DNA of 63,328 bases, counting the filler, from Rhabdomonas costata (Eukaryota): assembly GCA_019059605.1 (NCBI GenBank). It is 54 parts of 54 records of this genome, joined end to end, with 100 filler letters (N's around TTAATTAATTAA, not from the genome) between each part and the next. Parts side by side here need not be neighbours in the genome. Positions count along the whole stretch, not along the records: positions 49,337 to 50,411 come from JAHMHO010029968.1; positions 50,512 to 51,586 come from JAHMHO010029969.1; positions 51,687 to 52,761 come from JAHMHO010029970.1; 51 more parts are not named here. One strand, given 5' to 3'. Under the pieces are notes generated by a model. It ran no database searches, was not told the DNA's origin, and saw only the letters and a list, made by a program, of their open reading frames with translations. Positions 1-63,328 of the stretch are shown here, piece by piece. A program made the translations under genes and the position numbers. Numbering within the stretch: position 1 is the first letter of the stretch; each line of letters starts with the position of its first letter.

Positions 1-12808: not shown

Positions 12809-13471
12809 CCCCCCACACCNNNNNNNNNNNNNNNNNNNNNNNNNNNNNNNNNNNNNNNNNNNNTTAATTAATTAANNNNNNNNNNNNNNNNNNNNNNNNN
12901 NNNNNNNNNNNNNNNNNNNACTGTCGGCCACAAGCTTCTCAACCGACGCTCTACAACTTGGGTAATCTGGCGGCGAGCCCGCTTCCAACATGGGGTGCAT
13001 GGGGCCGGAAGACAGTCGAGGCCATTGCAGCATTGTCAGCATCGATGGTGCTCAAGAACTGCGCTGGCACGGGGCTCGGAACTATGCCCTGTGTGTGAAA
13101 CCGCTCCTCCTGTGAGTCACAACGTTCTGCGCGATGTGTAGGCACAGGTAGACGGGACAGAAGCCAGCTAGAGCAGCCACGACAAGGAACTGACCTGCAG
13201 TGCACCAGCGAGGACGCGCTGGTCAGCAACCGCCTGGTGAGAGTCCGAAAACTTTGGGCCTTCCCAACTCGCAGGACTCCAGATGCTCTCTTTGTTTTTG
13301 TGATACGCGCGCCGTCGCACTTATGTTTTTCTGCCCCCCACCACTCCATCTGCACGATTTTTTGGTCCGTTCTGCTTTGGTTGATTGAGGCTTTTCTCTC
13401 TTTGGTCCTTCTCTGTGCGCTGCCCCGCACTGCCAATGCTGCTCAAGTGCCCCGGGATTCTCTGCCACAAG

Positions 13472-13741
13472 ATGGCGGACCCCGACGCATCCTCCACTGA
13501 GGGGGAAGGCACGATTCGGGCCTGTGTGCAAGTCCCTTTTTGGCTTCTGGTGGGGCTCTTGTCCGTGGTTAGCTTGGTGGTCGTGGGGGTGGTCACATAC
13601 TTGCTGGTGTACATCCGAACAGGGGAGGCCATGGACAGCGTAGCGGTGAGCTACCGCCAGTTGGGCTTCCTAGCAGTGGAAAAGGAGGTGACCGGGATGC
13701 TGGGTCAAGTGGCTTCAATGACGAAGCTTCTGGGGATGCAG
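13472..13741 (+). CDS. Probable first exon of a membrane receptor-type protein (N-terminal TM helix, resembles receptor cyclase N-termini)
   Basis: caag-ATG start, then hydrophobic VPFWLLVGLLSVVSLVVVGVVTYLLVY and an amphipathic helix; possible CAG|GCAGCC donor. Confidence 0.4.
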
Positions 13742-14434
13742 GCAGCCACTGCGCCTATCGGTATTGATCTTCCTTGGCTCTTTTAGCCCCACCGATACCG
13801 ATGTCCGTGTTCTGCGATGCGCGACCTTCCCTAATGAGGTCCGCGGCCTGCTGGTGTCAGTACTGACCAACTCCCGCGCCCGCCGCGGACGATTTCCAAT
13901 GACCAAACAACCATTACTACTGGCCCCTTTGCGCACACATTCGCTCCAGTCTGCTGCCTCTGCCTATGCTGAGAGATAGCACGGCACCAACAACNNNNNN
14001 NNNNNNNNNNNNNNNNNNNNNNNNNNNNNNNNNNNNNNTTAATTAATTAANNNNNNNNNNNNNNNNNNNNNNNNNNNNNNNNNNNNNNNNNNNNTTTGTT
14101 GAGGCCGCGCGCAAAGTGTGGTTTGGAGGATGGGAGGGGGGGCGGTTGTGTTGGTGTTTCCAATGACTAAAAGCAGAAAAGTCTTTTTGAAGCTCTGAAG
14201 CTGCTTCGTGTTCGGACCCCAGTGGTTCTCGTCTGCATCAAGGAGCGTTTTGGTCTTCATCAATGTTCTGCTGTGGAATTATCCTGGGTAGTCGTCTTCT
14301 TTAATACGGACTGACCGATTCTCCTGCGGCTGGGCACCAATAGTATCAGCAGCCCGATGCTCCTACATTTTCCTTGTCTCTCTTGGGGAGTTTGTGTGGA
14401 GTGACTTGGCGTGGGGTGGGATGTGGCTCCGCAG

Positions 14435-15033
14435 GTGGCGCAGGATTACCCCGGAATCAAGCTTCAAGAGACCAACATTGACGCCCAGTGCATGCTTCTG
14501 GTGCAGCGGCCCCAGGTGCATTACCTCTTCTCCGAGGCGTTTCTATTCGCCTTTTTGCCGAAAAGTAATTAAAAGCACCCCTTTTTGCTCCAACTGCTTT
14601 TCGCCTGTCCTGAGGGAGTTAGGAGAAGGGAAGGTACAAGCGTAGTGCAGCCTGAAGGAGGCTGGGAGAAGGGAAGGTGTACAGCAAGGTGGGGAGGTTT
14701 CTAAGATGAGATGTGTGATATGTGTGTTGAATGCAGCGCTCTCTGACTGACATGGAGCTGATGTCTGCATCCTCCAGTGTGGACCCGGTGCCCAATGGGT
14801 CCCTAGCTGACGAAGTGTTGTGTGTCCAATGTGGTGAGCAAGCCTGCATCCATGTGTGTGTCCAAAGGACTATGGCGTGATTGCGACCTCCAACCTGTTT
14901 GGGGACATCCTGAGCGACTTGGCCTGCCAGCTGGTGGGAGGCCTGGGGTTTGCGCCATCCGCCAACATCGGCCCCAACTACGCCGTGTTCGAGCCCACCC
15001 ACGGCAGCGCGCCCACCCTGCCCAAGAACACTG
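14435..15033 (+). CDS. Isocitrate/isopropylmalate dehydrogenase-family enzyme, two exons (14435-14515, 14868-15033)
   Basis: [62 protein letters not shown]...FEPTHGSAP contains the family signature; GT-AG boundaries. Confidence 0.92.
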
Positions 15034-15353
15034 GTCTTCTTCGTTTTCTCCCCCACAATTGCTCCACCACTCACCTGTTCTCTCTGAGATCGCCAAAAGG
15101 TTCACAGGCTGTTGTCGCTGTTGTGTTGTAGGGTTTCATGTGTTTCAGGATGCCGCCTCCCCCCCCCCCNNNNNNNNNNNNNNNNNNNNNNNNNNNNNNN
15201 NNNNNNNNNNNNNTTAATTAATTAANNNNNNNNNNNNNNNNNNNNNNNNNNNNNNNNNNNNNNNNNNNNTGTTGGTGTGTTTGGGTGTGGTGTTTCGACA
15301 TGGCGGTGGTTGGGTCATCATCAGAAAGGCACCAACTCCACCTGCCTTGGACG

Positions 15354-15370
15354 AGTAAGTAAGTAAGTAG

Positions 15371-15403
<33 letters not shown>

Positions 15404-15419
15404 AGAGAGAGAGAGAGAG
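15354..15419. repeat. (GTAA)n followed by (GA)n microsatellite
   Basis: Directly visible. Confidence 0.95.
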
Positions 15420-15849
15420 TTTCAGCGAGCCCATCTTGATATAACGCGGTAAAATGCATCAAAATGAGCCCACCAGGCACAATAAGGTCTGCGCGGGCTC
15501 GAAGACACACCAAACACACGTTGAGACAAGCCCTTGTCAAAACGAGGGAGAGTGGTGTTAATGAGGTGATGGGGCCAGTGAGTGAGGAAAAACGAAGTGC
15601 CTTTTCTGTCGCCCAAGTGAACCGCCCAGAAAGACCGACTGAAGCGCCCATCAAACAGTGAAGGTTTTTTCAAATGACGAAGGATTGGGTGACCAAGCAA
15701 TGGGGCGGCGCTGCAAGTGAACGAAGGTAAAACTGTCCATTGCACCACAAAGCAGAGAAGAGCCACTCCTCCTTCGCAATTCGCGAACTTCCCACAATAC
15801 CATTGGACTGTATGGACTCTATGGAGGGACAGAGGGAGGGGAGACAAGC

Positions 15850-16029
15850 CTTGTTCTGCTTCATCGCAACGTCCTTCAGAGTGAGGGAGCCCTTCTGGGT
15901 CCCATCCCCACCCACAGTGAAGAGGATGTTGACGCCGAGCTTCTCCAGGTTTCTCAGCATCTCATCGGCGTACTTGTCTGGGGCATGGCCGCGGGAGGAG
16001 CCCAGAAAGGACCCCCCCATTTGGTTGAT
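15850..16029 (-). CDS. PFK: 6-phosphofructokinase (ATP/PPi-dependent family), internal exon
   Basis: INQMGGSFLGSSRG...LGVNILFTVGGDGTQKG; polypyrimidine-CAG acceptor; apparent AAG|GCTTGT donor. Confidence 0.92.
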
Positions 16030-16489
16030 CTGAGCGGTGAGAGAAAAGAGGCGCAACCACGCACGTGGCTGTTTGACTTTTGGAAAACAAGCAACAATAA
16101 TTTCGGGTCGAATTCCTGCTCTCCGCGATATGAGCGAACCCTCGGACATTTCAATCGCAGCGGACACACCGCGGGAAAGACGGCGACACTAAATGGCGGA
16201 TGACAAGCAGAGGATACTGTGCGGGCAGGACAAGTGCCTGTGACTTCAATTTTGCTCTGGGAGGTGGGCAATCGCTCGCCCCCTGATGAGACACCAGGCT
16301 GGGGTCCACAAAGCTTGCAAGCGGCACAAGTCAAAAAACAAAAANNNNNNNNNNNNNNNNNNNNNNNNNNNNNNNNNNNNNNNNNNNNTTAATTAATTAA
16401 NNNNNNNNNNNNNNNNNNNNNNNNNNNNNNNNNNNNNNNNNNNNGTTTGTTGGGTTGACTATTTAAATTATGCATATATATGTCAATTG

Positions 16490-17479
16490 ATGCTAACAAA
16501 TAAATATATCTATGAACTAATTTCATATATGCATCATGATATAAAAACAATGTTAATCAAATGTGCAACTATGATATTAAATTCTGGATCGACTATTTAT
16601 GGAGGTTTTTGTCGCGATATGCTCTTAGAAACTTATCAAAATAAAAAAGATTTATGTTCAGAAGTATGTCCCTTAGATATAGATATAAAAATGCCATATG
16701 ATCTTTTTGAATTAATATATACTATTTTAAAAGATGATTTATTAAGTGCAAGAGAAAAAAAGATTTTAATTAAAAGTAATGTTTGTTATTCATTTATTAG
16801 ATTATTTACTGAATATAATCATGATAAAGATGACATACAAATTATGAATGTTTCGATTATTCATTTATTTATGGATGATAATAATAAAAATTCTGTATCA
16901 ATAAATATTCATGATGCAAGTTTTTATAATTCTACATGTATACGTACAGTTATTTTATTCAATAGAAAATTTATTAAAATTGATATGACTCGTTCAGGAA
17001 TTGAATCCGATTTTAGTTGTAATTCTTGTTATATATTTAAAAATACATTGTTAGACAATCATCAAACAATGCATATTACATCAGAAGAATTAACTACATT
17101 TTTTAAAACAGAATGTAAATATACATATGACATCAAAGATCGTTTAATATTACATACTAATAGTGAATTTGATGATATTCTTGATATTACATTGCAATTA
17201 TCAAATCGTATTGCAAGATTTATGAATGTAATCGGATATCGATGTATATATTGTAATCGTTTTGTAATTAAATTAACAAGTGATCATGTTATTTATATGA
17301 AATATAAAAATAAACATACATGTTTTTTGTCTTTTGTACATAAACTTAGAAAACGAGCTCAAAAAATGATAGATAAAGGTTTCAAATTAATGATTATTCG
17401 TGAAATTATTGAATTTAAAGACATTGTATGGCCTACAGATTTTGTTTGGTCATGTGATTGTGGATTTAAAAAATATTAG
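16490..17479 (+). CDS. Intronless AT-rich ORF encoding a divergent class II nucleotidyltransferase (CCA-adding/poly(A) polymerase head-like); giant-virus-like
   Basis: About 329 aa with IYGGFCRD, DIDI and SDFSCN, corresponding to the GGxVRD, DxD and RDFTxN motifs. The contig is about 20-25% GC by eye, unlike the host contigs. The start codon is uncertain. Confidence 0.75.
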   Translation: MLTNKYIYELISYMHHDIKTMLIKCATMILNSGSTIYGGFCRDMLLETYQNKKDLCSEVCPLDIDIKMPYDLFELIYTILKDDLLSAREKKILIKSNVCYSFIRLFTEYNHDKDDIQIMNVSIIHLFMDDNNKNSVSINIHDASFYNSTCIRTVILFNRKFIKIDMTRSGIESDFSCNSCYIFKNTLLDNHQTMHITSEELTTFFKTECKYTYDIKDRLILHTNSEFDDILDITLQLSNRIARFMNVIGYRCIYCNRFVIKLTSDHVIYMKYKNKHTCFLSFVHKLRKRAQKMIDKGFKLMIIREIIEFKDIVWPTDFVWSCDCGFKKY

Positions 17480-17949
17480 ATGATCAAACAAAAATTCGAT
17501 CAATACTTGAAAAAAAACCNNNNNNNNNNNNNNNNNNNNNNNNNNNNNNNNNNNNNNNNNNNNTTAATTAATTAANNNNNNNNNNNNNNNNNNNNNNNNN
17601 NNNNNNNNNNNNNNNNNNNTGGGTCTTCCCGAGAACATCAGGAGGAATGAACATGTGCTTGGATTTCTCTCATGGCTTTTTGTTGGGGGGGGGGGCAGAC
17701 TTTTAGTATGCAGTCAGGTGATGCAGTCAAGCGGTCACATGAAAAATTACGATGTCCCAAAAGCTGTGAAGTGACGCAGCTCTGGCGGCCTGTGACTGGA
17801 GGGGCCTCTTTCCCGCCCGGACCCGGAAGTGGGATTTAAGATCGGGCAAATGCAGCCGTGTAGTCGTTACAGTTTAGGTGCAGTGAAAGCCAAAAGATGC
17901 GGTTAAGAATACTAATAAGGGTGAGGAGAACGACGAAGAGGGAGATCCC

Positions 17950-18230
17950 CCCTCCAGCATTTTTTCAGAGCAACCCAGAAATTGGCCAACGTACCGATGT
18001 CATCAAGAAAACTAATAAATCGATAAAGATCGATCGGTGAAGAAAACAAACAAGAAAGCATGCGTGTGCACAGGGGTTCAAGCCAAGTCCAACGGTTGGA
18101 AGGACGTAGGGACCTTTCCGGAATCACTGTTCATGGTTGAGTAATATAGTCGGTGATTTGTCGAAGCTCGCCAAAAAAAAAGCCTCGAGGGGCACGTCAA
18201 GAAAAGAAGTGAAGAAATGGACTGCAATTC
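17950..18230 (-). pseudogene. Possible degenerate reverse-transcriptase relic (DIRS/Ngaro-like)
   Basis: ...RWTWLEPLCTRMLSCLF...FISFLDDIG resembles the RT LPFG..SP...(Y/F)LDD region; neighbouring frames are broken. Confidence 0.3.
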
Positions 18231-20689
18231 AATGCCCCAAACCGGTAGGGACGCAGCCAACCCCTCTACAAGAAAGAGTTTTTATTGTGAAACACGCAGT
18301 ATAGCGCATTGTGTGTTTTTCTGTGAAACCCAACCTTTTAATTGGCACTAAACGCGAAGCCAACAAAAATCAAGTCCTGCAGTAGTCCATCAACAAAGAC
18401 ATCCACAAGACTCTGAACTGACACCAATAAGATTACACAGCGCCAACAGTATTCCACTGGGAGCCAGTTGTCTTGCAGCACTGACTATACGCCTTCGACG
18501 TGAGCGTTTCCGGCAACCGGCAGACGCCATGCAAGGCAAACAAAAGCTTCTAGAAGGCTCCAAAATCTCAAATCTCACATGAACCCCAAAAGAGGACAAT
18601 AACCGGCTCAAATCAGGCCCTATTTCGTGACCACAAGACCACAAGACTACAAGACTACAAGACAAACGGTGAAGGCTCGAGTGCGTATTTCTNNNNNNNN
18701 NNNNNNNNNNNNNNNNNNNNNNNNNNNNNNNNNNNNTTAATTAATTAANNNNNNNNNNNNNNNNNNNNNNNNNNNNNNNNNNNNNNNNNNNNTGGTGTTC
18801 TCCGCGCCGCACGCAGCCTGGCCCGCGCCACGTTGCCCCGCAGCGCGGAGAGCACCACCTCCGCGGGACCCCGGCCACTCCGATGCCCTCCCGCAGAAGG
18901 GGCTTCCTCCAACGAGCGCTCCTTCGTGTGAGGTAATGAGGGAAGTTCGCCGCAGAAACGGGAAGCAAGGAGCCACTACCAGTTCTGCAGGTGGTTCGAC
19001 TGCTAGTTATCTCAACATTGGCCAGTTCTCAGTCGGATCTGAGATCATCTTCCGTCTCTTGGAGATTTCCTTGTCCCTCACTCCCTCACATAGATGGGTA
19101 TCAGATGAGGACTCTCTCTATCTTTATCCAAGTCACAGTTATTCTCATTTTCGGTTGCGGTTTATGTGTGGTGAATCGCCAAAATCCCAAACCCTGAAAT
19201 TCCACATGGGCCTGTTGCTTCAGGTCACAGAGAGGACGAGATTTCTCAGCTTGTCGTTGACTCGTGGTATGATAAGCTCAACCTCAACTCACCTCTACCA
19301 AGGCACATTGGGGGGGGGTCCCTGTTGACAATTCCTTCCCAAACAATACCCTGCCCTGATGGACGATTGGGGCTCACTCACGAAGGAGCGAATCCATTCA
19401 ACCTCTGGACGGGCCACCACTGGACCTTCTCAGCTCAGCACAGGAAAGAAGAGAGGAGGGTTTTCACTGACAATTAGGGAGCGCTGGGTCCTCGCGAACC
19501 TGGACAGGCTTTGGCAGGGCTGGGGCGCCGGCAAGGGAGACTTCCGCAGGGCTGGCCATGAGGAGCTCCTCGTGGCGGTGCGCAGCTTTGGGACGTCCCG
19601 ACTGGGAGCCAATGCCCACGAAGTGCCTTCGGGAGAACCGCGAGATTACACGAGCGGCCCACTCTCGGCGGGCCTGCACAGGGTCCCCAGTAGGACAGAC
19701 CTGTGCGCCCACATCAGAAGGGTGCGCAAAAAGAAAAGCCCACACACAGGGGGGCGGCCAGAGGTGGGTCACAACAAACCAAAGACAAAACCTGCGTCTC
19801 ATACAGAAGACAAGAAGCACACAGACTCAACACTGGCGACTCGGACAGAAAATGTGCCACACCACCCNNNNNNNNNNNNNNNNNNNNNNNNNNNNNNNNN
19901 NNNNNNNNNNNTTAATTAATTAANNNNNNNNNNNNNNNNNNNNNNNNNNNNNNNNNNNNNNNNNNNNTGTGGTTGGTTCCTGCCTTCGGTGTTCTGGTGG
20001 GTTCTGGTTCCGGTTTTGGCCTTCAGTTTCATCCTTCCGTCGTTATCCGGCTTCCTTCGCTGGAGCAGTTCACGGTAGTGTTTCGTTGCATCTCTGTGTC
20101 GTGCTTGCGTGGGCTTCTGTGTGCGTTCCTTGGTCCTTGGTTCTGTGGTGCTCGGTTTCGTTGTCTGCGTTTGTGGTCCAACCTTGGCTTTGGCCAAGGA
20201 TGTGCTTGGTTTGGCGCACCCCAAATGGCCACGCAATTATCAGGTCGTGCAAAAAAATAGCGGCGCCATTACCAAGGGGCAGAGTTCATACTGGCACTTA
20301 AGCGCACCTATTACAAAGTGCGCCGCTATTACAAAGTCCTGCAAATTGCTAGGGATGCCGCACCGTCGGGTCTAACATTAAGGGCTTCACGGTCTTCCCA
20401 GCTGAAATGAGGTCTCCGTTCCCGGTCTTTCGGGTACTCCCGCACTCCTTGCTCTTACACTCGGAGACACTCGGAGAACGGCTCTGATACCCACGTGCGC
20501 AAGGAATTGCACGAACGCACTGTGGTGCATCTGGAGGCGACAAAGCTGATGGTCCACGGTTTCCCCACAGCTAGAGCACTTCTTCCCTCAGTGACAGCAT
20601 GAGCCACTCACAGACGAGACTGACAAACTCAAAGGGCAGGACCTTGAGTCGGAGGTCTATACAGGGTCTATACAGGGTCTATACAGGGT

Positions 20690-21043
20690 CCGCTTCAGTT
20701 CTCAACCGGTTGCTGCCCCTCCTCGAGGAAGCACTTTCACGGGTGGGCTTCCAGCTGAACAAGCAGGAAACGCTTGTGGCTTCGTCGTGCACAGTTTGCG
20801 GATTGAGCGCCCTGGAGACTGTGAGGGTCGTCCAGATGCAGGAACCCGGTGAGGGCTTCAAAGTGCTTGGCGTGCCAATCGGATCTACAGAATTCATTCG
20901 CAACGAGCTGAGCAGGGTGCAGACCCGCGTCAACCGTTTTTGCGATGGTGTCCTGAGCCTCGAGCACCCTCAAGCGGCTTTTCTCCTTCTTCGGATGTGC
21001 GGTGGGGCTTGCCGTGTTGTGCACCTCCTCAGGTCTACCCACA
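20690..21043 (+). mobile_element. Non-LTR retrotransposon RT C-terminal/thumb fragment, CRE-clade-like
   Basis: LSRVGFQLNKQET...GFKVLGVPIGSTEFI...HPQAAFLLLRMC...RVVHLLR is the typical post-YxDD region; the catalytic motif itself is absent. Confidence 0.8.
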
Positions 21044-21413
21044 NNNNNNNNNNNNNNNNNNNNNNNNNNNNNNNNNNNNNNNNNNNNTTAATTAATTAAN
21101 NNNNNNNNNNNNNNNNNNNNNNNNNNNNNNNNNNNNNNNNNNNCTTCAAAATCAGATGCCTGGTCGGTTTTGGGTTGCTTTCCATACCGTCCTTGTGTGC
21201 AGGGGTGAACAGTCCACTGTCTGTTGCATGACGGCTTGTCGACTTTTTGTTTTACGCCTGAATAGGTTACTCAAATCCACAAAACAGGTGAATTGGGTAT
21301 CGCGCCTTCGCTGCTGAGTGCCTTTCTTTTTCATAATGACCCGCTTCAGTCGCTCTGATTTCTAACCTGCTCAACCCTCCAGGGTGCCTCCCTCCCTCCC
21401 CCCCAATTCCTAG

Positions 21414-21689
<276 letters not shown>

Positions 21690-22320
21690 TAGCGGCATAG
21701 ATAGGATGCAAGTCAGACAGACTTGAGGAGGAGAGGGAAAGAGTGAAGAGCTGTAGTGGTGTGGCTTTTGCTTCAGCTTCTTGTTTTTCCGAAGAAGTTG
21801 AGAAAGTGCAGCCAGCGTGATGGGCCGGTTTTGGCTTCGGGAGTTTTGCGCAAAAGGAGTTTAAGTGTGCGATCTTCCTTCAAATGGACCCACCGCCTCC
21901 CTCCCTCACTTTCTCAAACGCACTGCTTACAAAATTGGCGCCCGCTTCCATCGTATCTATTGATCAGCGGAAAGTCACGTTTTTTTTTCGCCCAGGTGTG
22001 AAGGTGTGAAGCAGATGAAGCAGAGACCTTCGACTGTGCGCCACCTTCTTCTCGTTCGCCATTCAGGCTCACCCTCAACCTCCGCCACCGTTTCGGGACT
22101 GATGAGCCGCCGAAAGTGTTTTATCCAGTAAATGCGGTGACATCCCGTGCACCACCACGTAAGCCACTGCCCCTAAACCTCAGCCTTTTTGCTGGTCAGG
22201 TGAAGCACATGCTGCTTTNNNNNNNNNNNNNNNNNNNNNNNNNNNNNNNNNNNNNNNNNNNNTTAATTAATTAANNNNNNNNNNNNNNNNNNNNNNNNNN
22301 NNNNNNNNNNNNNNNNNNGG

Positions 22321-22637
22321 TTTTTTGAATTTGGCATCTTCAACTTTCAAGTGGATCATAATAAGGGAGAGTTCACTCGACGTGAGACTATCAAAGGCAA
22401 GGTACGTGTGGTCTCTGCACAAGGTATTGACGGTGCTTGGGGCAATCTCAAAAACTTCCTTCGGGGTCGTGGAGGATGCCCACCTGACCACCTGGAATGC
22501 TCTGTGAAGGAGTTCCAGTGTCGTTGGAACCTTGCTGACAACTCTGACCCTTTTTTGGCACTACTTCTTTGTATTAAGGATTGCTGTTTCCAGCGAACTT
22601 CTCTCTTATAAGGGGTGCGGATAGGTGAAGGTACGCC
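22321..22637 (+). mobile_element. Merlin / IS1595 (ISXO2-like) DNA transposon: transposase C-terminus and probable right end
   Basis: VDHNKGEF...VSAQGIDGAWGNLKNFLRGRGG...HLECSVKEFQCRWN...DPFLALL fits the family pattern VNH...F...HTNxIExxWxxLK...HLxxYxxEFxxRxN. Stop at 22611; sequence reading inward as GGCGTAC... ends at 22637. Confidence 0.8.
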
Positions 22638-23499
22638 TAATTCTTTTTGCCACTTGGGTCACCCGAGGAATGGGGATTCGGCGTCTTTGCGTTTGGTGGC
22701 TTCACCACGAAGTTGGAGCCACACTTGCAGCAGAAAGACAGGGAAGTGTAGGGGCTCGTGGCCATTTTATGTTGGCCTTTTGTTTACCTTTCTCGCTGGC
22801 GAATGAAATGGATGGGTCACCAACAGGACAGCTTCCGAGGGATTCTGATGCCTCCGTGGTGGCTACCCCACACGGACTCCACCTGGAAGGCGTTTGCCTT
22901 GGCGCAGTACTCGCGGGGCCAAGCTCAGGCCTGCGCCGCGCTGATGAGTGAGCTCCAGCACCTCGCTGGAGTGCCCGTCCGCGAGTCCCAGGTCGGGCTG
23001 CACCAGGTGCGGTGGATGCCGCTCGAGCCCCCGCGCCGCCGCGAATGGGAGCAGGAGGAGGGGGCCTACCCCGAGCAGCGCTCGGGTTCCAGGCGAGAGC
23101 CCTTTCGGACGAGAAAGTGAGAAACCCGTGAGGGATCGGCCTAGAGGGGGCGAGGATCGAAGGCACTCAGACTCAGCTGAGGCTCTTTTGTTGCGCTGTT
23201 CAAACCGGAGAAGTACCTGTGAATGCTTGCTGAGAGGTGCCGTGTGTTTCTTGACCAATCCTCACCATCAACTCATCAAGACTTATACCAATTGGGGCTG
23301 AAACCGCTCAACGTCCCTCCGATTTCGGTGCGAGATATCTTTGTCGCGGTCACTGCGGCCATCGTTGCAGCTCTCTGCTCAACACAACCCCACNNNNNNN
23401 NNNNNNNNNNNNNNNNNNNNNNNNNNNNNNNNNNNNNTTAATTAATTAANNNNNNNNNNNNNNNNNNNNNNNNNNNNNNNNNNNNNNNNNNNNCCAGTC

Positions 23500-23650
23500 A
23501 TGGATGCCTGTATCTCCAACCTGGCTGCTGAGCATATCATCGCTCCCTCGGCTTCCGATGACCCTGTCACGATGTCTCTCTTCCGGAAACCCAAGGACCA
23601 GGACACAGCCCGCGTCATCTGTGACTTTCGGCCTCTCAGTTGGCTTTACT
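23500..23650 (+). pseudogene. Short RT N-terminal-like fragment (DIRS/Ngaro-like)
   Basis: ISNLAAEHIIAP...LFRKPKDQDTARVICDFRPL resembles the F..PK....R.I.D.R.LN RT motif; the frame stops soon after. Confidence 0.45.
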
Positions 23651-23815
23651 TATTTCACCTTCCATCCGCCAAGTGGTTACCTTCTTAAGTCTTGGCATCT
23701 CTCCCAACAGGCGGCGGTTCCTTTGTACGACCTCGAGCTTGCCAAGCCTGTGGAGAACTTTTCACGCAATCTGTCGCTTCCCAGCCCTTCCCACGGCGGG
23801 GTGCTTTTGATTGAG

Positions 23816-24186
23816 GGGCCCTTCGCCCTGCACCCCGAGGTCGCCCTTCGGCTGCCCACCCACAGCCTCACCGCCAGCTGCAGTGACGGCGATCTTGCTG
23901 GGAGTGGGGACTGCAGCGGCGGGGAGGGCTCTGCGGTGGGGGTGTTCCGGGTGTACGCTGCCCCGCTGCCCTCGCTGCAGGTCGATGACCTGAGTTTCCT
24001 GTCCAGCGCGAAGCTGACCCTGCTGAGGCAGATCGCAAAGGGCGCGCTGAGCGGGCGCAAGACCGCGGTGCAGGTGCTTCGGCGATGGTATTTGTGTCGG
24101 AAATTTCTTGGGATTTCTTTCCCTGCGCATCATATCTTTGGACCAGAGCACCAACATGTCGTTTTTTCCCGCAGGTTGTGCACCGG
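23816..24186 (+). CDS. Unknown host protein: exon about 23816-24073 plus a 12-nt micro-exon 24175-24186
   Basis: CAG|GTGCTT donor; ttttttcccgcag|GTTGTGCACCGG|gtaagt. Confidence 0.55.
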
Positions 24187-26270
24187 GTAAGTCCGTCTTT
24201 TGCTGTTCCCCCCTTATTTGGTTTTTGATGGCTAGAGTAGTTGTGGGCGTCTTGCATCTTCGTCTGGGTTACATTGGTAAATGATAGTATGAGCCTTCTT
24301 AACTTACTGCTATGCATCGGTCTTCATTCGGGGTTCCACCACGGCGTTCTGTGCCAATTCACCTCTTTCCTCACCCTAATCCTGCTGGCCTTCATAACTA
24401 AACAGGAGCAGGTTGGAGTTTGGCCACAAGCTTTTCGTTTCATACTGGTTTTACCGGTGTTCGATACCACAACGGAATTGATCCGAGTTTGGTGCCGGAC
24501 GCAAACGGTATTTCTTTACACCCAACAGTGTGGCGTGCGCGTTTGCTCCGGCATTCCCCCACCACCCCNNNNNNNNNNNNNNNNNNNNNNNNNNNNNNNN
24601 NNNNNNNNNNNNTTAATTAATTAANNNNNNNNNNNNNNNNNNNNNNNNNNNNNNNNNNNNNNNNNNNNTTTGTGTGTTCAAGAAGCGACGGCGCCAACGG
24701 GACTGGGCTCTGCAACTGTAACCCTCACCCCCGCCCTCACTCCTTAACACCTGGTCGCTTCTTGAATACACGACACACTCACACGGTCACACACCCACAC
24801 AAGGCGAGTACACGCGGCACTGCAGAAAAAGTAAGGAGCGCAAGGTATGATCCCGCAGCCAAAAGCGAGAGGGAGGGAGAGACGGACGATAAAAGGGAGG
24901 AGGGAGAGCGACACATACACACAACCCAAACCTAAAAAAAACTCCCGCTCGCGCAGTGACCCGGGCACCGGTCCGAACCTACCTCTCCAAGGTTAAGGGA
25001 TAGGACAACGTGGCAGGGGGAGCCGCGTCCTGCGGGAGAAACCCAAAACCAAAAAAAAGAAAAGGAAAGAAAAGAAGAAGAAAGAAAGAAAGAAAAGAAA
25101 AGTAAAAAAGAACCTCGCGGGACGCCACCATCACCGCGAGCGAGCCAAGGTGGCGTCAAGGCGGCGCAGCCGCGGCAACACGGCCCGCCCCAAGAAAGAC
25201 AAAAAACCCGCAACTGCACTGTACACTTGATAATCAGCCCCGCCGCCTCTCGGGGCTGAGGGATGTGGCAGCAGCAAGGAAGGTGGGAGGGGTACTTACC
25301 CCAGGGGCCCTCCACATGGTCAGCGATGACCAGAAAGAAGAGGCACTGAATCCCAACCCCAGGTCCTCCGCGGGTGAAGGAGGATAGGCCAAAAGCCGAA
25401 AATGGGGACAGCACCCGCCAAAAGCGGGCTCAGCGGAAGAGGGCAGGAATAGCCCGCAACGCAACGATAGAGCGAGGTACTGGCACGGCGACGCCTGTAG
25501 ACCGGTGCTGCCCGTTCACTCATCCGAAAGAAAAGCCCCAAGGCCGTTCCTGCGAGAAAAGGCCCCAGCCCCCCAAGGAAGCAGTGTGGAGTCACAGAGA
25601 CCTAAGCCGCAACGGAGCAATGCAGGTAGCCGCTGGAAAAGAGCAGCTGCGCGACAATGGCCCGGGACCCGTGGGGCAGAAGGGAGGTTACCAGATGTGG
25701 AACGTTCGGTGGTGAGCCGGTTCCAGTTCCCCACGGCACCGCTCNNNNNNNNNNNNNNNNNNNNNNNNNNNNNNNNNNNNNNNNNNNNTTAATTAATTAA
25801 NNNNNNNNNNNNNNNNNNNNNNNNNNNNNNNNNNNNNNNNNNNNGGGGGTGTGTGAGCTTCTTGGACACGAGCCAGCAAATCAGCGCTGGGACTATCGGG
25901 GGGTACATGGTAGATGCTCGGCGAGTCAATCAAGAGGTGCATATGTGAGCCTCTTTCTTTTGGCACTTTGTTGAAATATTTTTCCTGAGTGCCTTTTTCC
26001 AAAGTTTGTCGCTTATTCCCAAGCTTGCTGGAATAGAAGACTGGAATACTGGAAGACTGGAATAGAAAACGCTATGTACCTTCAATATTCCTTTTTCCAT
26101 TGAAAAAAAATAGGTTCAGACCCAGCCTACACGCAGCAAAGCGATTTCAGACGGATTCGCGTCCGATGGTTTTCGCAACTGACTTGGGCTTTCGGAGAAT
26201 CCTGATAATCTTATCTGCAGCCTCGGCGTTCACCGTGTGCTTGCTCATTTTCACTTGTTTTGTGTTTTAG

Positions 26271-26378
26271 GGCTTGCAGTGGGTGATGGTTGTGGGCACG
26301 AATGCCGCCTCGTGGAACTCCATGGTGAACAATGGGCTTCCGCTGACCATCGGGCTGGTCGTCCTCGTTGTTTTCGGG
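26271..26378 (+). CDS. Probable exon covering the end of a Cache-like domain and a TM helix
   Basis: ttttag|GGC TTG CAG TGG gives GLQWVMVVGT...LTIGLVVLVVFG, resembling the GLxWxxVV strand that precedes the TM helix in receptor cyclases. Confidence 0.35.
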
Positions 26379-28198
26379 TACCTTTTGGGTGCATTTTTCC
26401 TGTTGTGTGGACGTGTTGGCAGTGTGCGTCTGATGGCGCCTATCGTTGAGCTGATCCCGCTGGCAGTTTGATGGGCCTATGCCTACTCACGCACCCTTGA
26501 GGGACGTGCCAGTCCAGGGGGTCTTCGTGCCGGCGCACGGGGAGACAGTGAAGCGAGGTGCACGGTGTGTCACGCAAGAAAGGATGGAGCATGTAATGGA
26601 GAGTGTGCGATGGAAGAAAGTTAGAGAGTAGCGGGCAAAAGAAAAGACGTAAAAGGCCGTATCAGGTGCATCTTTCGGACCCCCGCCCATTTACGGGGCA
26701 TTTTAGAGACCTTACAGGGTGGACATCTCATTCACCTATTACAACATGACAGAAGACATCGCATGGGGTTGTGAAGCGACGCACGCAGCACACCAGCAGT
26801 GCAACTAATACTTAGGGTCCGCAAAAAGCACCGTAAAAGCACCATAATGCCCGTACGCCAGTTTCTCGGCATCGCACGTGAACTGCATCGAAACTCCCGA
26901 ACGATAATCCCCCCCACAANNNNNNNNNNNNNNNNNNNNNNNNNNNNNNNNNNNNNNNNNNNNTTAATTAATTAANNNNNNNNNNNNNNNNNNNNNNNNN
27001 NNNNNNNNNNNNNNNNNNNGGTGTGGTGGCCCGGTCGGAGCTCGAACGGCTGCAGGATAGCATCTTGGCGACGGACCGGGACCGGGACCGCCAGGCCGCG
27101 CAGAAGCAAGAGCGGCAACGACAGATGGGTGTGTGTGTCGCCCCACCCCCACGCCTTTCCCACGACTTCAAACGAATCACGAATGATCACACTGTGACCA
27201 CGGGAACCGCTTATCCCCCGCTATATTGTCTTGAAGCTGATGCTATATAGATCCTTGTTTGAAAGCTGTAGAAGAGATTGAGGTGCCCACCACACAGCCT
27301 CTGCGAGCCGAAGAGGGGAACCTCTCTTCCCCTTACATGAAAAATTTCCTTCGGTAACGTCCGTTTCCTTCCCACCACAAAAGGTAGTGTGCCAAAACAT
27401 CACTCATCACTGTTGCCCACAAGCGCAGTAGGCGTGACCACGTAATCGTGGGGAGTGAGGGAGGGTGGCCACAAAAATATAAATGATTGCTGGAGTGAGA
27501 TAGTGTGAAATGTATTTGTGTGTTGACTGCAGTTGTGCAGCTGGGGTCGGAAACAGGCGTATCATCATCGAGGATCCAATTGTCGGCGCCAGCGGGAACC
27601 CCCTGCGACCTCCTGCGTCACCACTAATCTCCACATTCCTCCACCAAAGAGATTGAAGTGATTATGGTGACTTTGGCTGATGCTCTTGGGCGATCGCTAA
27701 GAATCGTTGCTGAGACCCCTTCACCGAAAACGGATTCGTTTCTTTGGAGCTTAAGATTCATGTATCTTCTCGCCCTGCCCCTCTTGGGTGGCGCCCTGCT
27801 TAGTGGCTGTGACACAACTTCTCCAATTTCTTCATATCAGAAGTTTTAGATTGTGCAATGATAATCGTGACCATAACTGATGCGCAGTGCTTTCGCTACT
27901 GGCTGCTTTGTGGCGAAGGGGCGAAGTTTAACCGCCAACTGCGAACCGTCAACCCGCCAACCCCACCCCCACCAGAGGATGGGAAAAGTAGAAGAACGAC
28001 TTCCCAAAAAATAATGCTTTTTTTCGGACCATTCGGACCGGGAGCCTTAGTTTTATTCTTGGTGTCTTTCGTGCGTGTGTTGTACCCAACCAACNNNNNN
28101 NNNNNNNNNNNNNNNNNNNNNNNNNNNNNNNNNNNNNNTTAATTAATTAANNNNNNNNNNNNNNNNNNNNNNNNNNNNNNNNNNNNNNNNNNNNTGTT

Positions 28199-28915
28199 GG
28201 GGGGCAGAGAGAGGATCGTGCACTGGATAAGGTCGCCGTCGGGGGACGTCACAGGGAGCAGGAAGCGGGCCGGCTTGAACTGCACCGCTGAGACCGTCAG
28301 GTTGGCGGCCACTGGGGGGAGATTCCTGACAAACTTCACGCGCCCCTGTGAGTGCAGGTGTGAGTGTAGTAACGCAGCAATCCCGGTCTTTCGGGAGAAA
28401 CAGCGTCACTTTCCGAAGCAACCACTGGGCAAACACCGCCGGAGGGAAGGCCGCGTGTAGAAAAATGAGCTGAAGAAGACGGGAACCAGGGGTGTCTGCT
28501 GGATTATATTTAAAAAAATCGCGGGGGGATGCACAAACTCATTCTCTCGCTACTTTCAACAACAATTTCGTCGACCGCAGGGAGATGTACGAACATTCTC
28601 GATGTTTCCAGGTCCGGCCTTTTGCAACCCTTTTTTTTGTTCACAATCCACCTGAAAAGAAATACACATCCCCAGAGGCGCGGCTTTGCACACCAATACA
28701 ACAGCTCCCTCCTCAGTGGTGTTGTACCCCACTACAGCCGAGCGGATGTTTGGGTCGCTGCAGTGGAAAAGCAGCGTAGAGTTGGCAGCCACGGTGTCCC
28801 CGACGGTCAGGCTGGCCTGCCCCGCCGTTCCGACCCGGGCACATGTCGGGATGGAGGCCAGGGTGAGGGCAAACGGGAAGGACACATTCACCGTGCTCAG
28901 CGGGGTGTAGCTCAC
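28199..28915 (-). CDS. Extracellular Ig-like/cadherin-like repeat protein, two exons (28915-28694 and 28345 to contig end)
   Basis: In-frame GT-AG join ...EEGAVVL-GRVKFVRNLPPVAANLTVS...SPDGD, an N.PPVA...DGD-type Ig-like motif. Confidence 0.6.
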
Positions 28916-29557
28916 CTGTGCACAAAGTTACCAAATCTGCAAAAGTGGAATCCGGCTTTCCACACACCGCAATAACGCAAACCAGGAACCGAGCGCCTCT
29001 CAGGCAGACACGGTAGTTTGAAGATGAGATCTTCACATCACGGAAAACGGAAAACAATAACAACTTCGACGAGCATAGGTTCACTGCAAGAAAAAATACA
29101 ACGGGACAGAAAGCTGAAGAGCGCGCAAAGCCGGAATGAGCGTCGTGGAAAGAGCCAACGTTGAACCTACAGAAGTCAGGTGGAACCCGATGCATGATGC
29201 ATGGACCCAATGGTGGGGTCAGCACGCCATACACTTTAACGATTGACGCCCCTTTCCATTATTTTTTGCNNNNNNNNNNNNNNNNNNNNNNNNNNNNNNN
29301 NNNNNNNNNNNNNTTAATTAATTAANNNNNNNNNNNNNNNNNNNNNNNNNNNNNNNNNNNNNNNNNNNNGGTGGGGGTTATCAAGTGAGAGAAAGGTATG
29401 CATCAGAGTCACGGTGGAACTTGACAATCATCATCTGCTTTCCCATTTGAGCTGAAGGGATGAGTTAGGTAATATGCGTAATGGGTGTGGGAAACCGGGA
29501 AAATGGGCACCCGGATCTGCGATTATTATCGCTGTTTCGGTATGTCCTTCGTATTAG

Positions 29558-29688
29558 GTCTGATGATCACCACCGAAGCGGCCATCACCTCCCTGCCGGA
29601 GCCCAAGGCTGCCCCTGGTATGGGTGGCATGGGCGGCATGGGTGGCATGGGTGGCATGGGTGGTATGGGCGGCATGGATGACTACTAA
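29558..29688 (+). CDS. HSP60: Hsp60/chaperonin-60, last exon
   Basis: [16 protein letters not shown] followed by a (GGM)n tail and DDY-stop; TAG acceptor at 29557. Confidence 0.93.
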
Positions 29689-30699
29689 GAAATCCACCTC
29701 CACCTTCACCCCCAAGGGTCGCTGTAGTGCGTGCGGGTCTTTGCTGTCACCTACGCTCTCGGAACCGCTGAGACAGCGGTTCTCACTCAGCCGATCCACT
29801 TCGCACCTGCAGACCCGCACCCTCGAGCTCACTTGACCGCTGCACCTCTGTCACAGTTACGGTTCTGCTTTTTTCTGTTTATTTTTTCCAACAGCGGGCT
29901 CTTTTTCTCCCTCCGTAGTGGGAGACGCCTCCGCTCTGTTGTGTTTCACAGTGTGTTGCCGACATCGTTACACAGGGTTCTTCTCTTCGGCTGCCGCAGG
30001 TGGTGCTACTCAGCGGCCGTCCGGCCGAGGTCTCCTAATCCTGGTCCTCCATCACCCGAAATGGACCGCGCTAACCGAAATTACTAAAGTGAAAACAAGA
30101 GGGAACTTGTAGTGCGAAATGAACTTGTATTGGTTCGATTGGCTGTCCGTGGCTGAGCGAGGCAAACAACAAGGTTTGGAGGATGGAAGTGGCAGCCCCA
30201 CCCCGCCGAAGCTGAACCCTTCCATGTCCCCAAACCTTCGTTGCCCCTCTTCGGGGTTGGTGAACGGGTTAGGCCCCAGCTGAAACCTTGTCATCCGCCG
30301 CCTGAATTTTAGACAAAAAAGAGAATTTCAGCTTGACGGCAACCCGAGAAGGAAACTGAAAGAGACACAAAAAAACATCACCAAGGCGGAGGTGAAACAG
30401 TCATACCCCCGCTGGGCCCGCGCCGTTCGTCGTCCACAACACCCNNNNNNNNNNNNNNNNNNNNNNNNNNNNNNNNNNNNNNNNNNNNTTAATTAATTAA
30501 NNNNNNNNNNNNNNNNNNNNNNNNNNNNNNNNNNNNNNNNNNNNTGGGTTTGGTAACTACATCAACCGTATTTTCCAAAGCAAAAGCTTCCAAATGACAA
30601 ATCCAAGAAACGCCAACAGCACCACTGACCTGGGGTCATTTGGAACCGGAAGTGGCCTCCCCTCATCCGCTCCCACCAAAGGGCTTCCAGGGTGCTCTC

Positions 30700-30963
30700 G
30701 AAGGTGCAGTTACGGGACTCCCCACCGCTGCAGATGATACTGGTCCCCCAGCGCCCAACCTCAGCCTCCGCTCCCCAAGGGGAGCGTACGGGGCGAAGCG
30801 GTTGCCGCCGCCAGTTTCTCTCCGCTAATCTGGGGCCCACAATCGGGTCGCCCGCGCAGATCGCCCCAAGCACAAGCATTAGAAGAACCAGCCATGGCAT
30901 CCGAGAGGATGCCCCGCACGTCAGGCGCGCGTTGCCCGTCCCTAGCGGAGGCTGTGTGAGCAT
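30700..30963 (-). CDS. Probable first exon of a secreted or membrane-anchored protein
   Basis: ATG directly after T10-CAAG; signal-peptide-like MPWLVLLMLVLGAICAG; ends near SIICSGGESRNCTFE. The 3' boundary is uncertain. Confidence 0.45.
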
Positions 30964-31846
30964 CTTGAAAAAAAAAACACTCACAAAGCTGCTCTATTCC
31001 CGCTCACACTGAGAACCGAAGGACGAGTGGTTGAGCGTTGAGCGTTCAGCGATGTTGGTCATCCACGTAAACTCGAGTGATGTCACGGTTGCGCGTGGTC
31101 ACGCGCACACACGCGCGCGGGGTCGAGTGCCAAAACTGCCGCACCGATTTCAGATTTTTCCGCATCAATTTATAAAAAATCGCCGTAAAACCTCGTCGTA
31201 AATATATTTAAATGCCTTTGGGTCATTTCAGCGTTGAGGAGATAACGAAAAAGGCTCATCGGCAGAGACCTCTCTGGAGAATAGCTTTTCAGGGAAAATT
31301 GATTGCTTTGACAGACGGCCAAGGGGGCTGAAATCCCACAAAAAACGGAACAGTAACAATCGAATCAAGGATCCGGTGGCAGCCAATTGAAGAAAAAAAT
31401 GCCACGGATGTGTGGCTGCAGCAAAAGGGTTCGCAGGATAGCCCAGTCACGCAGGCGGCGGCCTGAACGGGCACCCTTTCTAAGAGGTTCAACGCAGTTC
31501 AGCCTTGGCAACACAGCAGATAAGTACTCCGAACCGCAAAACAGCGGATGGCTAGCGAAATTTCCACCCCCCAGAACAGCTGCAGAGACATGTCACGTGT
31601 GGCGGGGGCCACCCCCCACNNNNNNNNNNNNNNNNNNNNNNNNNNNNNNNNNNNNNNNNNNNNTTAATTAATTAANNNNNNNNNNNNNNNNNNNNNNNNN
31701 NNNNNNNNNNNNNNNNNNNAGGAATAAGTCGAGAAAGCCCTGTGCGGCACGAGGAGCGCAGCTCAGTGTTGGAGTACCACGCACTTTGTGGCACGTGGTA
31801 ACAGAGGAAGTGTACGACCTATATTGGGCAGAGTTGGAAGAAGCTA

Positions 31847-32387
31847 ATGGCCGTGCACGTGTGGCCGAAGCTGAGGAACCCGGTGGACGTGAAGAGTTTC
31901 TTGGGACTGTGCGGTTTCTACCAGAGGTTTGTGCCGGATTACGCAACTGTAGCAGCGCCGCTGACTGAGCTGATGAAGAAGCATAGTGAGTGGGTTTTTG
32001 GTGAAGCTCAGGAGCAGGCGTTTCAGACACTGAAGGTCATGCTGCTGACCGTACCGGACTTCTCGAAGCCCATGATCCTTCACACGGATGCCTCAGAGGT
32101 AGGTTTGGGAGCGACGCTTTCGCAGAAGGGGGAGGACGGAAATCTGAAAGTTGTCAAAGTCAGAGAAAAATTACCCAGTGCATGAAAAAGAGATGCTGGC
32201 ACTGGTGGACACGTTGGAAGAGTGGAGGCATTACTTGCTGTGTGCAGAAGTGCGGGTGCACACGGATAACTCAGCGTTGAGTTACCTGCAGAAGAACCCG
32301 AGACCATCACCCAGACAAATGAGGTGGCTGGAGAGGTTGCAGCGGTACAATTTGAAGGTTTCACACATTAGAGCCGAAACGTTTTAG
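31847..32387 (+). mobile_element. Ty3/gypsy LTR retrotransposon pol relic (RT connection and RNase H), frameshifted
   Basis: VKSFLGLCGFYQRFVPDYATVAAPLTELMKK...LHTDASEVGLGATLSQ, then in another frame EKNYPVHEKEMLALV...WRHYL...VHTDNSAL...RQMRWLERLQ. Confidence 0.95.
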
Positions 32388-35002
32388 AGCGATGTGTTAG
32401 AATTTGATGGTGACACCTTGCATTGACCTGTTGCTTCAGAGAGGCATCAGCAGCAGGGCCCACTTTGTGCAAGCAAGGTCGGGATACAGTCCAAAGCGAG
32501 CAGGATCCAGATGCATCACCACCTCAACAGGTAGGAGCCACGTAAGTGTTCCGCATTATCTTTGGAGTGTGACAGTCGGGTCTTGGTGCCCACACCTGCT
32601 GGGATGTGGATGGATTTCTATGGGCGGGTCTCGCCGCTTAGGCCTTCCCCAGGCTACCACCCAAAAAGAAGGCTGTAGAAGTGGCACATGCTGTATTGCA
32701 TTGACCGCCCTAAGTCCACACCATTTTCCACGCCTCTCCTTCTGCTGGTGCCTCTCTGAAGCAACAGGTCAATGCAAGGTGTCACCACCAACCCNNNNNN
32801 NNNNNNNNNNNNNNNNNNNNNNNNNNNNNNNNNNNNNNTTAATTAATTAANNNNNNNNNNNNNNNNNNNNNNNNNNNNNNNNNNNNNNNNNNNNGTGGTG
32901 GTATGTAATTTTCACAAATAATCCCAAATTCATTGTAACTTAAAGGTCTGGGTGGAACCGTCGCTGAAGGTGAGGGTGAGACTGGTGGCCTGCTTGTTTC
33001 CGGCCGCCACAGGGAGGTCCACGAGACGCATCGAACCCACCAGGTATCCAGCACCCGTAGTGGCCAGTGTGATCTAGACAGCACAGTGGTATAGCCACGG
33101 GTTCGAGAACTGACCTTTAAGTTACAATGAATTTGGGATTATTTGTGAAAATTACATACCTCGCACCTTCAGAGCACATGAAAGAGCACATAATAAAAGA
33201 AATACCCAAAAATTACCCTCATTCTGAACGCTTGATTGCTTGATTTCTATTCATTTCGAAAATTCTGGCTGAGCTCGTGCGGCCCGTCAGAACCAGTCGG
33301 CTGAAGTGCCTTTTCTGGAGTGGGGGATTTTTCCTTTTATAACAGTAACAAGAAGACCTCCACACTACCGAATGGACAAAATGTGGAGATTAGGGGCTTT
33401 TTTGCACATAGTGCCAGTGTAGAAAGATGGAAGTTTTGCATCCGGTTTTGCTGCGGAATGCGCATTGGACAAGGGCAGGGCAGGCCAGACCCTTGTATTT
33501 CTTTCCACGAAAAGGTCTGCTGCTTCAACGCAACTAAAGAAGAAAAACATGCCATGACGCCAAGTCATATGGAAAAAAGACCGGCTCTTCCCTCTTTTCC
33601 GGGCTGCTACTTTAAAATCCTTGGCAACATTTCAGGGAATACATGTAACTTTCTGCTCAACGCAACCACAGTTACCACAGAACATCAAAAGGAGCAAGGA
33701 AAAGCAGCACCCCTGACATCGCTACCACCATTGACATGGCAAACCCGGGACGCCCACACATCTGAGATCGGAAAGCAGCACGCAGGCAAACCATCAAAGA
33801 TGCCGATGTGTTCGTTCCATTTCCGGCGATCCACGGGATGGCGCTGTTCCCGTCCAAGGCGTTGGCCCCCTGCGAGAGTACGAGAGCCAGGTTCGCGCAA
33901 CTGAATGACCACCCTCACAACCAAAAATGGCTCTGATGATGTGGTCAAGCAAAGCCACCAAAAAACCACNNNNNNNNNNNNNNNNNNNNNNNNNNNNNNN
34001 NNNNNNNNNNNNNTTAATTAATTAANNNNNNNNNNNNNNNNNNNNNNNNNNNNNNNNNNNNNNNNNNNNGGTTTTGTTTCTTTCTGAAGAATGGGTTTGT
34101 CTCTGTGTGTGTGTGTGTGCAGCTTGCAACCTCTATTTTAATGCCAGAGGTGTCTGTGTCCGTCTGCGTGCTGGTTGTGCGCGTCTTCCGATCGTATCCG
34201 AACTCTCACTCACTCGCTCTCTCTATCTTTCTCATTCTCATTGAAGGTCTGTTTCTCTGAGTCTGGATGGTGTGTATGTGTACCTATGTGGAGCTGCAAG
34301 CAGTGCCGAAAGGGATGGTGTGGTGCGTGGGAGCCGTGTAGTGTGGGTGCAGTGGTGAGTTTCCCATAGAAAAGGACTCACGTATGCTGCGGGGATACAC
34401 TTCTTGCACATAGTGCAGGGGGCGGATCAGAAGGTGCTGGCGTCGTAACGTTGTTTCTGTGGATGGGAGGGGTGCGGGGGTACGGGGTGCGGTGGAGAAC
34501 ATTCCGTGAAAGGATTTGAACTGCCCCTCGCGGAAGACTTCCGATTTCCCGTGGCTACATCGGGCATCTGGGTGCAAGGTGAAGGTTGTGGGTGGAGTTA
34601 GATTGACCCGTTGGGATTGGCGTTTTTGACGGGGTCTTTCCTTTTTTTTTTTTCAATGCTCGCTCACTGGGTCTTTGCACGTCCGGCTCAATCACGGCGA
34701 GCTTTTTCGATAAAAACTGATCTTGGAATTGCAAACAAGTGGGGGAGCGGGGTACCCCTTTAAAGCGGTCTCTGTCTCCACTGGCTATATATTGGCAAGG
34801 ACAGAAGAAAAGAAGGAAGATCATGACTATGGTGCTGGTGACGTTGTGTTGGCGCAGAAACCAGTATTGACCTGTGTTGTGCTCAATTTGTTCGAATCAC
34901 ACTCAGTAATCAGCCTCAGCAGTTCTCTTTTGACACTCTGCACATGTCAAGGGCTCTGGCCTCTCCTCTCCCTCAAGGGTGGCGTTAGCTAGACCGTTCG
35001 AC

Positions 35003-35130
35003 CAAGGCAAAGCAAGGCAAGGCAAGGCAAGGCAAAGCAAGGCAAGGCAAGGCAAGGCAAGAAAAGAAAAGAAAAGAAAAGAAAAGAAAAGAAAAGAAAA
35101 GAAAAGAAAAGAAAAGAAAAGAAAAGAAAA
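35003..35130. repeat. Compound pentanucleotide microsatellite (CAAGG)n(GAAAA)n
   Basis: Directly visible. Confidence 0.97.
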
Positions 35131-36756
35131 CAAAAANNNNNNNNNNNNNNNNNNNNNNNNNNNNNNNNNNNNNNNNNNNNTTAATTAATTAANNNNNNNN
35201 NNNNNNNNNNNNNNNNNNNNNNNNNNNNNNNNNNNNGGGTGGTTTTGTATTGCCTACAGGATTGCCCACGACTACCTTACAACCTGTGCACAATGGAATC
35301 TGCGTCTCGTTGTGCCCATAGCTTAACACAATCTTGTGCCCGTTGCTTAGGCTTGTGGGGAGTTTTGGACAGGGCTGTACCGATAGACAAAACCTCTGTG
35401 GCTCCAACTTGTCGACCGCTTCGGTGAGGGCGAACATACTTTTTACACTGTTTATCCCCGTAGCTCATGACTGTTGTGGGTGCTGTGGTTGTAGCCTTGG
35501 TGGTGGTGGGTTCGTCACTCATGCAGCCATCAGCCCAACATCGGCATCTTGGCCTGCAGCATGATACGGTTATGGGCCTTAAGCAGCAGTTTAGCATAGC
35601 CGTGTCGTGGTTCCACCACCCCAAGGTGCTTCCAGTCGTTCCTAGTCGGTCTCGGCGATTTACTATGGTGTGTGGTGACATGGTCACTGCTTAAGGGTCC
35701 TGCTTTAACTCTGTGGCGTTGGTGATTGTGGTCCTCGCTGCTACTGCACGGTCCTCAGTGGGTTGTACCAGATGGTTCTACCATTCTACATCTGTTTAAA
35801 GTCCATCACCCTGATTTGTGCGAGATGGGGCTTCCCTGGGGCCAGTAATCATTTCAACAAAATGTCATAGAATGCTAATTGAAAAGGAGACGATAGAAAA
35901 GAAAACTAAAAAATATACCTCCAAGACAAAAACAAAATGATGTCACTAAAAGCAACGCAATGAGTTTTACGTTCATCTTGACGCAAAGAAAGGGTAGGGT
36001 AGGGTAATACGAAACACGACTCTGCTATTCCGTTTGTGATATTGCGTTTGTGTATTGAAATTTTAAGAAGGGTTGTTGTGACTCAGAGTTTTTTGTATTT
36101 GTTATTGTAAGTTTCGTGGGTCTCAGGCGTCCCTCTCAGCTCCGAATTGCCCCAGAACAAAATCTAACGCACTGTCAAGGAATCTTGCCTCCTTTCGATG
36201 TGCAAGCAGACTCAGGGTTAAAAATAATGCATCGAAAGTAAAGGAAGGATAAATGACATCTCGTCCCTCCCGATTTACAAAGGCTTTCACGGGAAAACGA
36301 GACTTTCGGCCNNNNNNNNNNNNNNNNNNNNNNNNNNNNNNNNNNNNNNNNNNNNTTAATTAATTAANNNNNNNNNNNNNNNNNNNNNNNNNNNNNNNNN
36401 NNNNNNNNNNNGTTGGTGTTGCTTTGCAATGATGGGAGGGATGGCCTTCTAGCAGCAGTGGTGCTTTGTGGAATAACGGGACCACATTCAGTTTGAGAGA
36501 GGGAAAAAACCTAAACCTGTCCAGGAAGGAGGAAGGTATCTGAAGGGGACACGTATGCTTTTGTGCAGGAACCGCAAAAGTGCCCAAATCGGCTTTTCCA
36601 GCTGAAAAGGCCAGGCTGAGGAGAGCAGAATGGTTGAATATTAAACCTTTGAAAGTCCTCTCTCGAAATTATATGTTGAGAGAGCCCGGGGGCGTTGGAG
36701 TCTTGGAGTCAAAAGGGTGATGTGGTTTAACAGACACACCTGGAAGGGTGACAGAC

Positions 36757-36842
36757 CCATCGGCGCAGGTGCCATGGCCCGAGCAGGGATTGGAGGCACC
36801 CCCGGGGCATTGCTGGTTGCAGCTGGATCCCCAGTAGCCAGC
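36757..36842 (-). CDS. EGF/laminin-EGF-like repeat exon
   Basis: AGYWGSSCNQQCPGGASNPCSGHGTCADG with CAG acceptor and GTCTGT donor. A related fragment (SDGANGTGLCNC) starts the contig near 24683. Confidence 0.8.
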
Positions 36843-38439
36843 CTGTGGAACAAAAACTCCATGCGGGAGACCATTCAATCGGTTCAACGGCACTATGGGA
36901 ACGAGGCCATGGTACGAAATGGAACCAGATGTTGTTCGAAGGAGAGGTATTGGCATTCAGAGGTGTTCTTGTGTTCGTGAAGATTGGATGGGGAGGGTCT
37001 CGCATCATGTCGTTTTTCAAGAACAGAATAAACTGAGAAAGCGAATGCAGTTCTGTTTCCTTCGCAGTTTCTTGCGGAAACATTATGCAGGGTCAAACAT
37101 ACCTTTACGCTCGTAAAGAAAACGTCAACGACAGTGTGCAACCCACGGGTGCCGAAAAACGAAAAAACTTCCGGGTGGTAAAAACAATAGCAGAAACAGA
37201 CATGTGACCTCGGGGAGGTGGACGTGACATCCAGGGGTCGAAGTGGCCGATGCATTACTTTTTGAGTTTTTGACCTTTCCACCTTTTCGGTGATCGCAAA
37301 AGTTTCAAAATTCATCACCCTCAAAATTTCTCTCAATCCAAGCGACAACCGAAAAAGAATACGAAAAATTCATCCACATCTCACATGTCAGTGCGCACAT
37401 AATGAGGAGTCCTTATTGCGAAACTTCTCCATAACACACGCAGATTCCAAATCCGTCGTACAAAACCACCAAACATACCCACCACANNNNNNNNNNNNNN
37501 NNNNNNNNNNNNNNNNNNNNNNNNNNNNNNTTAATTAATTAANNNNNNNNNNNNNNNNNNNNNNNNNNNNNNNNNNNNNNNNNNNNTCGATCTAGCCGCA
37601 TTTTCAATTTTCCATTCGTCGTTTTATCGAATGTCTTTTGAGGACATTTTTATTCTCCTCCGAGACCAATCCATCTTCATGACCAATGCACTGGAGACGA
37701 GCAAAGCCAACAATCGTGAATTTAAACCAGCACTAATTGAATTTGCTCAAGCAATAACAGGTAAACAACTGCCAAAAAGTCACAGATCAGCCTAGGGTTC
37801 ACATCAGCCGATAACTAGAATGCAAGCCGAAGAGCACAATTACTTTCGCAAGTTGGATGGAAATCTGGCAGGACTCCTACAGTGTTTGAATCAAGTCGAG
37901 CATATAAAACAAACCAAGCAGCTGCTTGTCCAGGTTTCAGTACGGTACGCCATGCGTGCCATGGAGGTAGGCGCATTTGGCCATTTCTAAGAATTCAACC
38001 ACAAGCTGAGCTGGTTTGTGCAAAATTTTGCGGTACAGATTCCTTCCAGCGTAGATCTAGACAAATTACTTTTGAAACTATATCAACTCAAGATTTGCGG
38101 AGATTTCAATCTAATTTCAGGCTTACCTACAACATCTCAAAGCAGTCGATTAAAGGGCACTCCTCCTTGCATTTATTAAAGATCTGGATATTGGTTTTCT
38201 GGTTGCCCATGGCAACCAGGCGACGCCATATCAAGCCTTTGAGTTGGCTTCGGCGCTACCATTGGGTCTGACAACGCCATGGAAGAGCTACGCCAAACAA
38301 GCGAATACTGCCTGACGATTAACGACAAGGTACGGATATTTTAGAATATTTGTTTTGACCAAACACCAAAGAGCTTCAGGAGGAAAAGCGGAAGAACTAC
38401 AATTACGGCCGACGTTGGGAAGATAACAAAATCGTCATG

Positions 38440-38620
38440 CCGAGTAATTGTGTGAATGATATTATCACAGCGCAACACAATCGTGTCACTTGTGGATTCA
38501 TCGGACAGTTATTGTGATCAAACGTCGGTTCTTCGTTCCACGGATGCTAATACTGGTGCTCCAACACATTGGGTCATGCAACGTCTGTCAAAACAAAAAC
38601 TCTGGTATCAGGGGCCCTGT
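38440..38620 (+). mobile_element. Degenerate LTR-retrotransposon integrase zinc-binding (HHCC) region
   Basis: ...DIITAQHNRV and, frameshifted, IHRTVIVIKRRFFVPRMLILVLQHIGSCNVCQNK; the upstream part of the contig may be decayed pol. Confidence 0.65.
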
Positions 38621-38841
38621 GTTTAGCACCAGTATTAGCATCCGTGGAACGAACAACCAACNNNNNNNNNNNNNNNNNNNNNNNNNNNNNNNNNNNNNNN
38701 NNNNNTTAATTAATTAANNNNNNNNNNNNNNNNNNNNNNNNNNNNNNNNNNNNNNNNNNNNGGGGGTGGTGGGGGCGACAACAGTTGCGCCCGACATACC
38801 ACGACATACAAACACGAATGCAGAAAAAGAGGCAGAGATAC

Positions 38842-39579
38842 CATCCCGTGTGGCGTTCTTGAGGTTGGCATAAAAGTTCTCGATCTGCCTCCACAGCAGG
38901 TTTGGGGGCTGGTTCTCCATGGCCCGGTCAAAACCATCCGCGATGCAGGCCACCATGAAGTTCAGCAGCACAAACAGTGCTAGGATCTCGAAGGCCCAGA
39001 AGAACAGACCCGCCAGGTACCGGTTCTCATCGCGCATCCCCAGGTAGTCAAAGTCTCCCATTAGCATCCTGCCATGGAGGAGAGAAGGCAGCCCATGTAG
39101 GCAAAGGCTAATCCTCACTCCCCCGGGCCAGCGACTGCCTTTCCAAAGCTTATCACCAGTGAATGGCTCGCTTTCAAATAGGGGCGTTGCCTTTTTTTTT
39201 GGGGGGGGGGTAATTATACAGCACCGTGACAATCAAGCTTAACCCACATACTTGATTTTATGGGGCAGTAACTTTACTACCCGGATAATAGCATCACCAC
39301 GACCAAACCGTAATGTTTACAGCTGTGAATGCGGAGGACAAGCTGTTGGGGATGCATCGCAAAAGTCCTCCGCCTGCTCCAGAGCGGAAGGGTCCATCCT
39401 ACTCTGTGACTGGTGTGGTAGTGGGGGTAAGGCAACCTCATCAGGTTTCCAAAGGCGTAGCCAACATCGCGGAAGTCGTCGATCCCTGCCGCAAAAAGGG
39501 TGGTCGCCGTCATGCTGAATCCCAGCACCACAAAAAGGAACAGCACCAGCACCCCCAGGAGGTTTTTCTGGCAGTTCGC
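38842..39579 (-). CDS. Polycystin-2 (PKD2)-like channel, two exons (39579-39437, 39068-38842)
   Basis: VVLGFSMTATTLFAAGIDDFRDVGYAFGNLMR-MLMGDFDY...NRYLAGLFFWAFEILALFVLLNFMVACIADGF corresponds to S5-pore-S6; GT-AG boundaries. Confidence 0.92.
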
Positions 39580-41111
39580 CTGCGAGAGATGGGTGTGCAA
39601 GTGCGCACACACTCTCTTTCAGTACGCATTCTCTTCCTTTTTTCAATAGAGACTGTGTGCGTGTCGTTTACAGCTCATCATTGTTACTTGGCAACTCATG
39701 GGTCACCATATGCGCCGACGCCGTCGCTTTGCAGCCCCTTCGCCCCATCAGGTTCCAGGGGCTTCCGCCATTAACCTCTCCCCTGCGAATCTTCTGCGAA
39801 ACTCCCCCTGGAGTGAAAGTGTCGGCCCCAACACAANNNNNNNNNNNNNNNNNNNNNNNNNNNNNNNNNNNNNNNNNNNNTTAATTAATTAANNNNNNNN
39901 NNNNNNNNNNNNNNNNNNNNNNNNNNNNNNNNNNNNTGTTTGTGTGGGGGGTTTCGTGTTCATGCGCACCTGTGCGCCTGAGCGGGGTTATCGGGCGGCC
40001 CACCAGCATAGTTTTGTTCATCATTTAACGTTCCCCCTCACAGTGCTGAGGAAAAATGAAGGTAGCTTCAGAAGCATGTGTCTCCACGGTATATCTCTGA
40101 TATCGTTTACCGCGCTTTCGGAGCTGATTAGTGAAGCTCCTCTCTTGTCACCCGAGCTCGTGGTGTGGGTCCATACATTTGGTGGGGGGTCCGCTGTGCC
40201 CTCACAGATGTTTGGGCTTAGGTTCATATTGGGGAAGCACTCAGAAAAAAGACCTGAGCCGCGCAGCGCGGAGACCGCAGTAGCCGGGCGAAGAAGAAAG
40301 GAGGCACTGCTCGAAGACATTGTCAAACGGAAAACAAGTGAAGCCTGCGCAGGTGCGAAAAAAGCACCCAGAAAAAGAAGGAGAAGCAGGAATTTCGGCA
40401 GCACCCGAAGGCGTAATCGTGAGGTGTCCCCCACTGCATGACCACAGTCTTTCAGGGTTGCGAAAAAATGATTACACTCAGCCACATAAAGCACAGGTAT
40501 GTGGTTTCCCCCACTTCCTCCGCATTGGACAGTGCACTTTGACGGTAACTGTTCATAGCAGGCCATACCAGGCCCTATTTGACGGTACATAGCGTCAATC
40601 ATTCCAATTTCATAACCAAAATACTGCGTTTCTACGCAACAGCCTGGCACCAGAGTGGAACTGCTCAAAGTTCAATACAAACCTCTGTTCAATGTAATCG
40701 CAGAAAAAAGAACGAAAGGTTATGCTCAAAAATTGGGCCAAACAACACACCTTCGGTTCAAAGTTCAATTGGGCAGGGTACAGGGTGCTTACTGCTGAAA
40801 GCAGTCCCAAAAAAATGAAATCATTCACTTCAAGACAAGGATTGGAGGAGATGAAGACGCAATACCAGCTGGCGCGCCCCCATGGAACCCCTTGGCTTAG
40901 CCCTCATCAAATCAAGAACACTAGCTGTTGAAAACAAAAGCCCCTCAAAAAGCAACTGGGCAAAAATACATGTGAACCTTCATCTCAAGCATGAGCAGGT
41001 TGCACAACAAANNNNNNNNNNNNNNNNNNNNNNNNNNNNNNNNNNNNNNNNNNNNTTAATTAATTAANNNNNNNNNNNNNNNNNNNNNNNNNNNNNNNNN
41101 NNNNNNNNNNN

Positions 41112-42084
41112 GGGAGTACAACGTCCCATAAACAATAGCAACATAAAGACTCAGCAGAAGGACAATGGGTTCCCAGAAAAGGAGTTGCCACGGTCGTAAC
41201 AAAGAAGTCCTCAGCAAAACACGCAGTCGCAGATCCTTCCCCTTGTCAAGCATACAAATGTGACGCTTGCCCGTAACTTCCGTAAGTCGGCGAGCCCTCC
41301 AGCGGAGAAGAACAGGCGCATACGTCTCGGGAAGGGTAAGAAAACCCACAAACAGGACAACTCCCGCAAAGATGGTCAGGTAGCCGATGACCCACTTCCA
41401 GCCCGACGTCATCCCTAGAAACCCTCCCGTGATCGGACCCAATGCTGGGCCCAAGAAGGGTGCGGCGGCAAAGACGGCAACCGCTAGCCCTCGCTCCTTC
41501 GCAGAAAACATGTCCGCAAGCGTCCCGCCCGAATTCACCAAGGGACTGGCACCGAAGAACCCAGCAAGGAACCGGAACACAAGAAGCGTCTCGGTGTTTT
41601 TCGCGGCAATGGTGACCCCTTGCCAGAAGGTGAACAGGGCATACGTGACGATAAAAAGGTTCCGGCGGCCAAGCACTTCCGAGAGGGGAGCCCACAGCAA
41701 GGGTCCGAAGGCGAAGCCAAGGACAAAAAGGGAGACGCCGAGCGTCAAGATCACTGTGGTGGCCGGAAACTGAATCGCAATGGATTGGATGCCGCCTGCA
41801 TACGCGCTCGACGCGAGCGCGACAGATAGCGTAGCAACAGCAACCAATAGGGTGACGTACCATTTGTACGCCCGACTCCAGGTCAGAGCGTTTTCAGCAT
41901 CGTTCGGAAGCCACTCTACCAAGTACGGGTCCTCCTCCGTGCCGGAGCCCGCATACTTGTGGTTCAAGAGCTCCTCGAACGGTGTTTCGTAGAGTTTCCA
42001 TGGGAGCCTGAAAGTCCTGTGCGAACTCTGCGTGAGGGCTGCCATCGAGCCATTCGACTTGCCCGCTTCCAAGTCAGTTTGCAT
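41112..42084 (-). CDS. MFS drug:H+ antiporter (DHA1 family), fungal-type, intronless, 3'-truncated
   Basis: YAGSGTEEDPYLVEWLPNDAENALTWSRAYKW N-terminal motif, GPLLWAPLSEVLGRR (motif A), FRFLAGFFG, GGTLADMF, APFLGPALGPITGG. Confidence 0.95.
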
Positions 42085-42494
42085 TTTGAAAAAGGAGTGC
42101 GAAAATAATGCAGGGACGCCGTGATGCAGAAAGAAAAATCCGAGAATACCATGCGATATGCAAGATGCGGACGCATAACCAAACCCNNNNNNNNNNNNNN
42201 NNNNNNNNNNNNNNNNNNNNNNNNNNNNNNTTAATTAATTAANNNNNNNNNNNNNNNNNNNNNNNNNNNNNNNNNNNNNNNNNNNNGGTGTTGTGTACTC
42301 ACTGTGGTGCATTGTGGTGTGTCCTCTTTTTCTTGTAAGGCAGGTGCCGAAGGGAGGTCTCGCGAAAGCCCGTGACCAGACCCCCATAAGTTCCATTAAT
42401 TAATGCTTTGTGTTCCAGCGCATGTCTCCGTCATTGGACGCATGCAATGTCAGCCAATGCGGTCGTGCTAGCGGTTTGGTGGCTTGTTGATCAG

Positions 42495-43350
42495 AGTGCA
42501 GGAGCGCTTATTCGAGAGCAATCGGTGACCTTCACGGGGTCCACCGCAAGTGCAACTGTGAGGAGAAGAGCAAGCTCCGGCGCACCTGATATGGGCTTCA
42601 CGCACAGTCCTCGGCCGTGCACGGTGGCTTGCTTCGACCTCAACGGATTTACTGCACTCACCGCTGCCAAGGACCTTGACAAGGTCGCTTTTCTAGCGAG
42701 GCTGTTTCTACATTTTTGGCCACTCTTGTCGGCTCTGAAGGTCTGTTGACTGGTTAAGTAGTTTAAACTCCCAACGACCCACAACTCAGGAGACGTTCAC
42801 GTGACATATGTGTGTTAGCGCATTGAGCGTTCGTGTGCGTCTCTCTGCACAGTCCGGCAGCTTTCACTCCGTGGGAATAATAATAATAACCTTCCGATAT
42901 GTTGATGGTCGATTCAAAGCGGTCCCGCCAAACCCTCGGCCTGCTCCCTTGCACAGCTGCAGCGCGTGTACCACCGCTACATCGAAGTGGTCCACGAGCA
43001 GGTCACTGCCCACCGCGGGATGGTGGACAAAGTCCTTGGGGACCGCGTGCTGGCGCTGTTCAACGTCCCACGGCGGTGCAGCCGAGCGGAATACCGTGCG
43101 GTGAAGTGTGCGTTGGAGGTGCTGGCGCAGTGGGACAGGGCACAGCTCCTTCCTCTCAATCCCTCTGCACCAGTCTTCTTGCCCAGTGGGGAGCAGATTT
43201 TGTCGCAGCGTGGGCTGGCCTATGCTGTGGCCACCCCTGCGATGGCCTTACCCTCGACCGCAGAGAGCTTTCCAGGCGCGGAGGAGGTCGACGTTCCCGT
43301 GCTGCTTGGGCTCCGCGTGGGCATCGCAAGCTCCCCTGTGAGCTTGCGAT
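42495..43350 (+). CDS. Class III adenylate/guanylate cyclase catalytic domain (exons about 42495-42683 and 42957 onward)
   Basis: TVACFDLNGFT...-LQRVYHRYIEVV...HRGMVDKVLGDRVLALFN...AVKCAL...LRVGIAS; both metal-binding Asp residues are present. Confidence 0.9.
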
Positions 43351-46300
43351 GCCCACACAACNNNNNNNNNNNNNNNNNNNNNNNNNNNNNNNNNNNNNNN
43401 NNNNNTTAATTAATTAANNNNNNNNNNNNNNNNNNNNNNNNNNNNNNNNNNNNNNNNNNNNGTGGGGGGTTGTACCAATATTTTGTGTCGATAATATTAC
43501 AGCGTCTGCGTTTTTGTGTCAATTATTGTTGCTTAGGTTTTAAGTACTGGGCTGTTGGATTTTGTGATTCATGTGGCTGTATCAGTATCTCGGACGCAGT
43601 TGCTTTCACGCACCACGCTCCCTATCACGGCTGGAGAAAGACAGTCACCCGAAGGATAACGAAACAGCCACGATAAGTACCGTCTACACAGTGCTTCTCT
43701 CTCTCTCCCTTATTCCTGCTTCGGCACATTCTTCTTGCGCTTCTTCTTGCGCTTCTTCTTGCGCTTGTTTGCGAGTAGAGTAAGTCTGGAGTCGTCCTCT
43801 TCACGACAACTGCCTTGAAACTGCCTCTGAACAGGAGTAACAAGCTGATTCAGGGTTTTCTTTTTGGTGCACAATGTTGACTTTGCAAAACATCTCTCTC
43901 AGCCGTGGACAAAAGACGTCGTCTCGCAGTGTCAGAGAGCGGTCGCCAAGTTTCCTTTCCTTTTTATAGGGGGTGAAGAAAGGAGAAGGGAAAGTTGAAA
44001 TGATTTTGGAAATGGATAGTTTGCGCCGTCGTCATTGATTTTCCCACATGGAGCCAGAATGGGATCGGATGAAACCAGATAATGTGGTTGATACCAGAGG
44101 GACAGGATGGAATTTTCTCCGACACCCAATTTGTCGTCATTCTAAGTCGACACACACCTTCCTTTTTATACGACCGCGTGGCGTACTTTCGTTTCTGTGA
44201 GTTTTTCATCCCGCCTTGCCTTCTCGCTGCAACCCCGAAAAGCAGTGCTTATCGGTTTATTTGCTCAACAAATGGCAATGGCATCACTCCTTCCAAAGGT
44301 AAATCCAAAGGTGCCGGTTTCCTAGCGCTCTCCCCTCCTGCAAAACCAAGACTCTCTTACTCAAGAATTCCACATGTTGTTCAACAATTTCCCACTTCCG
44401 TGACATGCAAGCATCATAACTCTCCACACGATTCTTCTACCGCGGCGAAAAACAGCACCAAATAATCAACATAGGGCAAATAAAGAGAACCATTCTTCCA
44501 GACAATTGTGGCTGCAGTCGTTCACCACCACCCACCNNNNNNNNNNNNNNNNNNNNNNNNNNNNNNNNNNNNNNNNNNNNTTAATTAATTAANNNNNNNN
44601 NNNNNNNNNNNNNNNNNNNNNNNNNNNNNNNNNNNNTTGTTTTGGGCACCTTATATCACTCCCGGGATTTATTGGCATCACCATCAGGGTGCCCGCGACC
44701 GCGAAAAATGCTTTCACCAGGATGGTCCTGGCCTACGTGGTGCCCATAACAGAAAAATTGGTGTAGCACCAGGCGGTGTTATGGAAACATAAATGGCCAG
44801 AAGCGTCAACCTGTCGATCATCATGCCGGACTTGAAGGAAGACGGCGCCCCACTTAAGTTGACCGTCGGGCATCCGGGGTCCCATACGGGAATGTCGCCA
44901 CTGACGCTCTTGCCGCGTCGGACTTGACATAACCAAAACGACGCACACGTCGCCGATCAAAACCAATCCGCTTAGGCGGTCCTTAGTCTGGCCGCGCGCC
45001 TCTCTTAGAAGCCGCGCAGTGCTGGATTCGGTGCTCCTGCTCCGGCGGACCCGCTTTATCATTGCGGGGCGATACCCGTAACAACGCAACAACGAGGTCC
45101 GAGGAGGAGCGCCCCTTCGTCGACGGCGCCGATTCGCTGGTCAGTGCGGCGGTTTTGGACATGAGCGCGTCGTGCGGCGGTGTCGCAGACAACAAAAACG
45201 GGGGACAGCGAGCGCGAGAGCAGCCGGGAAGATAGCGAGAAGAGCGAGGAACCCAGCCCAACCCAACCCAAAGGCCCAACAAGCCGTGGCACCCCGGGCC
45301 TGCCACCTTCGGGTCCAAGCTGGAAAGGGCACGCGCGGAACGGGATTTGCAAAAGGTCAGTGTTTCAGGGAAAGGGGACCAAGAAGCAGCAAAGAGTCAT
45401 AGCCCAACGTCGCAATGAGGGGAAAGGGGCAGCGATGGGTGCAAAGAACACTGCGCTTACGCAAGCACCTTGGAGGCAACAAACAGCGCCGCCTCGTCGG
45501 GGGTGTCGGGCCGCGCCAGCAGGGCCTTTCCGCGCTGCTCCGCGACGTCCGGGAAGAAGCACACCGTGGCTGTGGGGCGGTGCACCAGGGCCACCGCCTT
45601 CACAGAAACCACCACTACCAGCAACAGCTCCCAACGACTCTCCATCATTTCCATGTCACATGGCTTCTGTCTTTTAATCGCAAAAAACCATATACAAACC
45701 CAAAACAAACANNNNNNNNNNNNNNNNNNNNNNNNNNNNNNNNNNNNNNNNNNNNTTAATTAATTAANNNNNNNNNNNNNNNNNNNNNNNNNNNNNNNNN
45801 NNNNNNNNNNNGGGGGGTTTGGCACGGGAGCGTATATCGTCACACCACACCAAGAAAACCACGCTAACCACCATCAAAGGTTGAAATCGAACACAATGAA
45901 CAAAAATTGGTCGCTTGTTTTTGGGCCAGTTTTTTTTTTTGAAAAAAGCGGCATCAGTGTGTCCGCAGTCTTCGATTTGGGTGACCGGGACAGTGTGCAC
46001 GTATAATTAAGCTAAAAGGGGCAGGGTTGGGTTCAACCGTTAAACGGCGCTAACCGTAAGTTCCCCGCAACCCCTCTCCAAAAAAATGCCCCCATCACTG
46101 CTGTGAGATTGGCGAGGAAATCGCCTGTACTGAAGCAATAAGCATGGGACTGGTGTGGCGGGGTTCCAAGTACTGACCTCTTTTTGCAGCTGAAGGACCT
46201 TCTGCTGGGCCAGCCGGAGCTCTACCGAAGAGGCTCCCGAGGAAGGCCTTTGGGCCGAGGCTGCTTCCTGCTGGATAGCCGCCTGCCGAAGCTCGGCGAC

Positions 46301-46987
46301 CCAAAAAATAGTTGAGTGTGGGAGAAAATGCTTCTAGCATCGCATAAACTGCAATTGCATTCTGTTAAGATTCACTGCTCGTTCAACTGCTGATAAGCTT
46401 AAGCACACAATTTCATGGTGACAATTTCAGAAGGCTACTCAGAGGAGAAGCCGGGTTCACAGGAAGAGAAGTTCCACGGAGCATTCACTTTTCTTTGCGC
46501 TGCGATCGAAGGACCAACCGGCCGATTATACCTTTCACCTTCTGCCACACTCCCGTTACTCTTTCCCACTGCCGAGCGCTCCCTCCCATTCGTTGGTCGC
46601 CAAATCTTCCCCTCTCCATGTGCCATATCTCCTCGGAAGACAATGGTCCATTCCGTGTTATCAAAGACACTCGTTCACCCGGGAATCCTCCCTCTATTTC
46701 TTTGCTCTGTGTTCGATGTGTGCTGTTTGCTGCAAGAACGATGTGCAGTGGCTGGGAAATATGTGAAGAGGATGTTCTGTTGATGTTGTGCTGGGCAACA
46801 CGAGTTTGTCAATGGTCCAAGGACCAACCTCTTGTTGCCCAGCACAACATCAACAGAACATCCTCTTCACATATTTCCCAACCCACNNNNNNNNNNNNNN
46901 NNNNNNNNNNNNNNNNNNNNNNNNNNNNNNTTAATTAATTAANNNNNNNNNNNNNNNNNNNNNNNNNNNNNNNNNNNNNNNNNNNNG

Positions 46988-48061
46988 GTGTTTGTGATCC
47001 CGATCTTTGCGACGGTTAGTCGCGAGGTGGGCTCCTGCGAGGGCACCACACACTTGCAGCGGCTGCAAGCCACCGCGGCGGCGTTGCAGGCCTCGGCGTT
47101 TTACCGCAGGGCTGGTGGGGCAGACCATCTGCTGGTTTGCGGGGACTGGCGCTTCGTGCTGAACAATGACTTTATGCCCCCGCTGAGAGGAGTCCTTCGC
47201 CGGTGTGTGGTGGCGCTCTTCAGCTTCCACTCTGATCTGCGAATCTGTGTGTCGATCTTGTATTTTTCTCCCAAGTTGTTGTTGTTTCCCATGTTTTCTC
47301 CCAATGTTTGCATTTTAATGTAGCTGCTGACATATATGACTTCGCATCGAATTCTCCATTGGGGATGGGATGTACTGGGACTCGAAATCAGTGCGGAAGA
47401 TTGTTTAGTTGTCGACTGCCTGTGTGTTACCCTTCTGTAAAGTAATCTCAGTGCACCATTTTGGGTGTTTTTCTGATTTCCTGATTGACTTTCCCGAGCA
47501 CATCTCTCGTATATAGCCACAAGTTGGGCTGTTGGAAGTGTACAGGTGGGCATCAAACGCACACATACGCCATCTTTACTCCGGATCCGCTCTTCCTCAA
47601 AATCACCCCTTCCCTATTCCCTCCCTCTTCCCGAGTGACGCTCATGTAGCACTGCAGAGCGCTATCCATATTCTCTCCTTTCCCGTCGAGGGTTGCAACA
47701 CTCAAGCCGCCCTTTTCTTGTCTTCATCTTTGTCTTGTTTGTCTTGCGCTCATAACCTTTAAAGCAGCACGTCATTGTGGTTGAAAACAGACTTGTTCAC
47801 ATACGGAATGGTCGAGCTTTCGCTTCTCGTCCGTGCCTTTTGTCCGTGAGCTTCTTAAAGGCATTTGGACCCATTTTTAAAGGAGGCTTTCCTTTCTCGC
47901 CTTCCAACAGGGTGATGGCTGCGACGATGGAGGCCCCGCTGGCTGTCTTCCACAGGATGCCTTGGTGCCGCAAGAATTGCTTCAAGACAGGAGGGGTGTT
48001 CATTCCGCTGCCGTTTGTGGACAACCCCCATGTCCACCGCCTGCTGGCCCAGGGCCACGGC
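46988..48061 (+). CDS. Exostosin-family (GT47) glycosyltransferase, two exons (to 47202; from 47911)
   Basis: FVIPIF...FYRRAGGADHLLVCGDW motif; in-frame CG|GTGTGT...caacag|G join to ...FIPLPFV. Confidence 0.75.
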
Positions 48062-48164
48062 NNNNNNNNNNNNNNNNNNNNNNNNNNNNNNNNNNNNNNN
48101 NNNNNTTAATTAATTAANNNNNNNNNNNNNNNNNNNNNNNNNNNNNNNNNNNNNNNNNNNNGTG

Positions 48165-49177
48165 GGGTGGGGGTGGAGCTCACCCCGGGGAGCATCGCGT
48201 TGACAACTACTGACCCAGGCAGAGAGCTGTAGAAGACTACCGTGCTGATATTGCTGGAGATCAGCACGGGAAGGCTCCCGCCGGCACCGAGGAGGGAGAA
48301 GGCCGTGGAGATTCCAGAGAGGGAGTAGGGAGCCCCGGTGGTGTCAAAGAGGGCCACCTGACAGGTGACCAAGGCGCGGACGCGGGCCGGGCGCGGGGTG
48401 CATGTGAGAGTGGTGGCGTTGGGGTCGACGGGGGCTGTCACGATTGGAAAGGTGCTGAACTGCTGCTGTGCAGGCTGGCCGGAAACCACCTGGCGGAGGA
48501 GCAACACAGCGCCGTAACACGACCCACACAAACGCAAAGAAGAATTCCGCATTCATTCCGCAGTGTTAGCAAAACCGGAACAGCTCAACTTTTTAATAAG
48601 ACGTCCGTTCAGAAATCGAAAAAGCCGGTTAAAGTTCTTACTTAGTTGCATCGAACCCCGAGGAAGGGTGAGACGCCCGTCGAGTAACAGTGTCGGTTAC
48701 AAGGAGGTTCTTCTTCACCAAAAGTCTATTCCTGCACCGACTCCTTTACAATGGAAACGCCGTGCTGGATGTGGTTATAGGCACACTCCTGGGACAGTTG
48801 TTGGCGTTCTCATAGTGACAAATTTCCATACAACGAGATACCCCCCGCTATAAGAGGCCCAAAACCCTGCACACCCTGAACTGAATCGTGCCGGGAGTGG
48901 GCATGACCCTGACCCAGAAGGTTGTTGTGGAGCCGTTGTCCACGCGGTCGTGGATCCCAGTGAAGTCGTCGCCGTAGTTGACGGTCACTGTGATCGCGGG
49001 CTGGGCGGTGGCAGCGGGGCCCCCGGAAGAGTCCACACTAATCAGGGTACAGCTCAGAATCCCATTGACCAGCACAGGCTGCGGGGTGCAGGAGACGGAG
49101 AGGCCCACAGGTGGCCCTGGGGTGGCGATGCCACTCCAGGAAGCGTTGGTGCCGGGGATAAGGCCAGGGAAGAAGGC
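48165..49177 (-). CDS. Large extracellular Ig/filamin-like repeat protein, two exons (49177-48875 and 48489 to contig end)
   Basis: Repeated xxCTP.P......x.C.....D..G units; phase-0 GT-AG join. Confidence 0.65.
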
Positions 49178-49357
49178 CTGAGTTGTGTGAGGGAGCACGA
49201 CGTTAATGAGCCATAGGAAGAAGGACAAACCACCCCNNNNNNNNNNNNNNNNNNNNNNNNNNNNNNNNNNNNNNNNNNNNTTAATTAATTAANNNNNNNN
49301 NNNNNNNNNNNNNNNNNNNNNNNNNNNNNNNNNNNNTGTGGGTTTTGTTATGCGCAG

Positions 49358-49576
49358 GCCGACCGCCTGTTTGAGCAGAACAACTCCCTGAACTCCTTCC
49401 GGACTCAGGAAATGGTGCATAGCATCCTGGAAGCCTTGCCACGACCATGCCACATCGCGGCCTTCTCTGCCACTATCCCCGACGAGGTCCGCGACCTCGC
49501 GGAGACCTTCATGACCAGGGACCTGTACTTCAAGATCGGGGAGGTGCTCACGGGGTGTAACCCCCGGATCACCCAG
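49358..49576 (+). CDS. DEAD-box RNA helicase, internal exon (end of motif II through motif III)
   Basis: ADRLFEQ...IAAFSATIPDEVRDLAETFM...NPRITQ; CAG acceptor, GTCAGG donor. Confidence 0.88.
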
Positions 49577-50512
49577 GTCAGGGCACCGCAAGTTAGGGGC
49601 ACTTGGGGATACCGTACACTTTAAATGTCACCTTTTAGGGTTTAAAGCAACTATACTGCTGTGGGCAGGGACCAGCCCGTTGCTGGTTGTTAGCGGACGA
49701 GTCGAGCTGCATCAGTTCAGGAGTTGAGGCCAGCGGGAACGTGGTGTGGTGCGTTGAATAACGGCTTTATCGCACTATTGGAAAAGAGCATGCACACTCT
49801 CCAGGCGGTAAGAGCGAGCAGCCCCGTTCGGCGTGGTTGGTTTTTTGCAAATACGTTGTGGGTGCGCTCGTAAACCCTCCGCTGCCTGGAGCAAGAAGCC
49901 CCACAAAAGAGATGCGAAAGAGCCGCCCATGGGTGACGCAACCGGCCGAGGGTGAAATTCGGAAAATTCTCATACCCCAATGGCTAGCACGCAGTGTTTC
50001 GGGAGACCTGCTTTTTTGTAGAAAATACCCCACGCTTTGCTTCAGCAAAACCCTGCAAACTTAACTGCTCTAATGCCAACTCTTCTGTGCTGGGGTTCCT
50101 TGTCAGGTTTTGCTCTACGTTCAGCCTCAGGACAAGCAACTGCTCTTGGTCGAGGTATGGCGTCCCCTCCTGCACATCCCCCATATTTGATTTGTTGTTG
50201 TGTTGTTGGACTCCCTCTTTCACTGCTCTTTCCCTGTCCTTTTGGCATTGCCACCTTGACAAAAGTGGTGTTCCAAGAATCGCTTTTTTCTTTTTCTTTT
50301 TGTTGCGGAACATGGTATATCATGGATCATGTAATATATCGATGTGGCGGACACTCCATACCCTTTCACAGTTGCCTTCCCCGGCTCACCCCCCAAGACC
50401 AACACCCAACCNNNNNNNNNNNNNNNNNNNNNNNNNNNNNNNNNNNNNNNNNNNNTTAATTAATTAANNNNNNNNNNNNNNNNNNNNNNNNNNNNNNNNN
50501 NNNNNNNNNNNA

Positions 50513-51268
50513 ACATCAACAATTGATGTTACAAAATTAAAATTAATAGAACAACCGCCGCCTGTAGTTGCAAATAATGAAACTTCAGAACCATCTAGTG
50601 GATTTTTAATTGAAGATAAAACAACTGATTCTGAAGTTCATCCATCAACATCAAATGTTGAAATGCCTATTGAATTAATAAAATTTGTTAAAGACAAATT
50701 ATCACATGAATTTACTGAATTATTTGAAAAACCAATTGAAAAAATAATTGAAGTTCTTAAAGAAAAGACATCTGATGATGTTGTAAAATGGTTCAACAAA
50801 TCACCAAGTAAATTTATTGAATTATTTAAAGAACAAAAACAAAATTTTGAAAAAGCACCAGAAACAGAACCAAATACAACTTCGTCATCTGAAGAAATAC
50901 CTGAACATATTATGAAAGAATTAATGAAAGAAACAACAGATACTTCTGATAATAAAATAGTAGAAGAACATATTACTGTTAAAGAAGAACCTAAACAAGA
51001 TCTTGAACAAATAAGAAAATCAGAAATAACAGAATCCGAAAGTTCAAGTTGTAAAAAACAAAAAACATTATTAAAGAAACGTACTGACAAATCAGATAGT
51101 CCAAGTTTAGTAAAACAACAAACAGAAGAACTTAATTTAATGGCAAAACAAATTGAAAATGATATTGCAACTGTTAACGATATACCAGTAGATAGTGTTC
51201 GTATATCTGAAGCGACTTCTTCAGTTAAATGTAAAAAATCAAAATGTACAAGTAGTACTTCAGAATAA
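50513..51268 (+). CDS. AT-rich intronless ORF, 5'-truncated, E/K/S/T-rich hypothetical protein; giant-virus-like context
   Basis: Open from the contig start for 251 codons, with A/T at nearly all third positions. Confidence 0.8.
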   Translation, partial: TSTIDVTKLKLIEQPPPVVANNETSEPSSGFLIEDKTTDSEVHPSTSNVEMPIELIKFVKDKLSHEFTELFEKPIEKIIEVLKEKTSDDVVKWFNKSPSKFIELFKEQKQNFEKAPETEPNTTSSSEEIPEHIMKELMKETTDTSDNKIVEEHITVKEEPKQDLEQIRKSEITESESSSCKKQKTLLKKRTDKSDSPSLVKQQTEELNLMAKQIENDIATVNDIPVDSVRISEATSSVKCKKSKCTSSTSE

Positions 51269-51270
51269 AT

Positions 51271-51344
51271 TAAATTATATTTGTGATAACAAATATAATT
51301 TATCAATAATATTTGTTAATTATAAAATTAAATTTTATAATTAA
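51271..51344. terminator. Two tandem perfect AT-rich hairpins immediately after the stop codon
   Basis: TAAATTATATTTGT-gata-ACAAATATAATTTA (14 bp, 51271-51302) and TTAATTATAAAAT-taa-ATTTTATAATTAA (13 bp, 51316-51344). Confidence 0.7.
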
Positions 51345-51399
51345 AATCATTCATTTATGCAAATTAATTTTTATATAAAAAATATCGTATGATATCTTA

Positions 51400-51580
51400 A
51401 TGAGTAAAATAACAGATGTTTTCGGGAATATTGTATTTAATAGAAACATACCTATCTTATTAATTCATACAAAATTACCAAGTACATTTTTTATAAAACT
51501 TTCCTTTACAGCTGATAATTCCATTTGGACAATTAACAAATCTGTTTTATCATCATTTATATTAAAAAATAAAATAAACC
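51400..51580 (+). CDS. AT-rich hypothetical ORF, 3'-truncated
   Basis: ATG 131 nt after the previous stop; open to the contig end; same codon bias as the upstream ORF. Confidence 0.6.
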
Positions 51581-51734
51581 CACACCNNNNNNNNNNNNNN
51601 NNNNNNNNNNNNNNNNNNNNNNNNNNNNNNTTAATTAATTAANNNNNNNNNNNNNNNNNNNNNNNNNNNNNNNNNNNNNNNNNNNNGGTTGTTTGTGGTA
51701 AGGGGGCCCACGCCATGTCCGCGCTAACGGGAAG

Positions 51735-52574
51735 AAGTACTTGCATCCCGTTAGCGCGGACATGGCGTGGGCACCCTTACCACCATCAATCTCAGCGTAG
51801 CCCCCGTAGAGCTTCGCGAAGGCCTTTTCGATCAGAGTGGGCCAAAGCTCGGCTCGAGCGCCAGAGCGGCACAGCACCACAGCTTGCGTCTCTGAAAAAG
51901 AAACGAAGGAAGGGTGAGCGTCAGCGTGATTGTTGTGGGAAACTTATTATCCAGCTCTGAACATGTGAAGACTACTACATCTATCAAAGTGGGATCTATA
52001 TAATTGGAGTCTAACTTCGATGCCATTGTTCACCTCGCACCATTCAAAGCAAAAAGCAAGAAGTAAAAGGCAAAATCAGTCCTCGTTCACACATTACAAC
52101 ACCAAAACTGGAAGAACAAGCGCGATGCATCCTATAACAAATCTGCAGACAGAATAACCCAGCATTGAATTAAGTCACGCAAAAGACAAAGAAAGGTATA
52201 TCCACACTTGGGTGCACAGGCACGCGGTTGTGTACGCAGACGCGGATCGGACGCCCCTCCGGCCGGAACTCGAACTCGTACACCCCGTACCTCTCGTCCA
52301 TCCGAGGCGCCAGCACCTTCAGCCCCACCGACTCCAGCCGCACCGCCGTGGCCAGCGAGGCCAGGAACCAGCAGTCCCCTAGAGATCCCTGATGCAAGTC
52401 GCTTACCTTGCTGCCTTCCAGCTGGAACACCTCCTTGCCGTCGAACAGGCGGTGGGCGGGGGCCCACATCCGAGGGCTCCATGGGACCCAGTTGTACCAC
52501 TTCTTGAGGTGGGTGAGGTCGGGGAGGTCCGGATCCACCCAGTGTCTGCCAGTCTGCTGGCACTGGGATACAAT
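51735..52574 (-). CDS. Calpain-family cysteine protease (CysPc domain), two exons (52574-52208 and 51891 to about 51735)
   Basis: WVDPDLP...DLHQGSLGDCWFLASLA...GVYEFEF...ELWPTLIEKAFAKLYGGYAEIDGG...AMSALTG; catalytic Cys intact; phase-1 GT-AG join. Confidence 0.95.
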
Positions 52575-55500
52575 CTGAAATAAACAGGCATCTCTCTCTG
52601 ATAAAATGAAAAAAAGGGAGCGGTATGCCTTCTTGAAGCTGAAACGTCTCCGGAGTGATTCTTGCTATTACCGGTATATCGGAGGCTGTCAACAAACAGG
52701 AGCATCATCAAAATGGATACCCTAAAGGAGGGATACGTTGAGGATAAAGTCACCACCCCCCNNNNNNNNNNNNNNNNNNNNNNNNNNNNNNNNNNNNNNN
52801 NNNNNTTAATTAATTAANNNNNNNNNNNNNNNNNNNNNNNNNNNNNNNNNNNNNNNNNNNNTTTTGTGTTTTTTTTGTTCAAAAAACAATTCCTTTTTCA
52901 GAGGGCAAAGCCGAAGCCGGTCCTTGCACCCTCAGACCGGTATCCACCCGTGCCCCAAGGCGGATGTTCTTTTTAACTTGCACCGTTTCTTTCCCCATCG
53001 CAGCGGAGGGCTTATCGACGGCACAACGTATAAATAAAAAGGGGGCCCAGGCAAAAGGCTTCGTCGCCTGTTGCCCATCGATTCGATATTTCCTTTCTGG
53101 GTCCCTTTGGACCATCTTGTTCTGTGGTGGCTACTCCTTCTCGTTCAAGCTAATGCAGGGCGAAAATAAAGAGCATAATGGGATTCAGTAGATACAAAAC
53201 CTGCGTGACAAACCGTCACTTGAGGCCGGATTCTGATTCTGTCCCCGGTCCACCCACAAGACATAGAGAGACACGACACAGGACCCGCTAACTGTACCCT
53301 TACTCTTCCCCCCCCCCCGCACACACCTGATCATCCAGTTTCGAATAGCCAGGTATACAACCCCAAAGATTTGTGCAAGTACAACAAAAAGTAAATTGTG
53401 TGCATATTACCCTTGTGTGCATCTGGTCTTCTCCCTGGTGGGCCAACAAAAACCAAAGAACCATCCATTACTTTGCAACCGACTGGGACAGAGATCTCTT
53501 CGCGGTCGAGAGTTGGAGAAATTCAAAGCCACCCATGTATTGGCCCCGTCGCCAGATTAAGCCTGAGCCTTGCGCACAGCTAAAGCAATGGAGCAAGTTG
53601 CCCTCGGTATTCCATTGCGATAAAGTTTTGGAATGCTTGGTGTTGTTTCGGGTTTTCAACAATAATTCGTACTGGAGCAAGGAGACGCGTGGGTATTCCC
53701 GACTCCTGACGTCTGCTCCAGGTTGCACTCAGAAGAGAGAAGACGCGTACCGGAAGAGCGGACCTGTCCTGAGCATACAATTCAGACCTTGGTCCCCTCG
53801 CCACTCGCAACTCCATCCTGGGAAAGGAAGCATAAGAGAATAAAAAATTAGGACGCGACAAATTCGGGAGAAACCAGGAGGCAACGAGAAAAAAGGCCGA
53901 TAGAACAAAGGCAACACAGATAGTCACACCACACCCNNNNNNNNNNNNNNNNNNNNNNNNNNNNNNNNNNNNNNNNNNNNTTAATTAATTAANNNNNNNN
54001 NNNNNNNNNNNNNNNNNNNNNNNNNNNNNNNNNNNNCCACATCGGAAGAAGACCTTTTTGTTGCGTGGACACCAAAGGGGTGACCTCCCAACAAAAAGGT
54101 CTTCTTCCGATGTGGCCAAAAGCCACCAAACGCTGCAACAGCCCATACTCAAAAACAAAGACAAAGCCACCTTACTCCAGCCCTTAAAAAATAAAACGGA
54201 TTTCTTCAGTACCTTGGAAGAACAAAACCGCAAGCAGCAGAGGGAAAGGCCGGAGCGCAGCAGGAGACCTTCCACGCTTGGAACAGGCCACGGGCTGCCA
54301 TCTCTGGAGAGGTCATCTTCTCCTTCTTCGAAAGATCGAAACAGGCAACGAGAGGAGAAGGGAAGACAGAGCAGACCCAGCCTATGAGCCGGAGGGGACC
54401 CAATCCGCAATCCCTCCCTCTATTTTTGGGTGGTGCTTCTGAGGACTACGTAGCGCAATGCAATAACCCAAACTGGCTCCTGATCCAGCCTGAGCCCGAG
54501 CCGCGAACCTGGAACTGGCCCCCTTTTTGTTTATGGGGATTTCACCTATTATTTGCACACACACACACACACATGCACACAGAGCGCCTTGACGCCGTGT
54601 GCTGTGGCGTGTCCTTGTGCTGCTTGTTCTGCACACCTGTTGGTTTTTGGCGCGTTCACGATGCTGCTGTTCGTGCTGGACTACACGACGGGCATTGGGG
54701 TGAGGGTGTGCGCCGTGCCCATCCACACACACACACACGCACACACACGGAGAGCCTTCTGCGTTCTTGGGGGCCGGATGGCGCCCCGATAACACACGCA
54801 CATATGCACACGCACACACGCACACACACCCTCTTCCACCTCCATTCCCCTTGGCTTCTTCACTCCGATCTGTGGCTGCTGAAACGAAGAGTTCTCGGCC
54901 AATTTCCCACGGTTTTTTTTTCAGGTTCTGGCACCACACCTTTTCGCAGATACTGAAGCTCGCGTCTCGCCGTCTCGCACCTTTCAGTTTATGTGTGATT
55001 ATACGAGAAATCCTTGCAATCACCGGTGTCATCGGCCTAAAGGAGACGGGGGAGTTTGGCTTGATTGAGTCCACTTTGTCTTCGGGCTTCACCCCCGACC
55101 GGCACAAAAACCCNNNNNNNNNNNNNNNNNNNNNNNNNNNNNNNNNNNNNNNNNNNNTTAATTAATTAANNNNNNNNNNNNNNNNNNNNNNNNNNNNNNN
55201 NNNNNNNNNNNNNGTGGGGTTGGGTACCAAGGGAAGCCCCCGACCCGCGGAGTAAGAGAAAAAGCCGTCAAGGCAGAGAAATTATATACGGGGAAGAGTA
55301 ATGGAGAGAAGGCCGACCCGGAGAGCCGAGTGGGGCAAAAGCCCGGGCGAGTCAGCGAGAGAAGGACAATGGAGGAGGAGATTCCAATGGACGAAGCAGC
55401 AGAAGAGCAGCAAGCAGCAGCTCAGTGGCAGAAGAGAAGTTCAGAATGGAGGACAGTCAAAGAAAAGAGGAGCTCGGTAAGAAATTGCCGAGGGCCAAAG

Positions 55501-56877
55501 GCCAGAGACAGAATGGTTGCATGAGTAAAGCGGCAGAGTTGCATTGGGAAGAAGTTTTTGCACAAGAGAGTTGCATCGAAGACAGAAGAATTCGGGAAAG
55601 CTCGAAGATTATGACAAGAATGTCCCAAGTGGCGGAATTCAATAAAAGTGTACTTCTTTGAAAGAAGAAATTCGACTGCATCGAAGGATGTTTTTTTTGC
55701 GAATTCTCTGGACCAGATTTTCGGTCAGAGTGGTCCTTTTTTTGGTTCATGGGAGGGGGTGAAAAGAGGCTGATCAAATGGTGTGGCCTTTGACTTCCTT
55801 TGTTAGTGCTTGTGTTGGTTGTGCGTCGTAATTATGTTGCAAGGGAGAAGCGCGGAGGCGAAAGAGCCGGCGCAAAACCCAGAGGGAGGTAGAGTGGGGA
55901 TCGTAGCTGCGGCAGTTGTGGTTGTGAACGCTGCTGCGCTTGCACTTTTGCTGCGTAAGTGCTACGTAAGTTCCAGCCTGCTTGAATGGAGGAGAGATGC
56001 AGAAGGGGTAGCCAGAGTCGCACCCAGCCCGCCCCCGTGAATAAGCAGAGCCCGAGGCCACAAGCCCGAAGAAGTCAAGACACCAGGTTCCACCTTGCAA
56101 AGCTCTTACCCCCTTCCACTTCTGTTGGTTCGCGGAGTGACCCCGAAGTGGTCGAAAAGCCAAGCTAAAGAGAGAGAGATCGCCTCGCCGCCCCCTTTGC
56201 ATAACGCACCCAAGCACCCAGGAAAGACCAAAAAGCCTTGCACGCCTCCACTCGTGGCAGCATCAGACAGGACACTCTCACCACACACNNNNNNNNNNNN
56301 NNNNNNNNNNNNNNNNNNNNNNNNNNNNNNNNTTAATTAATTAANNNNNNNNNNNNNNNNNNNNNNNNNNNNNNNNNNNNNNNNNNNNGGGGGTGGTGGC
56401 ACCGCTTTTATTCGCCCTCTACCACCGTGATAATAGTACAGGGCAGCTTTACTGTTTTTGCCTCTCTTCTGTCTCTTAGTGGCCGTTTTTCTCGGACTTT
56501 TCCGCTTGCACGATCCTTTCTTGTCACTTTCCCTTTTTTGAACTGGATATTCCCAAACTTACCACGCATCGGTCAGAATATCAAACCGGTGAGGGTCCCT
56601 CTGCCGTCTCTTCACCGGGCGACGCTGACCGAAGAAAGAGCCACCGTGTCTTTTTTAGGCTCTTTCTGCTCTGCGCAGGCTCTTTTCTTGATTTCTCCAA
56701 TGCCGTGCCGATGCTGGTTTTTTTCTTATTTCCTTCCCGTCAACCTTTCTTCTCAGCATCACCATCCCTAAGTCAAAGAATAAAACCAGGGCGTATTCTG
56801 GTAATCCGGTATGTGCGGTACAATCTATGTGAGGGTGGATGGGGTATGAATGTAACGTGTGTGGGGTATCACGCCAG

Positions 56878-57028
56878 GTCCTATTTGGGGTTTGTTGTGG
56901 AGGCTATCGCGGCTGCGCTTCTGGTTCTCCGCACCGCGTGGGAGGACCAGACTCTGCAGGCCGAGCTTTCGGGGTACAAGGAGTTCGCACGCACCGTGCG
57001 CTACCGCCTGGTGCCTGGGCTGTGGTAA
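56878..57028 (+). CDS. Isoprenylcysteine carboxyl methyltransferase / PEMT-like protein, last exon
   Basis: LVLRTAWEDQTLQAELSGYKEFARTVRYRLVPGLW-stop is the typical family C-terminus; CAG acceptor. Confidence 0.85.
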
Positions 57029-59519
57029 GCTGCGACCCCTGGCGGATTCCCGCCAGGGTGCGGGGGCACAGACTTTGCTGTGGACACGTTTTTTGTGGAT
57101 AACCAGAAGCCAGAGCAGCCGTAATTTCAAGCGTTACGGGGGAGTACATCCCATTAGACTGGCAGATAGAACTACCTCACCTTTTCCCATTGTTGTTCTT
57201 CAAACTCAGCATTTTGCAAACGTTTCTACATCACTTGCCCCCCCTCATAAACTTGTCAAATTTGTGTGGCTCATTACTAGGAACCAAAAAGAATAAACTT
57301 TCATGCAACTTCTTGCCCCGCCCCCCTCCAAAGAATTTATCGTAACAATAGTTCCAACATTTGCCACACCTCTCACATATCCCGCTGTTATCCCAGAAAA
57401 CGTGTCCGCATGTCCAACCCATCCCCCATTCCCATTCGCTCTCTGGCTCGCCACCAACACAANNNNNNNNNNNNNNNNNNNNNNNNNNNNNNNNNNNNNN
57501 NNNNNNTTAATTAATTAANNNNNNNNNNNNNNNNNNNNNNNNNNNNNNNNNNNNNNNNNNNNGTTTTTTGGTATCCTGCTGAAAACAGGGTTTTATACAG
57601 GTCCCGTAAACAGGGTCCTATCAGAGGCACTGCCTTTTTTCCTCCATTGCATCATGGAGCTTCTGCATTTTGTGCGAGTGATCTTACCGATCAGGGATAT
57701 CGACGGATTGCCCCCACTCCGTGGTGCAATGGCCCGAACTTCTGCAGAACTTCCACTTTTGCTCAGGATCTCTCTTCTCCCTCGTTCTCGTTCTAGGTAG
57801 GAATGTGTATTCCTCTGTGGTTGCTTTTGGTTTGGGCATTGCTGGTTCTTCCGGAGTGTCGATGGGCGCTGGCCCACGAGCTGGATGGAGCCACGATGGA
57901 GCTCCTGACCGCTGCTGCGGCAGAGCTGCTGCCTCAGAGGCCTTCAGTGGGCCAGAACGCGGTTGGCGGAGGGCGGGAGTCTGTTGGCGGGGTTGCAACC
58001 ACTGAGTGACTCTCTTACTGTCCCTCGTTAAGTGCACCGCTTGCCGCTTGCCGCGAAGAAGCCAATCGAAGAGCCCCGACTGGGCTGCGCCGACCTGCTG
58101 TGAAGGCGACGACCTCACGAGGGAGATGGACACATATGATCGCTCGATCCCGGAAACTCCTGTCAGAGGCACGGCTTTGCTTTTGGTTCTGCCTCGGCTT
58201 CACTCGGTGCACCTGTTCCTAAACGCTTTCTTAACTCTGTCTCTTTGCCGGGGAGCATAAGAATACTGAAGAAGGCGATTCTAGAGGTCAGGGGTCACGC
58301 TGAAGATCCCAGAATGTTGGGGAAATGATACTTGGGGTCCCCCTCGTATATTGATAATCGATATTCACTATAATGATATCGCTGTGGACACGTTTATTTG
58401 GATAACTGCGGAAGGCGTGGAAGTTGTGCCAAATTTGGGACGATTTTTTTTGCCCTGGGCGGCAGTTAGGAACAGAGACCACAGATCAAAGAACCCCGTG
58501 CAACGTACAATGCAAAACCAGCAACTAGTGAAAAGTAGCAAAAGGAAAAGACTGAAAACTGTCAACGTGGAACAGGGTGAAGCCGACGCAGGTCTGGGGT
58601 CTTTTGTACAAGACGAACTGGAAGGACAAAATTTGCCNNNNNNNNNNNNNNNNNNNNNNNNNNNNNNNNNNNNNNNNNNNNTTAATTAATTAANNNNNNN
58701 NNNNNNNNNNNNNNNNNNNNNNNNNNNNNNNNNNNNNGGGTGTGGTGGTGGAGATTGTGGAGGGAGGTCGGAAGGAAGCTCCTGAATTACCGGAAGTTGG
58801 AGGGTGATTCTGTGTGCAAGCAAATGCTTCGGCGACACGCTTTTTGGCGGCCAACGTCTGACTACTTTCCTCGTATTCTGCCCTCTCGAGTTTTTGTTGT
58901 TTGTTTTTGTGCTGGGGGCGAGAATTGAAAGGATCAGCGTTGGTTCCTGTGGGGCTCAGGGAGGACGTCCCACGCATTCTCTCTGGCGACTCCGCGGGTA
59001 TCCCAGCAGCGATCGCTGCAGCAGAGGCGAGACCCACCCTTGCTGTGGGAGGGGCCGGGCCCGCCATGGGCGACGATGTTTCGGAAGCGCTCGAGAGGTC
59101 AGGCAACACTCCGTCTCCCCTTGCTTTACGTTTTCCGCTATTCCTTTTTTTTGGACTCTTTCGCCAATGAAAGGCCCCGTTGCCGTGTCCGTGAGTCTCA
59201 GAGCCTGCCTCCCCTTCCCCTCCCTCCCCTCTTCTCAGGGAGGACGTCCGGCATACCTCTGCCGGGCACTTCACGGCAGGTGGAGCCAACCACGGGACCA
59301 CCTCTGTGGCCTCCGCGGCCACCGCCTCTGCCGGAATGCCCTTCATCCCTCTTCCCGGGGTGGTTCTTCCTGTGGTGGCCTGCAGCGCTGTGCCGGCCTG
59401 TCCTCTCGAGTCGGCTCCGTGGCGCACCGAAAGGGCGGAGTGCTGGCCGTGCCCACACTCGGAGCGGTGGAAGCGGCTGCGATGGAAAAAGGTCCGTGGG
59501 CGCGTACATCGCCTCCTAA

Positions 59520-59648
59520 CCCCTGCAAAAACTTCTATTGAAATCCCAGGAGACCCTTTCATCGCCACCTGACCCCCTGCAAAAGCTTCTATTGAAATCC
59601 CAGGAGACCCTTTCATCGCCACCTGACCCCCTGCAAAAGCTTCTATTG
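59520..59648. repeat. 54-bp tandem repeat, about 2.4 copies
   Basis: TTCTATTG recurs at 59533, 59587 and 59641 with near-identical intervening sequence. Confidence 0.9.
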
Positions 59649-60339
59649 TGATCCTGGAAACCGTGCATCGCCAAGTCAACTGCTCATATTCTATTTGCTA
59701 TTTTTGCACACGGTATTGATGGTGTACCCCGTAGTTGAAGACAGAGAAGAAGCGCTGGAGCCTTCCTTTAAAGGAAGGCTCCAGCGCTTCTTCTCTGTCT
59801 TCAACAACCCCNNNNNNNNNNNNNNNNNNNNNNNNNNNNNNNNNNNNNNNNNNNNTTAATTAATTAANNNNNNNNNNNNNNNNNNNNNNNNNNNNNNNNN
59901 NNNNNNNNNNNAAAATTAGACCAAAATTTGGTAGATGGAGGAGCATTTTGTGTTGGGAGAGGATATGGTGAGAGGTCGAGGAGATAGGCCACCTTTTCCA
60001 GCGGGAAGTGAAAGGACGCGGATCCCCACCCCTCCAAGACGAGGTAATTTGCCAGAAATGCCACATCAGAGAGGCATATAAAGTGATCTGGCTTTACCGT
60101 TGCAAGCTCAGTGCTGGAGGAAGCGAAAGCTCCGGAGCTACCTAACCTGGCACGTTTCTACTTCGGGATCCCAGCGCATGCGCGCTGGCCCAACATAAGA
60201 GCCAGAAGATTGGCGGAAAGTCTAATGGATCGAAACATCTAAACGGAGAAAGAAATTCAACGTGACAAAGAAAGAGCTACTGGAGACGTGGCATCATGGG
60301 CGTATTTTTGAGTCGAATTTGCGGTGCAATATCATCTGT

Positions 60340-60960
60340 ATAGAGGATTTATATCGCCTTATCATTATTCACAAGACGCATGACATTGTGGAGTGGCTAG
60401 AGCTTCAGCTGTGATAAAAAGCACGTTTTGTTCAAGAACGTCAAGAGAAGTGTAAAAGCGTATGCGCGGACTTGTGATATATGTCAACGTTTCAAGGATG
60501 ATAATCATCTTCCGAGAGGTCACACGCAGGTGCTTGAGGTGCTAGTAAACAAGTGTGAGTACATATCCATGGACTTTGTCAAAATGCCATAGGTGTCGTT
60601 GAAGTTCTCTGGAGGTAATCAAGTGGTAAATGAGGTTTTGAATGTGACGTAGAGCGATTAAGCCACAATACAATTAATGCGTACTATATAGTGAAGTTGT
60701 TTTTGTGTATATATCATGTGTTGCAGTGGAGCATTGAGTAATATAGTGATAGAGTGATAGAGACCCAATATTCATGTGGTTGTTTTGGAAAGAGCTAAGG
60801 GCATTTATTATTTACAGTCAATTAGGTCGTCGCCGTATCATCATCAGAAAAACGGTCAGGCATAGATAACAAATTAGACAATGAAACAAGTGTTTCGGAC
60901 TTTGATTTACGCGCACCAAGGAATAGCGTGTATGGAATTGTTTGTTCTGACCGAGACTGC
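60340..60960 (+). mobile_element. Degenerate Ty3/gypsy integrase (zinc-binding region and core), multiple stops
   Basis: VKAYARTCDICQRFKDDNHLPRGHTQVLEV...EYISMDFV and RSSPYHHQKNGQA*ITN*TMKQVFR. Confidence 0.88.
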
Positions 60961-62967
60961 TATATACAGTGCCCCAATTNNNNNNNNNNNNNNNNNNNNN
61001 NNNNNNNNNNNNNNNNNNNNNNNTTAATTAATTAANNNNNNNNNNNNNNNNNNNNNNNNNNNNNNNNNNNNNNNNNNNNACAGGTTTTCTTGCTCTATCG
61101 TGCGGTCAAACGCAGAAACCTAATGTAAAAGCAATCTCCGGCCAGCTTTATGCACATTCGAACAATAGTATCCAACAACCATAGGGGCAGGGGGGGTGAG
61201 GGAGGCCACGGCGAAAGCATGGCCGGGGTGGCGGGAGGTCCTGCTCGACCCAGCCTGCGCGAAAGAAAGCACCCAAAGCCGTAGCACACATAAACACACA
61301 CAGGCACGCACACCATCAGACATCTAGAGACACAACCAACTCAGCACCTCAGCAGCTCCAGGTGGCCTGGGCTTCCTCCAACGCAGGGATATGGGGGCGA
61401 TGAAGCTTTCTTTTCAACTTTCAATTCGGTATCACTAGAATGACCCGTACCCGTACCCGTGCATCCTTCGGTGCTCCGGGGGAGATTTACAGCAGAAACT
61501 CGTACTTACCAACGAAAGCCTCAGCGTAGAAAAATGTGGCAGAGGTTGCACAACACCAGCATCTCATATATCCACCTCAAACTGGGGCACCACTAGATAC
61601 AGATAAGACATCCCCAAACTTCTCGGGACGCCTTGAAAATAATTTTGGTCGCAATCAATCATGACTTTGTTTTTCTCAGTTTGGGGTGGAATGGCCAAGA
61701 GTGGGCTCCAGCGAGGCAGTTTTTCTCGCGAAACATTCCTGAAATGCTGGGGGATGGCGCAGTGCTTTCCAAAATGAGAGCGATAGGACAAGGGGGAATT
61801 CACGTCTGTACTATGTCCCATCATCTTTGGGGGGGGGTGCGTGTCAAAGACACACGCCAAGGGAGAAGTAAGGTCGAAAAAACTCTTCTCTTCTTCCCCT
61901 GTCATCATGCAGACGGAAACGGCACAGTTTTCCCCACCCCGCATTCGGAAAATAACTGCGTTAAAATGATGAAGAATTCTATAACGGGGTTGTGTGCTGC
62001 TTTACCTTCTGAAACACTGCACTCTTGAGGATCGTTTTTGACGCCACAGCACACCGCACCACACTACACTCCGTATGCCAGGCAATCTCTGTTTCCCCAG
62101 GCACCTACCTCCATCGTTCAGAAGGTTTGTGCTCTCAAGGCAAAGTGCAAAGTNNNNNNNNNNNNNNNNNNNNNNNNNNNNNNNNNNNNNNNNNNNNTTA
62201 ATTAATTAANNNNNNNNNNNNNNNNNNNNNNNNNNNNNNNNNNNNNNNNNNNNGTTTTTTGTGGAAAGAAGCATTAAAAAATGAAAGAAATACAGGAAGC
62301 CCGCCTTCGGGGACCATTCTCAGGTTGTTTGTGCGCTGTCCTTCATCTTGTTGCATAATACAAGGTGCATACCGAAACTCAACGTTTGGTACGAGTTTCT
62401 GATGGAAGTCATGGGAACGATCCGCGATGTTTGGTTGGTACTCTGCTGACGAGATGTGAGTGCGGGGTTGGGGGTTTTGCAGGGTGGACAGCTTTCTGCA
62501 CACCACCTGCCTCAGTTGCCAGCGAAAGTTTCGGCTGGGGTCTGTCTGCCTGGGTGGGTGATTTCTCTCGTGTTCCATCAGGTGTGACTCTGATTCGGGT
62601 TTGTCCTGACATGTGTCATCCGAAGATATTGGTCCATTTCCTCTCTGGAGATAATCTTTCGCACCCCGCCCCCTACATCCATGAGCGCAGGATTGCCTTC
62701 TTCCGTAGTGGGACGGTTTTAAAATATCTGTGTACTGATTGTTCGAGCGGCAATGTCTCTTTGAACGCTCTCCTTAAACTGATCATGTGCGGAGGTATGG
62801 GGATTCCAGCACGCCACCTCGACGCTGCGCTTTTTTGCTTTTTGTCAGAAAAAATTAGCGCGGCCTGGCTCTCTCTTGAAATGAAAAAAGGAACTCTTTC
62901 TGCAGAAAACAGCGGCTCCGGGTGCAACGTCACTGGTCCTCCGTCTTTGGTTCTCTCTTGGCCGCAG

Positions 62968-63046
62968 GTTCAAAGCGGACGACATGGTCAAGGGGATCAT
63001 CTCTACTCCTTCGGAGTGGACTTGCAGGTCATGTGGAGGAGCTGAG
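62968..63046 (+). CDS. Small exon containing a CxxC zinc-ribbon half-site
   Basis: Polypyrimidine-cgcag acceptor and GAG|GTATGA donor; FKADDMVKGIISTPSEWTCRSCGGAE. Family not certain. Confidence 0.45.
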
Positions 63047-63240
63047 GTATGAACTCACACCATACCCGCGCAAATCGCCATTGCTGCCTTCTTCCTTCGC
63101 ATCCCCCCGACTTTCAGGGAAATATACCTCTGCTCGTTGCTCTCTTTTCTGGCTCAATTATTTCTTGGGAATGGGATGCAAAACCTCCTCTGATTAGGAA
63201 GGATGCGAAAAAAAAAAGGGATTGTGATGTGTCTCTTTTT

Positions 63241-63245
63241 AAAAA

Positions 63246-63277
<32 letters not shown>

Positions 63278-63282
63278 AAAAG
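63241..63282. repeat. (AAAG)n microsatellite
   Basis: Directly visible. Confidence 0.95.
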
Positions 63283-63328
63283 GGATCAAACCATCACTTT
63301 TCCATTGCTGGAAACCAAAAGGTGTGTA

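What the first reader, a model, noticed from the sequence alone, without database searches (positions are those of the whole stretch)
16445..17519. Foreign AT-rich contig with a divergent class II nucleotidyltransferase: candidate giant-virus gene in a protist assembly
Seen: the contig is about 20-25% GC by eye against roughly 50% elsewhere, and one intronless ORF of about 329 aa nearly fills it. The ORF has GGFCRD, DIDI and DFSCN motifs, a CxxC and a C-terminal RAQKMIDKGF segment. Known: GGxVRD, DxD and RDFTxN define the head and neck of CCA-adding/poly(A) polymerase enzymes. Inference: the templating motifs are degenerate and the spacing is long, so this is not a normal cellular CCA enzyme. 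That layout and the I/N/K/Y-rich composition fit Nucleocytoviricota-type nucleotidyltransferases. With contig 50512-51586 it suggests an undescribed giant virus infecting, or endogenised in, this probably euglenid host, possibly with its own RNA-tailing enzyme.
Basis: partly seen in the sequence, partly recalled or inferred. Interest (0 to 1): 0.85.

Follow-up and report, generated by a model that had tools for sequence, protein, structure and literature searches.

The report
Orphan nucleotidyltransferase-like gene on foreign AT-rich contig
A short, very AT-rich DNA fragment in a mixed, amplified eukaryote assembly carries one intact gene with no detectable relatives; it shows weak signs of an RNA-tailing type enzyme and may come from a large virus, but that origin is not shown.

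Summary
Contig 16445-17519 is 22.8% GC, against 43-59% for 52 of the other 53 contigs. A 329-codon ORF (16490-17479, +) fills it, and all the cited motifs are present.

The gene is real: the open frame is 344 codons, against at most 160 in 500 shuffles.

No relative was found in Pfam, NCBIfam, PHROGs, PADLOC, PDB sequences, 1.84 billion representative proteins, IMG/VR, metagenome, prokaryote-genome, phage or plasmid collections.

A nucleotidyltransferase (NTase) head domain is weakly but consistently indicated:
- A profile of the Bacillus phage G gp199 family matches motif A and a DFSxN motif collinearly (15.5 bits; 0 of 3001 shuffles reach it).
- Language-model neighbours are all NTase families (Gad2, PolyA_pol, NTP_transf_2, giant-virus poly(A) polymerase).

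The RRD and EDxxR signatures of CCA-adding enzymes are absent. Both structure models were unusable.

Giant-virus origin is plausible. The DNA is AT-rich and gene-dense, and two perfect AT hairpins follow a stop codon on sister contig 50512-51586. It is unproven: there is no hallmark gene, no viral homologue and no AAAATTGA promoter.

A euglenid host is not supported. The one contig tested for taxonomy is fungal-like. No junction with host DNA exists.

Verdict: an interesting orphan gene with modest evidence.

The parts
16445..17519 (.). AT-rich contig (1075 bp, 22.8% GC), one of two such contigs among 54
16445..16457 (+). 13-nt G/T-only run at the contig start, probably an amplification-primer remnant and not native sequence
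   Evidence: 37 of 54 contigs start with a G/T-only run of at least 7 nt; the internal frequency of such 7-mers is 2%
17510..17519 (+). 10-nt A/C-only run at the contig end, probably the complement of the same kind of primer
   Evidence: 40 of 54 contigs end with an A/C-only run of at least 7 nt
16490..17479 (+). ORF of 329 aa plus TAG stop (protein P0001). Alternative starts are M14 (16529) and M21. The match to gp199 begins at residue 14.
16601..16618 (+). GGFCRD (residues 38-43), equivalent to the GGxxRD helix of class II NTase motif A
   Evidence: G, G, R and D match invariant or near-invariant columns of the gp199 family
16640..16654 (+). NKKDL (51-55). In the ungapped alignment this sits where the family has N-D-x-D, so the first catalytic Asp would be Lys52.
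16673..16687 (+). LDIDI (62-66), the alternative and chemically more plausible metal-binding DxD strand. It lies 9-11 residues later than in relatives, after a CSEVC insertion.
   Evidence: BLASTP to P0032 aligns D63/D65 with the family DxD using an 11-residue gap
17006..17023 (+). SDFSCN (173-178), aligned to the family's a-D-Y-T-I-N (motif B core). The two Arg of RRD are replaced by E-S.
   Evidence: second collinear HMM piece, residues 152-195 to HMM positions 81-124
17129..17221 (+). DIKDRLILH ... FDDILD ... RIARF (214-244). These are possible motif C/D and neck equivalents by eye only. The templating Arg of EDxxR is absent. No alignment tool established this match.
   Evidence: for positions; the resemblance is my own reading; searches did not align this part
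17243..17461 (+). Cys/His-rich C-terminal part (CIYC 252-255, HTC 276-278, CDC 322-324), a possible metal-binding module. It includes RAQKMIDKGF (289-298).
   Evidence: no family match
17440..17493 (+). Imperfect inverted repeat (19-nt arms, 84% complementary, 16 nt apart) spanning the stop codon
   Evidence: not above chance on its own (10 such pairs in the contig)
50512..51586 (.). Second AT-rich contig (24.2% GC), with the same composition class and the same kind of primer-like 3' end
50513..51268 (+). 3' part of an ORF, open at the contig start (251 codons, E/K/S/T-rich), ending in a TAA stop. No relatives found.
51271..51302 (+). Perfect 14-bp AT hairpin with a 4-nt loop, starting 3 nt after the stop codon
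51316..51344 (+). Second perfect hairpin, 13-bp stem with a 3-nt loop
51400..51586 (+). Start of a further ORF on the same strand (62 codons, runs off the contig)

Best explanation
Contig 16445-17519 is a fragment of a gene-dense, about 23% GC genome that is not the bulk organism. It was physically present in the amplified sample. The most likely source is a large DNA virus: a Mimiviridae-like giant virus first, a phage second.

Its single gene encodes an orphan protein. The N-terminal half is a highly divergent polymerase-beta-type nucleotidyltransferase head of the class II kind (PolyA_pol/CCA-adding/Gad2-like).

Inferred mechanism:
- The GGFCRD helix binds the NTP triphosphate.
- Asp63 and Asp65 on the LDIDI strand, plus a third carboxylate (perhaps Asp165 in KIDMT), hold two Mg2+ ions.
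- D174-F-S-x-N178 contacts the ribose.
- A nucleotide is added to a 3'-OH, probably of an RNA (tRNA-end repair or RNA tailing).
- The RRD and EDxxR residues that make CCA-adding enzymes specific are missing, and the tRNA-binding body/tail is replaced by a Cys/His-rich segment. Substrate and nucleotide specificity are therefore unlikely to be those of a CCA enzyme.

Shown: the foreign composition, the real ORF, the lack of relatives and the motif-level match. Inferred: the fold, the catalysis, the substrate and the viral source.
For: Foreign and real:
- 22.8% GC against 43-59% for 52 other contigs.
- 344-codon open frame against a maximum of 160 in 500 shuffles.
- GC3 of 11%.
- The contig carries the same primer-like ends as the other contigs, so it comes from the same amplified material.

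NTase head:
- The only tblastn hit in 2.3 Gb of phage DNA is the phage G gp199 'tRNA nucleotidyltransferase' (E=8).
- Pairwise BLASTP gives 31% identity over residues 14-64.
- An HMM of 23 gp199-family and CCA proteins scores 15.5 bits (E 4.2e-7 for one comparison). It has two collinear pieces covering motif A and DFSxN. None of 3001 shuffles reaches 15.5 bits; the best reaches 12.0.
- hhalign gives E 3e-4.
- Atlas feature neighbours: Gad2-bearing viral clusters at 0.95. With those removed: PolyA_pol 0.89, NTP_transf_2 0.86, giant-virus Poly_A_pol_cat 0.81, NTP_transf_6 0.80. Eight of the ten best hits with a family share a family or clan.
- Gad2 is predicted to have a nucleotidyltransferase domain (bioRxiv 10.1101/2023.05.01.538930, passage read).
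- The ordered motif triple occurs in 0 of 200,000 shuffles.

Virus-like context:
- 92% coding on this contig.
- On the sister contig, two same-strand genes lie 131 nt apart.
- Two perfect 14- and 13-bp AT hairpins lie right after the stop codon. Only 1 of 1000 contig shuffles has any perfect stem of at least 12 bp.
- There is no T-run, and 0 intrinsic-terminator matches were found.
- Mimiviridae end transcripts at such palindromes and are more than 70% AT (PMC4402537, passages read).
- Giant viruses are known to carry tRNA nucleotidyltransferases (Tupanvirus, PMC5829246, passage read).
Against: No significant homologue exists anywhere:
- Pfam PF01743 and every other model give nothing at E<=10.
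- phmmer against 1.84 billion proteins gives nothing at E<=0.001.

The gp199 family was picked from an E=8 database hit, so its single-comparison E-value is post hoc. Multiplied by about 25,000 families it is roughly 0.01.

hhalign probability is only 39% and covers 44 columns.

A global test on 25 conserved columns is marginal: 11 identities, and 14 of 300 shuffles reach 11 or more.

In the ungapped alignment the first catalytic Asp is Lys52.

Both AlphaFold models are unusable: pLDDT 34.6 without an alignment, and 45.6 even with the gp199-family alignment.

The Atlas recognition value of 1995 is below the 2300 level that 91 in 100 proteins of known families reach.

Evidence on viral origin:
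- No hallmark gene is present.
- No relative was found in IMG/VR.
- AAAATTGA is absent upstream of either start and occurs only inside the ORF at 16976.
- The nearest feature clusters are labelled Uroviricota, not Nucleocytoviricota.
- The assembly is demonstrably mixed (fungal-like MFS contig), so any contaminant is possible.
Confidence: 0.4

Rival explanations
1. The gene and fold are as above, but the source is a tailed phage (possibly a jumbo phage) or an AT-rich bacterium living with, in or as prey of the sampled cell. The protein would be a member of the phage short CCA-like/Gad2-like NTases, used for tRNA repair or for counter-defence.
For: The only sequence-level match is to the 292-303-aa phage G gp199 family, which is similar in length to P0001.

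The nearest Atlas clusters are 86-95% viral with Uroviricota the commonest label, and 25-38% of members carry Gad2.

An ATG directly follows the TAG stop (17480), as in operons.

The assembly is mixed.
Against: No relative was found in 50,697 phage records beyond the E=8 hit, nor in IMG/VR, nor in 185,579 prokaryote species genomes.

I see no Shine-Dalgarno-like purine run before any of the three starts (read by eye).

The hairpins lack a G+C stem and a T-run, and 0 terminator matches were found.

23% GC is lower than most phages (recalled, not tested).

The 13 codons after the TAG are not significantly open.
Confidence: 0.2
2. The AT-rich contigs come from a compact AT-rich cellular or organellar genome in the sample: a plastid or mitochondrion of the main organism, a nucleomorph, a microsporidian, or another AT-rich eukaryote. 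The ORF is a fast-evolving lineage-specific gene of that genome.
For: Organelle and reduced eukaryotic genomes are often 20-30% GC, gene-dense and rich in orphan ORFs (established knowledge, recalled).

Plastid genes carry 3' inverted repeats (recalled).

Two of 54 contigs of one size class are AT-rich, which fits an abundant organelle as well as a virus.

No viral homologue was found.
Against: No organelle or cellular gene, tRNA or rRNA lies on either contig.

Trp is encoded by TGG twice, with no in-frame TGA. All five Gln are CAA/CAG, with no in-frame TAA/TAG. There is therefore no sign of mitochondrial, mollicute or ciliate codes.

There is no match to any deposited organelle ORF among 1.84 billion representatives.

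The NTase-like signature and the viral feature neighbours fit a virus better.
Confidence: 0.2
3. The NTase resemblance is a coincidence of short motifs in a compositionally biased orphan protein. The protein has another fold and function, whatever genome it comes from.
For: No curated model recognises it.

hhalign probability is 39%.

The global conserved-column test is marginal.

Forcing the family alignment on AlphaFold did not give a confident NTase fold.

The key residues are missing: the RR of RRD, the R of EDxxR, and the first Asp in the ungapped alignment.

The Atlas warns that a third of shuffled proteins also get ten out of ten hits from one family.
Against: Two different methods point to the same superfamily.

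The matches are collinear.

The motif triple occurs in 0 of 200,000 shuffles.

An Atlas first hit of 0.95 is reached by about 1 in 100 shuffled proteins.
Confidence: 0.25

Closest known systems
Bacillus phage G gp199 family of short (about 295 aa) class II tRNA nucleotidyltransferase/poly(A) polymerase-like proteins (Pfam PF01743 head)
   Same: Similar length. The N-terminal helix and the GG[FY]xRD motif align at 31% identity over about 50 residues. A D-[FY]-[ST]-x-N motif is collinear.
   Different: P0001 is not detected by PF01743. The family's N-D-x-D is N-K-K-D in register, or the DxD is displaced by a 9-11 residue Cys-containing insertion. The distance from motif A to motif B is about 40-50 residues longer. 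The C-terminal half is not alignable and is Cys/His-rich.
Canonical class II CCA-adding enzymes of bacteria and eukaryotes
   Same: Motif A helix GGxxRD and an hDhDh strand; a D-F-[ST]-x-N core of motif B. Motif definitions come from PMC7947759 (passages read) and from my own recall of the exact consensus strings.
   Different: RRD is E-S-D. The templating EDxxR/DDxxR is at best D-D-I-L-D, without the Arg. There are no PolyA_pol_RNAbd, HD or tRNA_NucTran2_2 domains of the kind seen in P0034. The protein is 329 aa against about 400-450.
Gad2 (Gabija anti-defence protein 2) and its phage relatives, Pfam PF26128
   Same: These are the nearest clusters in language-model feature space (0.95; 22 of 30 hits fall in this set). 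Gad2 is a phage protein predicted to have a nucleotidyltransferase domain.
   Different: There is no sequence-level match: tblastn against the phage collection gave only gp199. The PF26128 model is not in the local Pfam copy, so membership could not be tested. Gad2 is 400 aa and acts in bacteria. The list of Gad2 homologues is in supplementary tables that were not available.
Mimiviridae genome organisation (AT-rich, hairpin-terminated transcripts) and giant-virus poly(A) polymerase (PF19244/PF21649)
   Same: More than 70% AT. Perfect palindromic hairpins lie directly after a stop codon on the sister contig. Giant-virus poly(A) polymerase clusters appear among the feature neighbours at 0.80-0.81.
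   Different: There is no Pfam match to PF19244. There is no AAAATTGA early promoter upstream. No homologue was found in any giant virus. P0001's own 3' end has only an imperfect repeat.

Membership tests
Class II CCA-adding enzyme / poly(A) polymerase head (Pfam PF01743 PolyA_pol) | Match to the family HMM at or above the gathering score (23 bits) | tested here: not met
   hmmscan at E<=10 lists only Fer4_21 at E=4. NCBIfam gives nothing.
Class II CCA-adding enzyme / poly(A) polymerase head (Pfam PF01743 PolyA_pol) | Motif A: GGxxRD helix followed by the metal-binding DxD | tested here: inconclusive
   GGFCRD is present and aligned. In register the DxD is K52-K53-D54. LDIDI at 62-66 aligns with the DxD only if an 11-residue gap is allowed.
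Class II CCA-adding enzyme / poly(A) polymerase head (Pfam PF01743 PolyA_pol) | Motif B: RRD followed by [FY]-T-x-N | tested here: not met
   The sequence is E-S-D-F-S-C-N (172-178). D, F, S/T and N are kept, but both Arg are absent. The motif definition is taken from PMC7947759 and from recall.
Class II CCA-adding enzyme / poly(A) polymerase head (Pfam PF01743 PolyA_pol) | Motif D: amino-acid template EDxxR/DDxxR | tested here: not met
   The only candidate is D228-D229-I-L-D232, with no Arg. No tool aligned this region.
Polymerase-beta-like nucleotidyltransferase fold (superfamily level) | NTase core fold with three carboxylates on adjacent strands | tested here: inconclusive
   AlphaFold2 gives pLDDT 34.6 for the single sequence and 45.6 with the gp199-family alignment. 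The feature neighbours are all NTase families.
Gad2 (PF26128) | Match to the family model | not testable with these tools
   PF26128 is absent from the local Pfam library. The Atlas feature score is 0.95 to clusters in which 25-38% of members carry it.
Nucleocytoviricota genome fragment | Hallmark genes (major capsid protein, PolB, A32 ATPase, VLTF3, RNA polymerase) in the same genome bin | not testable with these tools
   No whole assembly is held. None of the three ORFs on the two AT-rich contigs matches any family.
Nucleocytoviricota genome fragment | Homologues of the gene in known giant viruses | tested here: not met
   No relative in IMG/VR. No phmmer hit in 1.84 billion representatives.
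Mimiviridae-type gene expression signals | Palindromic hairpin at the 3' end of genes ('hairpin rule') | tested here: met
   In the one complete gene 3' end with an intergenic region (contig 50512-51586), perfect 14-bp and 13-bp hairpins start 3 nt after the stop. For P0001 only an imperfect repeat spans the stop. This feature is not specific to the family.
Mimiviridae-type gene expression signals | AAAATTGA early promoter upstream of start codons | tested here: not met
   There are 5 matches in the window (3.8 expected). The only one on an AT-rich contig is inside the ORF at 16976. Only 45 nt and 131 nt of upstream sequence are available.

The most novel reading that the evidence does not exclude
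The two AT-rich contigs are fragments of an undescribed Mimiviridae-like giant virus that was replicating in, or attached to, the sampled eukaryotic cell. P0001 founds a new, very divergent branch of class II-like nucleotidyltransferases. It has a displaced, Cys-flanked metal-binding strand and a Cys/His-rich C-terminal module in place of the tRNA-binding body. It would be a viral RNA 3'-end tailing or repair enzyme with a specificity unlike CCA-adding enzymes.
Probability: 0.25. Interest if true: 0.55.

Novelty: new variant of a known kind. Interest (0 to 1): 0.3.

Why it matters
If the low-GC fraction of this assembly is a giant virus, it would give a virus-host (or virus-cell) association for a poorly sampled eukaryote. 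It would also give a new, sequence-orphan branch of RNA nucleotidyltransferases that could be tested biochemically.

As it stands the value is mainly practical:
- The assembly is mixed. It contains a fungal-like contig, primer-tagged amplicon ends and AT-rich foreign contigs.
- AT-rich contigs in it should be binned and classified before any are assigned to the organism.

Giant-virus sequences in Euglenozoa are already documented: Bodo saltans virus, and endogenous Asfuvirales elements in Euglena gracilis (PMC12455990). The host-range claim alone would therefore not be a first.

Tried and rejected
Searches with P0001 that found nothing:
- Pfam, PHROGs, NCBIfam, PADLOC.
- PDB sequences: only NsrQ at E=1.7.
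- Word-indexed search of 5.8 billion proteins, restricted to proteins of 180-576 aa.
- phmmer against 1.84 billion representatives.
- IMG/VR, prokaryote genomes, JGI metagenomes.
- Plasmids by tblastn.

Searches with the sister contig's ORFs that found nothing:
-. Only sub-threshold noise appeared, for example TagF at E 0.05-0.19.

Whole-window scans:
- Rfam found 0 families.
- ARAGORN found 0 tRNAs.

Structure:
- Single-sequence AlphaFold2 gave pLDDT 34.6.
- AlphaFold2 with P0001 aligned to 23 gp199-family proteins gave pLDDT 45.6. That design is circular in any case.
- No fold search was run because both models are too poor.

Global alignment test of conserved columns: marginal. MAFFT mis-paired DFSCN, so I do not lean on it.

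- The PF26128 model: not in the library.

Host identity:
- Ten long ORFs from GC-normal contigs were scanned. Only two have families (WD40 repeats, MFS transporter).
- The MFS ORF was then searched.
- I did not test a euglenid origin in any other way.

Alternative genetic codes were considered and rejected. The ORF is intact under the standard code, uses TGG for Trp and has no in-frame stop.
Full report
**What the window is**

The window is not one locus. It is 54 contigs of 1067-1077 bp, evidently sorted by length, joined by N-TTAATTAATTAA-N spacers.
- 37 of 54 contigs begin with a run of at least 7 G/T-only bases, and 40 of 54 end with a run of at least 7 A/C-only bases. The internal frequency of such 7-mers is 2%.
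- I read these as remnants of quasi-random G/T-only amplification primers. The attribution to that kind of kit is from memory, not from a tool.
- Both AT-rich contigs carry such ends, so they were in the same amplified material as the rest.
- Most GC-normal contigs have no long ORF. Of ten long ORFs scanned, only two have families: a WD40 repeat protein and an MFS transporter.
- The MFS fragment is 56-60% identical to basidiomycete fungal transporters (only proteins of 628-2000 aa were searched).
- The assembly is therefore mixed, and a euglenid host is not supported by anything I could test.

**The observation**

Contig 16445-17519 is 22.8% GC and contig 50512-51586 is 24.2%. The other 52 contigs are 43.3-58.8%.
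- A single frame is open over 344 codons. From ATG 16490 to TAG 17477-17479 it gives 329 aa.
- In 500 dinucleotide shuffles the longest ORF averaged 64 codons and never exceeded 160, so this is a real gene.
- GC3 is 11%.
- The protein has 14 Cys, several of them in pairs.

**Relatives**

None were found. The following all returned nothing significant:
- Pfam, PHROGs, NCBIfam, PADLOC and PDB sequences.
- The 5.8-billion-protein word search.
- phmmer against 1.84 billion representatives.
- IMG/VR, prokaryote genomes and JGI metagenomes.
- Plasmids.

The three ORFs of the two AT-rich contigs are all orphans.

**Is it a nucleotidyltransferase?**

Sequence evidence:
- The sole tblastn hit in the phage collection (E=8) is Bacillus phage G gp199, annotated tRNA nucleotidyltransferase.
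- Pairwise, residues 14-64 align with gp199 residues 5-51 at 31% identity.
- I collected 33 relatives of gp199, all carrying PF01743, and aligned 23 of them.
- hhalign of P0001 against this alignment gave E 3e-4 but only 39% probability over 44 columns.
- An HMM of the alignment, run without filters, scored P0001 at 15.5 bits. It matched in two collinear pieces: residues 14-61 on motif A, and 152-195 on the strand plus the a-D-Y-T-I-N motif, which aligns to SDFSCN.
- None of 3001 shuffled or reversed versions reached 15.5 bits; the best reached 12.0.
- Because the family was chosen from a weak database hit, this is suggestive and not proof.
- A global test on 25 conserved columns was marginal.

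Language-model evidence, independent of alignment:
- The protein Atlas put P0001 nearest to viral clusters in which 25-38% of members carry Gad2, at score 0.95.
- With Gad2 clusters excluded, the nearest named clusters were PolyA_pol (0.89), NTP_transf_2 (0.86), giant-virus Poly_A_pol_cat (0.81) and NTP_transf_6 (0.80), all NTase-fold families.
- Gad2 is itself a predicted nucleotidyltransferase.

Structure:
- Both structure predictions failed, with pLDDT 34.6 and 45.6, so the fold is not confirmed.

I put the NTase-head reading at roughly 70%.

**Which residues?**

- In the ungapped alignment the family's N-D-x-D falls on N51-K-K-D54, which would leave one catalytic Asp.
- BLASTP to the more distant member P0032 instead opens an 11-residue gap and aligns the DxD with D63/D65 of LDIDI.
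- LDIDI has the classic hydrophobic-Asp-hydrophobic-Asp-hydrophobic strand pattern, and a Pro-helix follows it as in the relatives. I favour it, with CSEVC as an insertion.
- The Arg pair of motif B (RRD) is E-S, and the templating Arg of motif D (EDxxR/DDxxR, as defined in PMC7947759) is missing.
- The enzyme should therefore not be filed as a CCA-adding enzyme. It is at most 'class II-like'.

**Where does it come from?**

For a large DNA virus:
- Extreme AT content.
- 87-92% coding density.
- Two same-strand genes 131 nt apart on the sister contig.
- In that 9.9% GC spacer, two perfect hairpins (14-bp stem at 51271-51302, 13-bp stem at 51316-51344) begin 3 nt after the stop codon.
- Only 1 of 1000 shuffles of the contig, and 10 of 1000 shuffles of the spacer, contain any perfect stem of at least 12 bp.
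- The hairpins are not bacterial intrinsic terminators: there is no G+C stem, no T-run and 0 matches.
- Mimiviridae use exactly such sequence-unspecific palindromes to end and polyadenylate transcripts, and are more than 70% AT (PMC4402537).

Against a giant virus specifically:
- No hallmark gene and no viral homologue.
- No AAAATTGA upstream of either start.
- The nearest look-alikes are phage-labelled.

Compact AT-rich cellular or organellar genomes cannot be excluded. The codon usage, however, shows no alternative code, and no cellular gene is present.

My odds are: giant virus about 0.4, phage or AT-rich bacterium about 0.2, organelle or compact eukaryote about 0.2, and the rest unknown. 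There is no evidence for integration, since the contig ends are primer-like and not host sequence.

**Comparison and novelty**

- The closest known proteins are the short phage gp199-type class II NTases and, in feature space, Gad2-like phage NTases.
- P0001 differs by the displaced or degenerate DxD, the missing RRD and EDxxR, a spacing of about 110 residues between motifs A and B, and a Cys/His-rich C-terminal third.
- Giant viruses with tRNA nucleotidyltransferases are known (Tupanvirus, PMC5829246).
- Giant-virus sequences in Euglenozoa are already published (PMC12455990).
- The finding is a sequence-orphan variant of a known enzyme kind on an unplaced foreign fragment. It is worth a binning and structure follow-up, but it does not carry the 0.85 interest first assigned.

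**Limits**

- No assembly is held.
- PF26128 is not in the local Pfam copy.
- Supplementary tables listing Gad2 homologues could not be read.

Noticed in passing
window 1-63328: The window is a concatenation of 54 contigs of 1067-1077 bp, separated by N-TTAATTAATTAA-N spacers. Neighbouring 'contigs' are not genomic neighbours.
   Followed up: yes
ends of most contigs, e.g. 10573-10602, 15270-15295, 50400-50411: 37 of 54 contigs start with G/T-only runs and 40 of 54 end with A/C-only runs (at least 7 nt). These look like remnants of quasi-random G/T primers from whole-genome or whole-transcriptome amplification. They are untrimmed and not native sequence.
   Followed up: partly
window 41113-42186 (-): A whole-contig ORF (358 aa) is an MFS transporter, 56-60% identical to basidiomycete fungal 'multiple drug resistance' transporters. 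It suggests a fungal component or contaminant in the assembly.
   Followed up: partly
window 11918-12817 (-): An ORF of WD40 repeats with a 126-bp tandem periodicity at the DNA level (5.2 copies, 74% matches). This is the only other GC-normal contig in the window with a clear protein family.
   Followed up: partly
window 58738-59697 (-): A 320-codon open frame containing a 54-bp tandem repeat (2.6 copies, 95% matches) and repeated peptide units. It has no Pfam family.
   Followed up: no
window 17477-17519: An ATG directly follows the TAG stop of the ORF. The frame stays open for 13 codons to the contig end. This may be the start of the next gene with zero spacing, but it is not significant on its own.
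   Followed up: no
window 16976-16983: The only exact AAAATTGA (Mimivirus early-promoter octamer) on an AT-rich contig lies inside the ORF, not upstream of a start codon.
   Followed up: yes
protein P0034: The precomputed Pfam list for this canonical CCA-adding enzyme includes PF26128 (Gad2) beside PF01743, hinting that the two models overlap. PF26128 is missing from the local Pfam library.
   Followed up: partly

Follow-up and report, generated by a model that had tools for sequence, protein, structure and literature searches.

The 1075-bp contig at 50512-51586 is best read as a piece of a klosneuvirus-like member of the Mimiviridae that is present in multiple copies, has become part of the nuclear DNA of a euglenid-like host and has partly decayed, with the contig itself most likely coming from a young, still intact copy. 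We hold this composite reading with moderate confidence. The contig carries the end of a predicted protease gene, followed by two perfect A/T-rich hairpins directly after the stop codon.

The window, the whole stretch of 63,328 nucleotides that was analyzed, is made up of 54 contigs, each about 1075 bp long and unrelated to the others, joined by N-linkers. The focal contig is C29969 of assembly G000 (97 Mb, 104,289 contigs) and has N-linkers on either side. Its GC content is 24.2%, while the majority of contigs in the assembly are at about 52%. It is the second AT-rich contig of the window, as an earlier note on this DNA had said, since 2 of the 54 contigs fall below 30% GC. A sample of 60 drawn by contig number held one AT-rich contig. 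If these contig samples are representative, AT-rich DNA would amount to roughly 1-4 Mb of the assembly; the 20 lowest-numbered contigs hold no viral DNA. By 4-mer profile the focal contig correlates with pooled viral contigs at r 0.92 and with host contigs at 0.03. A k-mer comparison with the other AT-rich contig of the window, which the earlier note had suggested, gives a correlation of 0.87. The features are as follows.

50513..51268, plus strand: ORF1, 3' part, 251 codons with an acidic low-complexity tail; predicted giant-virus Deg/HtrA-type serine protease gene
51269..51399, no strand: spacer of 131 nt, 10% GC, between the ORF1 stop and the ATG at 51400
51271..51302, plus strand: perfect 14-bp hairpin, loop of 4; candidate cleavage/polyadenylation signal of the protease mRNA
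51316..51344, no strand: perfect 13-bp hairpin, all A/T, loop of 3; candidate second or back-up signal
51400..51579, plus strand: ORF2, possible second gene, start only, 60 codons, orphan; weak coding status
51580..51586, no strand: contig end with a C/A-rich tail, probably in part an amplification-primer remnant
16445..17519, plus strand: the other AT-rich contig of the window, with a 344-aa ORF; nearest to Nucleocytoviricota clusters, 4-mer profile like that of the focal contig

Members of the clusters nearest to the 344-aa ORF carry a Gad2-like annotation in 12-34% of cases. Read by eye, this ORF also has a nucleotidyltransferase-like motif.

The protease gene and the hairpins behind it

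ORF1 reads open from 50513 up to its stop, the TAA at 51266-51268. Its contig overlaps G000:C28602 by 124 identical bases, and C28602 overlaps G000:C71936 by 127. The trypsin and PDZ parts of the protease lie on these overlapping contigs and match Pfam Trypsin_2 (E 2.4e-21) and PDZ_3 (E 1e-10); the His, Asp and Ser motifs of the triad, read by eye, are intact. By these domain matches the gene is predicted to encode a Deg/HtrA (S1C)-type protease, in which a trypsin domain with the triad is followed by PDZ, with a long acidic tail.

A library search with the protease returned 281 relatives, and those with a name are called 'S1-C subfamily serine protease'. Single-sequence searches with the PDZ part and the protease domain gave no match in viral contigs or in a word-indexed protein set, and an alignment query was needed to find the viral relatives. 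The best ten alignment matches in viral contigs are 39-48% identical to the protease domain, and 59 of the 80 viral loci matched carry GVMAG names. On the prokaryote side, the best ten among the matches listed are 31-37% identical. In a phylogeny built only from viral (40) and prokaryote (39) sequences, a 100/99 branch has the ORF1 gene on its viral side. As judged from this tree, the protease groups with giant-virus homologues. At least three haplotypes of ORF1 occur within one sample, and between intact copies all four differences in the protease domain are synonymous.

The 14-bp hairpin begins 2 nt past the ORF1 stop, and the 13-bp hairpin follows it. The earlier note had reported both, as well as almost pure A/T stems with no GC-rich core and no U-tail, and this description holds in full: stem GC is 9% and 0%, and no T-run lies behind either hairpin. 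The features of a bacterial intrinsic terminator, a G+C-rich stem plus a U run, are thus absent at both. The note had also cautioned that very AT-rich DNA forms palindromes more easily by chance. At least one hairpin of 13 bp arose in 17 of 5000 dinucleotide shuffles of the 131-nt spacer, and two such hairpins arose in none of the 5000. The RNA fold has a z of -2.6. A 514-nt contig from a public sequencing run covers both hairpins, which are identical there, with four differences at other places. The three public runs represent one sample, perhaps the source of the window, and this contig is not independent.

Two co-oriented ORFs with a gap of 131 nt had been described. The gap is as stated; the shared orientation is likely. 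ORF2 scores like a shadow frame. The codon model gives it 3.7 bits, with true frames at 20.8 +/- 7.7 and shadow frames at 4.2 +/- 7.6, and it has no Pfam match. The frame opposite ORF2 scores 11.1 bits. Reading past the contig end in a public run, by eye, leaves the plus frame of ORF2 open and closes the opposite frame, which makes co-orientation with ORF1 likely. It also speaks against a convergent gene of which ORF2 would be the shadow, a possibility with weak codon support that we set aside.

The C/A-rich tail behind ORF2 is probably, in part, a remnant of an amplification primer. Primer-like tails and fold-back chimeras also occur at contig ends elsewhere in the assembly, which points to amplified low-input DNA. 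Three GC-rich contigs of the window have perfect inverted repeats near their ends (17 bp at 43317-43356, 27 bp at 51706-51772 and 34 bp at 59734-59805); these are probably fold-back chimeras.

We propose that the focal contig derives from the genome of a member of the Mimiviridae, one that most resembles the Klosneuvirinae, and bears the final part of a viral gene for a Deg/HtrA protease. The protease transcript would fold into an A/U hairpin after its stop codon, the viral tandem RNase III would nick this hairpin, and the viral poly(A) polymerase would tail the nicked mRNA. The second hairpin may act as a back-up signal. From the analogy with Mimivirus and Megavirus, for which hairpin cutting by RNase III and tailing by the poly(A) polymerase are reported in the available text (PMC4402537), we infer that the hairpins serve 3'-end formation of this mRNA. 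If the focal copy is a silent insertion, they would be the fossil of such a signal.

Gene-end hairpins and viral genes across the assembly

AT-rich contigs were collected blind to hairpins, by marker genes, the promoter word and an A/T run ahead of ATG. The focal contig, near-duplicates and terminal fold-backs (L001, L002, L011, L061, L081, L084-L086, L096, L101, L370, L373-L376 and some partial duplicates) were left out, and the remaining set comprised 66 contigs with 20 usable gene ends. A perfect hairpin of at least 13 bp is found at 5 of the 20, against a shuffle mean of 0.06, and none of 200 shuffles reached this number; the enrichment over shuffled controls that the earlier note had looked to is thus present. 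Relaxed hairpins, allowing one mismatch and G-U pairs, stand at 9 of the 20 ends (shuffle mean 1.04). The coding DNA of the AT-rich contigs, 25,828 nt in all, has no perfect hairpin of at least 13 bp, and none of 100 host ORF ends is followed by a hairpin. Two sets of related IMG/VR viral contigs have relaxed hairpins in 53 of 200 cases (8.3 expected) and 20 of 131 (5.9 expected), with perfect hairpins in only 4 of 200 and 5 of 131. The hairpins of the present lineage are thus unusually perfect.

The assembly also contains genes for both enzymes of the proposed pathway. The only PDB matches of a poly(A) polymerase with 21.6% GC are 4WSE and 4P37, which we take to be the Mimivirus and Megavirus poly(A) polymerases. 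A tandem RNase III of 421 aa has 21% GC; its single-sequence fold was unusable (pLDDT 33.5). The two genes lie on separate 1-kb contigs that end inside genes, fragments too short to show a three-gene cluster. The early promoter, for which a search had been suggested, gave a divided result: AAAATTGA plus 14 A/T occurs 59 times in the assembly, against 5 for the reversed word, but the word is absent from the 131-nt spacer and from the whole focal contig. Double jelly-roll capsid genes account for five matches on four contigs, and an NAD-dependent ligase and the RNA polymerase subunit RPB5 are also found on the viral contigs.

With gene-end enrichment, hairpin-rule enzymes, early promoter and capsid genes all present, a Mimiviridae-like origin of the focal contig is very likely. 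The earlier note had taken the hairpins as independent, non-protein evidence for such a genome. Its reading is supported; the family, however, is assigned from proteins. Marseilleviridae and Pithovirus also use the hairpin rule, according to the accessible text of two papers (PMC5413956, PMC4402537), and hairpins alone therefore cannot fix the family.

For placement within the family we turned to a capsid paralogue, modeled at pLDDT 85. Its best match is Terrestrivirus A0A3G4ZLR0 (49% identity, E 2.8e-54; next match 6.5e-26), a virus filed under Klosneuvirinae at NCBI, and it shares only 13% identity with the ASFV capsid. A PDB search with the capsid gave 11 matches, none of them a Mimiviridae capsid, and so leaves the virus unplaced. 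Assignment of the focal virus to the Klosneuvirinae is probable, the subfamily resting on this one paralogue. None of the 13 family-B DNA polymerase matches in the assembly is of low GC, all 13 lying on contigs of 46-56% GC; this is weak evidence because the assembly is fragmentary.

Several further observations concern the viral gene content. Contig L010 (G000:C6785) has two tandem capsid-family genes at 24% GC. Fragments of the main capsid, on L008 and L012, have 34-40% GC. L093, which by eye resembled a capping enzyme, has no Pfam or PDB support and was not counted. An expanded translation gene set is a feature of the Klosneuvirinae. The minus strand of L072 (G000:C29871) encodes, at 1-939, a PCIF1-like cap methyltransferase domain (PF12237, E 8.8e-25), in a gene that is AT-rich, of viral type and oriented head to head with RPB5. 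This gene is of interest because euglenozoan mRNA caps are heavily methylated.

Host, copies and decay

Paraflagellar-rod genes occur as exons on contigs of 50-55% GC, and the main 18S is 1988 nt over 1259 model positions, some 730 nt longer than the model. Together these place the host in the Euglenozoa. It is probably a euglenid, on the basis of its introns and of its 18S features. A second 18S on L006 (G000:C25815) looks plant- or green-alga-like by eye, and L034 (G000:C60993) carries a polymerase alpha fragment with an intron, fungus-like by eye and 49% GC; the sample thus contains DNA of other organisms. L007 (G000:C29023) is a degenerate 18S-like fragment, possibly an rDNA pseudogene.

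RPB5 is a single-copy gene in a virus. Here, four different RPB5 sequences cover one stretch (L085, L096, L084, L011), and L061 adds to them. RPB5 is intact in L085 and L096 and frameshifted in L011, L061 and L084. These three frameshifted contigs share 90-96% identity with the intact one, which puts intact and broken copies in a single close lineage. Eight of the nine differences between L085 and L096 are synonymous. The pN/pS ratio is 0.18 when pooled over 11 copy pairs that are not independent, and 0.03 between two intact RPB5 starts. Such low values indicate that the copies diverged as working viruses and that some were broken later.

L011 (G000:C6302) is a decayed viral contig in which the start of RPB5 is frameshifted, the promoter is lost and a microsatellite with three telomere-type repeats stands in its place; the capsid gene of this contig is split over two frames, with a stop. 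Neither CpG loss (0.83 vs 0.82) nor a GC-to-AT bias, looked for as a sign of methylation-type decay, was found in the decayed copies. L011 also carries a fragment of an aminotransferase class V gene. Elsewhere, the AT-rich gene sets L364, L366, L369, L370, L373 and L368, L374-L376 are each repeated as four to five copies that are 75-98% identical.

On L046 a host element ends at base 729, and DNA of 25% GC with a promoter starts directly after it. Three other copies of the element share this terminus and have different flanks; the element, with 40 of 79 candidates scored, matches the assembly at least 54 times and is IS1595/Merlin-type by a Pfam match below the cut-off (E 1.8e-4). The AT-rich part is viral by composition and promoter only, its kinase remnant being weak (Pfam E 0.035) and a homologue search for it empty. 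Compared with a small host sample, four of the 69 contigs tested, which are AT-rich or of mixed composition, carry host repeats (L046, L069, L070, L090). The focal contig shows no host junction or gene break, and among contigs that reach 8 kb at the longest, none has viral DNA between two host flanks. The library was amplified and has chimeric ends (L002, L006, L008, L063), which makes single host-virus junctions suspect.

The ORFs behind early promoters include 11 of 29 with 40-59% GC. They lie on L062 (G000:C17059), L057, L065, L067, L069, L071, L081, L083, L107 and L109, and on the host-like contig L068. On L062 the 59% GC ORF and its promoter stand just past an intact RPB5 and the RPB5 hairpin. 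Such ORFs may be host-like early genes or recent captures.

Duplicated markers, frameshifts and transposon invasion are all signs of an eroding endogenous element. The several versions of RPB5, the frameshifts, the decayed capsid gene and the exact transposon end point to multi-copy endogenous klosneuvirus-like elements. We consider it likely that some of the viral copies are endogenous, and for the focal contig itself we lean, less firmly, the same way. The earlier note had treated binning with a cellular genome as fatal to a viral origin. This does not apply here, as part of the viral DNA apparently lies inside the host genome, as the copies and the junction suggest.

The main competitor is a free virus that infected the cells, was eaten by them or stuck to them. 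It would be a mixture of strains, accompanied by older endogenous relics or by amplification artifacts. The intact protease gene and hairpins of the focal contig would fit it, as would the mostly synonymous differences between intact copies in the protease domain and RPB5 and the presence of other organisms' DNA in the sample. Against it are the close kinship of the three frameshifted RPB5 contigs with the intact one and the host repeats within promoter-bearing AT-rich DNA, and we regard a free virus as possible but doubtful. The wider distribution of the hairpin rule, together with the lack of a hallmark gene on the focal contig, leaves room for another hairpin-using group or a small virus sharing the sample (Marseilleviridae, Pithovirus-like or Polinton-like). 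This is improbable, given that the protease has its relatives on giant-virus MAG contigs and that the composition matches the contigs that encode the Mimivirus-type poly(A) polymerase and the capsids. DNA of an AT-rich bacterial symbiont or organelle, with the hairpins as terminators or chance products, is a still weaker candidate and largely refuted: the stems and the missing T-run speak against terminators, the shuffles rule out chance, and the tree puts the protease with viral sequences, although HtrA-type proteases are common in bacteria and closer prokaryote relatives may exist beyond the matches listed. Fold-back during amplification is the least credible source of the hairpins. Such chimeras are common at contig ends in this assembly (L008, L063), but both hairpins are internal, short and surrounded by unique sequence, a variant haplotype has both unchanged, and the coding DNA surveyed has none.

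Under the endogenous reading that we favor, the assembly would contain several related viral genomes whose divergence was constrained by purifying selection, which moved into the nuclear DNA of a euglenid-like host and have decayed in part. The virus family concerned is thought to replicate wholly in the cytoplasm. We suggest tentatively, as a possibility short of probable, that repeated integration into the nuclear genome of a euglenid belongs to the life cycle of a klosneuvirus-like virus and leaves a series of copies that runs from intact to decayed, and that this virus carries host-like GC-rich genes behind its early promoters. If so, the intact end of the series preserves promoter, hairpins and mRNA-processing genes, and the integrated copies would give a dated series of a cytoplasmic giant virus entering the nucleus. 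Integrated, decaying copies would also link the klosneuvirus-like lineage to a euglenid host.

Relation to known systems

The hairpin signal is textbook knowledge for mimiviruses, and to our knowledge the hosts of most klosneuviruses are unknown. As the rule itself is already known, our results point to a euglenozoan host and multi-copy endogenous klosneuvirus-like elements as the addition. In the available text of the sources, a 2021 review gives virus infection of euglenids as lacking experimental verification (PMC8061765), a 2025 Euglena study describes Asfuvirales elements only (PMC12455990), and the main text of a 2026 catalogue of GEVE hosts has no mention of euglenids (PMC13524828). The full-text literature searched, with subscription papers and supplements outside its scope, describes no endogenous member of the Klosneuvirinae from a euglenid. 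The pairing of a klosneuvirus-like virus with a euglenid-like host is likely to be new and, if repeated integration is true, would make the first case of Imitervirales paired with a euglenid in the literature searched.

The 3' signals most resemble those of Mimivirus and Megavirus, as far as the consulted text describes them (PMC4402537). The same A/T palindromes follow the stops there under the hairpin rule (R341 poly(A) polymerase, R343 RNase III), and both systems have a viral poly(A) polymerase, a tandem RNase III and the AAAATTGA early promoter. Cleavage and tailing were observed in those viruses, whereas here they are predicted from sequence, and the three-gene cluster found there is one that our contigs are too short to show.

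Bodo saltans virus, of the Klosneuvirinae, offers the same combination of a virus of about 25% GC and a euglenozoan host of about 50% GC, in the accessible part of its description (PMC5871332). It shares the 3' palindromes, for which the hairpin rule was predicted, as well as the promoter, there AAAAATTGA, RNase III and poly(A) polymerase. It is an isolated free virus of a kinetoplastid, whereas the viral core genes here are multi-copy and partly broken and the host, unlike that system, has intron-split genes. Terrestrivirus sp. (Klosneuvirinae), a soil metagenome genome compared by one gene only, is the best match of the capsid paralogue in both structure and sequence (A0A3G4ZLR0, 49%). The giant endogenous elements of Euglena gracilis, in the text available (PMC12455990), present the same picture of low-GC viral DNA in a euglenid of 51% GC, with duplicated markers and transposon invasion. 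Those elements belong to the Asfuvirales and were resolved in a chromosome-level assembly, whereas the present ones are Imitervirales-like and seen only on contigs of 0.2-4 kb.
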